Source: a virus (lineage: Duplodnaviria; Caudoviricetes). Taken from it: a stretch of 52,890 bases of DNA. Below the pieces are notes generated by a model that was not told where the DNA came from, ran no database searches, and saw nothing but the letters and a program-made list of their open reading frames with translations. Shown here piece after piece: positions 1-52,890 of this stretch (within the stretch, counting starts at the first letter, position 1; each line of letters opens with the position of its first letter). A program made the translations under genes and the position numbers. The DNA is taken from positions 1 through 52,890 of IMG/VR virus record IMGVR_UViG_3300043777_000227; one strand, written 5' to 3'.

Positions 1-1062
1 GAACCAGGCTCCTTCCCACTGGTTCCCAGCCGTAAGGACTGAAGAACCGCATTGCGTCCATGTGTTCGTTCCATCTGAGATTGAACTAGTTTGCACGTTG
101 GCATTGGATGCTCCTCCACCAGCTCCAATGTATATAAGATTCCCAACCGGGCATGGCGTCCCTTCGCTAATTGGTGTTACGTTTGTAGCGGTCGCTGAAT
201 TCGATGCGCCCATGCAAGCGACATACATGCCAGAAGGAGCGGTCCCCGACGTATTGGATTTCATGGCTATCGCTACGCCAACATAAGCCGCTGAAGCGCT
301 AGAAGTAATAGTTGGCGTAATGGTACTGGCAGAGCTAACAGTCTCAAAGGCTGACGCCTCACCGTCTCGAATGTTATTTGAGGTCTGGCTCCAGCCACCA
401 GCCGCAGCGAAAGGCCCAAGGGCGTTTTGGGTGGTGAAGGTGTTGGTAGGGTTTGTTTGGACTGTAAAAACCCCCGCCCAATCGTTACTGGCGGTTGTGG
501 TGAGATTCCCAGCTGCGAAGGCGGTTACAGACGATCCACTGGCATTTTCCGAGCAAGCATCGAACGAGCCGATGTTGTAGAGCTGGTAGACGTGCACTTG
601 CGCATGGGTAACAGCTGCGGGAAATGTGACGGTGATTGCCCTGGTGCCAGTCGCTAGGCCAATTGAATAGAACACCTCGCCCCAGCGGTTATTAGTCGAG
701 TCGTTGGCTTCGCACGAAGCGTGAGTGTAGGTATTGGATTTGTCGTCCGTGACGGTCGGGACTTCAGACGAAGCCGCCCCATAGGTTACGAAGATCACTC
801 CACTGTTGCCGGCGAGCGTCGGGTCCACATACCACGTACAAAAAGCATCTCCCGCACAAGTCACCGTGCCTGATACCAAGGTTGTGACCTGGGAATCTAC
901 TGTACTTCCACTAATATTAGAGGATACAAAACCAGGAGTTGCCGGCGCTGCGGAGGTACCGCCACCCCATCCGGCCTTACCGCCTACACCGGCACTCCCC
1001 CCTGTGCCCTGGGCGCAGAGCGGTAAACAGGCCAAAAAGAACAACGCAACTAATTTTCTCAT
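1..1062 (-). CDS. Ser/Thr/Gly-rich beta-strand protein with signal peptide, probably virion/fibre-associated; 3' end truncated by the window edge
   Basis: Not in the ORF track. The ATG at 1062 overlaps the TGA of the upstream fibre gene (ATGA). Manual translation begins MRKLVA...LACLPLCAQGTGGSAGVGG and stays open to position 1; it includes VPTVTDDKSNTYT-type modules seen in phage fibre proteins. Confidence 0.75.
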   Translation of the reverse strand, partial: MRKLVALFFLACLPLCAQGTGGSAGVGGKAGWGGGTSAAPATPGFVSSNISGSTVDSQVTTLVSGTVTCAGDAFCTWYVDPTLAGNSGVIFVTYGAASSEVPTVTDDKSNTYTHASCEANDSTNNRWGEVFYSIGLATGTRAITVTFPAAVTHAQVHVYQLYNIGSFDACSENASGSSVTAFAAGNLTTTASNDWAGVFTVQTNPTNTFTTQNALGPFAAAGGWSQTSNNIRDGEASAFETVSSASTITPTITSSASAAYVGVAIAMKSNTSGTAPSGMYVACMGASNSATATNVTPISEGTPCPVGNLIYIGAGGGASNANVQTSSISDGTNTWTQCGSSVLTAGNQWEGAWF

Positions 1063-4000
1063 GGTGTTGAATACTCCGCCGAGACGACCCAGGTGTCGGT
1101 GGTGCAGGTCGCGCCCGCTGTTGAGATGTAAATGCCGATCAAGTCTCCAGCAGCATAGGTAAGCGTTTGCGTCTGCGACGTTGCGTTCCCCTTCGTTTGG
1201 GTGGTTGAGGTCGCTATTTTCGCTGTGCCGGTGTTAGAGGTCCCATCGAACACATTAAAGGTTGGCGCGGTAGTGCACGACCCGCCTAGAGCTGCGGTCA
1301 TGGTTAGATTAGTAAAATGCCCTGCTGCGACCGCAATGGTCTGAGCCACAACCGTGTTGACGGCTGTTGAACCAAACAGCGCCGGGCCAGTAGAAATAGT
1401 GCCCTCCACCGGTGTAATAGTCTCGGTCATGGTACCCGAGGAGTTGGTATAAAGTGGGAAGCCTGTAGCTGGAGCACCCGCCAATACTCTTAACTGAGAG
1501 GTGACCGAAGTTGGGGCTTGCCAGCAAATCGAGTTGGCAGTGTTACAAGGTGCCACCCCCGATGAGCTTGATCCCTGCGGTAGGTCCAGGAAGCCAGCGG
1601 TAGTGCCCGTAGCAGTAAAAATAGGGGCTGCCATACCAGAGGTTCCAGTGTAGGTAAGGGTGTTGGCGGTTGTGGCCCCATCGTCCAGGGCTGATTTAGC
1701 CAGGAGAGCAATTGTCGAGGAACTGGACTTGGGGATGAAGCCCGAGGTTATGGCCGAGGCCTCTCCAGCGCATAAGGCATCCGCACCGTTGATTGGGCAG
1801 TGGAAGTTTTTCCCAGTGGTGTCATATCCAATACTCGCTGTGCCGTTGGAAGTTAGGCCCGCCTGGGAAGGAATTTGTAAGGAGTTGGAGGTTGTGGAGG
1901 CGCTCATATTCAAGGTCATGGCCGCCGCACCTGTATTAGCCGCATCCTTACGCACTATATTAGTTCCCAGAATACCAGAATCCGCCAGGGTGTTACCTGC
2001 ACCGTAGGTAGTCACATCTCCATTGGCGCCGGTCACGGAGGTCCCGTTAATCTTTGTACAGGTGATTGCATTCGAGCCGGAGGTGGTGCAATCTCCGGAA
2101 ATCTCGGCGGCGGTCATGGCAGAGGCATTACCTCGCACCAACCCAGTTAGGGTGCTCCCTGTACCAGTGCCTCCATTAGCTACTGGCACAACCGAAAAGG
2201 AAGTTGTTGGTGCTCCACCAGCACCTCCTCCTAGCACGAACTGGCCGGATGCCAGCAACCCTGAGGAAGTTTGCGTGGTGGTATTGGAGAAGTAAGGAAT
2301 TCCCCCCGAGGTGACCGTCCCCGCCACAGTCAAGGGGTAGGTGCCACCTCCACCACTCCCTGCGGAGATAGTGCCAAACTGGCCGGTGGCGGTATTAAAA
2401 GTTAGCGCATTGCCAGCACCTGTATTAGGAAAGGCTGAGAACTGTGGGACTTGAACGCTCTGCCAGTTGCCTGAGGAGTTGTTGTAGATAAAATCAGCCC
2501 AGTTGCTGAACAGGTTGGCGTTGTCTATTGTATCCGTGGTAGGCGCCAGGGTCATCTTCCCGGAGTTGTTGTTCACTATCAATACCGGGAGTGCCTGCCC
2601 AAAGCCTGCGGCGGTATGTACCGGGAAGGTAAAGGTTGAGGTACTGGTTCCGGCGCAGAAGATTACTCCAGCTCGGTCCAGCACACTCAAAGTTTGAATC
2701 CCACAAGTAGTCTCTGAATTGGGATTGACCACCACTCCCGCTAGTCCAAATGTGGGCGCAGTGGCGGCTCCACCAGAAGGGGTCTCCAGAATGTATTGAG
2801 GTACGCCATTAGGCGAGGTTGGGCCGTTTAATGCAGTCGCTGCCCCACCCGCGCCGCCATAGATAAAGCAACCCAGGGTTGTGCATGGATCAACAAGAGT
2901 TGCCTGATATGTAGGGTCCGCTGCGGCTCCATTCGATGTAAGAACTGTACCAGAGACGCCAGGAGTTACAAAATTAAACGCCGAGGCACCTTCAGCAATA
3001 GGCACAGCATGGGCGGCAGGTGCACTAGCCCCTGTGCCACCGGAGGTGGTATTTACCGTACCTGAGGCCTCTTCCTTTTCGATGATGCCAGAGGTGTTCA
3101 CCGGGGTTATGGTAATACCCATGGTGTTGGCTGTGGAGGTGGTAAGGTTTAGGCCGGCTTGAGAGGTCTGATTGACGGCGTTGATTAGGAAGGGGATTGT
3201 GCAGGTCGAGCCAAGCACACAACTTTGCGAGTTTACCGTAAGAGAATCGCTAGCTAGGTTGGCAATGGGCAGCAACCCGGTCACAAACGAGCTGCCACCC
3301 GCCAGGTTGATTGGCCCAACCTTCACGTCCGCTGAGCCATTGCCCAGTACGGGCTGGCCAGAGGTTAGCGCTCCAGTGCTGTGGGTAACCGTACCAGCAC
3401 CCGAGGGCGTGGTCCAAGAAGCCACTCCAACAGAGGTTTCCTGTAGATATTGAGTGCCCGAGTTATTACCGGTCACATCAGCCCAAGCCGAGCCTGTCCA
3501 GACACAGATGTCGCCAGCGTTGACTGGAACGCAACCGGTCAGATTAGCGGCGTTGGTGGCAGTGCCCGCGTTACCTGAGGTATTGAAGGCTCCAGTGCCG
3601 GTCATATTAGTCACGGCGATGGTAGGAGCCGTCTGGAAGGTTGGAGTGGCTGCGGCGCCAGATGCAGGGCCAGCTAGCACGGTATGGGCTGATTCAGTAC
3701 CAAACACCAACGTGACCGCCCCAGTCGAGCTGGAGTTGGTGATGATGCTGCCGGAGTCTCCTGACACCGAGGACACGCCCGAGATTGGAGCTGTGCAGCT
3801 GGGAGTGGTTAAATCCCAGCTAGTGCCATTATACACAAAGCTATATTCATGGTTGGCGCACAAATCTCCAAAAACCAGTGCAGCGCCATTTTGCTTGGTA
3901 GCTTGCACCGCCCCAAGCCCGTTCAAGTTGATTGTAACCGCTGAGGTGTTGGGGTTGGCCACCTTCACGTTCAAGGGCATGCCGGTGGGTATGCTGGATA

Positions 4001-6260
4001 GCGTCAGAGGGGTGGTGATTACCAAGGCGTTGGTTGTGCCAGTATCCAAATGCGAATTGATTGCTCCTGACACATCCAAGGAGCTATTGGTAAAGCGAGC
4101 TACGCTAATTAGTTGGTTGGCAGCTGGGACTGGGGTGAGCGTGGTTAGCGCCTGGCCAGTATAAAGGAAAGAAGTTGTGGTACCACCAGATATAAAGAAT
4201 GCCGAGGTGATTAGTGAGGAGCTTACTATAGGTGTGGTCTGGACCTCTACACAATAGCCCCCAGGCGTAAGGGGTGTAGTAACTGGTAAGGTCCAGCTAT
4301 AGGTGATGGCATTGTTAGCTCCCGAAACGCTCACTGGTGAAGTATAACTTGGAGATGATGTTATCGAAAATGTCCGGTCGCAAGTAGTGCTGGAAGTGGT
4401 ATAGAACTGGGCGTAGTAGGTTCCAGCAGCTAGCGAGCCACCAGTCGTGGCTGTGCCCAATGGAGAGGTTGGCGGTAGCACCTTGGCAACTTGAACGTCC
4501 AAGGATTCCTTTATAGTCTGCTCAAGTCCAGAGTTAAAGGCATTGGTATCCCCTAGCCCAAACAACACGCCGAAGGCCGGATCAATTCCTATATTGCAGA
4601 ACAAACCTCCAGATGCGCACCAGCGGTCAGCGAGAGTCGGCCCTCCTCCAATGCCAAGAAGTGGAGTGGGAAATAGCGCGGAGGTGGGTTGCGCTATTTC
4701 AAAAGAGTTATCTGAGACGTGATCGGTTCCGCCGTATTGCTCATTCGAGCGGCCTTGGCCGGTGGCATTTCCATTCGCGTCTACCACTTGGCACTGAGGG
4801 CCGAAACAGTTGAAACTCACCATATGACCAGCGAGAACTTGAACGACCGGGGCTAGTGTCAGTCCATAATTGACATCCAGAAGCCACACGTTATTCAAGG
4901 TGGATGTCGAATCATTGAGCGTGAGGACTGGCGAAGGGCCGTTTGCATCTTCAATTGTCACTCGGTCGAATATAAATGGTCCAAGACCCTGACCAGCAGT
5001 TCCTGAGGTGTTTGAGATCGTCAGCCAGCCATTAGAGGAATCTTCGTTCTGAACATCCCGAAAGATCATCTCATTAATGGCAGCGCCGCCAGAGAATTGA
5101 GAACGAATGATTACTTGTTCGGCTCCTCCTGCATCTGTCACGTCCGACGTTTTGATAATGGACAAGAAAGGCTGCGTACCAGATTCAATTGTATAGATAA
5201 CAGGCGGGAGGGTTGTGCTCACTCCCTGAAACGATGCGTTGCTATGGTTGACCCGGTAGACCTCCAGCATGTTTGTGAGCTTGAGGGGGGTGTTGTCGGC
5301 CTGGCCCGTGATCGCTACTGACATCGGGGCGTTGTCGAAAGTGACGTGATTCGTATTGTTGACGTAAACAGCCTGGTTGTACCCGACCATCGCCAAATCC
5401 TTGAATGAACTATCCTGATTCCCATTGTTCAATTGGAAGACGGGCGCATTGTTGGGATTTGTCCCAGGGAGGACCACGATCATCGCGGCTGGATTCCCAA
5501 ATTGGAAGTCGCTGCCCCCTGTCAAACCGCGTATTTCTAAGAACGCGCAGCCACTTGGCAGGTTAAAAACAGGGAACACGGACGGCAGCTGTGGTTGTTG
5601 TACGCGGTAAACACCCGGTGGAAATAATACCGCTGGATGCATTGTAAAGAAGTTATCACCTGTTAATGTTGCACAAGAGGCAATGATGGCCGAGGAAATG
5701 GCAGCTGTGTCATCAGTACTTCCATCCCCCTTAGCGTTGTAAGGTGGGCAGGTTACGTCAATCCATGGGCGTGGCCCGGAGTCGCAAGAACTCTCAGTAA
5801 TTTGAAGTTGGCTACCGGTATCATGTACAGCTGCCGGCCCTAAGGTTAAGGAGCCTGCATTAAGCTGCAGATCGCCTTGATTGCCTCCAGGATTAGCCCC
5901 TCCCGATCCGCTATTCAAGGTAAGAAATTCATCATAGGGCTGGACGCTAGGCCCAGAGATTGTTATTAGATAATTACCTGGCGTCACATAGAAGTCGTAG
6001 TTGCCTCGGGCATCAGCCGTAAGGGGGTTAGGCGCCACCACCGTCAGTGCTAGGTTGGAGTAGATCGTGGTCTTGGGCGTGCAGGGGAAGACGTTCGTAG
6101 CCGCTGATGGCGAGCAGACCGTGATGGTCGCTCCACCCACCGGCTGGCCAGCCTGGTTGAGCACCGGATGGTCCACCCAGTGAACTCCCTGGGCATAGAC
6201 GGGCACCGTGCCCAGTAACATAAACAGCGCTGTGAATAGCGCGATTCTAATTGCCCGCAT
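1059..6260 (-). CDS. Large tail fibre/tailspike-like protein with pectate-lyase-3-like beta-helix and N-terminal signal peptide
   Basis: Likely start is ATG 6260 (GGAGG upstream). Contains DVTCPPYNAKGDGSTDDTAAI...FPPGVY (beta-helix entry motif), the DTGTTNAL...NTSAVTINLNGLGA fibre module and PVANGGTG Gly-rich fibre repeats. Confidence 0.8.
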   Translation of the reverse strand: MRAIRIALFTALFMLLGTVPVYAQGVHWVDHPVLNQAGQPVGGATITVCSPSAATNVFPCTPKTTIYSNLALTVVAPNPLTADARGNYDFYVTPGNYLITISGPSVQPYDEFLTLNSGSGGANPGGNQGDLQLNAGSLTLGPAAVHDTGSQLQITESSCDSGPRPWIDVTCPPYNAKGDGSTDDTAAISSAIIASCATLTGDNFFTMHPAVLFPPGVYRVQQPQLPSVFPVFNLPSGCAFLEIRGLTGGSDFQFGNPAAMIVVLPGTNPNNAPVFQLNNGNQDSSFKDLAMVGYNQAVYVNNTNHVTFDNAPMSVAITGQADNTPLKLTNMLEVYRVNHSNASFQGVSTTLPPVIYTIESGTQPFLSIIKTSDVTDAGGAEQVIIRSQFSGGAAINEMIFRDVQNEDSSNGWLTISNTSGTAGQGLGPFIFDRVTIEDANGPSPVLTLNDSTSTLNNVWLLDVNYGLTLAPVVQVLAGHMVSFNCFGPQCQVVDANGNATGQGRSNEQYGGTDHVSDNSFEIAQPTSALFPTPLLGIGGGPTLADRWCASGGLFCNIGIDPAFGVLFGLGDTNAFNSGLEQTIKESLDVQVAKVLPPTSPLGTATTGGSLAAGTYYAQFYTTSSTTCDRTFSITSSPSYTSPVSVSGANNAITYSWTLPVTTPLTPGGYCVEVQTTPIVSSSLITSAFFISGGTTTSFLYTGQALTTLTPVPAANQLISVARFTNSSLDVSGAINSHLDTGTTNALVITTPLTLSSIPTGMPLNVKVANPNTSAVTINLNGLGAVQATKQNGAALVFGDLCANHEYSFVYNGTSWDLTTPSCTAPISGVSSVSGDSGSIITNSSSTGAVTLVFGTESAHTVLAGPASGAAATPTFQTAPTIAVTNMTGTGAFNTSGNAGTATNAANLTGCVPVNAGDICVWTGSAWADVTGNNSGTQYLQETSVGVASWTTPSGAGTVTHSTGALTSGQPVLGNGSADVKVGPINLAGGSSFVTGLLPIANLASDSLTVNSQSCVLGSTCTIPFLINAVNQTSQAGLNLTTSTANTMGITITPVNTSGIIEKEEASGTVNTTSGGTGASAPAAHAVPIAEGASAFNFVTPGVSGTVLTSNGAAADPTYQATLVDPCTTLGCFIYGGAGGAATALNGPTSPNGVPQYILETPSGGAATAPTFGLAGVVVNPNSETTCGIQTLSVLDRAGVIFCAGTSTSTFTFPVHTAAGFGQALPVLIVNNNSGKMTLAPTTDTIDNANLFSNWADFIYNNSSGNWQSVQVPQFSAFPNTGAGNALTFNTATGQFGTISAGSGGGGTYPLTVAGTVTSGGIPYFSNTTTQTSSGLLASGQFVLGGGAGGAPTTSFSVVPVANGGTGTGSTLTGLVRGNASAMTAAEISGDCTTSGSNAITCTKINGTSVTGANGDVTTYGAGNTLADSGILGTNIVRKDAANTGAAAMTLNMSASTTSNSLQIPSQAGLTSNGTASIGYDTTGKNFHCPINGADALCAGEASAITSGFIPKSSSSTIALLAKSALDDGATTANTLTYTGTSGMAAPIFTATGTTAGFLDLPQGSSSSGVAPCNTANSICWQAPTSVTSQLRVLAGAPATGFPLYTNSSGTMTETITPVEGTISTGPALFGSTAVNTVVAQTIAVAAGHFTNLTMTAALGGSCTTAPTFNVFDGTSNTGTAKIATSTTQTKGNATSQTQTLTYAAGDLIGIYISTAGATCTTDTWVVSAEYSTP

Positions 6261-6453
6261 TAGGAGAACCTCCGTTGGTGTCTGCGATGGCGTGAATAAC
6301 TGCATAGATAGCTTGCCGGGTCCAGCTCCACTTGGGGTCGGGAGGTGGTAGGGAGTCTACTGCCCGGCGTAGATAGAGGTGCGCTGCACCACCAGTAAAG
6401 AAACTGGCTAGGGCACCTAGGGTATGATATAGATAAGGATGTGCGTCGTGCAT
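6247..6453 (-). CDS. Small protein next to the endolysin, possible holin
   Basis: 68 aa with one moderately hydrophobic segment; TAATG coupling to the endolysin stop. Holin call rests on position only. Confidence 0.3.
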   Translation of the reverse strand: MHDAHPYLYHTLGALASFFTGGAAHLYLRRAVDSLPPPDPKWSWTRQAIYAVIHAIADTNGGSPNAGN

Positions 6454-6908
6454 TATTGAACTGCTCTATATAGCCAGCCGTTCCAGTACATCTGCGCTGA
6501 CGGCCGTTGGGCTATTAAATCAACATAGTGCTGGACGTGGCACTGGCGGAGCCGGCCAATCAGGTCCGGTACCCTTAGCAGGGCGTTGTCGGTCACTGGC
6601 CCGTAGACTCGATCTACTGGCACGCCAGCTATGGTCTGGAAAATTCCTATGGCCGTCGGCTGGCCTAGGTTCACTGACATATCCAGGAACTTATTGGCGG
6701 TCACCTGATCGCTCCAACCGTCCCAACACCAGAAATCCCTTAGATAGATAGCCTGGGCCTGGTTTACCGTTAAGGCCGCTATATCCAAGGCTGGGTAACT
6801 ACGCTGACTTATGCCGTACTTCGAAAGGCCTCCCGGATCGTTTTGGTCGTTTACCAACCCGCCCTCTCGGGAGATCACCAGGGTTACGGCGATGGAAAAA
6901 CTGGCCAC
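6453..6908 (-). CDS. Endolysin, glycoside hydrolase family 108 with C-terminal peptidoglycan-binding region
   Basis: REGGLVNDQNDPGGLSKYGISQRSYP (EGGY..DPGG.T.YGI signature), DMSVNLG, and a C-terminal GWLYR motif. Confidence 0.9.
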   Translation of the reverse strand: MASFSIAVTLVISREGGLVNDQNDPGGLSKYGISQRSYPALDIAALTVNQAQAIYLRDFWCWDGWSDQVTANKFLDMSVNLGQPTAIGIFQTIAGVPVDRVYGPVTDNALLRVPDLIGRLRQCHVQHYVDLIAQRPSAQMYWNGWLYRAVQ

Positions 6909-7235
6909 CTAGACTCCGGCTTCGGGCGCCGGCTCTCCAACCTGTCCGCCTGAGCGCGCTTGGCCCTTCTGGTTGGCTTGCTGGACGCTAACCCGGTCAA
7001 TACCCGGACGCATTAGCCGCAGCATGGAAGCTTGCCAGACCTTCAGCCGCTCTTCCACATAGTCGGCGTCTTCGGCGGAGAGGAGGTGCGTGCCGGGCTT
7101 AAATTCCTGGTTATTGCGCCAGATGCCATCGAAGGCGTGCTCGTAGACATCCACGGCGGGGATGGTTACATAGCGCCAACCCTCGGCAATCTTGCTGAGA
7201 GCTTCGGCGCTGGGCTTCTTAACTGGGGTTGCCAT
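6909..7235 (-). CDS. Hypothetical protein (late region)
   Basis: 108 aa, AGGAG RBS, co-oriented in the late operon. Confidence 0.7.
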   Translation of the reverse strand: MATPVKKPSAEALSKIAEGWRYVTIPAVDVYEHAFDGIWRNNQEFKPGTHLLSAEDADYVEERLKVWQASMLRLMRPGIDRVSVQQANQKGQARSGGQVGEPAPEAGV

Positions 7236-7254
7236 TCTAGTGTCTCCTTGAAAT

Positions 7255-7905
7255 CTATCCCTCTTCTACTTCGCCAGCGCCGGGGGAAGTCACATCGTCG
7301 CCGGTGAAGGCTACAACCTCTTGCCAGCCTTGCCCATCATCCAGGACGTAGGACATGACGCCCCCTGGCGGCAGGCTGTGCGGTGCTTTATAGATGGCGG
7401 TGTCGCCCGTTAGGTAGGCGTGGGCAGCGCCAAAATTTCTCGAATGTGTCACAGCGATGATCGGCTTGTCAGGGTGCGAACGGGTGTACTGCAGTAATTT
7501 CTCGAAGTCCCTCTGGAACCTATTCAAATAGCTCTGGAAGCTCTCGCCGCCTGGGGCCTTCTTGCGGGGATTGTCAATCAGCTCGAAGAGCTTCTCCAAC
7601 ACATCGGTGACCTTAACGCCACAGTACTCGCCAACATTCCAATCTCTGAGCGCCCCGGTGTAGATGATCGGCAGGAAATTTTCCGTGGCAATTATCTCGC
7701 CGGTCACACGAGTGCGCTGCAAATCCGAGGCTACAACCTTTTCGACCGTTTTGTCCTGGAAGAAGCGTGCAGCGTCTCTAGCTTGCTGCACGCCCTCCCG
7801 TGATAACGGCACGTCCATCCAAGACCTAATTCGTTCACCCGTCTTAGCATTGAAGTCCGTGGCCCCGTGGCGAACCATATAGAGCTTAGGGGCGTTGGTG
7901 TGCAC
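7255..7905 (-). CDS. Histidine phosphatase (phosphoglycerate-mutase-like) family protein
   Basis: MVRHGATDFN (RHG motif), DVPLSREG, SDLQRTRVT, PGGES and a second His in AVTHS. Confidence 0.9.
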   Translation of the reverse strand: MHTNAPKLYMVRHGATDFNAKTGERIRSWMDVPLSREGVQQARDAARFFQDKTVEKVVASDLQRTRVTGEIIATENFLPIIYTGALRDWNVGEYCGVKVTDVLEKLFELIDNPRKKAPGGESFQSYLNRFQRDFEKLLQYTRSHPDKPIIAVTHSRNFGAAHAYLTGDTAIYKAPHSLPPGGVMSYVLDDGQGWQEVVAFTGDDVTSPGAGEVEEG

Positions 7906-8239
7906 AGACTCCGCCGTTGATCCGTTTACTTTGGTTGCAATTGTAGCATAAAACTTGGAATCCGTCGGGGAACTGGTTCTTTATAATCCAAAGATAAATA
8001 CCAATCCCCCCACGGAATCCAATTTGCTTTCGATGTGCGTAGCCGTCGTTTTCTACGTGGTCAATAGCCAGGAAAGATTTTTCAGTCTCCCCACAGCACG
8101 CACACCGATAGCCACCATACGCCGCGTAAACCGCGTCCTTTACACGCATACGATATTCCTTCATCTTGACGAGTTGTTCGCCACGGTGAGAGTGATACCA
8201 TTTACGGCGAGAGGCCCGCGCTTTATCCGGCGTAGTCAT
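7886..8239 (-). CDS. HNH-type Zn-binding endonuclease (probable homing endonuclease)
   Basis: True start is likely ATG 8239 (TAATG overlap with the capsid stop). CACCGE...LAIDHV..DG...QVLCYNCNQSK. Confidence 0.75.
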   Translation of the reverse strand: MTTPDKARASRRKWYHSHRGEQLVKMKEYRMRVKDAVYAAYGGYRCACCGETEKSFLAIDHVENDGYAHRKQIGFRGGIGIYLWIIKNQFPDGFQVLCYNCNQSKRINGGVCAHQRP

Positions 8240-9249
8240 TACATGTTGACAGAGGATGCACCGGCACTGCGTACACGTCTCAGCCAATTCTGATTGGTTA
8301 TGATCGACTTGAAAGCGAATTTCCAACCGATCTTGCGGTTCTGCTGCAAGGGGTCGGTCTGTCCGCCAGGAGCCACGACGTAGACACGCAGGTTCTGCAG
8401 GTCGCTGATCTGGTACGCAAAGCGTCCCATCGCAAACGAACTATAGACCGTGGTGGAGGCGCCGGAGGTTGTCTGCGCAGTTGCGGCGAAGCCCGGAGCG
8501 TTCGAACGAACGACTCTAAACCCGCCATAGCTGCCAACTTCCGCCCGCCAGATAGCCTCGGTCTTGTTGAACTGGTGCGAGGCCTTCCAATCGGGGTCCT
8601 TCTGGATGCCAGCGTAGGGCTGCGGGCTGGTCACCAGCACGTACTCTCCGCCCTCGAAGGGGCGTGCGCCTTGACCGTTCAAGGTCGCATCCAGCTCAAC
8701 CAAGTCCACTCCCGCAATCTGGTCGGTGGCCAACACCGAAGTGTCGCCCGCCCGGTTGTTGGGGTAGTAGGAATTGGTCGCGCCGTTGAGCACGTTGTAG
8801 ATCAGCTGGTCGTAAGTTTCTGCGGCCTGCAGACCCAGGATGTAGATGGTGCGTTCGATGATGTTGTGGCGAGCGGTCAGCTCGGCGAGGTCAGAAATTC
8901 TGACCACAACACCATACTGCTCGGTGACCGCCTCGAATTGGTCAATGGTAATTCCGACCGCATCCGGGGGTACACCTTCTGTTAGTTGTGTTGGAGTTGA
9001 GGAGACAGTCAGCTTCTCTTCACGAGTGAAGCGGATGGTCTTCGAGCTGTTCGAAGGAAGCGGAATCTTCTCACCAGTCTGATCCAGAATGGTGTTCAAT
9101 TCAGCCACTTCCAGCAATCTCGCCGACATGAAGGTGATGAGTTCCGCAGCGGTTGAGCCGGCATTGCCGACCGTCCCTGAGGTCACCGTAATCACATCGG
9201 AACCAAAGCCAAACAGAACTAGCAGGCTATTGAGTAGATTGCGAAACAT
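8239..9249 (-). CDS. Major capsid protein, N4-gp56-like family (HK97 fold)
   Basis: 336 aa directly after the scaffold and portal; PLPSNSSKTIRF, LTEGVPP, QYGVVVRISD, DPLQQNRKIGWK motifs. Confidence 0.85.
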   Translation of the reverse strand: MFRNLLNSLLVLFGFGSDVITVTSGTVGNAGSTAAELITFMSARLLEVAELNTILDQTGEKIPLPSNSSKTIRFTREEKLTVSSTPTQLTEGVPPDAVGITIDQFEAVTEQYGVVVRISDLAELTARHNIIERTIYILGLQAAETYDQLIYNVLNGATNSYYPNNRAGDTSVLATDQIAGVDLVELDATLNGQGARPFEGGEYVLVTSPQPYAGIQKDPDWKASHQFNKTEAIWRAEVGSYGGFRVVRSNAPGFAATAQTTSGASTTVYSSFAMGRFAYQISDLQNLRVYVVAPGGQTDPLQQNRKIGWKFAFKSIITNQNWLRRVRSAGASSVNM

Positions 9250-9260
9250 AGAGCCTCTAG

Positions 9261-10148
9261 TTAGAGACGCACCGAGTCCAAACGGACATTACCTACCCCC
9301 TGGCGATTATAGCGCTCCAAAAGTGCCTTGCGGCCTTCTGGTGTGCTTAACATCGCTTCGACATCACGCGGGTTAAAGGTGCTAGGCTCCGCTGAGGGGG
9401 TAACAGTCGTGGTGGAAAGGGTGGGTCTGGGTTGGGTTTGAGCAACAGCCGGGGCCGCTTGGGCCTGGGCCTTGAGTAGGTCGGGCATACGCAGTCCATC
9501 ACCCGCTAGCTTCGCAAGTTCCATAAGCTGGTCAAGTTGTGCTTGAGCCGCTTGGGGATTGTGCTCTAGTTGGGCTATGGCATCACGCAGCACGGGGAGG
9601 CGCTCTCCGACCTGTTTGTAGGTCTCGCTCCCCATGAATTCCCGCACGCCGGGCGTTCTAGCGTCGGCGGTGCGAATTGCCCGTTCTCTAGCGACTTCAC
9701 CAAGTAAGTCCTGATATGGCGCTAGCACGCTCCTAATCAGCTCGGCCTGAGCTTGGACGTAGCCCTTCTTGTCCTGGGAGGAGGCGGCTTTGGCGATTTG
9801 ATCGTAAAGCGCTTCCGCCGGATCGGCTACTGGCTCTGGCTTGGGCTGAGGCAGCTTGCTTTGCGCGTCGAGTAAGTCTTGGCGAAGTTTAGCTATATAG
9901 CGATCTTTTTCTTCGTAGCCCTTGATCGCCTCCTCTTTCGTTCGATATGTGCCAAGGAACGGTTCAGAGGGCGCTGGGGCAGCTTGTGGCGGCTCAGCTG
10001 GGACCGGGGCAGTAACTTGTGGTTGCTGGTCCGGATTTGGGAACAACTCGTCTAGGTTCAAATCAGCACTGGGCGGGGCGTCAGCGAATAGGGCGCCTGG
10101 GCGCGAAATCGCCACTGCTGCTTGTGCTGCTGTTTGTGCTTCGGGCAT
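9261..10148 (-). CDS. Capsid scaffolding protein
   Basis: Lies between portal and MCP; Pro/Ala/Gln/Glu-rich and helical; FLGTYRTKEEAIKGYEE motif typical of podovirus scaffolds. Confidence 0.7.
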   Translation of the reverse strand: MPEAQTAAQAAVAISRPGALFADAPPSADLNLDELFPNPDQQPQVTAPVPAEPPQAAPAPSEPFLGTYRTKEEAIKGYEEKDRYIAKLRQDLLDAQSKLPQPKPEPVADPAEALYDQIAKAASSQDKKGYVQAQAELIRSVLAPYQDLLGEVARERAIRTADARTPGVREFMGSETYKQVGERLPVLRDAIAQLEHNPQAAQAQLDQLMELAKLAGDGLRMPDLLKAQAQAAPAVAQTQPRPTLSTTTVTPSAEPSTFNPRDVEAMLSTPEGRKALLERYNRQGVGNVRLDSVRL

Positions 10149-10195
10149 CTAGTCTCCATCCTTGTGAGATTGAGGGTCCGCTTGTGGCGGTACTG

Positions 10196-10582
10196 CTATT
10201 GGGAGCTCTGGGCTCCGACAATTTCTAGTTCGCGCTGGATGGCCTGGAATGCAGCCAAGTCCTGGTTGCGCGGGGATTCGGGCGCGCTCTGTCTACGAGA
10301 AAAGCCCACTGCCTGGCGGACTTGATCGTCCAACCAGCCGGCCCAAGCAATGCCCGATTTAATGAACTCTGAGTCTTCTAGCCGAGCTTGACGCTTGCCC
10401 TCTAGCTCGCTACGCAGCAGGCTGCGCTGCAGGCGAAGTTTCTTGGCTAGGTACATGAATCCAGGGTGGTACTGGAGCGACTGGACCTGCTGGGCTATCT
10501 CGGGAGTCATCTCCTCTAGTCGGTCGTCAGCCGCCACCTCAACCACCTGGATTTCCTTAGCTATCTTGGTAAACCAACTCAT
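10196..10582 (-). CDS. Hypothetical head-module protein
   Basis: 128 aa, ATGA overlap with the portal stop. Confidence 0.7.
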   Translation of the reverse strand: MSWFTKIAKEIQVVEVAADDRLEEMTPEIAQQVQSLQYHPGFMYLAKKLRLQRSLLRSELEGKRQARLEDSEFIKSGIAWAGWLDDQVRQAVGFSRRQSAPESPRNQDLAAFQAIQRELEIVGAQSSQ

Positions 10583-12669
10583 TCTGAGCCCCCTGGTACC
10601 TCACCTAACCCACTCAAGCCCATTCCCCCTGCGCCCATCATCCCACCAATTGACCGGGCTGCGGTGGTAGTGCCGGCACCGGGCAGCTTGCCTTCCTGCT
10701 GCATGCCACGAGGACGGCCGGGCTTGCCACCTGGCGTGTGGCCTTCCTTGCTCTGGTGAGACCACTTGGCCTTGGCCCCAGCGATGTCCATGCTCGAAGA
10801 GTGCTGCAGAGCGGCTTCCAGCGTCATCAACGCTATCTGCTGCTGGAGGGCTGCTTGCTGCTCCTGGGCCACTTGCTGGTCGGACTTGATTAGCTTGTTG
10901 ATATTGCGGATTTCGAACACCTTGCCCAGCTCACGGATGCCTTCACCCATGTTCCAATAAGGCGTCTGGCCAGCCCAATTGGCGTAGGCCAGCATGTTGC
11001 GCTGCCGGACCACTTTATTGGTGGCGTAGTTGGCGCAAACCAGGTCGAAGTCAAAATTGCCAATCAGCATTTCGGGCTTGACCAGTGGCCATTTCTCGAT
11101 GCCTACCGGCGCATCGGTAACCCGAACCTCCTCAGCCTGGGTCATATACTGCTGGATCATGGAAGCACACATCTCCAACATAGGCTGTAGGATGTCCAAC
11201 TCCATATTCCTAATGAACATCTTGAATCGGAAGTTCGACTCATTCATGACTTGGGAGATGCCTGTGGCTGTTTTGTTGCCCGAGCCGGTACCAACCCCCT
11301 TGGAGTAGAAATCGCTCACCCCCGAGCTTAGTTCGATCATGTTCTTGTACACATCCAACAGCGCGTAGTCGCCTCGCTGAGGTGTGAAGAACGGCAGGGG
11401 CGCAATGACCGTGTTGGGGTCGCCAACCACCCCAACCTTACCGCCAGGGGTGTTGAATAGGTTTAGCGCCGCATGGTCTATGTCCGCCTCGATGTTGTAG
11501 GCGTAGCGGCGATTGATGCCCAGATTCCAGTTGTCGGTGATCATGTTGACCATGCGATTCATTGCATCGTTCAGGTCAGAGATGATCTCGATGACGCCCA
11601 AGCCAAATTTCTCGTTGGGCAATTTAATAAAGCTAGTGTACAAGATTGGCGCTCTTTTATGGGCGAAGGGGTTTGGGCCATGGTAGAGGAGCACTCCAGC
11701 CCCGCCATAAACACGGCGCTTCCAGGCGGAGTAGCTGGCTTGGCGGTAGCTAGCGCGGAGGTCCTTCCAGGAGATTGCCTCGGTGTCCTTACCATAGGTC
11801 ATCAAAGTCAGAGTGTCGTTGGTCTCGTCCCACAGCTCGGCCATGCGGATGATGATGTTGTCGGGATCGACTTCCTGTTCGATAGCCTGGGCTAGTTTCA
11901 ACATACCCTCAGCACTATAGAGATTGGGGTTCATCTCGGATTCGCGCTTCATTTCGCCCCACGACTTCTCGCACATATGGGCAACTAGGCCTCCGTCTGG
12001 GTCTACCAGCAGGTCGTAGGCGTCAATAGGCGTCAGTCTGGGCCGTTGACGCGGAATCTTCTTCTCGATGGGGTGCACGGCTATGACTATTGGCGCTCCC
12101 GTAGAAGGATCAATTACCGGCTGTTGTTGGGGCTGGCCAGTCTGCGGATCGATGATTCGGTTGCCCATTGGATCGGTAACGGGCTGCATGGCTAGTTCTG
12201 GCTGGGCGTCTACCCCTTCATCATAGCCCCAGTCCCAGTCCACCTTAATGCCGGCAAAGCCGTAGATGGACAAATTGCGCATCAGCTCTTCTATCTGGGC
12301 GATGGCACGGGCTTTGTGCAGTTTGTAGCCCAGCACGGCTTGCATCGCCTCGCACGCCGAGTCATCAGCCTGGGAGCGGCCTTTGCACTCAAACCAAGGA
12401 TCGAAGCTGAAGAAAGCGTCCGAAGTTCGCGACACCACCGTCTCTACGTTGCTAAGCGCATAGGGCACAAAGGTGTTCGAGCGAGGCGTGGTGTTGTCTG
12501 GGAAGGTGTAGATATCCTGCTGGCCAACATACTGGCGGTAGAATAAGCTTCGGCGCTGATCATACTGCCTTCGAAAGAAGAGCATCCGGGTAATATTGGC
12601 GTCAGCTCGACGCGCAACTTTATCCAGGTCTTCTCTATCGCCAGGTAGTTGAGGGGGAATTTCTGGCAC
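10579..12669 (-). CDS. Portal protein (P22/podovirus-like)
   Basis: 696 aa upstream of scaffold and MCP; RSNTFVP, IYGFAGIKVDW, FGLGVIE...NRMVN, KTATGIS and a Gln-rich C-terminal barrel region. Confidence 0.85.
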   Translation of the reverse strand: MPEIPPQLPGDREDLDKVARRADANITRMLFFRRQYDQRRSLFYRQYVGQQDIYTFPDNTTPRSNTFVPYALSNVETVVSRTSDAFFSFDPWFECKGRSQADDSACEAMQAVLGYKLHKARAIAQIEELMRNLSIYGFAGIKVDWDWGYDEGVDAQPELAMQPVTDPMGNRIIDPQTGQPQQQPVIDPSTGAPIVIAVHPIEKKIPRQRPRLTPIDAYDLLVDPDGGLVAHMCEKSWGEMKRESEMNPNLYSAEGMLKLAQAIEQEVDPDNIIIRMAELWDETNDTLTLMTYGKDTEAISWKDLRASYRQASYSAWKRRVYGGAGVLLYHGPNPFAHKRAPILYTSFIKLPNEKFGLGVIEIISDLNDAMNRMVNMITDNWNLGINRRYAYNIEADIDHAALNLFNTPGGKVGVVGDPNTVIAPLPFFTPQRGDYALLDVYKNMIELSSGVSDFYSKGVGTGSGNKTATGISQVMNESNFRFKMFIRNMELDILQPMLEMCASMIQQYMTQAEEVRVTDAPVGIEKWPLVKPEMLIGNFDFDLVCANYATNKVVRQRNMLAYANWAGQTPYWNMGEGIRELGKVFEIRNINKLIKSDQQVAQEQQAALQQQIALMTLEAALQHSSSMDIAGAKAKWSHQSKEGHTPGGKPGRPRGMQQEGKLPGAGTTTAARSIGGMMGAGGMGLSGLGEVPGGSE

Positions 12670-12672
12670 GAA

Positions 12673-12984
12673 TTAGCCTCGGTTCAAGAGCTGTGTGTAG
12701 ACCGTTACGGTAGTGGCGCCGGCGTTGTACACCGCGTAGCTATCGTAGTAGTCCGAGAGGTCATAGACCGCCACGACGTTAGCGGGGATACGGAAGTTGG
12801 TGGCAGCGGGCACCTTTGCATTAGCCGCATTGAAGAAGATAATTGTAATATCTCCCGTGGCGTTAATGGCGAAAATGGTCCGATTGCCTAGGGTTTTAGT
12901 TGCCCCAGCGGTTGTGCCGGCTACTGTATAACTGGCGTCAGAGCCCGGCCCACCTGGCACAAAGATTGATGTAAATGTAGCCAA
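12673..12984 (-). CDS. Small beta-rich putative virion protein
   Basis: 103 aa, Thr/Ala/aromatic-rich, AAGGAG RBS. Confidence 0.6.
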   Translation of the reverse strand: MATFTSIFVPGGPGSDASYTVAGTTAGATKTLGNRTIFAINATGDITIIFFNAANAKVPAATNFRIPANVVAVYDLSDYYDSYAVYNAGATTVTVYTQLLNRG

Positions 12985-12995
12985 AGAAATTCTCC

Positions 12996-14330
12996 TTAGA
13001 ATACCGAGCAGTAACTGCCGCGCTTGACGATGAAGTTGTCGGTGCCGGTGGTAGTAAATGCGTAAACGCTGAAAACGCCTGGTGTAGCGTTAGAGGGTTG
13101 CTCAATTGTCCCGTCCAGGGTGGCTTCCCAGATGGTGGTAGCCGCTGAGGGGGTGAACTGTACAACTGATGTTGGCGTGGTGGATGCGAGGTTTTGAAGA
13201 TTACCGGCTGTAAAGGTTGAGGCGCTAATTTCCACAACCCCCATCACGCTTAGGTTGGTTGGAGCGGTGCCGGTAACTCCCACACCGAATTGGTCTACAA
13301 CTGCTGCCGAAGCCTGATCGTACATCAGCCCGCAGTGGAAGCTATAATTAGCTGCCTTGGAAGTGGGGAGTGTGTAGGACAGCCCTGTGATTAGCTGGAG
13401 CGATGCAGAGGTTGAGTCGGTGAAGTCCGAGGTGACGAACACCTTGTTTCCACCAGAGAAAACCTCAGCTGTGGTGATATTTTTAGCGTCGTCAGTGATC
13501 GAGGAGTTTGAGCCGCAGGCACCAGCACCGCCTCCTTTAAAGAGAACATTAGAGGTTAAAGCTGCTGTCATAGCAAACGCTGTGGTTGAGGTGGCGCAGG
13601 CCACACCGCCTGAGGTTAACCCAGAGTTAGTTTCAGTTAGCGCCAGGCTCTTGTTGGTAAGGGACTGAGTGCCGGCTAGGTTGACCAGAGTATCAGTAGC
13701 TGCGGGGATCGTTACGGTGAACACCGACGCGGCTGAAGCTGGAGAGAGGATGATGCCTCCCGTAGCCGTCGAGCTGGCCAGCTCCAAGGTTCCGTTAGAG
13801 GTACCGGGAATTCCCAAGGTTGGGGTTACCGAGAACGAGATAGCCGACGCTGAAGTACCAACAAGCATTGTGCCCTGGGCGGGGACGATCACCGAGCCAG
13901 TTACTACCGAGGCAGCGTTAGTCCAATCCAATAACCCGCTGGCTGCGGTGCCCGGCCAGATATACTCGAAGGCGGTGACCGCTGCAGGACATTCCTCGGT
14001 GATTGAATTGGCCGTGGCGTGACCGTTAGCTGAACCTTGCACGCATAGAAAGTAGCCAGCTGTACTACCACTTGCTTTGAAGCTGGGGGCCGTTATTCCA
14101 CCAGCATCGGTACACGTTAAGACATTAGCTGTGGTGATTCCCTGATCGCACAAGCTTGCTGCGCCGATGGTGGTGGTGCCAGTGGCTAGGGGCAGGAAGC
14201 CGTTGGTTTGGCCTGAAACTGTACCCGATGCCCCAGCAGCTCCTGCACCTCCATTAAATTGGCCCTGTGCAACCGCTAGACTGGTACACAGCACAATTCC
14301 TACTAGAATTGAAAGAAACTTAGTTTTCAT
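12996..14330 (-). CDS. Signal-peptide-bearing Thr/Ser/Gly-rich fibre-like protein
   Basis: Likely start ATG 14330: MKTKFLSILVGIVLCTSLAVAQ. Shares a module with the C-terminal part of 1059-6260. Confidence 0.7.
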   Translation of the reverse strand: MKTKFLSILVGIVLCTSLAVAQGQFNGGAGAAGASGTVSGQTNGFLPLATGTTTIGAASLCDQGITTANVLTCTDAGGITAPSFKASGSTAGYFLCVQGSANGHATANSITEECPAAVTAFEYIWPGTAASGLLDWTNAASVVTGSVIVPAQGTMLVGTSASAISFSVTPTLGIPGTSNGTLELASSTATGGIILSPASAASVFTVTIPAATDTLVNLAGTQSLTNKSLALTETNSGLTSGGVACATSTTAFAMTAALTSNVLFKGGGAGACGSNSSITDDAKNITTAEVFSGGNKVFVTSDFTDSTSASLQLITGLSYTLPTSKAANYSFHCGLMYDQASAAVVDQFGVGVTGTAPTNLSVMGVVEISASTFTAGNLQNLASTTPTSVVQFTPSAATTIWEATLDGTIEQPSNATPGVFSVYAFTTTGTDNFIVKRGSYCSVF

Positions 14331-14625
14331 TTTTGGAGTCTTCCAAGATAACTCGATCAAAAGGTTCGAAGTCCCACTTGCCTTTTTCCCAGCTATCTAC
14401 GCCCTTTTTAAGCGCCTGGTAGGCTTCTTCAACTCGCTGGCGACGCAGTTCGGGCGGGGTGGTGGCTATCATATACCAATAATAAGCCATCCAGCAGTCC
14501 TTACAGCCTCGGGGCTGGGGCACCTTGTTGCTACCCAGATAGTTGTGCTTCGCGCAGACAAGCTGGATTTTCTCCTTGTCCAGCACTTCCTTCGCGTAGG
14601 CTTCTTTTTGGGCGGCGGTTAACAC
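14320..14625 (-). CDS. Hypothetical protein with CxxH/CxxC Zn-binding motif
   Basis: CAKH...GCKDCW; packed in the operon. Confidence 0.6.
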   Translation of the reverse strand: MLTAAQKEAYAKEVLDKEKIQLVCAKHNYLGSNKVPQPRGCKDCWMAYYWYMIATTPPELRRQRVEEAYQALKKGVDSWEKGKWDFEPFDRVILEDSKNEN

Positions 14626-14652
14626 TTTATAATCCCTAGGGGCTTCGGCGAG

Positions 14653-15018
14653 TTAGCCAGGATCACCTGTGCTGGGACCTTGAGGGGTGGGAAGGTCCTT
14701 CCTCGCCGAAGCTAACTCTTTGTCTAAAATAGGTTCCAGGCGCATCGAGGATAGTTGAAACCAGTTCAATGTCAGGCGCATGCCGGTGTAGCCAGCCAGC
14801 AGGAGAGGCAGATCGAAGTACACCATCCCCCAGATCAGCATAAGGCTGGGCACCGTGACGCCTACAAAGCAGCCTTCCAGCGGACTAGCCAGATGCACCA
14901 CTAACCACCTGACGAGCGGATTCGCCTCTATCCTGGGGCCATATTTTTCTAGGCGCCGGGACGTAAAGAGCGTATCTGCTAGGGTGGCTAGGAATGCCAG
15001 GATAGCTAAGATGAGCAC
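14653..15018 (-). CDS. Membrane protein, DUF5658-like
   Basis: LADTLFT....YG..EANPLV motif plus 3 hydrophobic segments. Confidence 0.55.
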   Translation of the reverse strand: MLILAILAFLATLADTLFTSRRLEKYGPRIEANPLVRWLVVHLASPLEGCFVGVTVPSLMLIWGMVYFDLPLLLAGYTGMRLTLNWFQLSSMRLEPILDKELASARKDLPTPQGPSTGDPG

Positions 15019-15296
15019 TAAAGCGCCGAGGTCTTGCCGACTTCCACCTTGCCGTGGCCGCTATATGCGGGCTGGGCGAACTGGGAGTCATAGGCTTCGT
15101 GCCGCTGGGCGGAGTACTCCTGGCTGACGTTGGTGTAGGCGTGCGAGCCGGGGGTGTCGTGCATCTCGCCATCCACGCTAGAGCGAATATTGCCGGCGGT
15201 GTGTGCGACAGTCGGGCTATCTTCGGACATCTCCCCGCCAAGGTGAGGGGCGGCGCTATGCCATTTCGGGTTGGGGTTTTTCGCTGCGACGTTCAT
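15018..15296 (-). CDS. Small disordered hypothetical protein
   Basis: 92 aa, AGGAG RBS, His/Ser/Ala-rich. Confidence 0.6.
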   Translation of the reverse strand: MNVAAKNPNPKWHSAAPHLGGEMSEDSPTVAHTAGNIRSSVDGEMHDTPGSHAYTNVSQEYSAQRHEAYDSQFAQPAYSGHGKVEVGKTSAL

Positions 15297-15304
15297 AGTG
15301 TCTC

Positions 15305-15517
15305 CTAAAAGGTTCCGTCATGGCCCATATCACAGCTGTAGTCCATGTGACAGGGCGCTGAATCATAAGATTTGGCGTTCGGGTCAGCGACTGAGTTGCC
15401 GCTAGCCTCGCCATCAGAAGTGTGCTGGGGGACCATTTGCGGCGCTGTACTGCCCGCCATGTCATCTCCCCTAGTGCGGGGGCCTTCCTGCAGGCCGGCC
15501 CATTGGTTCTCGCTCAT
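15305..15517 (-). CDS. Small disordered acidic hypothetical protein
   Basis: 70 aa, ATGA coupling to the upstream ORF. Confidence 0.55.
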   Translation of the reverse strand: MSENQWAGLQEGPRTRGDDMAGSTAPQMVPQHTSDGEASGNSVADPNAKSYDSAPCHMDYSCDMGHDGTF

Positions 15518-15951
15518 TGGATGTTTGCTCCTGCACCTGAGGAGGTGCTAGTTGTGGGCGTTGCTGGGATATTGACTGGTTTGCTGGCTCCAGGCGTCGA
15601 GCTTGGGCCATCGCTAGGCGGTACTGCGCCGGCGTGCGAGCGGCTTTGCCAGCTGCCAGTACCTACCGGGTAGTCAATCACCTGGTCGTTGGCGCCGGGG
15701 TCCATGCGCACCACTTCGTGCGTGGAGGCGCCAGGAATATACATAGAAGCCGAGGGGGCTTGGGGGCCGCCTGCGCCAGGAGCGCTAGGTCCTCCGGACA
15801 TTGGTTTAGACATCGGGGGCATCATAATTGGTCCTTCATCCGGCGCTATGCCGGGAATTGGGCCGCGTGGCGGCACCATAGGGGGATTGCCCCGCATCAC
15901 TATTTGGGATGCTGGGCCAGAAATTCCGGGATCGCTAGCTTCCCGCGCCAT
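15514..15951 (-). CDS. Pro/Gly/Met-rich disordered hypothetical protein
   Basis: 145 aa, GAGG RBS, coupled stop/start. Confidence 0.6.
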   Translation of the reverse strand: MAREASDPGISGPASQIVMRGNPPMVPPRGPIPGIAPDEGPIMMPPMSKPMSGGPSAPGAGGPQAPSASMYIPGASTHEVVRMDPGANDQVIDYPVGTGSWQSRSHAGAVPPSDGPSSTPGASKPVNIPATPTTSTSSGAGANIQ

Positions 15952-16132
15952 CGTGGACCTCGCAGTCCATATAAACTATCTCGTGCATGCTGCCGCCGGG
16001 GATGTGCGTTTCTCTTTTGGGCTTCCAACCGGCCTTCCGAAGCGTGCCATACACATAAGCGTCCGCGTGCTCGCCCGAGAGGCCTTTTTTAGAGGCCTCC
16101 CGTTCGAGTTTGTGTTCTAGTGCTTTGGGCAT
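15935..16132 (-). CDS. Small basic hypothetical phage protein
   Basis: 65 aa, ADAYVYGTLRKAGWKP; starts immediately after the upstream stop. Confidence 0.6.
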   Translation of the reverse strand: MPKALEHKLEREASKKGLSGEHADAYVYGTLRKAGWKPKRETHIPGGSMHEIVYMDCEVHDGAGS

Positions 16133-16133
16133 T

Positions 16134-16637
16134 CTAGCCGATCTGAGCTATCTCGATCTGCAAGTTGCCACCAACCAAGCCCGTGGGGGCATGGCCAGCA
16201 ACAGAAATACCCAGCTGATCGCCAGCATTCATCAAGAGAACACTCTTGGTTGCGGTGAGGGTTAGCTCTTGGCGTGTGTTAGCGACGATGGTGTGCAGGT
16301 TTACTGTAGCCGCAAGGATACTAGTGCCCGAAGTGATCGCCGTGGCATCTGCCGTAACCTTCAAGCAGTCCAGGGTTGGGGGCGTAGCATCCGAGCTAAT
16401 TACTGAGCAGTTGAAGCGAGCGTTGAGAATTTTGCAATTCCACGGCGCTTCAAATATCCACTTCGTTCCCGTCGCCGCAAAGGTGACCACATCCACGTTT
16501 ACCGAGACAACTTCCCTGGTTGTGGGCTTGTAGGCGGTGACTGTAGGGCTTGCGGCCGGTGCACCGGCATAACCACTAGCCTCTTGTAGGGTAGTGAGAA
16601 CGCCAAGGACCGGGTTTTCAGCAACAAATAGAGCCAT
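16134..16637 (-). CDS. Putative virion structural/decoration protein
   Basis: 167 aa, beta-rich (WIFEAPWNCKIL...AGDQLGISV), AAGGAG RBS. Confidence 0.55.
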   Translation of the reverse strand: MALFVAENPVLGVLTTLQEASGYAGAPAASPTVTAYKPTTREVVSVNVDVVTFAATGTKWIFEAPWNCKILNARFNCSVISSDATPPTLDCLKVTADATAITSGTSILAATVNLHTIVANTRQELTLTATKSVLLMNAGDQLGISVAGHAPTGLVGGNLQIEIAQIG

Positions 16638-16664
16638 GACTATTCTCCTTTAGCAGTCAGCGCC

Positions 16665-17306
16665 TTAGCTAGAGAAGGCGATGATCGCTCCGAAGGAGAT
16701 GGTCACCGCAGAGGTGGTGACTGTGGGGTAGTAAATCGTGAAGCCGGTGGTCGTCACTGCGCCCAGGCTGAGCTTGTTGGTGCCAGTCTGGAACAAAGCT
16801 GCGGCCGTGGAGCTGTCTGAGCCGTTGCCGGCGTAGAACAAGTTCACCCAAACGGGCAGGGCGCCCTTGGTGTCTACAGCGGTTGCGGCGGAGTTGACTT
16901 CGGCCACCACTCCCGAGTTGCTCGCAGCAAAGTAGCTGCCGTTAACCGAGCTAACCGTGAGGTTGGTGACGTTGTTGCCGGAGTTGGTGAAGCCGGTGAC
17001 CGCCACCACATCTCCAACTGCAATGCGGGTAATCGGTCCAAAGCTATAGTAATCGGCATAGGTCGAGGTCGTGGCGTCCACCTTGACCTGGGTGAGGGGC
17101 AGCACGAAGGTGTTTCCAAAGGTCTGCGTGCCGTCAATGAAGCCTACCGCTACTGAAGTGGCGGTAGAGCCTGATAGAATCGTCCCGTAGCCGTAGAGGG
17201 TCTTGGCTAGCGGGCCGCCATTCTGGTCAGCGATTATCTGTCCGCCTAGGGCGGAGGTAGCCGGCTGGCCGATGTAACTAAGATTAACTTGAGCTGATGC
17301 TCCCAT
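16665..17306 (-). CDS. Putative virion structural protein (beta-rich)
   Basis: 213 aa, Thr/Ser/Gly/Val-rich; IAVGDVVAVTGFTNSGNN module. Confidence 0.55.
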   Translation of the reverse strand: MGASAQVNLSYIGQPATSALGGQIIADQNGGPLAKTLYGYGTILSGSTATSVAVGFIDGTQTFGNTFVLPLTQVKVDATTSTYADYYSFGPITRIAVGDVVAVTGFTNSGNNVTNLTVSSVNGSYFAASNSGVVAEVNSAATAVDTKGALPVWVNLFYAGNGSDSSTAAALFQTGTNKLSLGAVTTTGFTIYYPTVTTSAVTISFGAIIAFSS

Positions 17307-18123
17307 CGGGATTTGTTTCCTTGTTTGTGGGTTGCGTCCGGGAAGGATCGCCGGACGGGTCTATTAAACCGGGAATTTCTTCGCCGGCTTCTCTGGCTCG
17401 GTAGGGCAGGCTGTCTTTAGGCAGCTGGAAGACCCGCGTTGTCGGGGGTCCGGGGTACGCTATGTCCCAGTGGTCGCACAAAATGCCGCCGTGCGCCACT
17501 ATCTTGAAGCCTGCGTGCCTAACCGAATTGCAGAAACTTATGTCTTCGCTCACTACCACTGAGCTGACTGCGGGATCGCACGATTTGACGTCGATCCAGG
17601 GGAACCAAGGCTTGGGGATGTGCTTGAACACCTCGCACTTAATCATCATACAACCCGCGCCCATCCCCGAAACTTCAAAAACTTCCCCTACTCGCCAGTC
17701 CCAAAATGGCCCCAACCCCAATCCCCTGAAGATTACTGGCCCTGGCGGGTCGCATTTAGTCATGTAAATGCCGCCAGCGGCCATTACCTTAGGGTTGTTC
17801 TCCAGCACATAGTGCAATCGGCGGAGAGCATTTGGCGGTGGGATGGTGTCATCGTCCACGAACCAGAGGTACTTGGCCTCGGCTTTGACCGCTTCCTCAG
17901 CGATTAACTCCCTAGCCACCTCGACTGGCCGGTCGTTGATCATCAGCATGCCACAACTCAGATGGGTTGGCGGCGGCTGCATGGACATGGCCACCACCAG
18001 CTCGCGTGGCACCATCTGGCGGTTACTGGCTAGGCCGGTGAGCAGCCCTACCCGATACCCCTCCGGGAAGGCTGCCGGTAACGAGCCCCTCGCTTGCACT
18101 ATCTTCTCTGGCGTCTCTGACAA
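17284..18123 (-). CDS. Glycosyltransferase family 2 (GT-A fold)
   Basis: ARELIAEEA...YLWFVDDDTIPP (DxD), GMGAGCMMIKCEVF, PWF, SEDISFC...GFKI. Confidence 0.85.
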   Translation of the reverse strand: MSETPEKIVQARGSLPAAFPEGYRVGLLTGLASNRQMVPRELVVAMSMQPPPTHLSCGMLMINDRPVEVARELIAEEAVKAEAKYLWFVDDDTIPPPNALRRLHYVLENNPKVMAAGGIYMTKCDPPGPVIFRGLGLGPFWDWRVGEVFEVSGMGAGCMMIKCEVFKHIPKPWFPWIDVKSCDPAVSSVVVSEDISFCNSVRHAGFKIVAHGGILCDHWDIAYPGPPTTRVFQLPKDSLPYRAREAGEEIPGLIDPSGDPSRTQPTNKETNPDGSISSS

Positions 18124-18274
18124 AGGTTCCCCCCTCGATGCGAATTATATGCTGCTTGAGTTCTCCACATTGCGTGCAGATCGCTGGGATAATGATTCGG
18201 TTAGGGACCCCCTCAACCTGAATCATTTCCTCGACGTGGAAGCGATGCTGGCCTTCGCAGATGTCACTTGCCAC
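18023..18274 (-). CDS. Small Zn-ribbon-like hypothetical protein
   Basis: C...H / CTQCG; overlaps the GT2 start, so the boundaries are uncertain. Confidence 0.4.
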   Translation of the reverse strand: MASDICEGQHRFHVEEMIQVEGVPNRIIIPAICTQCGELKQHIIRIEGGTFVRDAREDSASEGLVTGSLPGGVSGRAAHRPSQ

Positions 18275-18422
18275 GGCTAATCTCCACCAAATTTTCTGAC
18301 ACCTGGACTTCCCTGATGCGGAACTTGGCCGGGATGTTGCCCTCCTGGCTAGGTGCTGGGTCTTTCTCCTCAGCGATTTGACGCTGGAGATTGGCTATGG
18401 CCTGCTGGAAGGCGGTGTTCAC
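18264..18422 (-). CDS. Small hypothetical protein (52 aa)
   Basis: Manual translation from a GTG overlapping the upstream stop (VNTAFQQAIANLQRQIAEEK...); fills the gap in the operon. Confidence 0.45.
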   Translation of the reverse strand: MNTAFQQAIANLQRQIAEEKDPAPSQEGNIPAKFRIREVQVSENLVEISRGK

Positions 18423-19081
18423 AGCGTTCCCTTGACGTAATAGGCTGGCTCAGCTAGGCGCAGAGCGAAATCGAATATCTTCAATGCAAAGGGCACTGGC
18501 TTGAGGTCGTTGCGAATTTTCTGGATGTACATATCGGCTGCTTGGTGAACGTCCTTGGCGGCTCCTTGAAGGTCGTTAGAGCCATTTCGTATCGCCAAGA
18601 AGGTTGCGGGGATGTCCGGATCGCCGGTTAGGGTCTTCAGATTATATGCTGTGCTATTCAAATCGGCTATACCAGGCGCCATCGAGCTAACCTGTAGATC
18701 GAGATTGTCCAGGGAGGACCCAATTTCGATTTGAGTAGCATGCAGGTCCTGCAGGGTTTGAGGGATTAGCTGTTGGTTGATCGCCAGGGAGGTGTCCGTC
18801 GTCGCTGTCTGGATCGCCAGAAGGGTATTTAAAACCTGTCGCGTCGTCGTCAGGATGGCCTTCGACTCGACCTGGGAGTTGTCCTCGACTATCTGGGTCG
18901 TCTTGCGCACATTCCTGGCGGTTAGAGTCGCCTCGTCCAGGAAGGCGTTGGTATGTAGCACAAGCTCCGGCAGGCCCTTCACCGCTGGATACGCTAACCA
19001 GCATCCATACCCCAGTGCGCAAAGTAACAATATCACCAGGACGTGCCTGATTAGCGTCAGAGCCTGCAGGAGTTTGGCCAT
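18419..19081 (-). CDS. Membrane-anchored coiled-coil protein (possible spanin-like lysis accessory)
   Basis: N-terminal TM helix followed by a long amphipathic helical region; function inferred from topology only. Confidence 0.5.
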   Translation of the reverse strand: MAKLLQALTLIRHVLVILLLCALGYGCWLAYPAVKGLPELVLHTNAFLDEATLTARNVRKTTQIVEDNSQVESKAILTTTRQVLNTLLAIQTATTDTSLAINQQLIPQTLQDLHATQIEIGSSLDNLDLQVSSMAPGIADLNSTAYNLKTLTGDPDIPATFLAIRNGSNDLQGAAKDVHQAADMYIQKIRNDLKPVPFALKIFDFALRLAEPAYYVKGTL

Positions 19082-19087
19082 TATCCA

Positions 19088-19411
19088 TTAGGCTGCGGGT
19101 GTTGAGGTGCTGGGCGTGGAACTGGCTGGCGGGGCTGTGGCTGCAGCTACTGCGGCGTTGAGCGCTGCGGCTTGGGCGTTGATGGCCTGTGCGGCCGACT
19201 CAACTGCCTGGTCACTATCACCGCCCGCTAGAGCCGCTAGAATCGCTGCGGCTTCCGACTGAATTTCTGCTGTTGCTGAGCTGACTGCTGTGGTTAGGGC
19301 GGTGACTGCCGCTTGCAAATCGGTAAGGCCTTGTGCCATCTTTAGTATCTCCTGTACGACCATGGTGAGTTGTCCGTTGATTTCCCGAAGCAGACTCTTG
19401 TCGGTTGTCAA
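19088..19411 (-). CDS. Ala-rich helical hypothetical protein
   Basis: Start is either TTG 19411 (overlapping the upstream stop) or ATG 19339 (AGGAG RBS). Confidence 0.55.
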   Translation of the reverse strand: MTTDKSLLREINGQLTMVVQEILKMAQGLTDLQAAVTALTTAVSSATAEIQSEAAAILAALAGGDSDQAVESAAQAINAQAAALNAAVAAATAPPASSTPSTSTPAA

Positions 19412-19701
19412 GGTTGTTCGATGTCCTCGATCTTCTTTGCGCGTTCGATGTCTCCAGCCTCGGCCTTGTAGCCGTGCGAACTCTGGAGCTTGCTCAACCA
19501 CCAAGAGGTAAATTTTCCCAGTAAATCGCCCCGATTAGCCGCCCTTTGAGCACGAGAGCTAATTGTTTCATCTGGATTGCCGCCTAGCAACACATTGGCG
19601 AACTGGTCCACCCCCACCAACGCTCGGTGGACGTAGCCTTCCTTGGCGGCTTGGGACTCTTCCTTGGCTATAACCTGAGGGCTAAGGGGCTGATCGGTCA
19701 T
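19408..19701 (-). CDS. Conserved phage hypothetical protein
   Basis: DQFANVLLGGNPDETISSR motif, recurrent in phage proteins. Confidence 0.65.
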   Translation of the reverse strand: MTDQPLSPQVIAKEESQAAKEGYVHRALVGVDQFANVLLGGNPDETISSRAQRAANRGDLLGKFTSWWLSKLQSSHGYKAEAGDIERAKKIEDIEQP

Positions 19702-19702
19702 A

Positions 19703-20035
19703 CTACACCTTGCTGGCGGCTAGCTTAGCTGAGGCGATGATCGCCTGCATGTCCGCCACAACGTTCTTGTCGAAGGCGACATTGATGCCATTGGCCTCTG
19801 CAGCAGCGCCGGCGTCTTCTACAGCCTGGGCCACCTGGTCAATCAAGGTGTTTCCCAGGACAAAAGCTGCGGTACTACCCGGAACGAACGCTTCCACAAC
19901 CGGCGAAATGGCGTTCACGTCGGTGATAATCTTGGCCGCAACGGCCGGAGCGCCATTAGCTACCTTCTCCAAGAACGATTTAACATCCTCGGCGCCTTTC
20001 TTGAAATCACTTACCAAAGTTCCTAGAACTGACAT
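19703..20035 (-). CDS. Hypothetical Ala/Val-rich helical protein
   Basis: 110 aa, GGAGG RBS, directly downstream of TerL. Confidence 0.65.
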   Translation of the reverse strand: MSVLGTLVSDFKKGAEDVKSFLEKVANGAPAVAAKIITDVNAISPVVEAFVPGSTAAFVLGNTLIDQVAQAVEDAGAAAEANGINVAFDKNVVADMQAIIASAKLAASKV

Positions 20036-20045
20036 TGCATCCCTC

Positions 20046-21569
20046 CTAGTGGGAATAGCTATTCGATTGGATAAACTTGGCTTTCTCGGCTGGGCTGAGA
20101 ATTAGCTCGCTACCTCGATTGGGTCGAGGATTCTGCGCGCATATATATTGGAAACTGTTCATTAGGTGGTCATTACGCTTGCGGGGCTTGTCCTTGCTAA
20201 GACCCTTCTGGTCGCCTCTAGCAAAGAAATCCCAGACGTAATGGGCGATTTCCCCCTGGAAATCCTTTAGGTCGTCGAAAAAGTATGCCTTTGCATGAGG
20301 CGAAGTCGGCTCAACAGTAGCCTGGATGTACTCACGGGAAGCATTGAGCCCATAGTCTTCTCCAACCACTGCCAGTCTAACTGGTATCTGGGCATCTCGG
20401 TAGAGCTGCTGATTCGTTTTATGTGTCTCGGCATTGCGTTGAGAGCCCCATTTTGGGTCAATTAGCCAGAGGTCGATTCGATCCCCGCCGTTTCGAACCA
20501 GGATATTCTTGGCGTGCTCAGAGACAACAAGGTCTCTTTCATAATACTCTCGATAGAAGTATAGGTCACTGTTAGGCGCCACGGCACACCAGAGACAGGC
20601 AGTTGTTCCAGTGGCAGCGGGGTCAATACATACCACTCTCCGCCAACTTCTAGGAAGGGGGATAGGCTTAATGAGGTGCTTTTTGGGCTCCCATTGGTTA
20701 TAGACAAGGCCTGATCGCTGGATGAACTCGCCATAAAGTCTAGCTTTCTCCTCGTAATGGCCGGCCCATTTCACCTTGAGACGAGTTTTCTCTTCCTCAG
20801 GCACGTAGGGATTGTCCAGCACGCTCAAGTAAACAAAGGCCAAATCCTTTGCCCCAGATTTCCACTCCTCCCACAGGTCGAACACCCACGGCGTTTTCGT
20901 ACCCGAAGCGCAATCTGTTAGCGGCGTGAGGGTTATTAGTATCTTGCCGGCACAATCGACCGTACGTTGATAGCATTCGTCGTAGATTTCGACCTCGGGC
21001 TCTTCGTCAATCCAAACCAAGTCTACGCTAGCCCCTTGGAATTTTTCCCTGCCCGAGTCGGCTGACTTGCAGGTAAGGAGGCTCCCGTTCGTCCCCAGGA
21101 TTTGGTACTCCGAGTCGCTGATCTTTTTCACGAGCGAGGGATCGCTGGGAAATAAAGCTGGATGGTCTTTGCCACGGCGAATCTTTTCGCCCCAAAGGAC
21201 GTCCCTGACGGTTGGAAAGTCCAGCCCAACTACCCAGATTACGTTCGGTGGCTCCGGTATCGGTAGGTCCTTGACCCATTCCCATGCTGGCTCGTCCTTA
21301 AAGTAGTCTTTGCCGAGAAACCACGCTATGGCTATAGCGGCTCCGACCTCGGTCTTGCCGGAGCGATTACCCCCCAACAGCCCAATGACCTTCTTGTCGG
21401 GCGTGAAGGCCTTGAATAGCGCTGGCTGGTTGCCCTCCTTATAAGGCGACCAGTACTTAATATAGCTGGTTTGGCGCTTGTTAGCTTCAACCGCCTCCAG
21501 GATCGCCAAGGCTTCCTGAGAGTCGTAGGCCTCTAGCTCCCGCAAAGCGGCTTCAACTCCGCTCGACAT
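20046..21569 (-). CDS. terL: Terminase large subunit
   Basis: Walker A GGNRSGKT, Walker B VWIDEE, coupling motif TLTP, nuclease motifs CIDPA and NDHLMNSFQY. Confidence 0.95.
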   Translation of the reverse strand: MSSGVEAALRELEAYDSQEALAILEAVEANKRQTSYIKYWSPYKEGNQPALFKAFTPDKKVIGLLGGNRSGKTEVGAAIAIAWFLGKDYFKDEPAWEWVKDLPIPEPPNVIWVVGLDFPTVRDVLWGEKIRRGKDHPALFPSDPSLVKKISDSEYQILGTNGSLLTCKSADSGREKFQGASVDLVWIDEEPEVEIYDECYQRTVDCAGKILITLTPLTDCASGTKTPWVFDLWEEWKSGAKDLAFVYLSVLDNPYVPEEEKTRLKVKWAGHYEEKARLYGEFIQRSGLVYNQWEPKKHLIKPIPLPRSWRRVVCIDPAATGTTACLWCAVAPNSDLYFYREYYERDLVVSEHAKNILVRNGGDRIDLWLIDPKWGSQRNAETHKTNQQLYRDAQIPVRLAVVGEDYGLNASREYIQATVEPTSPHAKAYFFDDLKDFQGEIAHYVWDFFARGDQKGLSKDKPRKRNDHLMNSFQYICAQNPRPNRGSELILSPAEKAKFIQSNSYSH

Positions 21570-21906
21570 CTAGCGCCTTTAGTCTTTCTGGGGTAACATA
21601 GCCTATTTCCAACATGGTAGGGATTTCCTGGTTCTTGAAGTGGCGAAGGCCATAGCTAGCCATAAACACTTCCCGACCATCCTGGTCCTTATCGAAGAGA
21701 ACTTTATAAGCCTTCTCGCCCCACAGCACTGATCCATCACTATGCTGGCCTGGATGACCGGCTTCTAGCGTGCAGTGGGTTGTAAACCAGACACCTTCTC
21801 GGCGGGCGTCGCCGTGCTTCCAGCCGTCGTCCTTGGCTTCGAAGCGGTTACTGCATTGCAGCTCAATTTGCACGCTGGTCCTTGGATTCACTCTCAGCTC
21901 GCTCAC
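21553..21906 (-). CDS. Hypothetical protein
   Basis: 117 aa, CTLEAGHPGQH motif, lies between the terminase genes. Confidence 0.55.
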   Translation of the reverse strand: MSELRVNPRTSVQIELQCSNRFEAKDDGWKHGDARREGVWFTTHCTLEAGHPGQHSDGSVLWGEKAYKVLFDKDQDGREVFMASYGLRHFKNQEIPTMLEIGYVTPERLKALDVERS

Positions 21907-22303
21907 GCAATTTTTGGCGAATTTGGTCCAAATCCCTGCCTGTCATGCCAGCAAAGACGTTCACATTGCCCGCTTCACCGACCCAACCCTCGACTTTTGT
22001 AGCCTTTAGGATCACCTCAGCGGCTTTGTCGTACTCACCGCGAGTGAACAATTCCTCCGCGCAGGCTAGAAGCTTGCCGACGGCAGTCTTTTTGGACCAT
22101 TCCTTGTCGGTGCCAATCTCTCTAAAATGACGATTTCGGCTGCTACGCAAGATTCGCTGGAATACCGCTGAACGAAAGGTGTTCCTGGCCTCCAGAGTGG
22201 TCATCGGCACCTTCAGTCGGGTAGCCGCTTCGGTGATCTGGAGCCCCTCACGGCTCATTAGGTCGGCCACATCCTGCCACCAGGCTTGTTCTTCTTTAAC
22301 CAA
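21863..22303 (-). CDS. Candidate terminase small subunit
   Basis: First gene of the late arm, upstream of TerL; N-terminal HTH-like region (ITEAATRLKV) and helical body. Confidence 0.5.
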   Translation of the reverse strand: MVKEEQAWWQDVADLMSREGLQITEAATRLKVPMTTLEARNTFRSAVFQRILRSSRNRHFREIGTDKEWSKKTAVGKLLACAEELFTRGEYDKAAEVILKATKVEGWVGEAGNVNVFAGMTGRDLDQIRQKLRERAESESKDQRAN

Positions 22304-22599
22304 GGAAGTGAATTCCTCTCCAAAGCGCCACTAAGCCCAATGAAATCAACAAATCGGCTTGTAGCACAGAAAGTTTAGGCAGTTTAAACGCTTGCCCAGG
22401 CGTGGAGTACGCTTGCTGTCCAGTCAAGTGGGCTCCTTTAAGCCTTTTAAAGGGCTATCGCTGGTTCACGCCAGCACGAGTATCCAGACAGTAGCTGGAT
22501 GTATATGTGCAATAGGAGCCAGAATCCGTCCAGGCTGGTAAAAATCAGCTAAAATTGTCAAAATAACTGGCCTAAAATGAGTTACTTATGGGTGCGGGG

Positions 22600-22630
22600 T
22601 TGCAGTACTAAGTCGAATTGCTGCTATAAT
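22600..22630 (+). promoter_or_regulatory. Sigma70-type early promoter with extended -10
   Basis: TGcTATAAT at 22622-22630 (perfect extended -10) and TTGCAG at 22600-22605 (19-nt spacer), upstream of the first plus-strand ORF. Confidence 0.6.
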
Positions 22631-22850
22631 ATAACTAGAAAAGCTGATTAGTAAATGGGTTAGTTAGGACCCAACTGCGATACGATGGCGATGTCGAGTG
22701 GTAAAGCTAAACCCCTGCGCTGCAAGCTGTTAGCAGCGTTGAACTTGACGGCCAGTTGCGCGCACACGCAAGCAAAGCCCGTTGGGTGAGCGGCGCATCG
22801 GTCGTTAACCCAATGCCGAGCCTACCGCTAGTGACACATGGAGACACACC

Positions 22851-23165
22851 ATGAGTGATTTGATGCTTCCGAACATTGACGACGTAAGAGAGCGTATTCA
22901 GCAGACCATCGCCGATCACCTTGCATTGGAGAAAGCTGGCAAGACTGGCAATCCGTACTTCGCTTATGGCGGGGCTAACGGCATTGACATGGAGGTTGGT
23001 GGGGTTGTGGGCAGACTCAAGGTGGGTTGGTTCGCCTTGAAGCCAGCCGAGCAAGTAGCTGCGAAGCGTGCTGCTACGGCCACAAGCGCGTTTGCCACGG
23101 CGAAGCGCCTTATGACCACGGAAGAAAAGCGTGCAGCAGCCGAGGAATTGCTGGCCGATCTCTAG
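22851..23165 (+). CDS. Early hypothetical protein
   Basis: 104 aa, GGAG RBS, first gene of the plus arm. Confidence 0.75.
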   Translation: MSDLMLPNIDDVRERIQQTIADHLALEKAGKTGNPYFAYGGANGIDMEVGGVVGRLKVGWFALKPAEQVAAKRAATATSAFATAKRLMTTEEKRAAAEELLADL

Positions 23166-23277
23166 GCCAGTAGCAAGCTGGTTAGGCACTAGCCTACGCA
23201 AGTCCAGCGACTAGGCCGTTGGAGACAACGTGCTTAGTCAGTGGGCTTTCGGTAATCGAGCCTGCTAGGAGGCGCTT

Positions 23278-23436
23278 ATGAGAGCCAAGGTGTTTGAGTA
23301 CTTGACGTACAGCTTTCCCGTCGTTAGGACTACAACCGAAGCGCACGTACTTGCGGCACTAGAGCGACGGTTTGAGCTGACGCCGCGCTTTGCCAAGTTT
23401 TACCTTGACCAGTGGTTTGGTCAGGTAGGGGGCTAA
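23278..23436 (+). CDS. Small early hypothetical protein (52 aa)
   Basis: AGGAGG RBS; MRAKVFEYLTYSFP...; below the ORF-track cutoff. Confidence 0.6.
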   Translation: MRAKVFEYLTYSFPVVRTTTEAHVLAALERRFELTPRFAKFYLDQWFGQVGG

Positions 23437-23437
23437 C

Positions 23438-23812
23438 ATGGGGCTACTACCAGTCAAGAATTACCCACTGGCTAAGGCGCTCAAGAAGGCGAACCATGCC
23501 GACCAGCGCATACCCGTGGGCATGGACGCCAAGCACTGGGACGCCATACTTAAGCAGCGCCTGATTGACGCCTATGTGTCCAACGCTATGTGGGCGGGCT
23601 ATCAGGTCGCCAAATGGGTAGAAACTCGCCGGCGCATAGGAACGGGCTATGCTGATGCGCTGGAATTGCTCAACGATGAGAGGCTTATGGGCGAGCGGCT
23701 AGACGAGTTCGCTGTACATGCCGCTTTGCGCCCATTTGCCATTCGCCGGGCTAGGGCTTTGGTGCTATCTGGCAAGCTCCAGCCCCGCCGGGAACAAGCC
23801 AATGGAAACTAG
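23438..23812 (+). CDS. Early hypothetical protein
   Basis: 124 aa, operon-packed. Confidence 0.65.
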   Translation: MGLLPVKNYPLAKALKKANHADQRIPVGMDAKHWDAILKQRLIDAYVSNAMWAGYQVAKWVETRRRIGTGYADALELLNDERLMGERLDEFAVHAALRPFAIRRARALVLSGKLQPRREQANGN

Positions 23813-24047
23813 CTGCCCTAGCTGTGGAAGCATGTACATGGTAGATCGCCCATTGGTTGAATATTGGCGCAACGATATTAGCATGGGTCTAAAGCCATGC
23901 CGTGATCGCTGGCACATCGAGCGCCACGACGTTGATGCCGAGTTTGAGGCTAGAATGACGTTGATTGACCCCAACAAGCTGATCTTGAACGACTGGGATA
24001 TTCACTTTCTGCGCGATATGCAGATTGAGGTGCCTCGTGCCAATTGA
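23802..24047 (+). CDS. Early hypothetical protein with CxxC
   Basis: METSCPSCGS...CRDRWH; start reassigned to ATG 23802. Confidence 0.55.
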   Translation: METSCPSCGSMYMVDRPLVEYWRNDISMGLKPCRDRWHIERHDVDAEFEARMTLIDPNKLILNDWDIHFLRDMQIEVPRAN

Positions 24048-24181
24048 GCTGGTTTGCTTACTAGGCGTTTGGCTATTTACCTTAGGTTGGAAGCTGCGAC
24101 GCCTAGGCTATTAGACTGCGCTGTTGGTCGCTCTAGTGTCAACAGAGCTACCATTGGGCAGTTTAACTCTAAGGAGGTTGT

Positions 24182-24304
24182 ATGGACAATGATAGCACAG
24201 AGTTGGTGCATGTCGAACCCGCAGTTGGCGAAATCGTCGAGGAGCCGATTGAGGCTCGAGGCGAGCAGGAAGCCGATGCCGCCGAAGAAGGCGAAATCGA
24301 CTAG
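24182..24304 (+). CDS. Very acidic 40-aa peptide
   Basis: Strong TAAGGAGG RBS; MDNDSTELVHVEPAVGEIVEEPIEARGEQEADAAEEGEID. Confidence 0.65.
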   Translation: MDNDSTELVHVEPAVGEIVEEPIEARGEQEADAAEEGEID

Positions 24305-24409
24305 GCAACGAAGTCTGTTGCTGCTTTGCTAGGTTTGTGTCTAGCAGCCAGAGCCATGTGGATTCGAGTGGCTTTGGCTAGTGGACATAATCCACTGGAG
24401 GAACTAGCT

Positions 24410-24559
24410 ATGGAACAAGAATGCGAATTTTGCGGTACCGAGCTGTGTGAGTGCGAACCAAGCGAGCTAGAACCCCGCCAGATGCTCCGCGCTGTGTGCA
24501 TAGCGGTGCTGGCTGGGCTGGTGATTTGGGTGGCGCCATTTGCGGCGTTCCTGCTATGA
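24410..24559 (+). CDS. Small Cys-rich membrane protein
   Basis: GGAGG RBS; CEFCG..LCEC plus a C-terminal TM segment. Confidence 0.55.
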   Translation: MEQECEFCGTELCECEPSELEPRQMLRAVCIAVLAGLVIWVAPFAAFLL

Positions 24560-24780
24560 GGCGCACTAACACAGAGCTTCTTGCCATAATCAACTACTCA
24601 CCTGGTTTGTGCCTATGTGGGCATGGCGAAAGCTGTGGGGTGTGCTCACGTAGCGACAAAACCCGTGAATTTGAGCATATCGCCAAGGAGTTAGCTAAGC
24701 GAGAATTAAAGAGACGTGGCGTTGTGCTGAAGGTTGCGAACAGAGCACACGGCTATTTCTCCACGGAATACATGCTGTGA
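24556..24780 (+). CDS. Small Cys-rich hypothetical protein
   Basis: ATGA coupling; CLCGHGESCGVC. Confidence 0.5.
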   Translation: MRRTNTELLAIINYSPGLCLCGHGESCGVCSRSDKTREFEHIAKELAKRELKRRGVVLKVANRAHGYFSTEYML

Positions 24781-24897
24781 TGCGGCGCTACGCTCTGGAC
24801 AGGGAATTGCTGTGGGATGTGGTAATTTTGCTGGTGATCTTGGCGATATTCGCTGGGATTCTACATTAGCCCGTGATTTCTTGATTGGCAGACTTCC

Positions 24898-25149
24898 ATG
24901 GATAAATTCATTCAAGAGGTGTTGCACCGACGAAATAGCTATATTGGTAGTAGGGATGGTCCCGTAATAGCCAGAGAAGGTGAGTTTATTAAGCAACCTC
25001 CCGGCTATCGCCAAGCGATGGAGTTTCTGCTGGCTGGACGTACAACCTTGCCCCCTAGTCCTGAGGAGCCTAATATTTACTGGAGCACTTTGGGCAGCAA
25101 GGGTAGAATATATCGCTTTTGGTTAAAGGAGGCCAAATGGCCAACATAG
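24898..25149 (+). CDS. Early hypothetical protein
   Basis: 83 aa in the plus-strand run. Confidence 0.5.
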   Translation: MDKFIQEVLHRRNSYIGSRDGPVIAREGEFIKQPPGYRQAMEFLLAGRTTLPPSPEEPNIYWSTLGSKGRIYRFWLKEAKWPT

Positions 25150-25635
25150 GTTACTATTGCATTTGTGGCGAGCGTTGTGACACTCCCATGCTGCTTAGCC
25201 GCCACCAAGCTACCTGCAAGGTGGTTAGGGAGCCGGGCACACCATTTCCAGCCGCCTTGGCCAAGATAAATCCACCGGGAGCACAATATGGACACCATGC
25301 TCGCCAAGCTAGCTGACATGCTACAAGCCATTAGATACCTCGCTGTGGGCCTGCTGTGTGTACTGGCGGCGCTAGTCTGGATATTTGACAACGACCGTTG
25401 GTGGAGCTAGCTATGAGCTTCCATAACGACATTTTCGTGCTTAGCCAAGCCCTACGTGCGCTGAACACAGCACCACGCTTCAAAGTGGGTGAAACTGACA
25501 GCTACGAGATAGCACGCTTGGTACAGGAGCTACTACGCCAAAAGGAATTTGACCACGAATCCATTGATTCCTGACGTGCGCACACGCGCGAGTGAAGCCC
25601 GCTAGTCGGCTGGAATCGCCAGCCGGGAGGCCAAA

Positions 25636-26019
25636 ATGCTTTACAATCGAGCGGACATGGAATTGGAGTTAGAAATTATTGAGATCGCCAGCCAATCGCT
25701 GAGTCGCAAGGTAGCTGCTGGAGAAATCTCGGGCTTCGAGTGCTTGAGGGTTGAGCGCGAGCTGGATTATCGCCGTCGCCAAGCCAAGGGCAAGCTGCTG
25801 CGAACCCAGGGGATAGTCAGCGACATTCGCGCCGCTAAATATCGCCTGCAAGACGCCAACAATTTGCAAGCTGGACCTGAGTACAAGCGCCAAGCTGTTG
25901 CGCTGGCTGAAGCAGCCGTCAAGAGAGCGCTAGCAGCCACTCGATTCAACCAGTCGCCTTATCGCCGTAAGGAGCAAGATGGAGAAATCGTTCAAGAATT
26001 GCAAGCGTCTATTGGGTAA
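25636..26019 (+). CDS. Early hypothetical helical protein
   Basis: 127 aa, GGAGG RBS. Confidence 0.65.
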   Translation: MLYNRADMELELEIIEIASQSLSRKVAAGEISGFECLRVERELDYRRRQAKGKLLRTQGIVSDIRAAKYRLQDANNLQAGPEYKRQAVALAEAAVKRALAATRFNQSPYRRKEQDGEIVQELQASIG

Positions 26020-26181
26020 GCATTTGTGCTGTCTGTGCAAGCACCGGCGTGCGTTCTGCTGGCGCATCAACAAACGAATTGCGTGCCGAAATTGTCTGAA
26101 TTGGATACTTATTAGGCGCGAATTGGGCTTGCGCTAACGAGGTTGTAACTTTAGCGACGTAGTTTGTCGCCAGGAGATAGC

Positions 26182-26445
26182 ATGAAAAAGTTTACCCTAG
26201 GCTGTGTGCTGGGCGTTTTGTTGGGTGCTGTGCCAATCCACGCCGATGACACTGTGAAGGTGATGGACCGGGCAGAACGCTTGCTCAAGGTGGACTCCAG
26301 CCTGATCGAGGAGTTCACTGAGTTCTACGTGACGGTTTGCACTGTCAATCCGGCAGACGCGCAGGTTAGCTCGGTCTGCTTGGAGCATAATTCCAAGATT
26401 GATGTGCTTTTCAAGAAAATCATCGCCATTGGTAAAGAGAAGTAG
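26182..26445 (+). CDS. Secreted hypothetical protein
   Basis: AGGAG RBS; signal peptide MKKFTLGCVLGVLLGAVPIHA. Confidence 0.65.
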   Translation: MKKFTLGCVLGVLLGAVPIHADDTVKVMDRAERLLKVDSSLIEEFTEFYVTVCTVNPADAQVSSVCLEHNSKIDVLFKKIIAIGKEK

Positions 26446-26555
26446 TCCAACAAAATCGCCTAGCCGAGACTAAAAACCTCGCTAGTCGCTAGCGGCTGGC
26501 TTGGCCATTCCGGGTACCGGCCAGCCGCGCCTCCTACTTTAGCAGAGAGGAAACT

Positions 26556-26963
26556 ATGCAAACGAACCAAGAAATTGCGGACAAGGCGTTGGATTTAGTT
26601 AAGCAGGGCGTCACCACACTCTACACCGACGTTCAGAAGGTTGCGCCACAGGTCTGGAACATGGCCTTGCGGCAAACAATTGTTGACGGTGTGGAATGTC
26701 TGATTGGGGTTGGGCTAGGGGCCGGGCTGATCGTGTTTGGGCGTTATCTTTGGATTCATGGTACTAAGCTACGCGCGGCCCACATTAATCTGAGCTGGTA
26801 CAACTCAGACAGAGAGACAGGTTGGAAGGTCTGTGGCTGGATTGCGGGGGTAACGGGCTTCCTTATTGTAACGATCTGTCTATTTAACGCCATTGATCTG
26901 CTGGGCAATCCCGGCTACTGGACGCTGGTAAGGCTGATCCAGCTAGCACAGCCTAACCACTAG
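26556..26963 (+). CDS. Two-TM membrane protein
   Basis: GAGG RBS; APQVW...RQ, two hydrophobic helices, NPGYW. Confidence 0.7.
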   Translation: MQTNQEIADKALDLVKQGVTTLYTDVQKVAPQVWNMALRQTIVDGVECLIGVGLGAGLIVFGRYLWIHGTKLRAAHINLSWYNSDRETGWKVCGWIAGVTGFLIVTICLFNAIDLLGNPGYWTLVRLIQLAQPNH

Positions 26964-27121
26964 GAGTTACCAAATGTGTCAACGCGGCCAATGCTGGGGA
27001 ATTCGTGACACCATCGCCTATCACGACACGGAAACCCTGCTGAAATTCCTGAAATTGATCCAGAACCGCGAAGCCTACTGGCGCAGAGCTGTGCTAGTTG
27101 AGCTGGGAAAGCGAGGCGTTA

Positions 27122-27364
27122 ATGTCCAATAAACCTATCTGTCCACATTGCAGTAAGCCGATTCAATCAAACCTCTTACCCCAGGCTAGCAAGGATAAGC
27201 TGGCTAAGTTTCGTTACCGCGCGGAACAATTAGTACAGGAGATCGCCGAGCGTCGAAATAAGCTGCGCGACCTTATTGACGAGTGCGGAGACTTGGAAGA
27301 GCACTGTGACAACTTTGAGAACCTAATGCAAGAAGCCTTGGACGGGCTGAGCGAGGTTATCTAA
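27122..27364 (+). CDS. Zn-ribbon plus coiled-coil hypothetical protein
   Basis: MSNKPICPHC..., GAGG RBS. Confidence 0.55.
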   Translation: MSNKPICPHCSKPIQSNLLPQASKDKLAKFRYRAEQLVQEIAERRNKLRDLIDECGDLEEHCDNFENLMQEALDGLSEVI

Positions 27365-27567
27365 TGGCCAAGCATCTTAAGTCCTTTTGGCTCTGTAAGA
27401 TAATCGGCCATGCCTATCACACCGTTTCCCTGAAAAATTGCGCTGTGTCGAATTGCCGGCGGTGTGGCGCAAGGTACTATAGCCCAGATTATCCAGTGCA
27501 CCTTGAAAATGAGGTGGAAATTCGGGCTGGGCAACTTGGATTGCTGCCAGAGGCACGCGAACAATGA
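27364..27567 (+). CDS. Small Zn-finger phage protein (DUF1660-like)
   Basis: LCKIIGH...CRRCG pattern. Confidence 0.5.
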   Translation: MAKHLKSFWLCKIIGHAYHTVSLKNCAVSNCRRCGARYYSPDYPVHLENEVEIRAGQLGLLPEAREQ

Positions 27568-27911
27568 AAAATCCCCTTGAAAGCATTCATGTTAGGGCCG
27601 CGATCATGGCCCTAATCATTTTTGGTGAAGCTTGCGCTTGCGCCTACTGGACGGTTGTTGGGGAAATTGTAGCAATCGTGCTCATAGTGGCATTGGCAGT
27701 CATGGTTTGCTACATCATGGCCCTTGTCATGGGGCCTGAATAATGAGCTGGTGCGTCAAGGTCAAATCGCTCTGGGGCTGGGAGACTCGCGCCGAATTCA
27801 AATTCCGCGATGAGGCTTGCAACTATGCCCACTGGCTCCGCAAGCAAACCCGTTTTTTGGTACAGGTCGAGGCGTTGTGACCGGGCTGGGCACTCCTAAG
27901 GAGGTGGCGAG

Positions 27912-28175
27912 GTGAGCGACGTTTACGTGGTTATGGGCCAGACTGGCGAGTATTCAGATCGCACCGAGTGGGTTGTCGTCGCGTACAGCAATGAGGCCGA
28001 TGCACAGAAGCATGTTGAGAACGCCACCCGCAGAGCAAAGGAACTGGAAGTTACCAAGCCGAGGAACTGGGAAGCTCTGGAAGCCCACCTCGCCTCAAAT
28101 GAGTTTGACCCCGCCATGCAGCTTGATTATACGGGAACGCGCTACTACTACATGGCCGTGGAGTTGCGTTCGTGA
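27912..28175 (+). CDS. Conserved small phage hypothetical protein
   Basis: VYVVMGQTGEYSD..EWVVVAY...A motif; GGAGG upstream. Confidence 0.65.
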   Translation: MSDVYVVMGQTGEYSDRTEWVVVAYSNEADAQKHVENATRRAKELEVTKPRNWEALEAHLASNEFDPAMQLDYTGTRYYYMAVELRS

Positions 28176-28384
28176 CCATCCCGAAGCGGAAGGCGAAGCG
28201 AAGCATCTGGAGTATTGAGACTATCTATTGCGAGCAATTGGAAGAAGGCGTGCTGCTGGCGACGGCAGTATTTCGAGACTCTCAATTCGGCATGGCGCTG
28301 CGAAAGAGTTTCAAGACGGGCGATCTGGTGCGCGTTACGGTTGAAATCGCCCCCATCCCGAGCAAGAGGAGCAAAAAGCGATGA
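28172..28384 (+). CDS. Hypothetical protein
   Basis: 70 aa, GTGA/ATGA coupling on both sides. Confidence 0.55.
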   Translation: MTIPKRKAKRSIWSIETIYCEQLEEGVLLATAVFRDSQFGMALRKSFKTGDLVRVTVEIAPIPSKRSKKR

Positions 28385-29112
28385 GCAAACAGTTTGGCTG
28401 CGCGTACTGCGATTTTGAAGCCGACAGTGGCGATGAAGTTTGGGACCACTTTATAGCCAAGCACAAGGATAAACGCGATGTTCTTCGCCGTCCTGCCGCC
28501 CCCAGCGGAGAGCGGCAGTGGCTCAAGAATATCAGGGATGGAATCTCCACTCCCGATGCAGCGCTAAAGGAAATGGAAGCCAATTTGTTGCGGATTTGCT
28601 CTCTGGCCGCGCCATCCCAACCAACCTCCCCGGCCCCGCAGCCGAACGTAGATAAGAAGCTCGACGCAATTGATCGTCGCAACTCAGTCGTGGATTCAAT
28701 GGTCGCGGCCCCGCAGCCATCTGCAACGGCCCGTGAAGTGGCGCACAAGATTCTTGGAAACGGTTTGACCTCGAAAGCGTATGACGACGTTGCGGTGATT
28801 ATCGAATCCTTCTCTGCCCGCGAACACGAAACCGGAGCTAACTGGATGTTAGACAATATTCGTGCAAGCGTAAGGGGCTATCCAGATCACGGCGGAGATA
28901 TCGAAGTTATGCAGCAGATTGAACGCATCATTGCCCGATCTGTGGCCGCTACGATTGCGAATATTACTGGCCGAATGATCGAGGACATTATGATTCACAA
29001 GCCGGTGTATGAGGTGGCCGACAGAGGCGATACGACAGATGACGTTGACAGCGACAAGCTAGCCGCAGAAATTCGGGCCGAACTTGCGGAGCGAGAGCGA
29101 GCCAGAAAGTGA
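28381..29112 (+). CDS. Mosaic hypothetical protein with N-terminal C2H2 Zn finger
   Basis: CAYC...HFIAKH followed by modules joined by AAPQP/AAPS linkers. Confidence 0.65.
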   Translation: MSKQFGCAYCDFEADSGDEVWDHFIAKHKDKRDVLRRPAAPSGERQWLKNIRDGISTPDAALKEMEANLLRICSLAAPSQPTSPAPQPNVDKKLDAIDRRNSVVDSMVAAPQPSATAREVAHKILGNGLTSKAYDDVAVIIESFSAREHETGANWMLDNIRASVRGYPDHGGDIEVMQQIERIIARSVAATIANITGRMIEDIMIHKPVYEVADRGDTTDDVDSDKLAAEIRAELAERERARK

Positions 29113-29591
29113 GCTATGCGAGATGAGTGTAGCGTATTTGCGGATTTACTTGGCAGTCGTTTGGGCAGCGTTGCGCGTCCCTAACCCTGCGCCCCCTAGG
29201 AGAACAATTTGGGCGTTTTAAGTGAACCACATGAAACTCCTGCTCGGCGGGCTGGCGACATGGCTCCAGAAAGCCCTTTGCTGCGCTTGGCGAGGCTCCT
29301 GGCCGGCGCAATGTGGACGCCAGTACCCAAGGACCAGACTTTTAGCCCGTGCAGGCTTCGCGTGATTGTACGCCTAGCACGCCGGCTGGTGGAACTAGCG
29401 GACCAGGAGGTGAAAGGTGCACGAAGCTAGAGAGTTTTGGGGTTTGATAAACCTGTTTGCCGCTTTCTGCTTGGTGGTAGCTTGCGTAGGCTTGGCAATT
29501 AACCAGCTGTGGATGTTTGCATTTATCTGCGCGGCGGCACTGGTAATCGCCTCAATCAATGCGTTCGTCTGCTTGAACGACTAGGAGCCGC

Positions 29592-30152
29592 ATGGCCACT
29601 AAAGTTGAGGACGTTTTCCAGTGCGACCGCTGCCAAAAGCTGGAGTACTGGTCAGAGGTGGTGGTTAGCGAGGTGAACCACGAAGGCTATTTGTGCAGGG
29701 ATTGCGGAAAATTTCCCGGAGGAGTGCCAGCACCAGTTTGCGTAAGGGATGGTGTTGATATGCAAAGGGTTATCAACTCCACCTACCAGGTTGACTCTCT
29801 AATCGGCAAATGGCGCTGCCCAGTCTGCACCGCCGAGACAATCATGGGCGTCAGGCAGGTGGAATTGCTCCAAAAGCGTGTCCGCCCAGCGGTAGACGCC
29901 CCAGACGCCTACCCTTGCCTGCCAGACGGCAAGCTGGATGGAGTAACAATTCTGCGCCGAGCCTGCCGCCATTTCCAAGAGGACGAAGCGCCCGATTGGA
30001 GGGAAGGCGAGCAAGCCGCCTATAATCAACTATTTAGGAAATGGTTCGAGCTAAGCTGCATCGCTGATGGCGAGGAAGTCTGCGACATCGCCACTTGGGA
30101 CGAGCTGGCTGGAGCTGAGGCGCACTTGAACGAGGTGATGAATGCCGACTAG
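29592..30152 (+). CDS. Multi-Zn-ribbon hypothetical protein
   Basis: AGGAG RBS; CDRC, CRDC, CPVC. Confidence 0.65.
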   Translation: MATKVEDVFQCDRCQKLEYWSEVVVSEVNHEGYLCRDCGKFPGGVPAPVCVRDGVDMQRVINSTYQVDSLIGKWRCPVCTAETIMGVRQVELLQKRVRPAVDAPDAYPCLPDGKLDGVTILRRACRHFQEDEAPDWREGEQAAYNQLFRKWFELSCIADGEEVCDIATWDELAGAEAHLNEVMNAD

Positions 30153-30257
30153 CAACATTCCCGGCAATACCCATTTCCGCTGCGTGCAGCTGCACTACGC
30201 TCCAATTGGAGCCAAAAATGAGCCAGGCTGGTAAATTATTTGCAAAAAAGGTGAAAA

Positions 30258-30641
30258 ATGTTTGATTTCCTGCTTCCCAAGCCCGGACCCAAGCTGTTAG
30301 GCCCAGCGCCCAAAGCGGCTGTGGATGACCCCCTGGCAGATAACTATTTCGCCTACTTTGTAGATGCTGGTACCAAGGTCCGGGCTGAGTGCGAATGTGG
30401 CTGCCGCTGCACCTACAGCTTGCGCTATTCGACGCTCAAGGGCATCCTGGACACCGCCCCAATGATCAATATAGCTTACCATGAGCTAGACCCTTGTGAG
30501 GCGGAAGGCGATCTCTGCAAGTACAACTGGATTGACTCAGACGCCTGCTACCGAGAGTTTATAGGCAGTTTCCAGCGCGCCAAGCGTGCTGAGAAGGAGG
30601 CCCAAGATGGAGCAAGGATCGCCACCCAGCCCGCCGTGTAG
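30258..30641 (+). CDS. Cys-rich hypothetical protein
   Basis: 127 aa, AAGGTG RBS. Confidence 0.6.
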   Translation: MFDFLLPKPGPKLLGPAPKAAVDDPLADNYFAYFVDAGTKVRAECECGCRCTYSLRYSTLKGILDTAPMINIAYHELDPCEAEGDLCKYNWIDSDACYREFIGSFQRAKRAEKEAQDGARIATQPAV

Positions 30642-30761
30642 CCCAAGGATTAGGCCAGCGGTGGACGCCGAAGAACTGGAGAACGATCTCCAGCTGCTAC
30701 CAGGCGAGTTCAACTGCCTGGCTGGCTACCGGCTCAATGGCTACGAGTTAGGAGGTGAAGG

Positions 30762-32090
30762 TTGATAACTCCAGAGGAATTTGACGCACTCCACGCTGAG
30801 CTAGCCAAAGACGCTGAGCCAGCCAAGGAAATTCCCCAGGGCGGCTGGGTTGTAACGGAAAATGGCTCATTGGGACATCGCCAGCCAGGCCAGGACACCT
30901 GGATCAGCCTGTTCTACAAGACCGTTGATGGCGCCAAGGTTCGCTCAGACTACTTCTACCCAACAAACCAACCCTGGAAGCTAGCCAAGCACCAAGGCTT
31001 TACCCTGCCAAAGTTCGCCGGCTTGTTGCCTGAGCTGTGCAAGCGGCTGAATGTCTCGGCGACTTCAGGCACTGACCCAGAAATCTTCGTCCAGGATCGC
31101 TGGGGCGACATTCTCCCGGCTTGGAGTTTCCTGCCCAACAAAGCTGAGGCGTATAAGTTGCCTCGTTGGGAAAATGAGAAGGTGTTTAGGGACTCCGGCC
31201 CGCTATCGGCAGAAGTCAAGGCCAACTCCGTAGCCTACTGGGATGGCTTTCAAGCTGAATTCTCCACGCCAGGAGTGAACTGCCTAGACATCCTCTGCGC
31301 CGAGGTGTTCCACCAGTTGAAGGCGTTGCAAGCCAAGATGCCTTTGGGCTGCAAGCTAAGCCCAGAGAGCACCCTACCAGTAACCCAGCTAGTTCTGGAC
31401 AAGGCTAGCGAGGAGCATGTCGCTCTAGGCTGCAAGCCTTCCCTGAACGCCTATGGGCACAAGGGCATTTGCGTGGAGAATTGCCGGGATTTGCGCCACC
31501 GTTTTGCTGGAGGTCACATCCATTTTGGCCTGGACGAGCAGTTCAAAGCGCCTGAGCAGCTAATTGCTGCCGTCAAGATGATAGACGCGGTGATGGGTGT
31601 AGCCTCGGTGAGCCTGCTGCCCAAGGAATCGCCAATTCGCCGCCGCTACTATGGACTGGCTGGTGAATATCGCACGCCCAGCCATGGACTAGAGTATCGA
31701 GTATTGAGCAACTACTGGCTGCGCTCACCCAAGCTATTCATGCTAACCTTTACGTTGGCCAGAGGCGCCATGCGGTTGGGCCTCAGGGATTTCCGCAAGG
31801 ATTACCAAGCTAGCGACGCCGAGGTGACTGAGTGTATCAACAACCACGATGTGGACTTGGCGTGCAAGCTGATTGATCGGAACCGGGTGATCTACGAGGC
31901 GCTATTGAATGCCTACTGTAACGCCGATGCCAGAGGCGTGGACTATACCCTGGCTATGTTCAAGGGTGGCGTGGACAATTACCTGCCCAGCCAGGATATT
32001 CCGGCGAACTGGCACCTAGACCAACCAACCTATGGATACGCCAACAAGGAGCTGAGCGGGCGATGGGGACTGCACCTAGCAAGCATCTAA
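30762..32090 (+). CDS. COOH-NH2 ligase type 2 (phiEco32-like amidoligase, glutamine-synthetase-like fold), copy 1
   Basis: GTDPEIFV, DGFQAEF, GCKP..NAY, AGGHIHFG, RRRYYGLAGEYR...GLEYRVLSNYW. Confidence 0.9.
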   Translation: MITPEEFDALHAELAKDAEPAKEIPQGGWVVTENGSLGHRQPGQDTWISLFYKTVDGAKVRSDYFYPTNQPWKLAKHQGFTLPKFAGLLPELCKRLNVSATSGTDPEIFVQDRWGDILPAWSFLPNKAEAYKLPRWENEKVFRDSGPLSAEVKANSVAYWDGFQAEFSTPGVNCLDILCAEVFHQLKALQAKMPLGCKLSPESTLPVTQLVLDKASEEHVALGCKPSLNAYGHKGICVENCRDLRHRFAGGHIHFGLDEQFKAPEQLIAAVKMIDAVMGVASVSLLPKESPIRRRYYGLAGEYRTPSHGLEYRVLSNYWLRSPKLFMLTFTLARGAMRLGLRDFRKDYQASDAEVTECINNHDVDLACKLIDRNRVIYEALLNAYCNADARGVDYTLAMFKGGVDNYLPSQDIPANWHLDQPTYGYANKELSGRWGLHLASI

Positions 32091-32353
32091 GCGCTCTGGA
32101 ACTGGACAACCTGCGCCGGCAGCGAGCACGCTGCCCAGCTTGCAATGGCACTGGCCGCCAGCCCGACCAGCTCACGCAGTCCGATGACCGCTTTTGTGAG
32201 CCATGCCACAGCTTTGGCTGGGTGCTGCCCAATGCTAATTGCGCTTGCGGGCGCTCCCCAAATATGGAGCAGGAAGGGATTTTATTTTGTGGCAGGCCAC
32301 CTTGCCTGGAGCGGCTCAAAACCGCCAAGCTAGTGGACCAATATTTGTACTGA
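32063..32353 (+). CDS. Cys-rich (DnaJ-type CxxCxGxG) hypothetical protein
   Basis: CPACNGTG, CEPCHSFG, CACG, CGRPPC. Confidence 0.55.
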   Translation: MGTAPSKHLSALELDNLRRQRARCPACNGTGRQPDQLTQSDDRFCEPCHSFGWVLPNANCACGRSPNMEQEGILFCGRPPCLERLKTAKLVDQYLY

Positions 32354-32367
32354 GTTGCCACATCGAA

Positions 32368-32714
32368 CTTGAGGAAGCATCCAGTTGTCACGCAGCCGCG
32401 CCTGAAGTCTGACAGTGGCCCTAAGGGCCTGGGGGTGAGAACTCCTCGTTTGACACGGGAACACTTTCAGGCACGGTCGGTTGGCGTAGAAGCTAGTTGC
32501 CTCTGTGCGCGACGTAAGCCTGGGTTGGGCCAGCGATAACGCTATATTCGCCTTCGGGTGGATCACTAGCGCGCTGGTATGGACCACGCCTTGCAAAAGG
32601 CGTTCAGGGCTGGGCGTCCGGTTAAACAAGTAGCTAGTCTGCGCCCGTTGACGGTGCCGAGGGAACCGGCATGGACACGGACTGGCGCTGTTTCCTCAGG
32701 AAATTTTCTGGAGG
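32368..32714 (+). ncRNA. Unidentified structured RNA A (~330-350 nt), possibly cis-regulatory for the GNAT gene
   Basis: Closing stem CTTGAGGAAGCA (32368-79)/TGTTTCCTCAGG (32689-700), CCAGT/ACTGG, GCCTGAAGT/ACTTTCAGGC, GGCGTAGA/TCTGCGCC, a C(UUCG)G hairpin at 32546-63 and a GCAA hairpin at 32586-603. No credible ORF. Confidence 0.75.
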
Positions 32715-32718
32715 TTGT

Positions 32719-33102
32719 ATGACAGGCTGCTTAGCTGAATCCTTGTATCTGCTGGAAAGCTCATTGAGAACACGCGGCTATAGTGTGTGCAGGATGAATG
32801 GACGAACCGTTCATGTTACAACTTCCCAAGGCGCCAAGTTTGATCTGTCGTTTCTGGATGGAAACCGCCGCGTATTGGTCAGCAATCATGTGTGGGTGCC
32901 GCCAGAGGATCGAGGTAGGGGTGAAGGTAGGCGCTTGCTGAATCTGCGTGAGGTGGTCGCCAGGGAAGCTGGCGTAAACCTACTAATGGCAACTGTGCAT
33001 AATACCAACAAGCCAGAAATCCATTTGCTGTCCACAAGCGGTTGGAAGCGCCTGTTGAATAGGCGTGAAACCAAAGTATCCTTGTGGATTAAAAAGCTCT
33101 AG
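32719..33102 (+). CDS. GNAT-family N-acetyltransferase
   Basis: Start reassigned to ATG 32719 (GGAGG 32710-14). VWVPPEDRGRGEGRRLL acetyl-CoA motif A; TVHNTNKPEIHLLSTSGW motif B. Confidence 0.8.
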   Translation: MTGCLAESLYLLESSLRTRGYSVCRMNGRTVHVTTSQGAKFDLSFLDGNRRVLVSNHVWVPPEDRGRGEGRRLLNLREVVAREAGVNLLMATVHNTNKPEIHLLSTSGWKRLLNRRETKVSLWIKKL

Positions 33103-33498
33103 GCGTCGTCCAGCCGGGAGTGGTTGCCGCCTACTGGCGGTGGACCTAACCGAGTGTGGGCACTAAACGCCGAAAAGCGGCGGCGAACAGCTGCCGTTGA
33201 GGGGACCGCTACGGCGGTTCGCAGCGCAAGCTGCTGGGTCGAACATCGCAAGCCAGCCTTGGCCGGTAGGGGGAGACTGGTGCGCGAGCAAAATGTTGGC
33301 AGCTTCCACAACCTGTGTGGAACCAGCTGACTAATCCCGTGGACCCGCTAGGCGAGCTTGGCCAAGGGCTGAAACCCCTTGCCCCGGCGACGACCCTAGC
33401 GACCGAGACCAAAGATAAATTTCCACGGGTTCCTAGCCGGGGATGCACCAGCGCGAAAGCGGGAGGCGCAAGCCTTGAGTGGTGCGGAGGTCCCCGGC
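33103..33498 (+). ncRNA. Unidentified structured RNA B (~400 nt)
   Basis: Hairpins C(UACG)G at 33204-19, GCAA at 33221-34, GCGA at 33281-90, GAAA at 33452-61 and GCAA at 33464-75. Long-range stems AGCTGCCG/TGGCAGCT, CCCGTGGA/TCCACGGG, CGCTAGG/CCTAGCG, GCCGGGGAT/GTCCCCGGC. Confidence 0.75.
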
Positions 33499-33519
33499 AA
33501 AGTTTCTAAGGAGACTAGC

Positions 33520-34146
33520 TTGGACCTAGTAATAACACCTAGCCGCAGGTTGATTCACCAAGCAGTCTATCCAGCTGGCCAACGCCTGCCGAAATGGCCC
33601 GACAAGCAATATGGCGGCTACCGGCCTTGGGCGCCAGTGGAAACTCGCCGGCATGGGCATGTCATACAAATCGAGCCTAACCGCTTCTCGCACCAAGACG
33701 GCTGGTTCAGCCCGCTGAAGGACAAGCAAGACTCCGGCTCGCTGTTGGAGCTAGCCGGGGGAAATTTGAAATTTGGCGATTATATCTATTGGGTAGGGCA
33801 CAAGGTCCAGCGGGCAAACTTCTCGCTGTGCCGCTGGTGCCACAAGAATTGCTTCGATTATCGAGAGCGCAAGGACCACTTCGACAAGGTGCGCACGGAA
33901 ACCTTCTCGCACGCCAAGCTGTTGGACTTCTCCGCCAAGCTGCTACGGGCTAGGGATTTGTGCGTGAGCTGTGGTTGCCACACCCGCCAGCAGAAATGGG
34001 GCGTGCCTTTGTGCCAAACGCTGAGGTGCATGGAGTACTTTATGTTCGATGTGCACATCCTGGATGGCAAGCTGGTGCAGGAGTGCCAAAACGCCGTGCT
34101 GCGCGATTTGGGACTGGCTGTGGACAAAAGGGTGGTGTGCGTATGA
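33520..34146 (+). CDS. Cys-rich hypothetical protein
   Basis: TTG start after AAGGAG (33508-13); CRWC...H, CVSCGC, CQTLRC. Confidence 0.65.
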   Translation: MDLVITPSRRLIHQAVYPAGQRLPKWPDKQYGGYRPWAPVETRRHGHVIQIEPNRFSHQDGWFSPLKDKQDSGSLLELAGGNLKFGDYIYWVGHKVQRANFSLCRWCHKNCFDYRERKDHFDKVRTETFSHAKLLDFSAKLLRARDLCVSCGCHTRQQKWGVPLCQTLRCMEYFMFDVHILDGKLVQECQNAVLRDLGLAVDKRVVCV

Positions 34147-34862
34147 AGCAATTTCACATCGAACGCTACCTAAATCCCAAATGGACTTGGCGGTTGGGCA
34201 GCAAGCCCGATCCATTTCCTGGCCAGTGGCCTACTCGCTTGTTCCTGCGCCATGACGAATCCAAGTTCCTTTATCTGGGCAAGCCCAGTATTCCCCAGGT
34301 CCAGCGCTTCAACCTCCTGGTCCAGAAACTTGGCCTGAACATCTGGGACTGTGCGGTGGAATTCGACCGAGGCGGCGCTGTCTACACCCACACCGGCCAG
34401 AAGGGCACTGCGCATACCGGCAATTTGTTCCAGCTCTACCACCATTGGAACTACCCCGATAGCTTGGCTAGGCACCTGACCATACCGCTACACTGCAAGC
34501 GGCTAGGAGGCCAGTCGGTATACTCACCGTGGCAAACCTTGCCGCCGGGCTATGACGAGGCGTTTCTCCAATGGCTGGCGGACTTTCTGGGTGGCAAGCT
34601 GAAAGCCCCAGCACCTGAGCCGTCCAAGAAAAAAGCTAACCAACTGGAAGAAATCCTAGAGCGCTATGCTCCACCGCTGAGAGCGGCGCAGGCGCGGCCA
34701 GGTGGTATATTCCAAGCCCAGTGGAACGGGCGGGAGATTTTTGGGGGTGGGGTCAATGCACAGCCGGCTCCTGAACCTCAACCAGCTCAGCAGCAAGGCC
34801 GTCGAGCGCTGCCCGATCTAGATGAATGGAATCCACCAGAAATCGTCGAGGTGCGTGATTGA
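34143..34862 (+). CDS. Hypothetical protein with Pro/Gln-rich tail
   Basis: ATGA coupling; start reassigned to 34143. Confidence 0.65.
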   Translation: MKQFHIERYLNPKWTWRLGSKPDPFPGQWPTRLFLRHDESKFLYLGKPSIPQVQRFNLLVQKLGLNIWDCAVEFDRGGAVYTHTGQKGTAHTGNLFQLYHHWNYPDSLARHLTIPLHCKRLGGQSVYSPWQTLPPGYDEAFLQWLADFLGGKLKAPAPEPSKKKANQLEEILERYAPPLRAAQARPGGIFQAQWNGREIFGGGVNAQPAPEPQPAQQQGRRALPDLDEWNPPEIVEVRD

Positions 34863-36358
34863 GCGCTTACACCGACCTCCGAGAAGATTTCCGCCAAGCG
34901 CTAGTACTAGGTGGTGTGCGACGAGACGACCACCTCAGCGCCCACTGGCGTGAGCAGCTGCCTAGCCACATCCGAGAGGTCTGGCTCCGGCGCTACTACC
35001 GCCCAGTAGAAAATCCTCTAGCACCCCTGGGCCAGTACGTCAACCATTTCCTGGTGGGTGCTGACCCAGAGTTTAGCCTGGGCATGGATGGTGGGTTGGA
35101 GGACGCCTGCAATCTCAATCTGAAAGCTGGGCTGGCTTGGGGCGCAGATAACAATGGCCGCCTAGCTGAGCTGCGCCCCGTACCCAGCAGGAGCTGCCTA
35201 AGGGTGGTTGCTAGCATAGGCGCTGAGCTGCGCTGGATGTCCTGGTTGCACAAAGGATTGATGAACTACCAGTGGAAATCTGGCGCCTGGACTGGGCGAG
35301 ACGGGCTAGGCGGCCATGTACACTTCGGTCGCAAGAAGAAAACCCTCACCCCCGCAGAAACTGCCGCCTTGGACACTCTCTGCTTCTGGCTGTACCAATC
35401 GGGGATTTTCAACTACGCTGAAGGCAAGGAGCGCTACCAGCGCACTCGCGGGCATGGAGGCTATGGACGCCCAGGGGACATTCGCTGGCAGCTCCACGGA
35501 TGGGAGTACCGAACGCTGCCTAGCTGGCTGGACAGCCCGTGGCTAGCTTATTTCAGCTTGACGCTGAGCAAGCTGGCGGTGTTTGACCCGCAGCTATTGC
35601 CCCGTTTGCACAAGAATCTGGAGTTGGAGTCGCCTTCGCGCATCAAGGACCACCTCTCAGCGCTGCTAGCCTATTACCAGCATCGAGACGACGACGCTGC
35701 CTTGGCTTATGCAATCCTGGTGAGGAGGGATTTCCCGAAGTATGACCCCAGCGATTTCAAGCCGCGCTGGGGCATCTTCGCACCACCGTTGCTAGTACCT
35801 CTAGTTCACATCATCCCTAATAGCGTGGAACCAGCGGAGGTGGAAGTGCGAGAAATGGCCCAAGCCCTGCTAGCCGGCCGTCCACCAGAGCCAGTAAACT
35901 CTCAGCCTACCTGGCATCCGCATCTTCTACCAGTAAACTATGTATATCTCCCGGATATGGTGCAAACGCGCCATGCCCCTGGGCTAGGTGAGCTGATGGT
36001 TGGACTCTGCACCTACGGGGAGGGTGTGCAGGTCCGCTCGCTAGGCGAGCGCCAATCAAGTATCTATATAGGCCAGGATTGGGCAAGGTATCTATCTCGA
36101 AAGCACTGGCAAGAGCTAAAGCTGCGCTTCCCCGACATCAAGTTCTCCCAAGACGAGTCAAATCGCCTGACCTTTACCACAGGCATTGACTACAAGCGCT
36201 ATGGCCGGGAGCTAAAGCGCTGGCTCTGGGAAGGCCAGTTGCCAATCTGGCGCGTCGAGGATGTGCAAGCTGGTAGCTATACCCAATGGCAAGCCTCCAG
36301 AAAGATTCCTGAGGCGCCTAAGGCTAAGCCAGCTGGAAAGTATTCTATCCAACTATGA
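34859..36358 (+). CDS. COOH-NH2 ligase type 2, copy 2 (with C-terminal extension)
   Basis: VGADPEF, GADNNGRLAELRP.PS, LGGHVHFG, GYGRPGDIR...GWEYRTLPSWL.SP. Confidence 0.88.
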   Translation: MSAYTDLREDFRQALVLGGVRRDDHLSAHWREQLPSHIREVWLRRYYRPVENPLAPLGQYVNHFLVGADPEFSLGMDGGLEDACNLNLKAGLAWGADNNGRLAELRPVPSRSCLRVVASIGAELRWMSWLHKGLMNYQWKSGAWTGRDGLGGHVHFGRKKKTLTPAETAALDTLCFWLYQSGIFNYAEGKERYQRTRGHGGYGRPGDIRWQLHGWEYRTLPSWLDSPWLAYFSLTLSKLAVFDPQLLPRLHKNLELESPSRIKDHLSALLAYYQHRDDDAALAYAILVRRDFPKYDPSDFKPRWGIFAPPLLVPLVHIIPNSVEPAEVEVREMAQALLAGRPPEPVNSQPTWHPHLLPVNYVYLPDMVQTRHAPGLGELMVGLCTYGEGVQVRSLGERQSSIYIGQDWARYLSRKHWQELKLRFPDIKFSQDESNRLTFTTGIDYKRYGRELKRWLWEGQLPIWRVEDVQAGSYTQWQASRKIPEAPKAKPAGKYSIQL

Positions 36359-36374
36359 AAGGTGGTGGTGAACG

Positions 36375-37460
36375 ATGTGCGGCATCGGAGGAATAGTTCG
36401 CTACGGTGAACGGCCCATTCTACCCTGGCAGGTGGAGATGCTAGCCTGTTCGCTGGAGTATCGAGGTAACGACGCTACAGGCCTGGTTGTGCAATTCCAG
36501 GATGGCAGTTTGGAGCTACTTAAGAACCATGAGCCAGCCTGGCAGTTTATGTCAGCCAAGGACACCCAGGAGTGGCTAGCCAAGCAGCTGGACCGGCCAG
36601 AGCACAAGCTGGTGCTGGTCCACACCCGCAAGATGACCAAAGGCAGCCAGTACCAGAACAAGAATAACCACCCGATGTTTGATGGCCAAGCCGCCATCAT
36701 CCACAATGGGGTGATCTCCAATGACGACGACCTATTCAAGTCCCTCCAATTGGAACGGGCTGCCGAGACCGATTCGGACATCATCCGCGCCATTGTGGAC
36801 AAGTGGGGTTTGGATCGCAAGCTAGTAGGCCGGGACGGCAAGTTAACCAAGCTAATTGGCTCAGTGGCCTCAGCAGCAATCCACCCTGGCTACCCACAGA
36901 AGTTGCTCTTGCTGCGGAGCAACAACCCGCTCTACATCGGCACCAACAAAGAGCACATGGCGTTTGCCAGTTGCAAGCGCAGCTGCTTCCTGGTGCTAGG
37001 CAATTGGGTTAAGCGTTTTGGCATTGAGCAGCGAGTCCACGACAACGACCTGGCGTTCATTTCCATGCCTAACCATACTGGCTGGCTGTTGGACCTCTCC
37101 AAGAAGGAGCTGGCTTGGCACGATGAATTCACCGCCTCGCACTACGAGCGCAAGATAGTCTACAACGTCCACAATCCCGATTGGAAGCGCCGCAAGGAAG
37201 AAGCCGAGCGGGCCTTCGACCGAGCACAAAAGCTAGCCGAAGAAGAACGCAAGAAGGAGCCGCCCACCCGCCCTTTAGTCCAGCGTCGTCCGGACTATGT
37301 AGTGTGCCAGGGCGAACTGTCCGGCAAACGCTGTACGACTATTTGCGATCTGCGGGCTCAATCTGTGGAGAAGCCGATATGGAAGATGGCTTGTCCAGAT
37401 TGTGGGACTAACCTGGTGAATATGCCTGCGTGCAATTCCCAAGGCGAGATTATCCAGTAA
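36375..37460 (+). CDS. Class II (Ntn) glutamine amidotransferase with C-terminal Zn ribbon
   Basis: N-terminal MCGIGG, RGNDATG, HTRK.TKG, NNHP, HNGVISN, ETDSD; C-terminal C...C...CPDC. Confidence 0.92.
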   Translation: MCGIGGIVRYGERPILPWQVEMLACSLEYRGNDATGLVVQFQDGSLELLKNHEPAWQFMSAKDTQEWLAKQLDRPEHKLVLVHTRKMTKGSQYQNKNNHPMFDGQAAIIHNGVISNDDDLFKSLQLERAAETDSDIIRAIVDKWGLDRKLVGRDGKLTKLIGSVASAAIHPGYPQKLLLLRSNNPLYIGTNKEHMAFASCKRSCFLVLGNWVKRFGIEQRVHDNDLAFISMPNHTGWLLDLSKKELAWHDEFTASHYERKIVYNVHNPDWKRRKEEAERAFDRAQKLAEEERKKEPPTRPLVQRRPDYVVCQGELSGKRCTTICDLRAQSVEKPIWKMACPDCGTNLVNMPACNSQGEIIQ

Positions 37461-37475
37461 TTTCTAGGAGGCCAA

Positions 37476-38306
37476 GTGCCAAATTATATTATCCGTCGGT
37501 TGAAGCTAGGCCGCCGGAGCTGTAAAGGAATTCGCATCGCCAGTCGCCATCTTCGCCGCTCAATCCGCCATGATCGGGGAGTGCCTCAGGATGCTGAGTG
37601 GGTCTTTCGCTGGGGCTGCACGGCCCGCATACCCCACGACCGGGTGGTAAACTCCCCGGAGGCTATCAACTGCGTCAACAACAAAGCCGGTTTCCGCGAG
37701 AAACTCCAAGAAGCCGGACTATGCCCACAGACTTGGTTTAATTATGTGGATGTTACATTCCCCTGCATCGTGCGTCCTATGTTTCATGCCCAGGGCAAGA
37801 AGCTCTGGAAGTGTGACAACATCCAGCAATTAGCTCTGGCCGCAGATCGCGCAGGCCAAGGTTGGTACGCCAGCCAGTTGATTAATAAGACCGCCGAGTA
37901 CCGCGTCCTGGTCGCTCAGGGTCGAGCTGTTTGGGTGGTCAAGAAGATTCCAGCTAACCCTCAGGCTATCGCCTGGAATGTGAACCAAGGCGGTCGCTTT
38001 GAGAATATCTCCTGGGACAATTGGCCGCTCAAGGTGGTCAAGACCGCCATCCAAGCTTGGAAGCTTAGCGGCCTGGATTTCGGCGGGGTGGACATTATGG
38101 AGGACGCCGACGGCAAATGCTATGTGCTGGAAATCAACTCAGCGCCTAGCCAGACCTCGCCCTACCGCCAGCAATGTATGGCTAAGGTGTTTGATTGGAT
38201 TGTTGAGCACAACTCCTGCAAGGAAATCCCCTTGCCTGAGGAAAAGGGTGGCTATAGGAAATTTATCCACCCAGCAATCTCCCAGGATGCTCGACTAGGA
38301 GCCTAG
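37476..38306 (+). CDS. ATP-grasp ligase (RimK/phiEco32-like)
   Basis: RWG, VVNS..AI....NK, PQTW, FPCIVRP, EYRV, GLDFGGVDI, YVLEINSAPS. Confidence 0.9.
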   Translation: MPNYIIRRLKLGRRSCKGIRIASRHLRRSIRHDRGVPQDAEWVFRWGCTARIPHDRVVNSPEAINCVNNKAGFREKLQEAGLCPQTWFNYVDVTFPCIVRPMFHAQGKKLWKCDNIQQLALAADRAGQGWYASQLINKTAEYRVLVAQGRAVWVVKKIPANPQAIAWNVNQGGRFENISWDNWPLKVVKTAIQAWKLSGLDFGGVDIMEDADGKCYVLEINSAPSQTSPYRQQCMAKVFDWIVEHNSCKEIPLPEEKGGYRKFIHPAISQDARLGA

Positions 38307-38307
38307 C

Positions 38308-38511
38308 ATGGCCCAAGCACCTCTGTGTTTCATATGTGGTGGGCGAACGGGCAATCGCGCCATCATAACCAACATGCGAACCCGCCGGGGCTTCTGCCGG
38401 AAGTGTAACGAAATGCCTGGATTCTGGCGCATGTTCTGGGACTCGCGTTCAGAAGTTAAACCAGCTGTAGACGACCCTCTAGGAAAGGAGCCAGAAAACC
38501 TTGCCAAGTAG
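38308..38511 (+). CDS. Small Zn-finger protein
   Basis: CFIC...CRKC, AGGAG RBS. Confidence 0.55.
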   Translation: MAQAPLCFICGGRTGNRAIITNMRTRRGFCRKCNEMPGFWRMFWDSRSEVKPAVDDPLGKEPENLAK

Positions 38512-39085
38512 AATTCGTGTGATGTACGCCACCCGAGACGGGGCGACTTTGTACGGCAAGAAGGTACTAACCGAGTTCTTGAAGTGGGCAGCGACCAATC
38601 CGGCTACGGCCAAGTATGTTGCTGCACCCGGCTGGAAAACTCTGCCCCTCTGGAAGCGCCTGCAAACCCTCCAGAAGCTTGGCAACTGGACCGGCAAGCT
38701 GACCATTTGGCGAGAGCGCCGAGGCGTCCACGCCAAGGAGAGCCATGCCATAGCCACCTGCAAGATACGTGGCCTGCGGCGGAAGCGTGCTAAGGAAGCC
38801 CAGCCAGTCAATCCCTGGGGCCAGTATATGGTCAACTGGCAATGGAACCGAGACGCGCTAGACAGCTCAGAGGGATTTCGCATTATTTTGCAACGTGCCA
38901 TCCTCGCTGGGGACCAGTTCGCTGAAGTTGGCGGGGTTCCTTACAAAATAAACCGCTATGTTACCATCCTAAAGCCAGTAGCCGGGCGTGCAGGCTACAA
39001 GAAATTCCGCATGCCTCAAATGGAATATCGCGTAGCGGGTGAGGCTCCTGCGCCTGGCCATCCCCAGGTAGGAATCTGGCGCTAG
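38501..39085 (+). CDS. Basic hypothetical protein
   Basis: 194 aa, AAGGAG RBS. Confidence 0.6.
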   Translation: MPSRIRVMYATRDGATLYGKKVLTEFLKWAATNPATAKYVAAPGWKTLPLWKRLQTLQKLGNWTGKLTIWRERRGVHAKESHAIATCKIRGLRRKRAKEAQPVNPWGQYMVNWQWNRDALDSSEGFRIILQRAILAGDQFAEVGGVPYKINRYVTILKPVAGRAGYKKFRMPQMEYRVAGEAPAPGHPQVGIWR

Positions 39086-39086
39086 G

Positions 39087-39302
39087 ATGCTTGGAACCAG
39101 CTACATGGCCACTTTGCACGCTCCAGGTGGCCCTCTGCGCCATCGCTGTCTATTACACGACGCCATCTCACCGGGCAAGGGGCTAGTATTGGTGCAGGAT
39201 GGCGACCACACCTACTGGTCTTGCGAGAAGTGCTTGAATAAGCTACTGGCTTGGCACTGTAAGCCAGCTATAGTTACTGAGGGGGCTCATGGAGAAACCT
39301 GA
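39087..39302 (+). CDS. Small hypothetical protein
   Basis: 71 aa, CLLH...CEKC. Confidence 0.5.
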   Translation: MLGTSYMATLHAPGGPLRHRCLLHDAISPGKGLVLVQDGDHTYWSCEKCLNKLLAWHCKPAIVTEGAHGET

Positions 39303-39876
39303 TTACCAACTGGACGAGGACGCCTACTGGCTATGGGCCAAGGCTAGTGGCTTCGAAAGGGACAGAGCCGCTGAGGCGCTATACCCGGTGCTCCTGCGCT
39401 ATGCCCGGAGCATCCTCTGGCGCCGACTGGACTGGCGAGAGCGCCACGCCGTCTATGAGCTAGCCGACCAAGCAGTAGCGCTAGCCATGACCTCGAAAAC
39501 TTACCTCGGCCAGAGCAAGTTTACTACCTGGTTCTTTAGTGTCGTGGACAACCTGGCTAAGCGCTGGCTAGACAGGGAGAAGCGCCATCTCCGCCAGCAA
39601 GTTGACGCCGAGATAGGTGAAATGTCCGCTCCAGATAATCCCCTGGACGCCCGCATCATGGTAGACCAGCTTCGCTCCCGATTAGAACCCCTCGACCAGG
39701 AGGTGTTCGATTTCAAATTGCTAGGTACTCAATTTCTGCCAGAGGACGGCGAAGCGAGCCGCCAGTTTTGCCAAGAACGCTCCTGGCGTTATATAGACTC
39801 CTCGAACAACGAACTGGAGAACCGATGGAAGCAGCTAAAGAAGCGCATCCGCGAACAGCATTTGGCCGCGAGCTAG
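39289..39876 (+). CDS. ECF-type sigma-70 factor (region 2 clear, region 4 divergent)
   Basis: AAEALYPVLLRYARS...ELADQA...YLGQSKFTTWFFSVVDNLAKRWLDREKR (ECF region 2); LRSRLEPLDQEVF region-4 entry. Confidence 0.75.
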   Translation: MEKPDYQLDEDAYWLWAKASGFERDRAAEALYPVLLRYARSILWRRLDWRERHAVYELADQAVALAMTSKTYLGQSKFTTWFFSVVDNLAKRWLDREKRHLRQQVDAEIGEMSAPDNPLDARIMVDQLRSRLEPLDQEVFDFKLLGTQFLPEDGEASRQFCQERSWRYIDSSNNELENRWKQLKKRIREQHLAAS

Positions 39877-40079
39877 TTCGCTATGCCTCCGATGTGCAGG
39901 ACCTGGCGGAAATGTCCGAAGCGCTCCGAGCTAATTTAATTAGCCAAGCCCGCTTTGCCCAACTACTCCGCCAGCAAGGCGTCCAAGCAAAGCTGGCCGC
40001 TAACTTGCTGCACTCGGTGGTGGCCTGCTTGCAGAAGGCGCAGGAGCAATTGGAATTTTTGGGGTATACGGATGGTTAA
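39768..40079 (+). CDS. Hypothetical helical protein (start probably downstream of 39768)
   Basis: Fills the gap between the sigma gene and ligase 3. Confidence 0.45.
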   Translation: MPRTLLALYRLLEQRTGEPMEAAKEAHPRTAFGRELVRYASDVQDLAEMSEALRANLISQARFAQLLRQQGVQAKLAANLLHSVVACLQKAQEQLEFLGYTDG

Positions 40080-41184
40080 TTACTATTATGAAGGACAGCT
40101 TGGCAACGGTGTGTACTCAACGACTGGTGGACTTCTGGGCAACTACCCTCAACCCGCTGCCCCAGCCGCTCCAGAGCCACAATTCTGGGACGAGCCAGTG
40201 CCCGGCCAGCCGCCCATCCGGCACCTTCTAGAGCCAGGCCAGCCTCCACCTACAGAGAGAGAACTCACTGACCTACAAAGACTTCAAGTAGACCGCCCGG
40301 AATACGGTTTGCAGTGGTATGGACCAGGCGCTAGGTATTTATATTATATAGCCAGACAAGCACCACCGTCGGAGCCGATTCCCCAAGAAGTAGACGAGGA
40401 CGCTAGCGAAATGACTACCCGATTGAAATTGCTAAATCCCTTCAAGATAGGCGCCGATCCAGAATTCGTCGCCTTGAACCCCGATGGATCGCTGTGTATG
40501 ACTGGATTGCCGCACGATGGGCCAGTAGGCCACGACCACGGCGGCAGAGTGCTAGAGCTGCGGCCTGGCCCTAGCCGCTGGGCGCTGAGGGTGGTGCGCA
40601 ACATGCAAACCCTCCTGCACTCCAAGCCCCTAGCTAAGTTCTCCGACAAGCGATGGCGTGCTGGTGGTATGGCCAAGCATGGCCAACAGGTTGAGCCGCT
40701 AGGCGGGCATATACACTTCGATGTGCCAGCGTATAACAACATCGGTGTGTTCAGTCCAGCCGCACTTGCTGTGGTCAAGGCTTGCGACCAGCTAACCCGC
40801 TGCTTTGAATCGCTGGAGATATTACATAGCCAAGAGGCCAATGCTCGCCGACATGGCCAGCACGGCTACGGTCGCCTAGGCGACGTTAGAGACTGCGATG
40901 GCCGGTTGGAGTACCGCACACCAATCTCCTGGCTCTACAGCCCGCAGGTGGCCTATTGGGTGCTGACTGGCTACAAGCTGGCCGCTGCCGCGCCAGAAAG
41001 CACCCGAGACCTACAGCCCGCTAATGGCAGCTGGGCAGCTCTGAAGGATTGGTACCAGCAATTTTCTGGCAAGGACATTGACGCCGAAAGGGCGTTGGAA
41101 AAGCTTGCGGCTAGGGGGTTGAAAGCTGTGCAAGGCGATCCCGAAGCCGACATCAAGGAGACATGGAGAGAACTTGCTTTATGA
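40072..41184 (+). CDS. COOH-NH2 ligase type 2, copy 3 (Pro/Gln/Tyr-rich N-terminal extension; alternative start 40411)
   Basis: IGADPEFV, GHDHGGRVLELRPGPS, LGGHIHFD, GYGRLGDVR...LEYRTPISWL.SP. Confidence 0.88.
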   Translation: MVNYYYEGQLGNGVYSTTGGLLGNYPQPAAPAAPEPQFWDEPVPGQPPIRHLLEPGQPPPTERELTDLQRLQVDRPEYGLQWYGPGARYLYYIARQAPPSEPIPQEVDEDASEMTTRLKLLNPFKIGADPEFVALNPDGSLCMTGLPHDGPVGHDHGGRVLELRPGPSRWALRVVRNMQTLLHSKPLAKFSDKRWRAGGMAKHGQQVEPLGGHIHFDVPAYNNIGVFSPAALAVVKACDQLTRCFESLEILHSQEANARRHGQHGYGRLGDVRDCDGRLEYRTPISWLYSPQVAYWVLTGYKLAAAAPESTRDLQPANGSWAALKDWYQQFSGKDIDAERALEKLAARGLKAVQGDPEADIKETWRELAL

Positions 41185-41735
41185 ACCTAACGCAGCAATT
41201 TCCCGAGCTAACCGAACTAGACGGGTTGTACAATTTGACTCAAGAATCCATTAAAACAGATGTGGCCAAGGTCAAGACGCCCTTTGCGTTCGCTACCGCC
41301 CCATTCCGCGAAGGCGCTGACCATTACGGCTATGACAAGGCCGCCAAGCAGCTGGCCAAAGCTGGCTGGGAATGCCTGGGCAACCGCTATAATGCCCTGC
41401 ACGGGCCGAACTATATCTCCTTGTGGTGGCTCAAGTTGAATCACAAGCCCCAGGACATGGCCGCTATAGGCCCCTACGCTGGCTGCTATTATCAAGACGG
41501 CCCAAAGAAAAATTTCCCCAAAGGCTATCGCTACGCCCAAGCGTGCTGTGGATTGCACCTAGGCTCGCCAACCGCCAAGGAGTTGCCTGCTTGGAAAGCT
41601 AGCCAGTTCCTCCAGCTAATTAGAATGGAAGGCGGCTCGGTTGCTGGCTACACCTGCGTTGCTGCTATAGGCAAAGTTTCCTACTGGACCAACTCGAACC
41701 AAGGCAATTTCTCCAAGCGCTGCATCTGCCAATGA
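41181..41735 (+). CDS. Hypothetical protein
   Basis: ATGA coupling to the ligase 3 stop. Confidence 0.65.
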   Translation: MNLTQQFPELTELDGLYNLTQESIKTDVAKVKTPFAFATAPFREGADHYGYDKAAKQLAKAGWECLGNRYNALHGPNYISLWWLKLNHKPQDMAAIGPYAGCYYQDGPKKNFPKGYRYAQACCGLHLGSPTAKELPAWKASQFLQLIRMEGGSVAGYTCVAAIGKVSYWTNSNQGNFSKRCICQ

Positions 41736-41917
41736 TCGTCAAGGAATTTATTGCTAAGCTAAAGAAGCAGCCTCAAGACGCAGAGGTTGTCCAACAAGAG
41801 GCCGAGATGGGCTTCTACAGTGCTGCCGATGTATACCCAGCTAGAGAGTTTCGCGACTATGATGACTGGGTATCTTTAGAAGATGCTCCCCGCCCCAAGA
41901 TAGTCGTAGTAATCTAA
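41732..41917 (+). CDS. Small phage hypothetical protein
   Basis: MIVKEFIAKLKKQPQDAEVV pattern. Confidence 0.6.
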   Translation: MIVKEFIAKLKKQPQDAEVVQQEAEMGFYSAADVYPAREFRDYDDWVSLEDAPRPKIVVVI

Positions 41918-41939
41918 CCCGTAGTTCCCCAGGAGACCT

Positions 41940-42212
41940 ATGAAACCTCAGCTCAAGCTAAAGCCAGGTACGCCAGTAAAATTGCTCTGGGTAGATAGCA
42001 CCTCTCGCCACGGCTGGAAGTATCCCCGTACGAACCAGCAGTGGGACCCCGACCCGGTAATAATCCCTACCATCGGCTTTGTTGTAGGCGTCAACAAAGC
42101 GGCCCTGGCTGTATCCCACAGCTTCGACCCGGTGGATAAGTCGTTTCTTGATCCCATAGACATCCCCTGGGGCTGCATCCAGAAGCTAGCGAAGTTGCGC
42201 CATGGCCGATAA
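41940..42212 (+). CDS. Conserved small phage protein
   Basis: WVDS...GW...TIGFVV...IPWGCI pattern; AGGAG RBS. Confidence 0.65.
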   Translation: MKPQLKLKPGTPVKLLWVDSTSRHGWKYPRTNQQWDPDPVIIPTIGFVVGVNKAALAVSHSFDPVDKSFLDPIDIPWGCIQKLAKLRHGR

Positions 42213-42290
42213 CTCGGCTGCTTGGGATGCTGGGCTAATCACCTTGGCGCTAGTCCTCTTTGTGGCCATCTGGTTCCTAAGGAGCTGCTA

Positions 42291-43070
42291 ATGGAAATTG
42301 ACAACTCAGCCAGCCAAGCCTGGTGGTTTTGCCCGCTAGCCTACTTCGAGCGCTATCAGGATGGCCAGTCAGCCAGCGCAGTAGACGCCCCAGACAGGGA
42401 CTTTGGGAGTCGAATGCATGAACTCCTAGACAGCCATTACCTCTCCAAGCCAGAGCCCGCCAGTAAGTACCCTGGCGTGGAAGATGAGGCGCAGGCGACC
42501 TTCGCCGCCTACCTCGGCCACTACCCCCAGGAGGACTGGGAAGTGGTGGAAGGTGAGCGGGTCTACCGGCAAGTCATTCCCGGCACTAGCCATCTGGCTG
42601 TAGCCAAGATAGACCTGCTGGTGAGAACTAGCTCCGGGCTGTGGATACTTGACCATAAGACCGAGCGCCGAGGCTCTAGCAGCAACTCCCAGGAGAGCTG
42701 GGCCAGCCGCCCCCAAGTCAGCATCTATGAATGGATGATCGCTCAAGTCTATGGCGAGGACCCAGCTGGTATAATCATTAATAAGATCACTCGCCAGTCT
42801 GAGAAGGGCCGCACCTCTCCCAGCTTCGAGCGCTTCGTGACGCATCGGACCAAGGCTCAGCGGGCTGAGGCGATGGAGTTCCTAGCCAGGACTGCTGATC
42901 TAATCACCGAGGCTAAGATGGCTGATCGCTGGCCAGCCAACCGGCACAACTGTATGCAGGGCTGGAAGAAATGCGATTACTTCCAAGCACACCTAACCGG
43001 CTGGACGGACGCTTTGCGAGCCAAATTTCGCGCTAAGGAGGACTACCTTGCTGCGGGAGGGAAGAAATGA
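42291..43070 (+). CDS. PD-(D/E)XK (RecB/Cas4-like) exonuclease
   Basis: CP, FGSRMHELL, E....AKIDLL...ILDHKT, QVSIY, C-terminal C...C; AAGGAG RBS. Confidence 0.8.
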   Translation: MEIDNSASQAWWFCPLAYFERYQDGQSASAVDAPDRDFGSRMHELLDSHYLSKPEPASKYPGVEDEAQATFAAYLGHYPQEDWEVVEGERVYRQVIPGTSHLAVAKIDLLVRTSSGLWILDHKTERRGSSSNSQESWASRPQVSIYEWMIAQVYGEDPAGIIINKITRQSEKGRTSPSFERFVTHRTKAQRAEAMEFLARTADLITEAKMADRWPANRHNCMQGWKKCDYFQAHLTGWTDALRAKFRAKEDYLAAGGKK

Positions 43071-43256
43071 TCCCGAAAAGCCAGCTGGTCCTGCGCGTAA
43101 GCGCGCTGAGAAGCGCGTCCGATGCTAGTTTGCTATGGGCGCTAAGCCGTTTGCGCTCAGAACTTTGGCGTAGGGGCAAGCTTTTATTTGACGGAGATTA
43201 CCAGCCTACGCGCTTTTCGGCTCCTATTGCACCGAATCCCCAAGCGAGCAAACCAG

Positions 43257-43463
43257 ATGGATGACCTTAGAGCCAAGCTACAAGCCATGGAACGCGCTTT
43301 GGTAGAGCCCTCCCTAGGCGAACGCGAATGTTTCCTTTGCAACAAGGGATTCTACCGGGCTGTCAATGGCAAAGCCCGCGAGTGTCCGATGTGTACCTCA
43401 GGAGTCCTACCCCCTTTCAAGGAGACCTACAATGAGTCCGAATGGTCCAGCTGGCTTTGCTGA
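43257..43463 (+). CDS. Small Zn-finger protein
   Basis: CFLCNKG...CPMCTSG. Confidence 0.5.
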   Translation: MDDLRAKLQAMERALVEPSLGERECFLCNKGFYRAVNGKARECPMCTSGVLPPFKETYNESEWSSWLC

Positions 43464-43662
43464 GCGCCAGAACTTCATAGTTGAAGTGCTGGTTACCGAG
43501 CTGCGCAAGTACCGCGTAGACGCTCGCTCGACCGAAGAGGCTGAGCAGTCAGTGGAGAGCCAGGTTGGCGAGTCTGGGTCAGACCTCTACGACGAACCGC
43601 TTAGCTACGATGCCGAAGTAGTGGATGTGGAAGTGGATAGTTCCTACCCCGAGGAGTCCTAA
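43432..43662 (+). CDS. Small acidic hypothetical protein
   Basis: AAGGAG RBS; YRVDARSTEEAEQ motif, Asp/Glu-rich. Confidence 0.6.
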   Translation: MSPNGPAGFAERQNFIVEVLVTELRKYRVDARSTEEAEQSVESQVGESGSDLYDEPLSYDAEVVDVEVDSSYPEES

Positions 43663-44483
43663 TGTCCCTAGTCGTGAAGAATTCCAAAGCCCTAGTCACG
43701 GAGAATATGAAGTGGAAAATTTTGTTAGTTGGGCCGGCTGGCGCTGGCAAGACTTCCTGGATCAGTACCGCGCCAAACGTAGGCGTCGCCGCTTGCGAAT
43801 CTGGCCATGGCTCTGGCCTGCTGAGCATTGCCCAATCTGGCCTAGACTATGTGGAGCCTCGCTCAAAGGCTGAGTTCGAATCCTTCTGCACTGGCCAGGT
43901 GTTCAAGGACAAGTCCACTCTGGCAATTGACAGCCTTACCGCCATGACACGCACCTTCATCAAGGACCATGCGCTAGGTTTTGCGCGCAATCGTGGCAAC
44001 TCCGAGAAGCGAGCAGCCGGTGTGCCCGAGCTGGATGACTACCAGATTATGGCGGAGGTTACCCGTGGACTTATATCCAAAATTCTTGACCTCGACAAAC
44101 ACATCATCATCACCTGCGGAGTCAAAGCCCTCAAAGACGCTGACGGAGGAATTCGAGGCCTTGCTCCTGATCTTCCTGGAGCAATGGCTGACGCAGCACC
44201 AGGAATGCTGGACTTCGTTTTGTACGTTAAGTCCCGGAAAGTACTACGTGACCCTAGAGACAAGTCCTCCGAGTATACCCAACGTTACCTCATATCGGAG
44301 AATGATGGCTACCACACTGGAGCCAAAGCCCGTAGCTCCCTCAACGGAAAATCCCTCCTCGACCGAGAAGAAATCTATGACCTTCAGACTGGCGCCGGGT
44401 GCTTCCCAGCGCTCTTCAACAAGATTGTAAACGCCTACCTGGCGTCCAATGGCACGACTGCCGCCTCAGCGCAGTCCAATTAA
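43662..44483 (+). CDS. AAA_24 / Sak4-like recombination ATPase
   Basis: ILLVGPAGAGKT, LAIDSLT, DDY, PDLPG, AKAR; lies between the exonuclease and SSB. Confidence 0.8.
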   Translation: MSLVVKNSKALVTENMKWKILLVGPAGAGKTSWISTAPNVGVAACESGHGSGLLSIAQSGLDYVEPRSKAEFESFCTGQVFKDKSTLAIDSLTAMTRTFIKDHALGFARNRGNSEKRAAGVPELDDYQIMAEVTRGLISKILDLDKHIIITCGVKALKDADGGIRGLAPDLPGAMADAAPGMLDFVLYVKSRKVLRDPRDKSSEYTQRYLISENDGYHTGAKARSSLNGKSLLDREEIYDLQTGAGCFPALFNKIVNAYLASNGTTAASAQSN

Positions 44484-44506
44484 CGACGAAAGTCCACAGG
44501 AGACCT

Positions 44507-44950
44507 ATGAGTCAAGGATGGGAAAACGTAAAAGTTGCAGAGATCGCCGAGACCACTGGGGGATATGCGCCGCTACCCGCAGGCGAACACACCTTCAAAT
44601 TGCTTGGCGCTAAGATGGACAAATACCGGCCCGATAATCTCGCGCTGGATTTGGTGATTGATGAAGGTGCTGGCAAGGGCCGCAGGGTGTTCCCTACGCT
44701 TCCTCCGCCAGCAAACAACGAAGCATGGCCTGCCCAGGCTATTGCTAAGTTGGGGGGTGTCTTGGGTGTTCAGGCTCAGCCTGGCGAAACGCCGGTTGAC
44801 TTCCTGAACAGAGTTGCCGCCAATGGCAACGCACGCTTTAAGGCTACCACCGGGATCAAGGAATATACTAAGCGCGATGGGACCACAGGCTCTGATGTGG
44901 CCTTTCAATGGTTTAGTATACTGCCAGTTGCCGGTTCCGTCGGAGCCTAG
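44507..44950 (+). CDS. Single-stranded DNA-binding protein (DUF669-like)
   Basis: YAPLPAGEH...GAGKGRRVF...EYTKRDG; AGGAG RBS; follows the Sak4-like gene. Confidence 0.7.
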   Translation: MSQGWENVKVAEIAETTGGYAPLPAGEHTFKLLGAKMDKYRPDNLALDLVIDEGAGKGRRVFPTLPPPANNEAWPAQAIAKLGGVLGVQAQPGETPVDFLNRVAANGNARFKATTGIKEYTKRDGTTGSDVAFQWFSILPVAGSVGA

Positions 44951-44955
44951 TAAAC

Positions 44956-44979
44956 TTGGGGCCGCTAACCCGGCCCCAA
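44956..44979 (+). terminator. GC-rich hairpin after SSB (terminator or processing site)
   Basis: TTGGGGCCG-ctaacc-CGGCCCCAA perfect 9-bp stem with no strong U-tract. Confidence 0.45.
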
Positions 44980-45010
44980 CCCTTCCTGGAGTAAATCCCT
45001 GCCAATTAAA

Positions 45011-47530
45011 GTGCGCGATGTAGCAGCCTGCGACGGCTGCCCAATGCAAAGGCTCTTTCCGGACAACGCCTTTGTTGCGCCCGCCATCAACGACGGGACC
45101 CGGCTGGTAATCGCCGAGGCACCTGGCGAGGTTGAGGCTGCTGTAGGGGAGCCGCTAGTTGGCCCTACGGGCGCTTGGCTGCGTGGTCGCTACGACGAAG
45201 TTAAAAAGGAGTGGCGAGGTGGTCTATTTGCCAAAGCCGGTGTTCGAGATGCATCCGTCAGCCGTTGTAATACGATTCAATGTCGGCCGCCTGATAACGT
45301 CTATCCAACTGACCCGGAAGCGCGTAGTTACATTTCCCGCGAGGCTGCGGATGAAGCTGTTGCGCATTGCCAGCGGGCTCACGTTCTACCTCTACTTGAG
45401 AGCCGAGACTGGACTAGGATCGACCTGCTGGGCGACAAAGCGCTGCGAATCGTGGCACAGCAGGATGGTGGAATCCTACGCTGGCGCGGTTCGCCAATAT
45501 CAATCCCAGCTCTTGGAGATAGGATTGTTGCGGTACCCACTGTCCATCCGGCAGCTCTGGCTAGAAATCAATCGCTAATCCCGGTAGTAGTCAGCGATCT
45601 CAAGAAGTCTCTTGTAGTACCCCGAGAGGATTATGTCCCCCGACCGACCATCGAACAAGTCCGAGAGTTTGTTTCCACCAGGTTTGCCACAGACATCGAA
45701 ACCGACATCGCCAGCGGTACTGTGCTGTGCGTCGGGCTTAGCGACCGGGCTGGAAGAGCTATTTGTATCCCTTTTGAGGGAGCCTATCTACAGGAACTTA
45801 AAAGAATTTTCCTCGATGCCGAGGAAATTGTTGGACACAATTGCCTCCAATTTGATTTGCCCCGCCTGCGGGAGCAAGGAGTACGAATCCCGGACTCTGT
45901 ACGGGTTTGGGACACTATGCTACTCCAACATCTGCTGCAACCCGACCTGCCACACGACTTGGGATTTCTTGGAAGTATCTTCACCAACAAGCCAGCCTGG
46001 AAGCATCAGTCTGGGGACGACCTCGAACTCTACTGCTGCAGAGACACCGATGTCACCTGGCAATGCTTCCTCCAGCTGAGACCACTTGCCAAAGCTGAGC
46101 ACCTGCTGGATATCTACGAGAGAATTAGCCGGCCGCTGGCGAGCATTTGTCTCCAGATGCACCAACTTGGAATCCAAGTTGACCCCGGACGGATCAGCAC
46201 CGTTCGAGAAAAGCTAAATGCAGAAGCCATCCAACTCGAAAAGTCGCTCCCGGAAGCTCTTGCTACCAGGACACTGGCGATCAAGCGGCGTCAGCCCGCT
46301 CCTCCAGGAACGCTTGGAAAGTCTGGGAAGCCCGTTAAATTCGTCCTTGTTGACGACACGGAGCTGGAAGTCCCTTGGCGCAGCCCTGAAGTCCTTGGAA
46401 GCTGGCTATATGAGACGCTTGGACTCCCTGAGCAACTAAATCCTAAGTCCCTCCGCCGCACCTCCGACAAGACAGCGCTAGCCAAATTGGAATCTCGGCT
46501 GGCTAAGGGCCGGATGAACTTCTCCACCCGCCGAGAGCGGCTGGACGCCGACCAGATAGCTGGCTGGATACGCGCGCTGCAGAAGCTACGCAAGATTGAC
46601 AAGCTGTTGGCTGCGTTCCTGCAAGGAGAAACTCTAAATGTCGAACGGGTATTCCCACATTATAAAGTACATGGTACTAGCTCTGGGCGGCTTAGTTGCA
46701 GTGAGCCGAATATGCAGCAAATTCCTGAGGCGGCCCGCTACATATATGTGCCTAGCCATCCCACCTGGCGCTTCCTCGAAGTCGATTTCTCGCAGTTGGA
46801 GAACCGTCTCACCGCTTGGTTCGCCAACGACACGGCGCGTTTACTCCGACTCGCTCAGGAGGGCTTCTCGGAGCACCGCTGGCTCGCCAGCGAATTCTTC
46901 CAAATCCCCTACGCCGAGGTAGCCAAGGACAACGACAAGGACGCCCCTTACGGTAAGGCCAAGCGCATTGGCCATGGTACCAATTATGGGATGGGCGCCA
47001 AGAAAATCTCCTTGATGTACGACATGGACCTTGGCGAGGTCAAGAAACTCCTAGATCAATGGAAGGTGTTAAATGCCCCAACAGTTGCCTGGCAGCTCCG
47101 AACCGCAGAGCTGGCCAAGTCGCAAGGATATCTGGTTAATCCTTTCGGGCGTAAGCGCTGGTTCTATACTGATAGTTACTATACTGAGTCTCTCAGTTTT
47201 CTCCCCCAGTCCACTGGTGCCGATATTATGCATCGCAGCGCAATTGGTCTGCTTTACAGCCGCCTTGGGCTTCCTTATGAAATGGTTGCTGAGTACGTAA
47301 AGGTTGTGGACCCTCTACCAGAGCCAGCCCGGCTAGTCCTACAGGTCCATGACTCATTCCTGTTCGAGATGCCTGGTGAGATGCTGGACGAGGTAGCCCA
47401 GGTAGTTTCCCGTGTAATGACTCAACCTTGGTCCGAGCTGGGCGGCATGTCAATTCCTATTGATTTTAAAGCTGGCCAGCCCCGCGATAGCTGGGGAGAA
47501 CTTTTACCTTACAAACTGGAGACAACATGA
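45011..47530 (+). CDS. polA: Family A DNA polymerase with N-terminal family-4 uracil-DNA-glycosylase-like domain and 3'-5' exonuclease
   Basis: UDG: CDGC, AEAPG...GEPLVG, CRPPDN, HPAAL. Exo: TDIET, GHNCLQFD, YCCRD. Pol: SGRLSCSEPNMQQIP, DFSQLE, K...HGTNYG, VHDS. Confidence 0.93.
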   Translation: MRDVAACDGCPMQRLFPDNAFVAPAINDGTRLVIAEAPGEVEAAVGEPLVGPTGAWLRGRYDEVKKEWRGGLFAKAGVRDASVSRCNTIQCRPPDNVYPTDPEARSYISREAADEAVAHCQRAHVLPLLESRDWTRIDLLGDKALRIVAQQDGGILRWRGSPISIPALGDRIVAVPTVHPAALARNQSLIPVVVSDLKKSLVVPREDYVPRPTIEQVREFVSTRFATDIETDIASGTVLCVGLSDRAGRAICIPFEGAYLQELKRIFLDAEEIVGHNCLQFDLPRLREQGVRIPDSVRVWDTMLLQHLLQPDLPHDLGFLGSIFTNKPAWKHQSGDDLELYCCRDTDVTWQCFLQLRPLAKAEHLLDIYERISRPLASICLQMHQLGIQVDPGRISTVREKLNAEAIQLEKSLPEALATRTLAIKRRQPAPPGTLGKSGKPVKFVLVDDTELEVPWRSPEVLGSWLYETLGLPEQLNPKSLRRTSDKTALAKLESRLAKGRMNFSTRRERLDADQIAGWIRALQKLRKIDKLLAAFLQGETLNVERVFPHYKVHGTSSGRLSCSEPNMQQIPEAARYIYVPSHPTWRFLEVDFSQLENRLTAWFANDTARLLRLAQEGFSEHRWLASEFFQIPYAEVAKDNDKDAPYGKAKRIGHGTNYGMGAKKISLMYDMDLGEVKKLLDQWKVLNAPTVAWQLRTAELAKSQGYLVNPFGRKRWFYTDSYYTESLSFLPQSTGADIMHRSAIGLLYSRLGLPYEMVAEYVKVVDPLPEPARLVLQVHDSFLFEMPGEMLDEVAQVVSRVMTQPWSELGGMSIPIDFKAGQPRDSWGELLPYKLETT

Positions 47531-47889
47531 AACTAGCCTTAGCAGCAATAGTACTACTAGCTATACCTCTCGCAGCCCAAGCGCCTACTCCCAAGATTTC
47601 CCAGGAACTCCGGGCGCAGATGGCCACGCTGCAACGTGATCTCAACGCCGATGTGGCCGTCTCAGCCCAAAGGGAACTCCAATACGACAAGGACCAGAAG
47701 GCCACCTCCGACGACTATACCGCCAAATCCAAGCAGTTTGACGAGTTGAAGGCCCAGGCCTACAAGGAAGCTGGCGTTAGCCAGGCGGATTTTTCCTTGG
47801 ACACCAATCAGCTGGTTTTTGTGCCAGTTCCTAAGCCGGCTGCTAAACCTGCCGCTGCCCCCCTCCCACCCACAGCGGGTGCTAAGTAG
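47527..47889 (+). CDS. Secreted coiled-coil hypothetical protein
   Basis: Signal peptide MKLALAAIVLLAIPLAAQ; Pro/Ala-rich tail. Confidence 0.7.
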   Translation: MKLALAAIVLLAIPLAAQAPTPKISQELRAQMATLQRDLNADVAVSAQRELQYDKDQKATSDDYTAKSKQFDELKAQAYKEAGVSQADFSLDTNQLVFVPVPKPAAKPAAAPLPPTAGAK

Positions 47890-47939
47890 GCTAGCTGTAC
47901 ACCTCGCTTTAAATCCCTCAGGAGACCAAGCCCAAAACT

Positions 47940-48245
47940 ATGACCGACGACCAAATCATCCCCATGTCCCACTACCAGCTGCGCACCACTGGCGAGCCCG
48001 TCTTTGTAGTCCAGCGGCCGATGGGTGCAGCGCAATGGCAGTGCATCCGACCAATCCAGTCCCAAGCCACTGGCCTTAGTCATGTAGAGTATATGGCTTT
48101 CGCCGAGGAATTGGAATTGCCGGAGACGGCCATACGACGGGAGATTGACCAGATAATCTTCCGTGAGAAGTACGCCCTCCAGTCCCAGTCCGCCCTACAA
48201 GAAGCCTCCAAAGCGCCAGGACCCCAGCTCGTCAAGCCCAACTAA
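47940..48245 (+). CDS. Hypothetical protein
   Basis: 101 aa, AGGAG upstream. Confidence 0.65.
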   Translation: MTDDQIIPMSHYQLRTTGEPVFVVQRPMGAAQWQCIRPIQSQATGLSHVEYMAFAEELELPETAIRREIDQIIFREKYALQSQSALQEASKAPGPQLVKPN

Positions 48246-48253
48246 GGAGCCGT

Positions 48254-49108
48254 ATGGCCGAACTGCTCTACGACTTTTTGGCGAAGCCTATCCCGATAGT
48301 GCCTCAGTTGATTGGCCGGGGCATCCTTCCTAAGCAGGGTCGTTTGGTGCTGGGTGGTGAGCCTAAATCCAACAAGTCCTGGATAGCGCTGGAGTTAGCC
48401 TTGGCTATGGCCCAAGGCCGTGCAGCTTTCTCAGCGGTCTACAAGTCGGGCACACCCGTCCTGCCAGTCACCGGGAAATATCGTATTCTCTACATCGAGC
48501 AGGAGATTGGCGAGACCGAACTCCAGAAGCGCCTAACCAGCTTGATGACTGGGCAAGACGCCTTGGGAATTGATTTCTATGTAAAATCCAAGGACCTGGA
48601 GATGCGGCTCGACACTCCCGAGGGGCACCTGGCCATAGCGCGAGAGGTCGAGCAGGTCAAGCCAGACTGCTTAATCCTGGACCCCTTGGCTAAGTTTCAC
48701 TTATCAGGCGAGAATTCCTCGCAGGAGATGGGAGCGGTACTCCGTGTCGGACAACACCTTACCCAAGACTACAACTCGGCGCTTATTTACGTGCATCACA
48801 CGTCTAAGCCGAATCCCGAGAATCCCCGTAGGGGAGGGGATCGCCTTCGGGGTTCTAGTGCTATCTTTGCTGACGTGGATACTTGTGTTATTGTTGAGCG
48901 AAAGAGTTCTGAAAGCAATCTGGAACCTGTCATTGAACTAGACATCGAGATGCGCTGCGGGGAGCCGCTGCCCAAGCTATATGTACAGCGATTGCGCTCC
49001 GGGCAAGTGGTTTACCTGGGCGAGGATTACCGCTGGCAAGGCGACAGAGTTGGTATGACCGGGGAATCTGGCCGGCGGAGTAGAGTCTATGATCCTACAA
49101 GGAGATGA
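48254..49108 (+). CDS. RepA/AAA_25-type SF4 replicative helicase
   Basis: GGEPKSNKS (Walker A variant), LYIEQE, LILDPL, ENS, VHHTSK, RGSSAI. Confidence 0.85.
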   Translation: MAELLYDFLAKPIPIVPQLIGRGILPKQGRLVLGGEPKSNKSWIALELALAMAQGRAAFSAVYKSGTPVLPVTGKYRILYIEQEIGETELQKRLTSLMTGQDALGIDFYVKSKDLEMRLDTPEGHLAIAREVEQVKPDCLILDPLAKFHLSGENSSQEMGAVLRVGQHLTQDYNSALIYVHHTSKPNPENPRRGGDRLRGSSAIFADVDTCVIVERKSSESNLEPVIELDIEMRCGEPLPKLYVQRLRSGQVVYLGEDYRWQGDRVGMTGESGRRSRVYDPTRR

Positions 49109-49518
49109 AATTGGCTACTAAAAAGAAAGTTGACGAATTGGCTAAGACCCTTAGCAAGGCTAAGGACGCTGTTACCTGGACACAGGTTAGAGCCATCGCT
49201 TTGGTGTTGGTTATGGCTCTCATATTGGGAGCTGTAGCTTATGCGATTGAGGACAATGGCTACGACGCCGGTAAACACGAAGGTCATTCCCTCGGTTATG
49301 AGGAGGGCGGCAGGGCGATGGCTAGTGCTTGGCAGGACTATAGCCAACATGAAGAACGCCGATATGCTGCAGAAATAACCGACCTGCAAGAGCAGCTAGA
49401 CGCCGCCAAGCGTGCCTGCAAGAAGACCTGCCCAACGGTGCCTGCTGGAATGTATTTTACAGTCCCGACCGTTAACGGAGCGTTTATTGGAACTAATGGC
49501 GCAACGACAACTCACTAA
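49105..49518 (+). CDS. Membrane-anchored protein with GYxxG repeats and coiled coil
   Basis: A TM helix followed by GYDAGKHEG...GYEEG. Confidence 0.6.
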   Translation: MKLATKKKVDELAKTLSKAKDAVTWTQVRAIALVLVMALILGAVAYAIEDNGYDAGKHEGHSLGYEEGGRAMASAWQDYSQHEERRYAAEITDLQEQLDAAKRACKKTCPTVPAGMYFTVPTVNGAFIGTNGATTTH

Positions 49519-49882
49519 GCGCCAGTTAGCTATCTTGCGGCGCCGGGTCTACTCCGCCAACTACCGGGCTCGGCGTCAATACGAGCGGACTGAGGAACTG
49601 GACCTGGAGGAAATCCTTGCCCTCTTCGCCATAGCGCCTCACTGCTATTACTGCTCACGCAAGCTAACCCCCTCGACGCTCAGCTTGGACCATAAGGTAC
49701 CGCTGGGTACTGGCGGCTCCAACTCGATCTCTAATATAGTACTGAGTTGCCGCCGAGATAACCGCTACAAGTCCGCGCTGCCCGCTGAGCGGTATCAAGC
49801 GTTCCTAGCTCACCTCCAAGCGGGCGGATTTCTGGAACTCTTCTTTAGCCAGTATAGACCCCACGCCTTCCGGAGACGGTAA
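49496..49882 (+). CDS. HNH endonuclease
   Basis: CYYC...[22 protein letters not shown]. Confidence 0.85.
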
Positions 49883-50313
49883 TGCCCCCTAACTCTTTTC
49901 AATACATTCCCGGCTCAGCTTGTTGGCTATGGCCTGGATGGAAAAACGATTCAGGCTATGGGTTACTTACACGCAATGGGAAAGATATTTTGGCCCATCG
50001 AATGTCCTACGAGACGTTCCGTGGGATAATCCCGGAGGGGATTTGTGTTTGTCATCACTGTGATGTTCCTTCTTGTATAAATCCTGCCCACTTGTTTTTA
50101 GGTACTCCCGCTGAAAATAACGCTGACCGAGCTGCTAAAAGCCGTAATGGTCAGCGCCCCACCCCAACGCATTGCAGGCATGGTCATCCTTACGATGACT
50201 ACAACCGCTGCTACCGTAAGCGACCTAACGGAAAACTTTGGGGATTGTTCTGCCGCACTTGCAATCTGGAGCGAGTTCGCCGCTACTACAAAGCAAAGCG
50301 AGGTGTAAGTTGA
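49882..50313 (+). CDS. HNH_3 homing endonuclease
   Basis: CWLW.G...GYG...AHRMSY...[19 protein letters not shown] plus THCRHGH. Confidence 0.9.
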
Positions 50314-51002
50314 ACAAACCAAAGATACTTAGTTTCGACCTAGAAAGCGCGGGAGTCAATGCATTGAAGTCTGACTTGGGCTTTGTAATTTGCTTCGGCT
50401 ATAAATGGGCGCACGAAAAGCAAGCCCATGCCATAACCATCTCCCGCTCAGCGCTAATGGCCTTCGATGACTCGGCGCTTCTCAAGGAGGCTAGCAAGTT
50501 GATGTCCGAAGCTGATTTGCTGGTTGGCCACTATGCGTCGGTGTTTGACCGGCGCTTTATCCAGGGACGATTGCTAATCAACGGGTTGCCGCCTATCCCT
50601 CCCACGAAGATGCGCGACACCTGCATGATTGCCCGCTCGGTAGCCAATTTCTCCTCCAATCGGCTGAAGCATCTAGCCAAGATACTCGATCTCCGGCACC
50701 AAAAACTGGAGAACAATTGGCCGGATGCCTGGTTCGAAGTGATGCGCGGCAATATGACCAGCTTGCACGACCTGGCTGAGTACTGCAAGGGTGACGTGCT
50801 GGCCGTTGAGGAACTCTACCATCGGCTCTGCCCCTTTGATAACGCGCACCCTCGCATGGTCGCTGATAGGTCGCTGTGCAAAACCTGTGGCGGCAAGGTA
50901 GAGTACCGGGGCTTCGCCTATGTGAACGAATCCAAGTACCGCAAGTATGTCTGCAAGAGCTGCTCCAAATGGGGCAGAGAGACCAACGCGGTGAAAGCAT
51001 GA
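50310..51002 (+). CDS. DEDD / RNase H-like exonuclease (YprB-like) with C-terminal Zn ribbon
   Basis: [20 protein letters not shown]; CKTCGG...CKSC; TTG start at 50310. Confidence 0.8.
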
Positions 51003-51184
51003 CCACCTTAACGCTCACCTTCCAGGTGCCAGACGAGTACTCTGAGTTGGAGCTGGAGTATTACATCCGGGAATACTTCACGGTTTCTGGGCTCTCGCTC
51101 GCTTTGGGTGCGCACAAACGCAGTATCACGCTCCCATTCCTGGGGTATACTTATATCCTTAACGCTGAGCCACCCGAGGCCTAA
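50999..51184 (+). CDS. Small hypothetical protein
   Basis: ATGA coupling. Confidence 0.45.
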   Translation: MTTLTLTFQVPDEYSELELEYYIREYFTVSGLSLALGAHKRSITLPFLGYTYILNAEPPEA

Positions 51185-51186
51185 CC

Positions 51187-51705
51187 ATGTCACACGCTTG
51201 TATAGACACCTTCCTGGGCGTGCACTTCGACCTGCTGGAGCCACGCCCGAAGGACATCCACATCGAGGACATAGCCCATGCGCTCAGTAACCTCTCGCGC
51301 TTCACCGGGCACTGCCGGCGCTTTTACTCCGTGGCTGAGCATAGCCTTAACGTGGCTAGCTATCTACCTGATCGTTGGAAGCTGTCTGGATTACTTCACG
51401 ACGCGGCAGAAGCGTATATAGGCGATATGACCCGAGCGCTCAAGCACCACACCCTTTGTGGGCAGTACTTTCGGGAGGTGGAGTGGCCCATCGAGCAGGC
51501 TATCCAGGAGCGTTTTCAACTGCCGGAGCCAGACCACGAACTAATTAAGGCTGCGGACAACGCCGTCCTGAAGGTTGAGCAAGAGCAACTCATGCACAAC
51601 TCCGCTTGGCCACACCAGCGGCACTCTGCAATGATTCGATGCTTGCCGCCACCCGAAGCTGAGCAGGCCTTCCTGAAGGAGTTCTATGCTCGACAAGCTA
51701 CATGA
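51187..51705 (+). CDS. HD-domain phosphohydrolase (YfbR/YfdR-like 5'-deoxynucleotidase)
   Basis: IEDIAHALS...RFTGH...YSVAEHS...LLHDAAEAYIGD...KAAD. Confidence 0.88.
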   Translation: MSHACIDTFLGVHFDLLEPRPKDIHIEDIAHALSNLSRFTGHCRRFYSVAEHSLNVASYLPDRWKLSGLLHDAAEAYIGDMTRALKHHTLCGQYFREVEWPIEQAIQERFQLPEPDHELIKAADNAVLKVEQEQLMHNSAWPHQRHSAMIRCLPPPEAEQAFLKEFYARQAT

Positions 51706-51791
51706 GCTAGAGGACAAGTACCTGCTATTGCTCAAGGAGCTGGGCAAGTTCCGCTATGCGCTATCTGGGCTGATCTACCAGGAGGAGTGCC

Positions 51792-52034
51792 GTGTTAGTG
51801 ATCTTAGGCGTGCTGGACTTGATACTGCTAGTCTATCTGTGCCTGGTGGACAGGAAGCTCCTGCTTGTGGAGCAGCAATCGCTGGAAGTCGAAAAGGCAA
51901 ACCTCTCCCTCTATAGGGAGTACTTCAATGCACGACTAGCTTGGTACCAGGCTAGAGCCAATAAAAAAGCCGCTGAGGTTCCAGCGGCTGGTCCAGCACA
52001 AATTGTAGAAGCTCCTAGGGCCGGCGAGGAATAA
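51792..52034 (+). CDS. Small membrane protein, last gene of the plus arm
   Basis: N-terminal TM segment, GGAGG RBS. Confidence 0.55.
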   Translation: MLVILGVLDLILLVYLCLVDRKLLLVEQQSLEVEKANLSLYREYFNARLAWYQARANKKAAEVPAAGPAQIVEAPRAGEE

Positions 52035-52344
52035 CCACTGGGTTATCCAACTCCATACCCAGTTCATTGATTAGGTAGTTGAAGAAGCTACTCAGCACGC
52101 CCAGGTCGGTTCGGACTGTCGCAAACGCCGCCCCCTCTGCCAGCCGATCTGCCAGATAGTCGTTGACATCCGTAACGTGCACTTGGCTGGGTTTGGACTT
52201 CCTGGGCCAGCGCCGCCACATAAATTGCAGCCGGTGTGAATAGACCTGGGCAGCTTTGGAGGTCATATTGCGAATACAATTAGCTTCCCATCGGCCAATT
52301 ATTGGTGCCAGGTCTTTTGGCCAGTTGAATTTTTCTGCGTTCAT
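52015..52344 (-). CDS. Stand-alone tyrosine-recombinase core-binding (integrase SAM-like) domain protein
   Basis: Y...L..........VTDVNDYL..R....A.ATVRTDLGVLSSFFNYL......DNPV pattern; stops before any catalytic domain. Confidence 0.7.
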   Translation of the reverse strand: MNAEKFNWPKDLAPIIGRWEANCIRNMTSKAAQVYSHRLQFMWRRWPRKSKPSQVHVTDVNDYLADRLAEGAAFATVRTDLGVLSSFFNYLINELGMELDNPVVIPRRP

Positions 52345-52890
52345 TTAAAGCCCTCGGAAAGCGCGTGTTCGTATTCAGCCCTCTGCTTGTCCGGCATCGC
52401 GGACGAGTCGAGGGCTTTTTGTTTTTCCAGGATCACATCCTGCAAGGCATCCTTCTCGCTAGGGGAGGCCTTCTTCCAGACCTCAGCTAGCTCCGGCAGG
52501 GTTAACTTCTTGCCCCAGCGCTGAATCTCTGGATCGCCAGCCTGATCTATAATCTTGTTAACCTGTTCCAGGCTAACCTCGCCTTTGTTGATGGCGTCAT
52601 CGGCTATGGCGTCGGCGCTAGGCGACTGACGTGCATAGGCGTCTTCTATGTCGCGCAAGGCTCGGTTGCCAGTGCCCCTAGCAGCAGCCGGCTCCCTCTG
52701 GAAATATAGCTGGCGAGCTTCAGTTAGGCCAGGAGTCCTATAGATATTAGATTGGACACCGATCATTTGTAGAGCAGCATCTAGAATACCTGAGTGGTCT
52801 TGGCTGAGGTACTTCTGCGCGGGGATTGGCAAAACTTGCTTCGCCAGGTCCACTGCCTGATCGCCTAGCCCGACCCTCCTACCCAGCTCA
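52341..52890 (-). CDS. C-terminus of a larger helical protein (possibly an internal virion/ejection protein), 5' truncated
   Basis: The frame stays open to the window edge (ELGRRVGLGDQAVDLAKQ...). Position at the end of the late arm suggests a large virion protein. Confidence 0.55.
   Translation of the reverse strand, partial: ELGRRVGLGDQAVDLAKQVLPIPAQKYLSQDHSGILDAALQMIGVQSNIYRTPGLTEARQLYFQREPAAARGTGNRALRDIEDAYARQSPSADAIADDAINKGEVSLEQVNKIIDQAGDPEIQRWGKKLTLPELAEVWKKASPSEKDALQDVILEKQKALDSSAMPDKQRAEYEHALSEGFK

What the first reader, a model, noticed from the sequence alone, without database searches (positions are those of the whole stretch)
32368..33498. Two large ornate non-coding RNAs sandwiching a GNAT gene inside a phage peptide-ligase cluster
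Seen: this genome is otherwise packed with overlapping ORFs, yet about 350 nt and about 400 nt of non-coding sequence flank one small GNAT acetyltransferase. Both segments fold by eye into multi-junction structures with nested long-range stems, G-U pairs, UUCG/UACG and several GNRA tetraloops, and T-loop-like loops (GGGGG-UGAGAA-CUCC; AAGGG-CUGAAAC-CCCUU). The tetraloops read correctly only on the + strand, which points to selection at the RNA level. I do not recognise either as tRNA, tmRNA, RNase P, SRP or a group I/II intron. Inference: an undescribed RNA-GNAT-RNA module linked to the amidoligase/ATP-grasp/GATase locus. The RNAs could be regulators sensing the pathway product, RNA partners or antitoxins of the GNAT (some GNATs such as TacT/AtaT acetylate aminoacyl-tRNA), or stand-alone large phage RNAs in the manner of GOLLD/ROOL.
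Basis: partly seen in the sequence, partly recalled or inferred. Interest (0 to 1): 0.9.

Follow-up and report, generated by a model that had tools for sequence, protein, structure and literature searches.

The report
Conserved phage RNA beside ligase genes
The stretch upstream of the small acetyltransferase gene is a real, conserved folded RNA of a family not yet catalogued, tied to a neighbouring ligase and zinc-finger gene pair rather than to the acetyltransferase, while the downstream stretch looks folded too but has no known relatives.

Summary
Two non-coding stretches, 32354-32718 (365 nt) and 33103-33519 (417 nt), flank a 127-aa GNAT gene. Both fold better than all 100 shuffles on the + strand (z -3.0 and -3.5). 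Together they carry 6 GNRA/UNCG-capped hairpins on + and 0 on - (shuffle mean 0.69, P=0.0002). Neither matches Rfam.

The upstream RNA belongs to a conserved family. In 10 of 10 related loci that hold the first COOH-NH2 ligase, an ORF-poor gap of 255-573 nt follows the zinc-finger gene after that ligase. The eight gaps folded give z -2.2 to -5.8 on +. Helices covary: 16 of 24 pairs in a sequence-only alignment, 0 of 500 shuffles. A covariance model built from relatives only finds window 32493-32637 (22.2 bits, E=5.5e-4; next hit E=0.83).

The proposed RNA-GNAT-RNA module is not supported. In relatives the GNAT lies 0.75-1.5 kb from the RNA with small genes between, and two relatives lack it. 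A contig from another soil sample joins 32709 directly to 33093, so it has no GNAT.

The downstream RNA has no detectable relatives. Its support is thermodynamic, plus one natural variant whose changes spare or extend helices. Function is unknown. I infer a self-closing RNA domain working with the ligase/zinc-finger module.

The parts
30762..32090 (+). COOH-NH2 ligase type 2 gene (ligase-1). Conserved upstream context of the RNA family.
   Evidence: Pfam PF14395, E=4.4e-8. Homologues sit in the same position in 10 loci.
32063..32353 (+). 96-aa cysteine-rich zinc-finger gene (CPxCxG...CxxCxGxG...CGR...C). The RNA family always follows it.
   Evidence: Weak DnaJ_CXXCXGXG hit, E=0.0024, below Pfam's cut-off. 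Family alignment A12 has 8 invariant Cys/Gly/Arg positions. Homologues precede the RNA gap in every locus.
32354..32718 (+). Upstream non-coding stretch (IGR1). The self-closing RNA domain spans 32368-32700.
   Evidence: z -3.00, 0 of 100 shuffles. All key helices persist when 32300-33560 is folded in context. CM R2 hit at E=5.5e-4.
32368..32385 (+). P1 5' strand. It pairs with 32681-32700 and closes the domain.
   Evidence: 12-bp helix at pair probability 0.99 plus a 5-bp helix at 0.84. Equivalent closing helices of different sequence in L002, L006, L019 and L020. Read by eye in L009 and L021.
32401..32459 (+). Three-way junction with hairpins 32417-32429 (GGCCC-UAA-GGGCC) and 32431-32446 (GGGGGU-GAGA-ACUCCU).
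   Evidence: MFE. Relatives have the same two adjacent hairpins with covarying stems. The match of model R1 is weak here: E=0.066 when only the gap is searched, 9.6 for the whole window.
32492..32500 (+). P(x) 5' strand. It pairs with 32630-32638.
   Evidence: 9 bp in the same register as relatives, with 7 of 9 pairs changed on both sides across the family.
32500..32510 (+). Conserved internal-loop strand CCUCUGUGCGC. CCUCU is invariant in all 8 aligned sequences.
   Evidence: Invariant columns of A3 and A4. R2 alignment.
32511..32521 (+). P(y) 5' strand with bulged A32516. It pairs with 32607-32618.
   Evidence: Pair probabilities 0.98 and 0.73. 6 of 10 pairs compensatory in A8. The bulged A is invariant.
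32523..32603 (+). Variable apical region with a UUCG-capped hairpin (32546-32563) and a GCAA-capped hairpin (32586-32603).
   Evidence: Pair probabilities 0.97-0.99. This region varies in length and sequence in relatives.
32619..32629 (+). Conserved internal-loop strand CGGUUAAACAA. UAAAC.A is invariant in all 8 sequences.
32681..32700 (+). P1 3' strand.
   Evidence: The contig of run X3 covers 32635-32709 without a mismatch.
32710..33102 (+). Shine-Dalgarno site (32710-32714) and GNAT gene (32719-33102, 127 aa). This is not part of the RNA element.
   Evidence: Pfam PF00583, E=4.1e-5. Relatives at 38-60% identity. 32710-33092 is absent from a contig of run X3.
33103..33519 (+). Downstream non-coding stretch (IGR2). 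It is a string of nine hairpin domains: 33105-33163; 33176-33198; 33203-33220 (UACG); 33221-33234 (GCAA); 33246-33287; 33295-33335; 33336-33429 (loop CUGAAAC); 33436-33498 (Y-shaped, GAAA and GCAA loops); 33501-33516 (holds half of the next gene's SD).
   Evidence: z -3.49, 0 of 100 shuffles; - strand z -0.69. Pair probabilities are mostly 0.8-0.98. 8 of 9 tested helices persist in context; 33176-33198 does not. No relatives found.
33463..33476 (+). GCAA-capped hairpin that a natural variant lengthens by one pair.
   Evidence: Run X3 inserts T behind 33466 and A behind 33472. These are mirror positions of helix 33463-33467/33472-33476. Its substitutions at 33468, 33471 and 33486 fall on unpaired bases. 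The contig has depth 2.3.
33520..34146 (+). 208-aa gene of unknown family. It is the conserved downstream neighbour of the GNAT region.
   Evidence: tblastn homologues at 26-32% identity in 13 loci. No Pfam or PHROG family.

Best explanation
Shown. The window is a fragment of an uncultured soil phage carrying a peptide-ligase cluster: two COOH-NH2 ligases, a GATase and an ATP-grasp enzyme. The stretch 32354-32718 encodes, on the + strand, one member of a conserved structured RNA family that Rfam 15 does not hold. In this phage group the RNA always starts within a few bases of the stop codon of a small zinc-finger gene, which itself follows ligase-1.

The RNA closes on itself through a terminal helix (P1, 32368-32385 with 32681-32700). 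It holds a three-way junction with two adjacent hairpins. It also holds two long-range helices, P(x) and P(y), that clamp an internal loop of near-invariant sequence (CCUCUGUG.GC opposite UUAAACAAG).

The GNAT gene is not part of it. In this lineage the small genes that separate RNA and GNAT in relatives are missing, which brings the two side by side. A sister strain has lost the GNAT as well.

The stretch 33103-33519 is a second + strand-specific array of nine stable hairpins, found so far only in this lineage.

Inferred. The upstream RNA is made as the tail of the ligase-1/zinc-finger transcript. It acts as a discrete folded domain that works with that module. Its conserved loop would be the docking site for a protein (the zinc-finger protein or ligase-1) or for a product of the pathway. 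A secondary effect would fall on the ribosome-binding site that follows it, which lies inside P1 in L019 and L020.

The downstream stretch is most likely a lineage-specific structured RNA or transcript-stabilising region. It is not decayed coding DNA.
For: Non-coding, strand-specific structure.

Synteny. All 10 loci that contain ligase-1 (L002, L006, L007, L009, L012, L016, L019-L022) have a zinc-finger ORF followed by an ORF-poor gap of 255-573 nt.

Folding in relatives. The 8 gaps folded give + strand z from -2.18 to -5.84, and the - strand is weaker in each (L019 about equal). L020 alone gives z -4.94.

Covariation.
- MAFFT alignment A5 of 7 relatives, not fitted to any structure: 93.0% of cells paired, 16 of 24 pairs changed on both sides, 0 of 500 shuffles as high. 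Partners slid by 1-3 columns give 29-50% paired.
- A8, which includes the window but is fitted to the model: 95.6% paired, 13 of 19 pairs compensatory, 0 of 500 shuffles, slid controls 36-52%.

Membership of the window. Model R2 was built from 5 relatives without the window. It gives one significant hit in 52,890 bp on both strands with filters off: 32493-32637 +, 22.2 bits, E=5.5e-4. The next hit has E=0.83. Across about 156 kb of loci R2 hits only the family's own copies at E<=1.

Invariant bases shared by all 8 sequences: CCUCU, C, G, A and GG, UAAAC.A.

P1 closure: pair probability 0.84-0.99 in the window, L002, L006, L019 and L020, with unrelated sequences.

The GNAT is separable.

The genes after the RNA are unrelated to one another. 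0 cross-hits among 6 distinct downstream ORFs; L019's was read out of frame and is uninformative.

Downstream stretch. In the natural variant, 3 of 3 substitutions inside domain 33436-33498 fall on unpaired bases and the two insertions can pair with each other.
Against: Homology of the window's RNA to the family rests on one CM hit whose E-value is rough by the tool's own statement.
- A sequence-only profile of the relatives finds nothing in the window.
- blastn finds nothing.
- Model R1 of the 5' domain is not significant over the whole window (E=5.1 and 9.6). It is only marginal when the search is limited to the gap (E=0.036 and 0.066).
- R2 also fails to find L019 and L020, which I place in the family by alignment and synteny.

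The family is small: 7 distinct relatives, some closely related, so covariation counts include inherited changes.

A coding window elsewhere folds as well as these stretches (z -3.81).

Nothing shows that the RNA is made, processed or bound. The zinc-finger protein looks like a DnaJ-type cysteine-rich domain, which is better known (my recollection) for protein contacts than for RNA contacts.

L016 lacks the segment that holds the P1 3' strand in L009, so P1 is not indispensable.

The downstream stretch has no comparative support beyond one 151-nt contig of depth 2.3. One of its hairpins (33176-33198) is absent from a sister strain and is lost in the context fold.
Confidence: 0.55

Rival explanations
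1. The two RNAs and the GNAT form one functional module. The RNAs would be partners, substrates or antitoxins of the GNAT, as with GNAT toxins that acetylate charged tRNA.
For: The three are adjacent in this window. GNAT-fold enzymes are known companions of COOH-NH2 ligases in such operons (PMC4431377, passage read).
Against: In 7 loci with both the RNA and a GNAT, the two are 756-1540 nt apart with small genes between. There the GNAT is flanked by small coding ORFs. L020 and L022 have no GNAT by tblastn. A contig from another soil run joins 32709 to 33093 with 0 mismatches in 287 nt, so it keeps both RNA flanks but has no GNAT. No tRNA-like gene was found.
Confidence: 0.04
2. The upstream RNA is a riboswitch-like or protein-dependent leader. 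Its job would be to switch translation or transcription of the cistron that follows it.
For: The RNA ends 10-20 nt before the next Shine-Dalgarno site in every locus. In L020 the 21-bp P1 contains the SD GAGGAGGAG, and in L019 P1 contains a GGGGA 12 nt before the start codon. The invariant CCUCU resembles an anti-SD sequence (the resemblance is my reading). A possible alternative pairing of the GGCGGUGU segment appears in the RNAalifold output.
Against: The downstream gene differs in every lineage: GNAT here, an HNH-motif ORF in L009 and L016, and unrelated small ORFs elsewhere, with 0 cross-hits. The SD lies outside P1 in the window and in L002. At 275-430 nt the domain is large for a leader (my judgement).
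Confidence: 0.15
3. Both stretches are generic intercistronic structure. They would be hairpin arrays that protect the polycistronic mRNA from nucleases, offer RNase III/E sites or insulate translation, with no specific ligand or partner.
For: The downstream stretch is a beads-on-a-string array of independent hairpins. Relatives carry single long GNRA-capped hairpins between genes of the same operon, for example L020 near 4640, L022 near 5242 and L019 near 4635. One hairpin is dispensable in a sister strain.
Against: The upstream RNA has near-invariant unpaired nucleotides, long-range helices and a fixed position across lineages whose proteins are only 26-38% identical. That is more constraint than a stabiliser needs (my judgement). 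No terminator-like site was found in 31500-34500.
Confidence: 0.18
4. The downstream stretch (33103-33519) is decaying or recently acquired DNA without function. Its apparent structure would be a by-product of composition.
For: No relatives by blastn, pairwise alignment or model R3. The region is indel-polymorphic: a 25-nt deletion, and a minor variant in the source sample that replaces 54 nt with 201 nt. In relatives the equivalent position holds a small coding ORF.
Against: z -3.49 against dinucleotide shuffles, but only -0.69 on the other strand. 3 GNRA/UNCG-capped hairpins against a shuffle mean of 0.35, P=0.0055. The variant's changes spare or extend helices.
Confidence: 0.08

Closest known systems
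Large ornate RNAs of unknown function often found in phages and prophages (ROOL, GOLLD; also OLE, raiA)
   Same: Several hundred nucleotides long, multi-branched and rich in stable tetraloops. Phage-borne, conserved by covariation, with no known function.
   Different: No match to any of the 4227 Rfam 15 models in the window or in 11 related loci at gathering score, nor below it. Smaller (275-430 nt core). Found so far only in one small clade of soil phages. Fixed beside a ligase/zinc-finger gene pair.
Candidate structured RNAs mined from IMG/VR (PMC10690425)
   Same: Intergenic, covariation-supported RNA motifs of uncultured phages.
   Different: Those candidates are 29-151 nt long and needed at least 3 unique IMG/VR regions (passages read). 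The main text holds none of the words ligase, amidotransferase, acetyltransferase or zinc.
Riboswitch or protein-binding 5' leaders
   Same: A folded domain ending just before a ribosome-binding site. A conserved internal loop clamped by helices. The SD lies inside the closing helix in two relatives.
   Different: The controlled gene is not conserved, whereas the upstream genes are. No known riboswitch model matches.
RNA genes kept beside their protein partner (retron msr-msd with RT, ToxI with ToxN, Y-like RNA with Rsr)
   Same: Strict adjacency of a structured RNA to one particular small gene across divergent genomes.
   Different: No reverse transcriptase, no tandem repeats, no tRNA-like module. 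No evidence that the zinc-finger protein binds RNA. These comparisons come from my own knowledge, not from a tool.

Membership tests
Any Rfam 15 family (including GOLLD, ROOL, OLE, raiA, group I/II introns, RNase P, SRP, tmRNA, riboswitches) | Score at or above the family's gathering threshold | tested here: not met
   0 matches in the window and 0 in 11 related loci. At E<=10 there were only 3 eukaryotic lncRNA chance hits in 32200-33700 and 3 snoRNA chance hits in L021's RNA.
tRNA, tmRNA or tRNA-like module | Cloverleaf recognised by ARAGORN | tested here: not met
   0 genes in 52,890 bp.
New family defined here: RNA downstream of the ligase-1/zinc-finger gene pair | Position directly after the zinc-finger ORF that follows COOH-NH2 ligase-1 | tested here: met
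   In the window the ORF stops at 32353 and P1 starts at 32368. The layout is the same in 10 of 10 loci that hold ligase-1.
New family defined here: RNA downstream of the ligase-1/zinc-finger gene pair | P(x) and P(y) helices clamping the loop CCUCUGUG.GC / UUAAACAAG | tested here: met
   Model R2, built from relatives only: 22.2 bits, E=5.5e-4 at 32493-32637, next hit E=0.83. 9 of 9 P(x) pairs form in the relatives' register. E-values of this tool are rough.
New family defined here: RNA downstream of the ligase-1/zinc-finger gene pair | 5' three-way junction with two adjacent hairpins | tested here: inconclusive
   The MFE shows the same layout. Model R1 gives only E=9.6 over the whole window and 0.066 when the gap alone is searched.
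New family defined here: RNA downstream of the ligase-1/zinc-finger gene pair | Terminal helix P1 closing the domain | tested here: met
   Window: 12 bp at P=0.99. L002: 10 bp at 0.99. L019: 14 bp at 0.96. L020: 21 bp at 0.94. L006: 6 bp at 0.84. L016 lacks the 3' strand.
New family defined here: RNA downstream of the ligase-1/zinc-finger gene pair | Detectable sequence similarity | tested here: not met
   nhmmer with a profile of 7 relatives places no hit in 32354-32718, even with --max. blastn finds none.
   They are never adjacent in relatives, the GNAT is absent from 2 loci, and a GNAT-less variant exists.
Riboswitch or leader | Same class of gene under control in different genomes | tested here: not met
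   The downstream ORFs are unrelated: 0 cross-hits by blastp at E<=0.01.
Group I/II intron carrying an ORF | Interrupts one host gene; catalytic core | tested here: not met
   The flanking ORFs are separate genes in all relatives. No intron model matched even at E<=10.

The most novel reading that the evidence does not exclude
The RNA after the zinc-finger gene is a working component of the phage peptide-ligase system. It would be either a scaffold or acceptor on which the COOH-NH2 ligase/zinc-finger pair builds or carries its peptide product (an RNA-dependent amidoligase system), or a riboswitch for that still unknown product. The second RNA would be a further lineage-specific component. That would give an enigmatic, widespread class of phage amidoligases its first handle on substrate and function.
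Probability: 0.12. Interest if true: 0.85.

Novelty: new variant of a known kind. Interest (0 to 1): 0.6.

Why it matters
Phage COOH-NH2 ligase, GATase and ATP-grasp clusters have been known from comparative genomics for years, but no substrate or role has been shown. A conserved, covariation-supported RNA of about 330 nt sits at a fixed place inside that cluster and has a near-invariant internal loop. It gives a concrete, testable object: does it bind the neighbouring zinc-finger protein, the ligase or a pathway product?

It also adds a medium-large structured RNA family from soil phages that Rfam 15 does not hold. The work shows as well that the striking RNA-gene-RNA sandwich in this window is an accident of gene loss and not a module. 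That saves effort which would otherwise go into the GNAT.

Tried and rejected
Close relatives of the window. Single-protein scans of IMG/VR with the GNAT, the 33520 ORF and ligase-2 found none. The GNAT alignment also found none there. blastn (distant mode) of 32000-34200 and tblastn of ligase-2 against GenBank phages found nothing. Exact motif scans of IMG/VR with two stretches of the downstream RNA gave 0 hits. A 20-mer of the upstream RNA hit two bacterial MAG contigs, but the matches extend only 21-34 nt and are chance. The family motif pair occurs in IMG/VR only in L021's own contig.

Expression. No RNA holder was listed for the stretch. This says nothing about expression.

Coding alternatives. 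I looked at TAG or TGA recoding because all 12 minus-strand stops in the downstream stretch are TAG. I rejected it: codon scores on that strand are negative and the surrounding genes lie on the + strand.

Pseudogene remnants. tblastn of all + strand ORFs of 50 aa or more from 15 loci gave no hit better than E=0.04 inside either stretch.

Repeats and mobile-element ends. None found.

Promoters and terminators. 1 promoter-like site, outside the stretches, and 0 terminator-like sites.

Downstream RNA versus the 3' extension of L009/L016/L021. Model R3 gave no hit in 33103-33519 at E<=10. That model rests on effectively 1.1 sequences, so its power is low. Alignment of the downstream RNA with L022 5126-5701, another structured stretch before the 33520 homologue (z -5.17), showed no blocks of similarity.

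Zinc-finger protein. AlphaFold2 on the 8-sequence alignment gave mean pLDDT 51.8, too poor for a fold search, so none was run. The protein atlas gave only sub-threshold leads (DnaJ cysteine-rich and Anti-TRAP type, scores 0.80-0.86).

Literature. Three searches and word look-ups in three papers found no RNA described with this gene cluster. The supplements of PMC10690425 were closed.

Full report
WHAT IS THERE. The window is one IMG/VR virus record of 52,890 bp, estimated 81% complete. It has head, portal, terminase and DNA polymerase genes. Around the finding the + strand reads as follows:
- COOH-NH2 ligase type 2, 'ligase-1' (30762-32090)
- a 96-aa cysteine-rich zinc-finger ORF (32063-32353)
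- 365 nt without a gene (32354-32718)
- a 127-aa GNAT (SD GGAGG 32710, ATG 32719, stop 33102)
- 417 nt without a gene (33103-33519)
- a 208-aa ORF (SD AAGGAG 33508, TTG 33520)
- a further ORF
- ligase-2 (34859-36358)
- a class-II GATase (36375-37460)
- a RimK-like ATP-grasp enzyme (37476-38306)

Both stretches have stops in all six frames. Codon log-odds are negative or near zero. 0 of 7 internal ORFs hit Pfam or PHROGs at E<=1.

On the + strand they fold to -157.8 and -193.5 kcal/mol, with z -3.00 and -3.49 and 0 of 100 dinucleotide shuffles as stable. The - strands give z -2.01 and -0.69. Energy alone is not decisive. Among 22 control windows of 390 nt elsewhere (mean z -0.72, sd 1.16), one coding window reached -3.81.

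The stronger signal is the kind of hairpin. 6 of 22 candidate tetraloop hairpins on + are capped by GNRA or UNCG, against 0 of 16 on - and 27 of 668 in the rest of the + strand (Fisher p=3e-4). Shuffles average 0.69 and 1 of 5000 reaches 6. The only 400-nt windows in the genome with three or more such hairpins overlap these stretches.

Rfam gives nothing at gathering score and only chance lncRNA hits below it. ARAGORN finds no tRNA or tmRNA. There are no repeats or second copies in the window.

RELATIVES. No close relative of the phage is in IMG/VR or among GenBank phages. The GNAT has four relatives at 52-60% identity in the large protein collection.

An alignment of the GNATs pulled 15 metagenome loci. 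A ligase-2 alignment pulled 4 IMG/VR loci. Gene order is conserved: ligase-1, zinc finger, several small genes, GNAT, a small ORF, the 33520 homologue, and on to ligase-2 and the GATase.

Next to the GNAT the relatives have no long gaps. The apparent gaps of about 150 nt on either side hold a small zinc-ribbon ORF and a small ORF of about 55 aa (read from the DNA).

THE UPSTREAM RNA IS A FAMILY.

Position. In every one of the 10 loci that include ligase-1, the zinc-finger ORF is followed by an ORF-poor gap of 255-573 nt. In L022 the gap comes after one more small ORF.

Folding. The eight gaps I folded have + strand z from -2.18 to -5.84, and the - strand is weaker in each (L019 about equal). 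L020 2783-3220 gives z -4.94.

Alignment. MAFFT aligns them with the window's 32354-32718. Invariant blocks shared by all 8 sequences are CCUCU..C...G.A and GG....UAAAC.A. RNAalifold predicts 31 pairs, 19 of them with compensatory changes.

Covariation.
- On the sequence-only alignment of the 5' domain of 7 relatives (A5), my curated 24 pairs are 93.0% paired. 16 pairs change on both sides, and 0 of 500 shuffles reach any of the five measures. Sliding the partners by 1-3 columns drops pairing to 29-50%.
- For the 3' half, the model-fitted alignment A8 (4 relatives plus the window) is 95.6% paired. 13 of 19 pairs are compensatory, 0 of 500 shuffles match, and slid controls give 36-52%. Because it is fitted, this alignment leans towards the structure.

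IS THE WINDOW'S COPY A MEMBER? Sequence alone says no. blastn and an nhmmer profile of the relatives find nothing there.

Structure plus sequence says yes for the 3' half. Model R2 was built from L002, L006, L009, L016 and L021 only. Its single significant hit in the whole window, both strands, filters off, is 32493-32637 + at 22.2 bits and E=5.5e-4. The alignment is exactly the expected one: P(x), CCUCUGUG, P(y) with its bulged A, UUAAACAAG, P(x). The next hit has E=0.83. Across about 156 kb of loci the model finds only the family's own copies at E<=1.

Two weaknesses remain. R2 misses L019 and L020, which I place in the family by alignment and synteny. Model R1 of the 5' domain is not significant over the window (E=5.1 and 9.6), and only marginal, though collinear, when the gap alone is searched (E=0.036 and 0.066). 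I take the window's RNA as a diverged member, with the 5' junction unproven.

ANATOMY IN THE WINDOW.
- P1: 32368-32379 with 32689-32700 (12 bp, probability 0.99), plus 32381-32385 with 32681-32685.
- Three-way junction 32401-32459, with hairpins GGCCC-UAA-GGGCC and GGGGGU-GAGA-ACUCCU.
- P(x): 32492-32500 with 32630-32638.
- Loop strands: 32500-32510 and 32619-32629.
- P(y): 32511-32515 with 32614-32618, and 32517-32521 with 32607-32611, around bulged A32516.
- A variable apex with UUCG and GCAA hairpins.

All of these helices survive when 32300-33560 is folded as one piece. Closing helices of unrelated sequence are predicted in L002, L006, L019 and L020. By eye they can be written for L009 and L021 too, with compensatory differences from L002. 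L016 lacks that segment.

THE GNAT IS A BYSTANDER. In relatives it sits 756-1540 nt beyond the RNA. tblastn finds none in L020 or L022.

Contigs of a soil run from another study (X3) include one of 287 nt that matches 32635-32709 and 33093-33329 without a mismatch. It skips the 383 nt between them (SD plus nearly the whole GNAT) and also 25 nt at 33173. So a sister strain keeps both RNAs and has no GNAT. The contig has depth 2.6 and no microhomology at the joint.

The genes that follow the RNA in the various lineages are unrelated to one another.

THE DOWNSTREAM RNA. It folds into nine hairpin domains with pair probabilities mostly 0.8-0.98. Eight of the nine tested helices persist in context.

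I found no relatives. blastn, alignment to the structured stretch before the 33520 homologue in L022 and model R3 of the 3' extension that L009, L016 and L021 carry after their core (weak model) all failed.

The only comparative data are from run X3.
- The 25-nt deletion removes essentially hairpin 33176-33198.
- A 151-nt contig at about 89% identity covers 33422-33569. Inside the Y-shaped domain 33436-33498 its three substitutions fall on unpaired bases.
- Its two single-base insertions (T behind 33466, A behind 33472) sit at mirror positions of helix 33463-33467/33472-33476, so they can add a U-A pair. The GCAA loop is not kept.
- The small SD hairpin 33501-33516 is disrupted in that variant.
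- The source sample also holds a minor variant in which 33467-33520 is replaced by 201 other letters.

These indels (+1, +1, 25, 383) also argue against coding.

HOW IT MOST LIKELY WORKS. Shown: a conserved, self-closing, strand-specific RNA fold with an invariant internal loop, fixed behind ligase-1 and the zinc-finger gene.

Inferred: it is transcribed with those genes. No promoter- or terminator-like site lies nearby, and it starts within about 15 nt of the stop codon. It would serve that module, with the loop as docking site for a protein or a pathway product. An effect on the following ribosome-binding site is possible, since the SD lies inside P1 in L019 and L020.

I rate this at about one in three to one in two. 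The leader, stabiliser and junk readings are given as rivals.

COMPARISON AND NOVELTY. The RNA works like other orphan structured RNAs of phages, but it is not a member of any Rfam 15 family. Three literature searches and three papers searched for key words gave no description of an RNA in this gene cluster. The supplementary motif lists of PMC10690425 could not be opened and might hold a fragment. PMC4431377 (passage read) notes that GNAT and COOH-NH2 ligase genes are often linked in peptide-ligase operons. That explains the GNAT's presence without any RNA.

VERDICT. The upstream RNA is a new conserved family. The downstream one is a plausible orphan. The sandwich around the GNAT is fortuitous.

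Noticed in passing
L019 4616-4673 and L020 4620-4681: A long GNRA-capped hairpin whose stem differs at many positions yet stays paired, followed by the shared motif ACCCCGTTTTAGG, upstream of the GNAT/33520-type genes. The motif occurs in only these 2 of 22 loci and not in the window (6 matches at up to 3 mismatches, 12 expected by chance).
   Followed up: partly
L009 3806-4048 and L016 3687-3959: The first ORF after the RNA carries an HNH-type motif (H..N..CCFNCN). The slot behind the RNA holds a different gene in each lineage, like an insertion hot spot.
   Followed up: partly
window 33467-33520: In the probable source sample, a minor contig (depth 5.6 against 17.9) replaces these 54 nt with 201 other letters. 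The end of the downstream RNA is polymorphic within one sample.
   Followed up: no
window 23400-23789: A coding window that folds with z -3.81, the lowest of 22 control windows. It may hide another structured element or may be chance.
   Followed up: no
window 33090-33530: The + strand has no TTA or TCA trinucleotide, so all 12 stops on the minus strand are TAG. CTAG is frequent here. I found no explanation.
   Followed up: partly
L022 4161-4765 and 5126-5701: This GC-rich relative has a long ORF-poor stretch after its zinc-finger gene holding GCCTCTGTGGGCG (near 4707) but no UAAACAAG. A second stretch before its 33520 homologue folds with z -5.17 (- strand -1.76); part of that stretch may encode a 63-aa protein.
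   Followed up: partly
L016 versus L009: L016 lacks about 107 nt of L009's RNA gap, including the segment that forms the 3' strand of the closing helix, yet keeps the 3' extension.
   Followed up: no
L009 3650-3805 and L021 3862-4017: The 3' extension after the core RNA is itself conserved. It includes a hairpin with covarying stem and fixed loop UUUGGCCG, and a block UAGCGGACCUUCG(C/U)GGACCCUAU. It may be a second RNA domain in those phages.
   Followed up: partly
window 22304-22850: A 547-nt gap lies between the leftward structural genes and the rightward early genes, probably the control region. It holds no GNRA/UNCG hairpin cluster.
   Followed up: no
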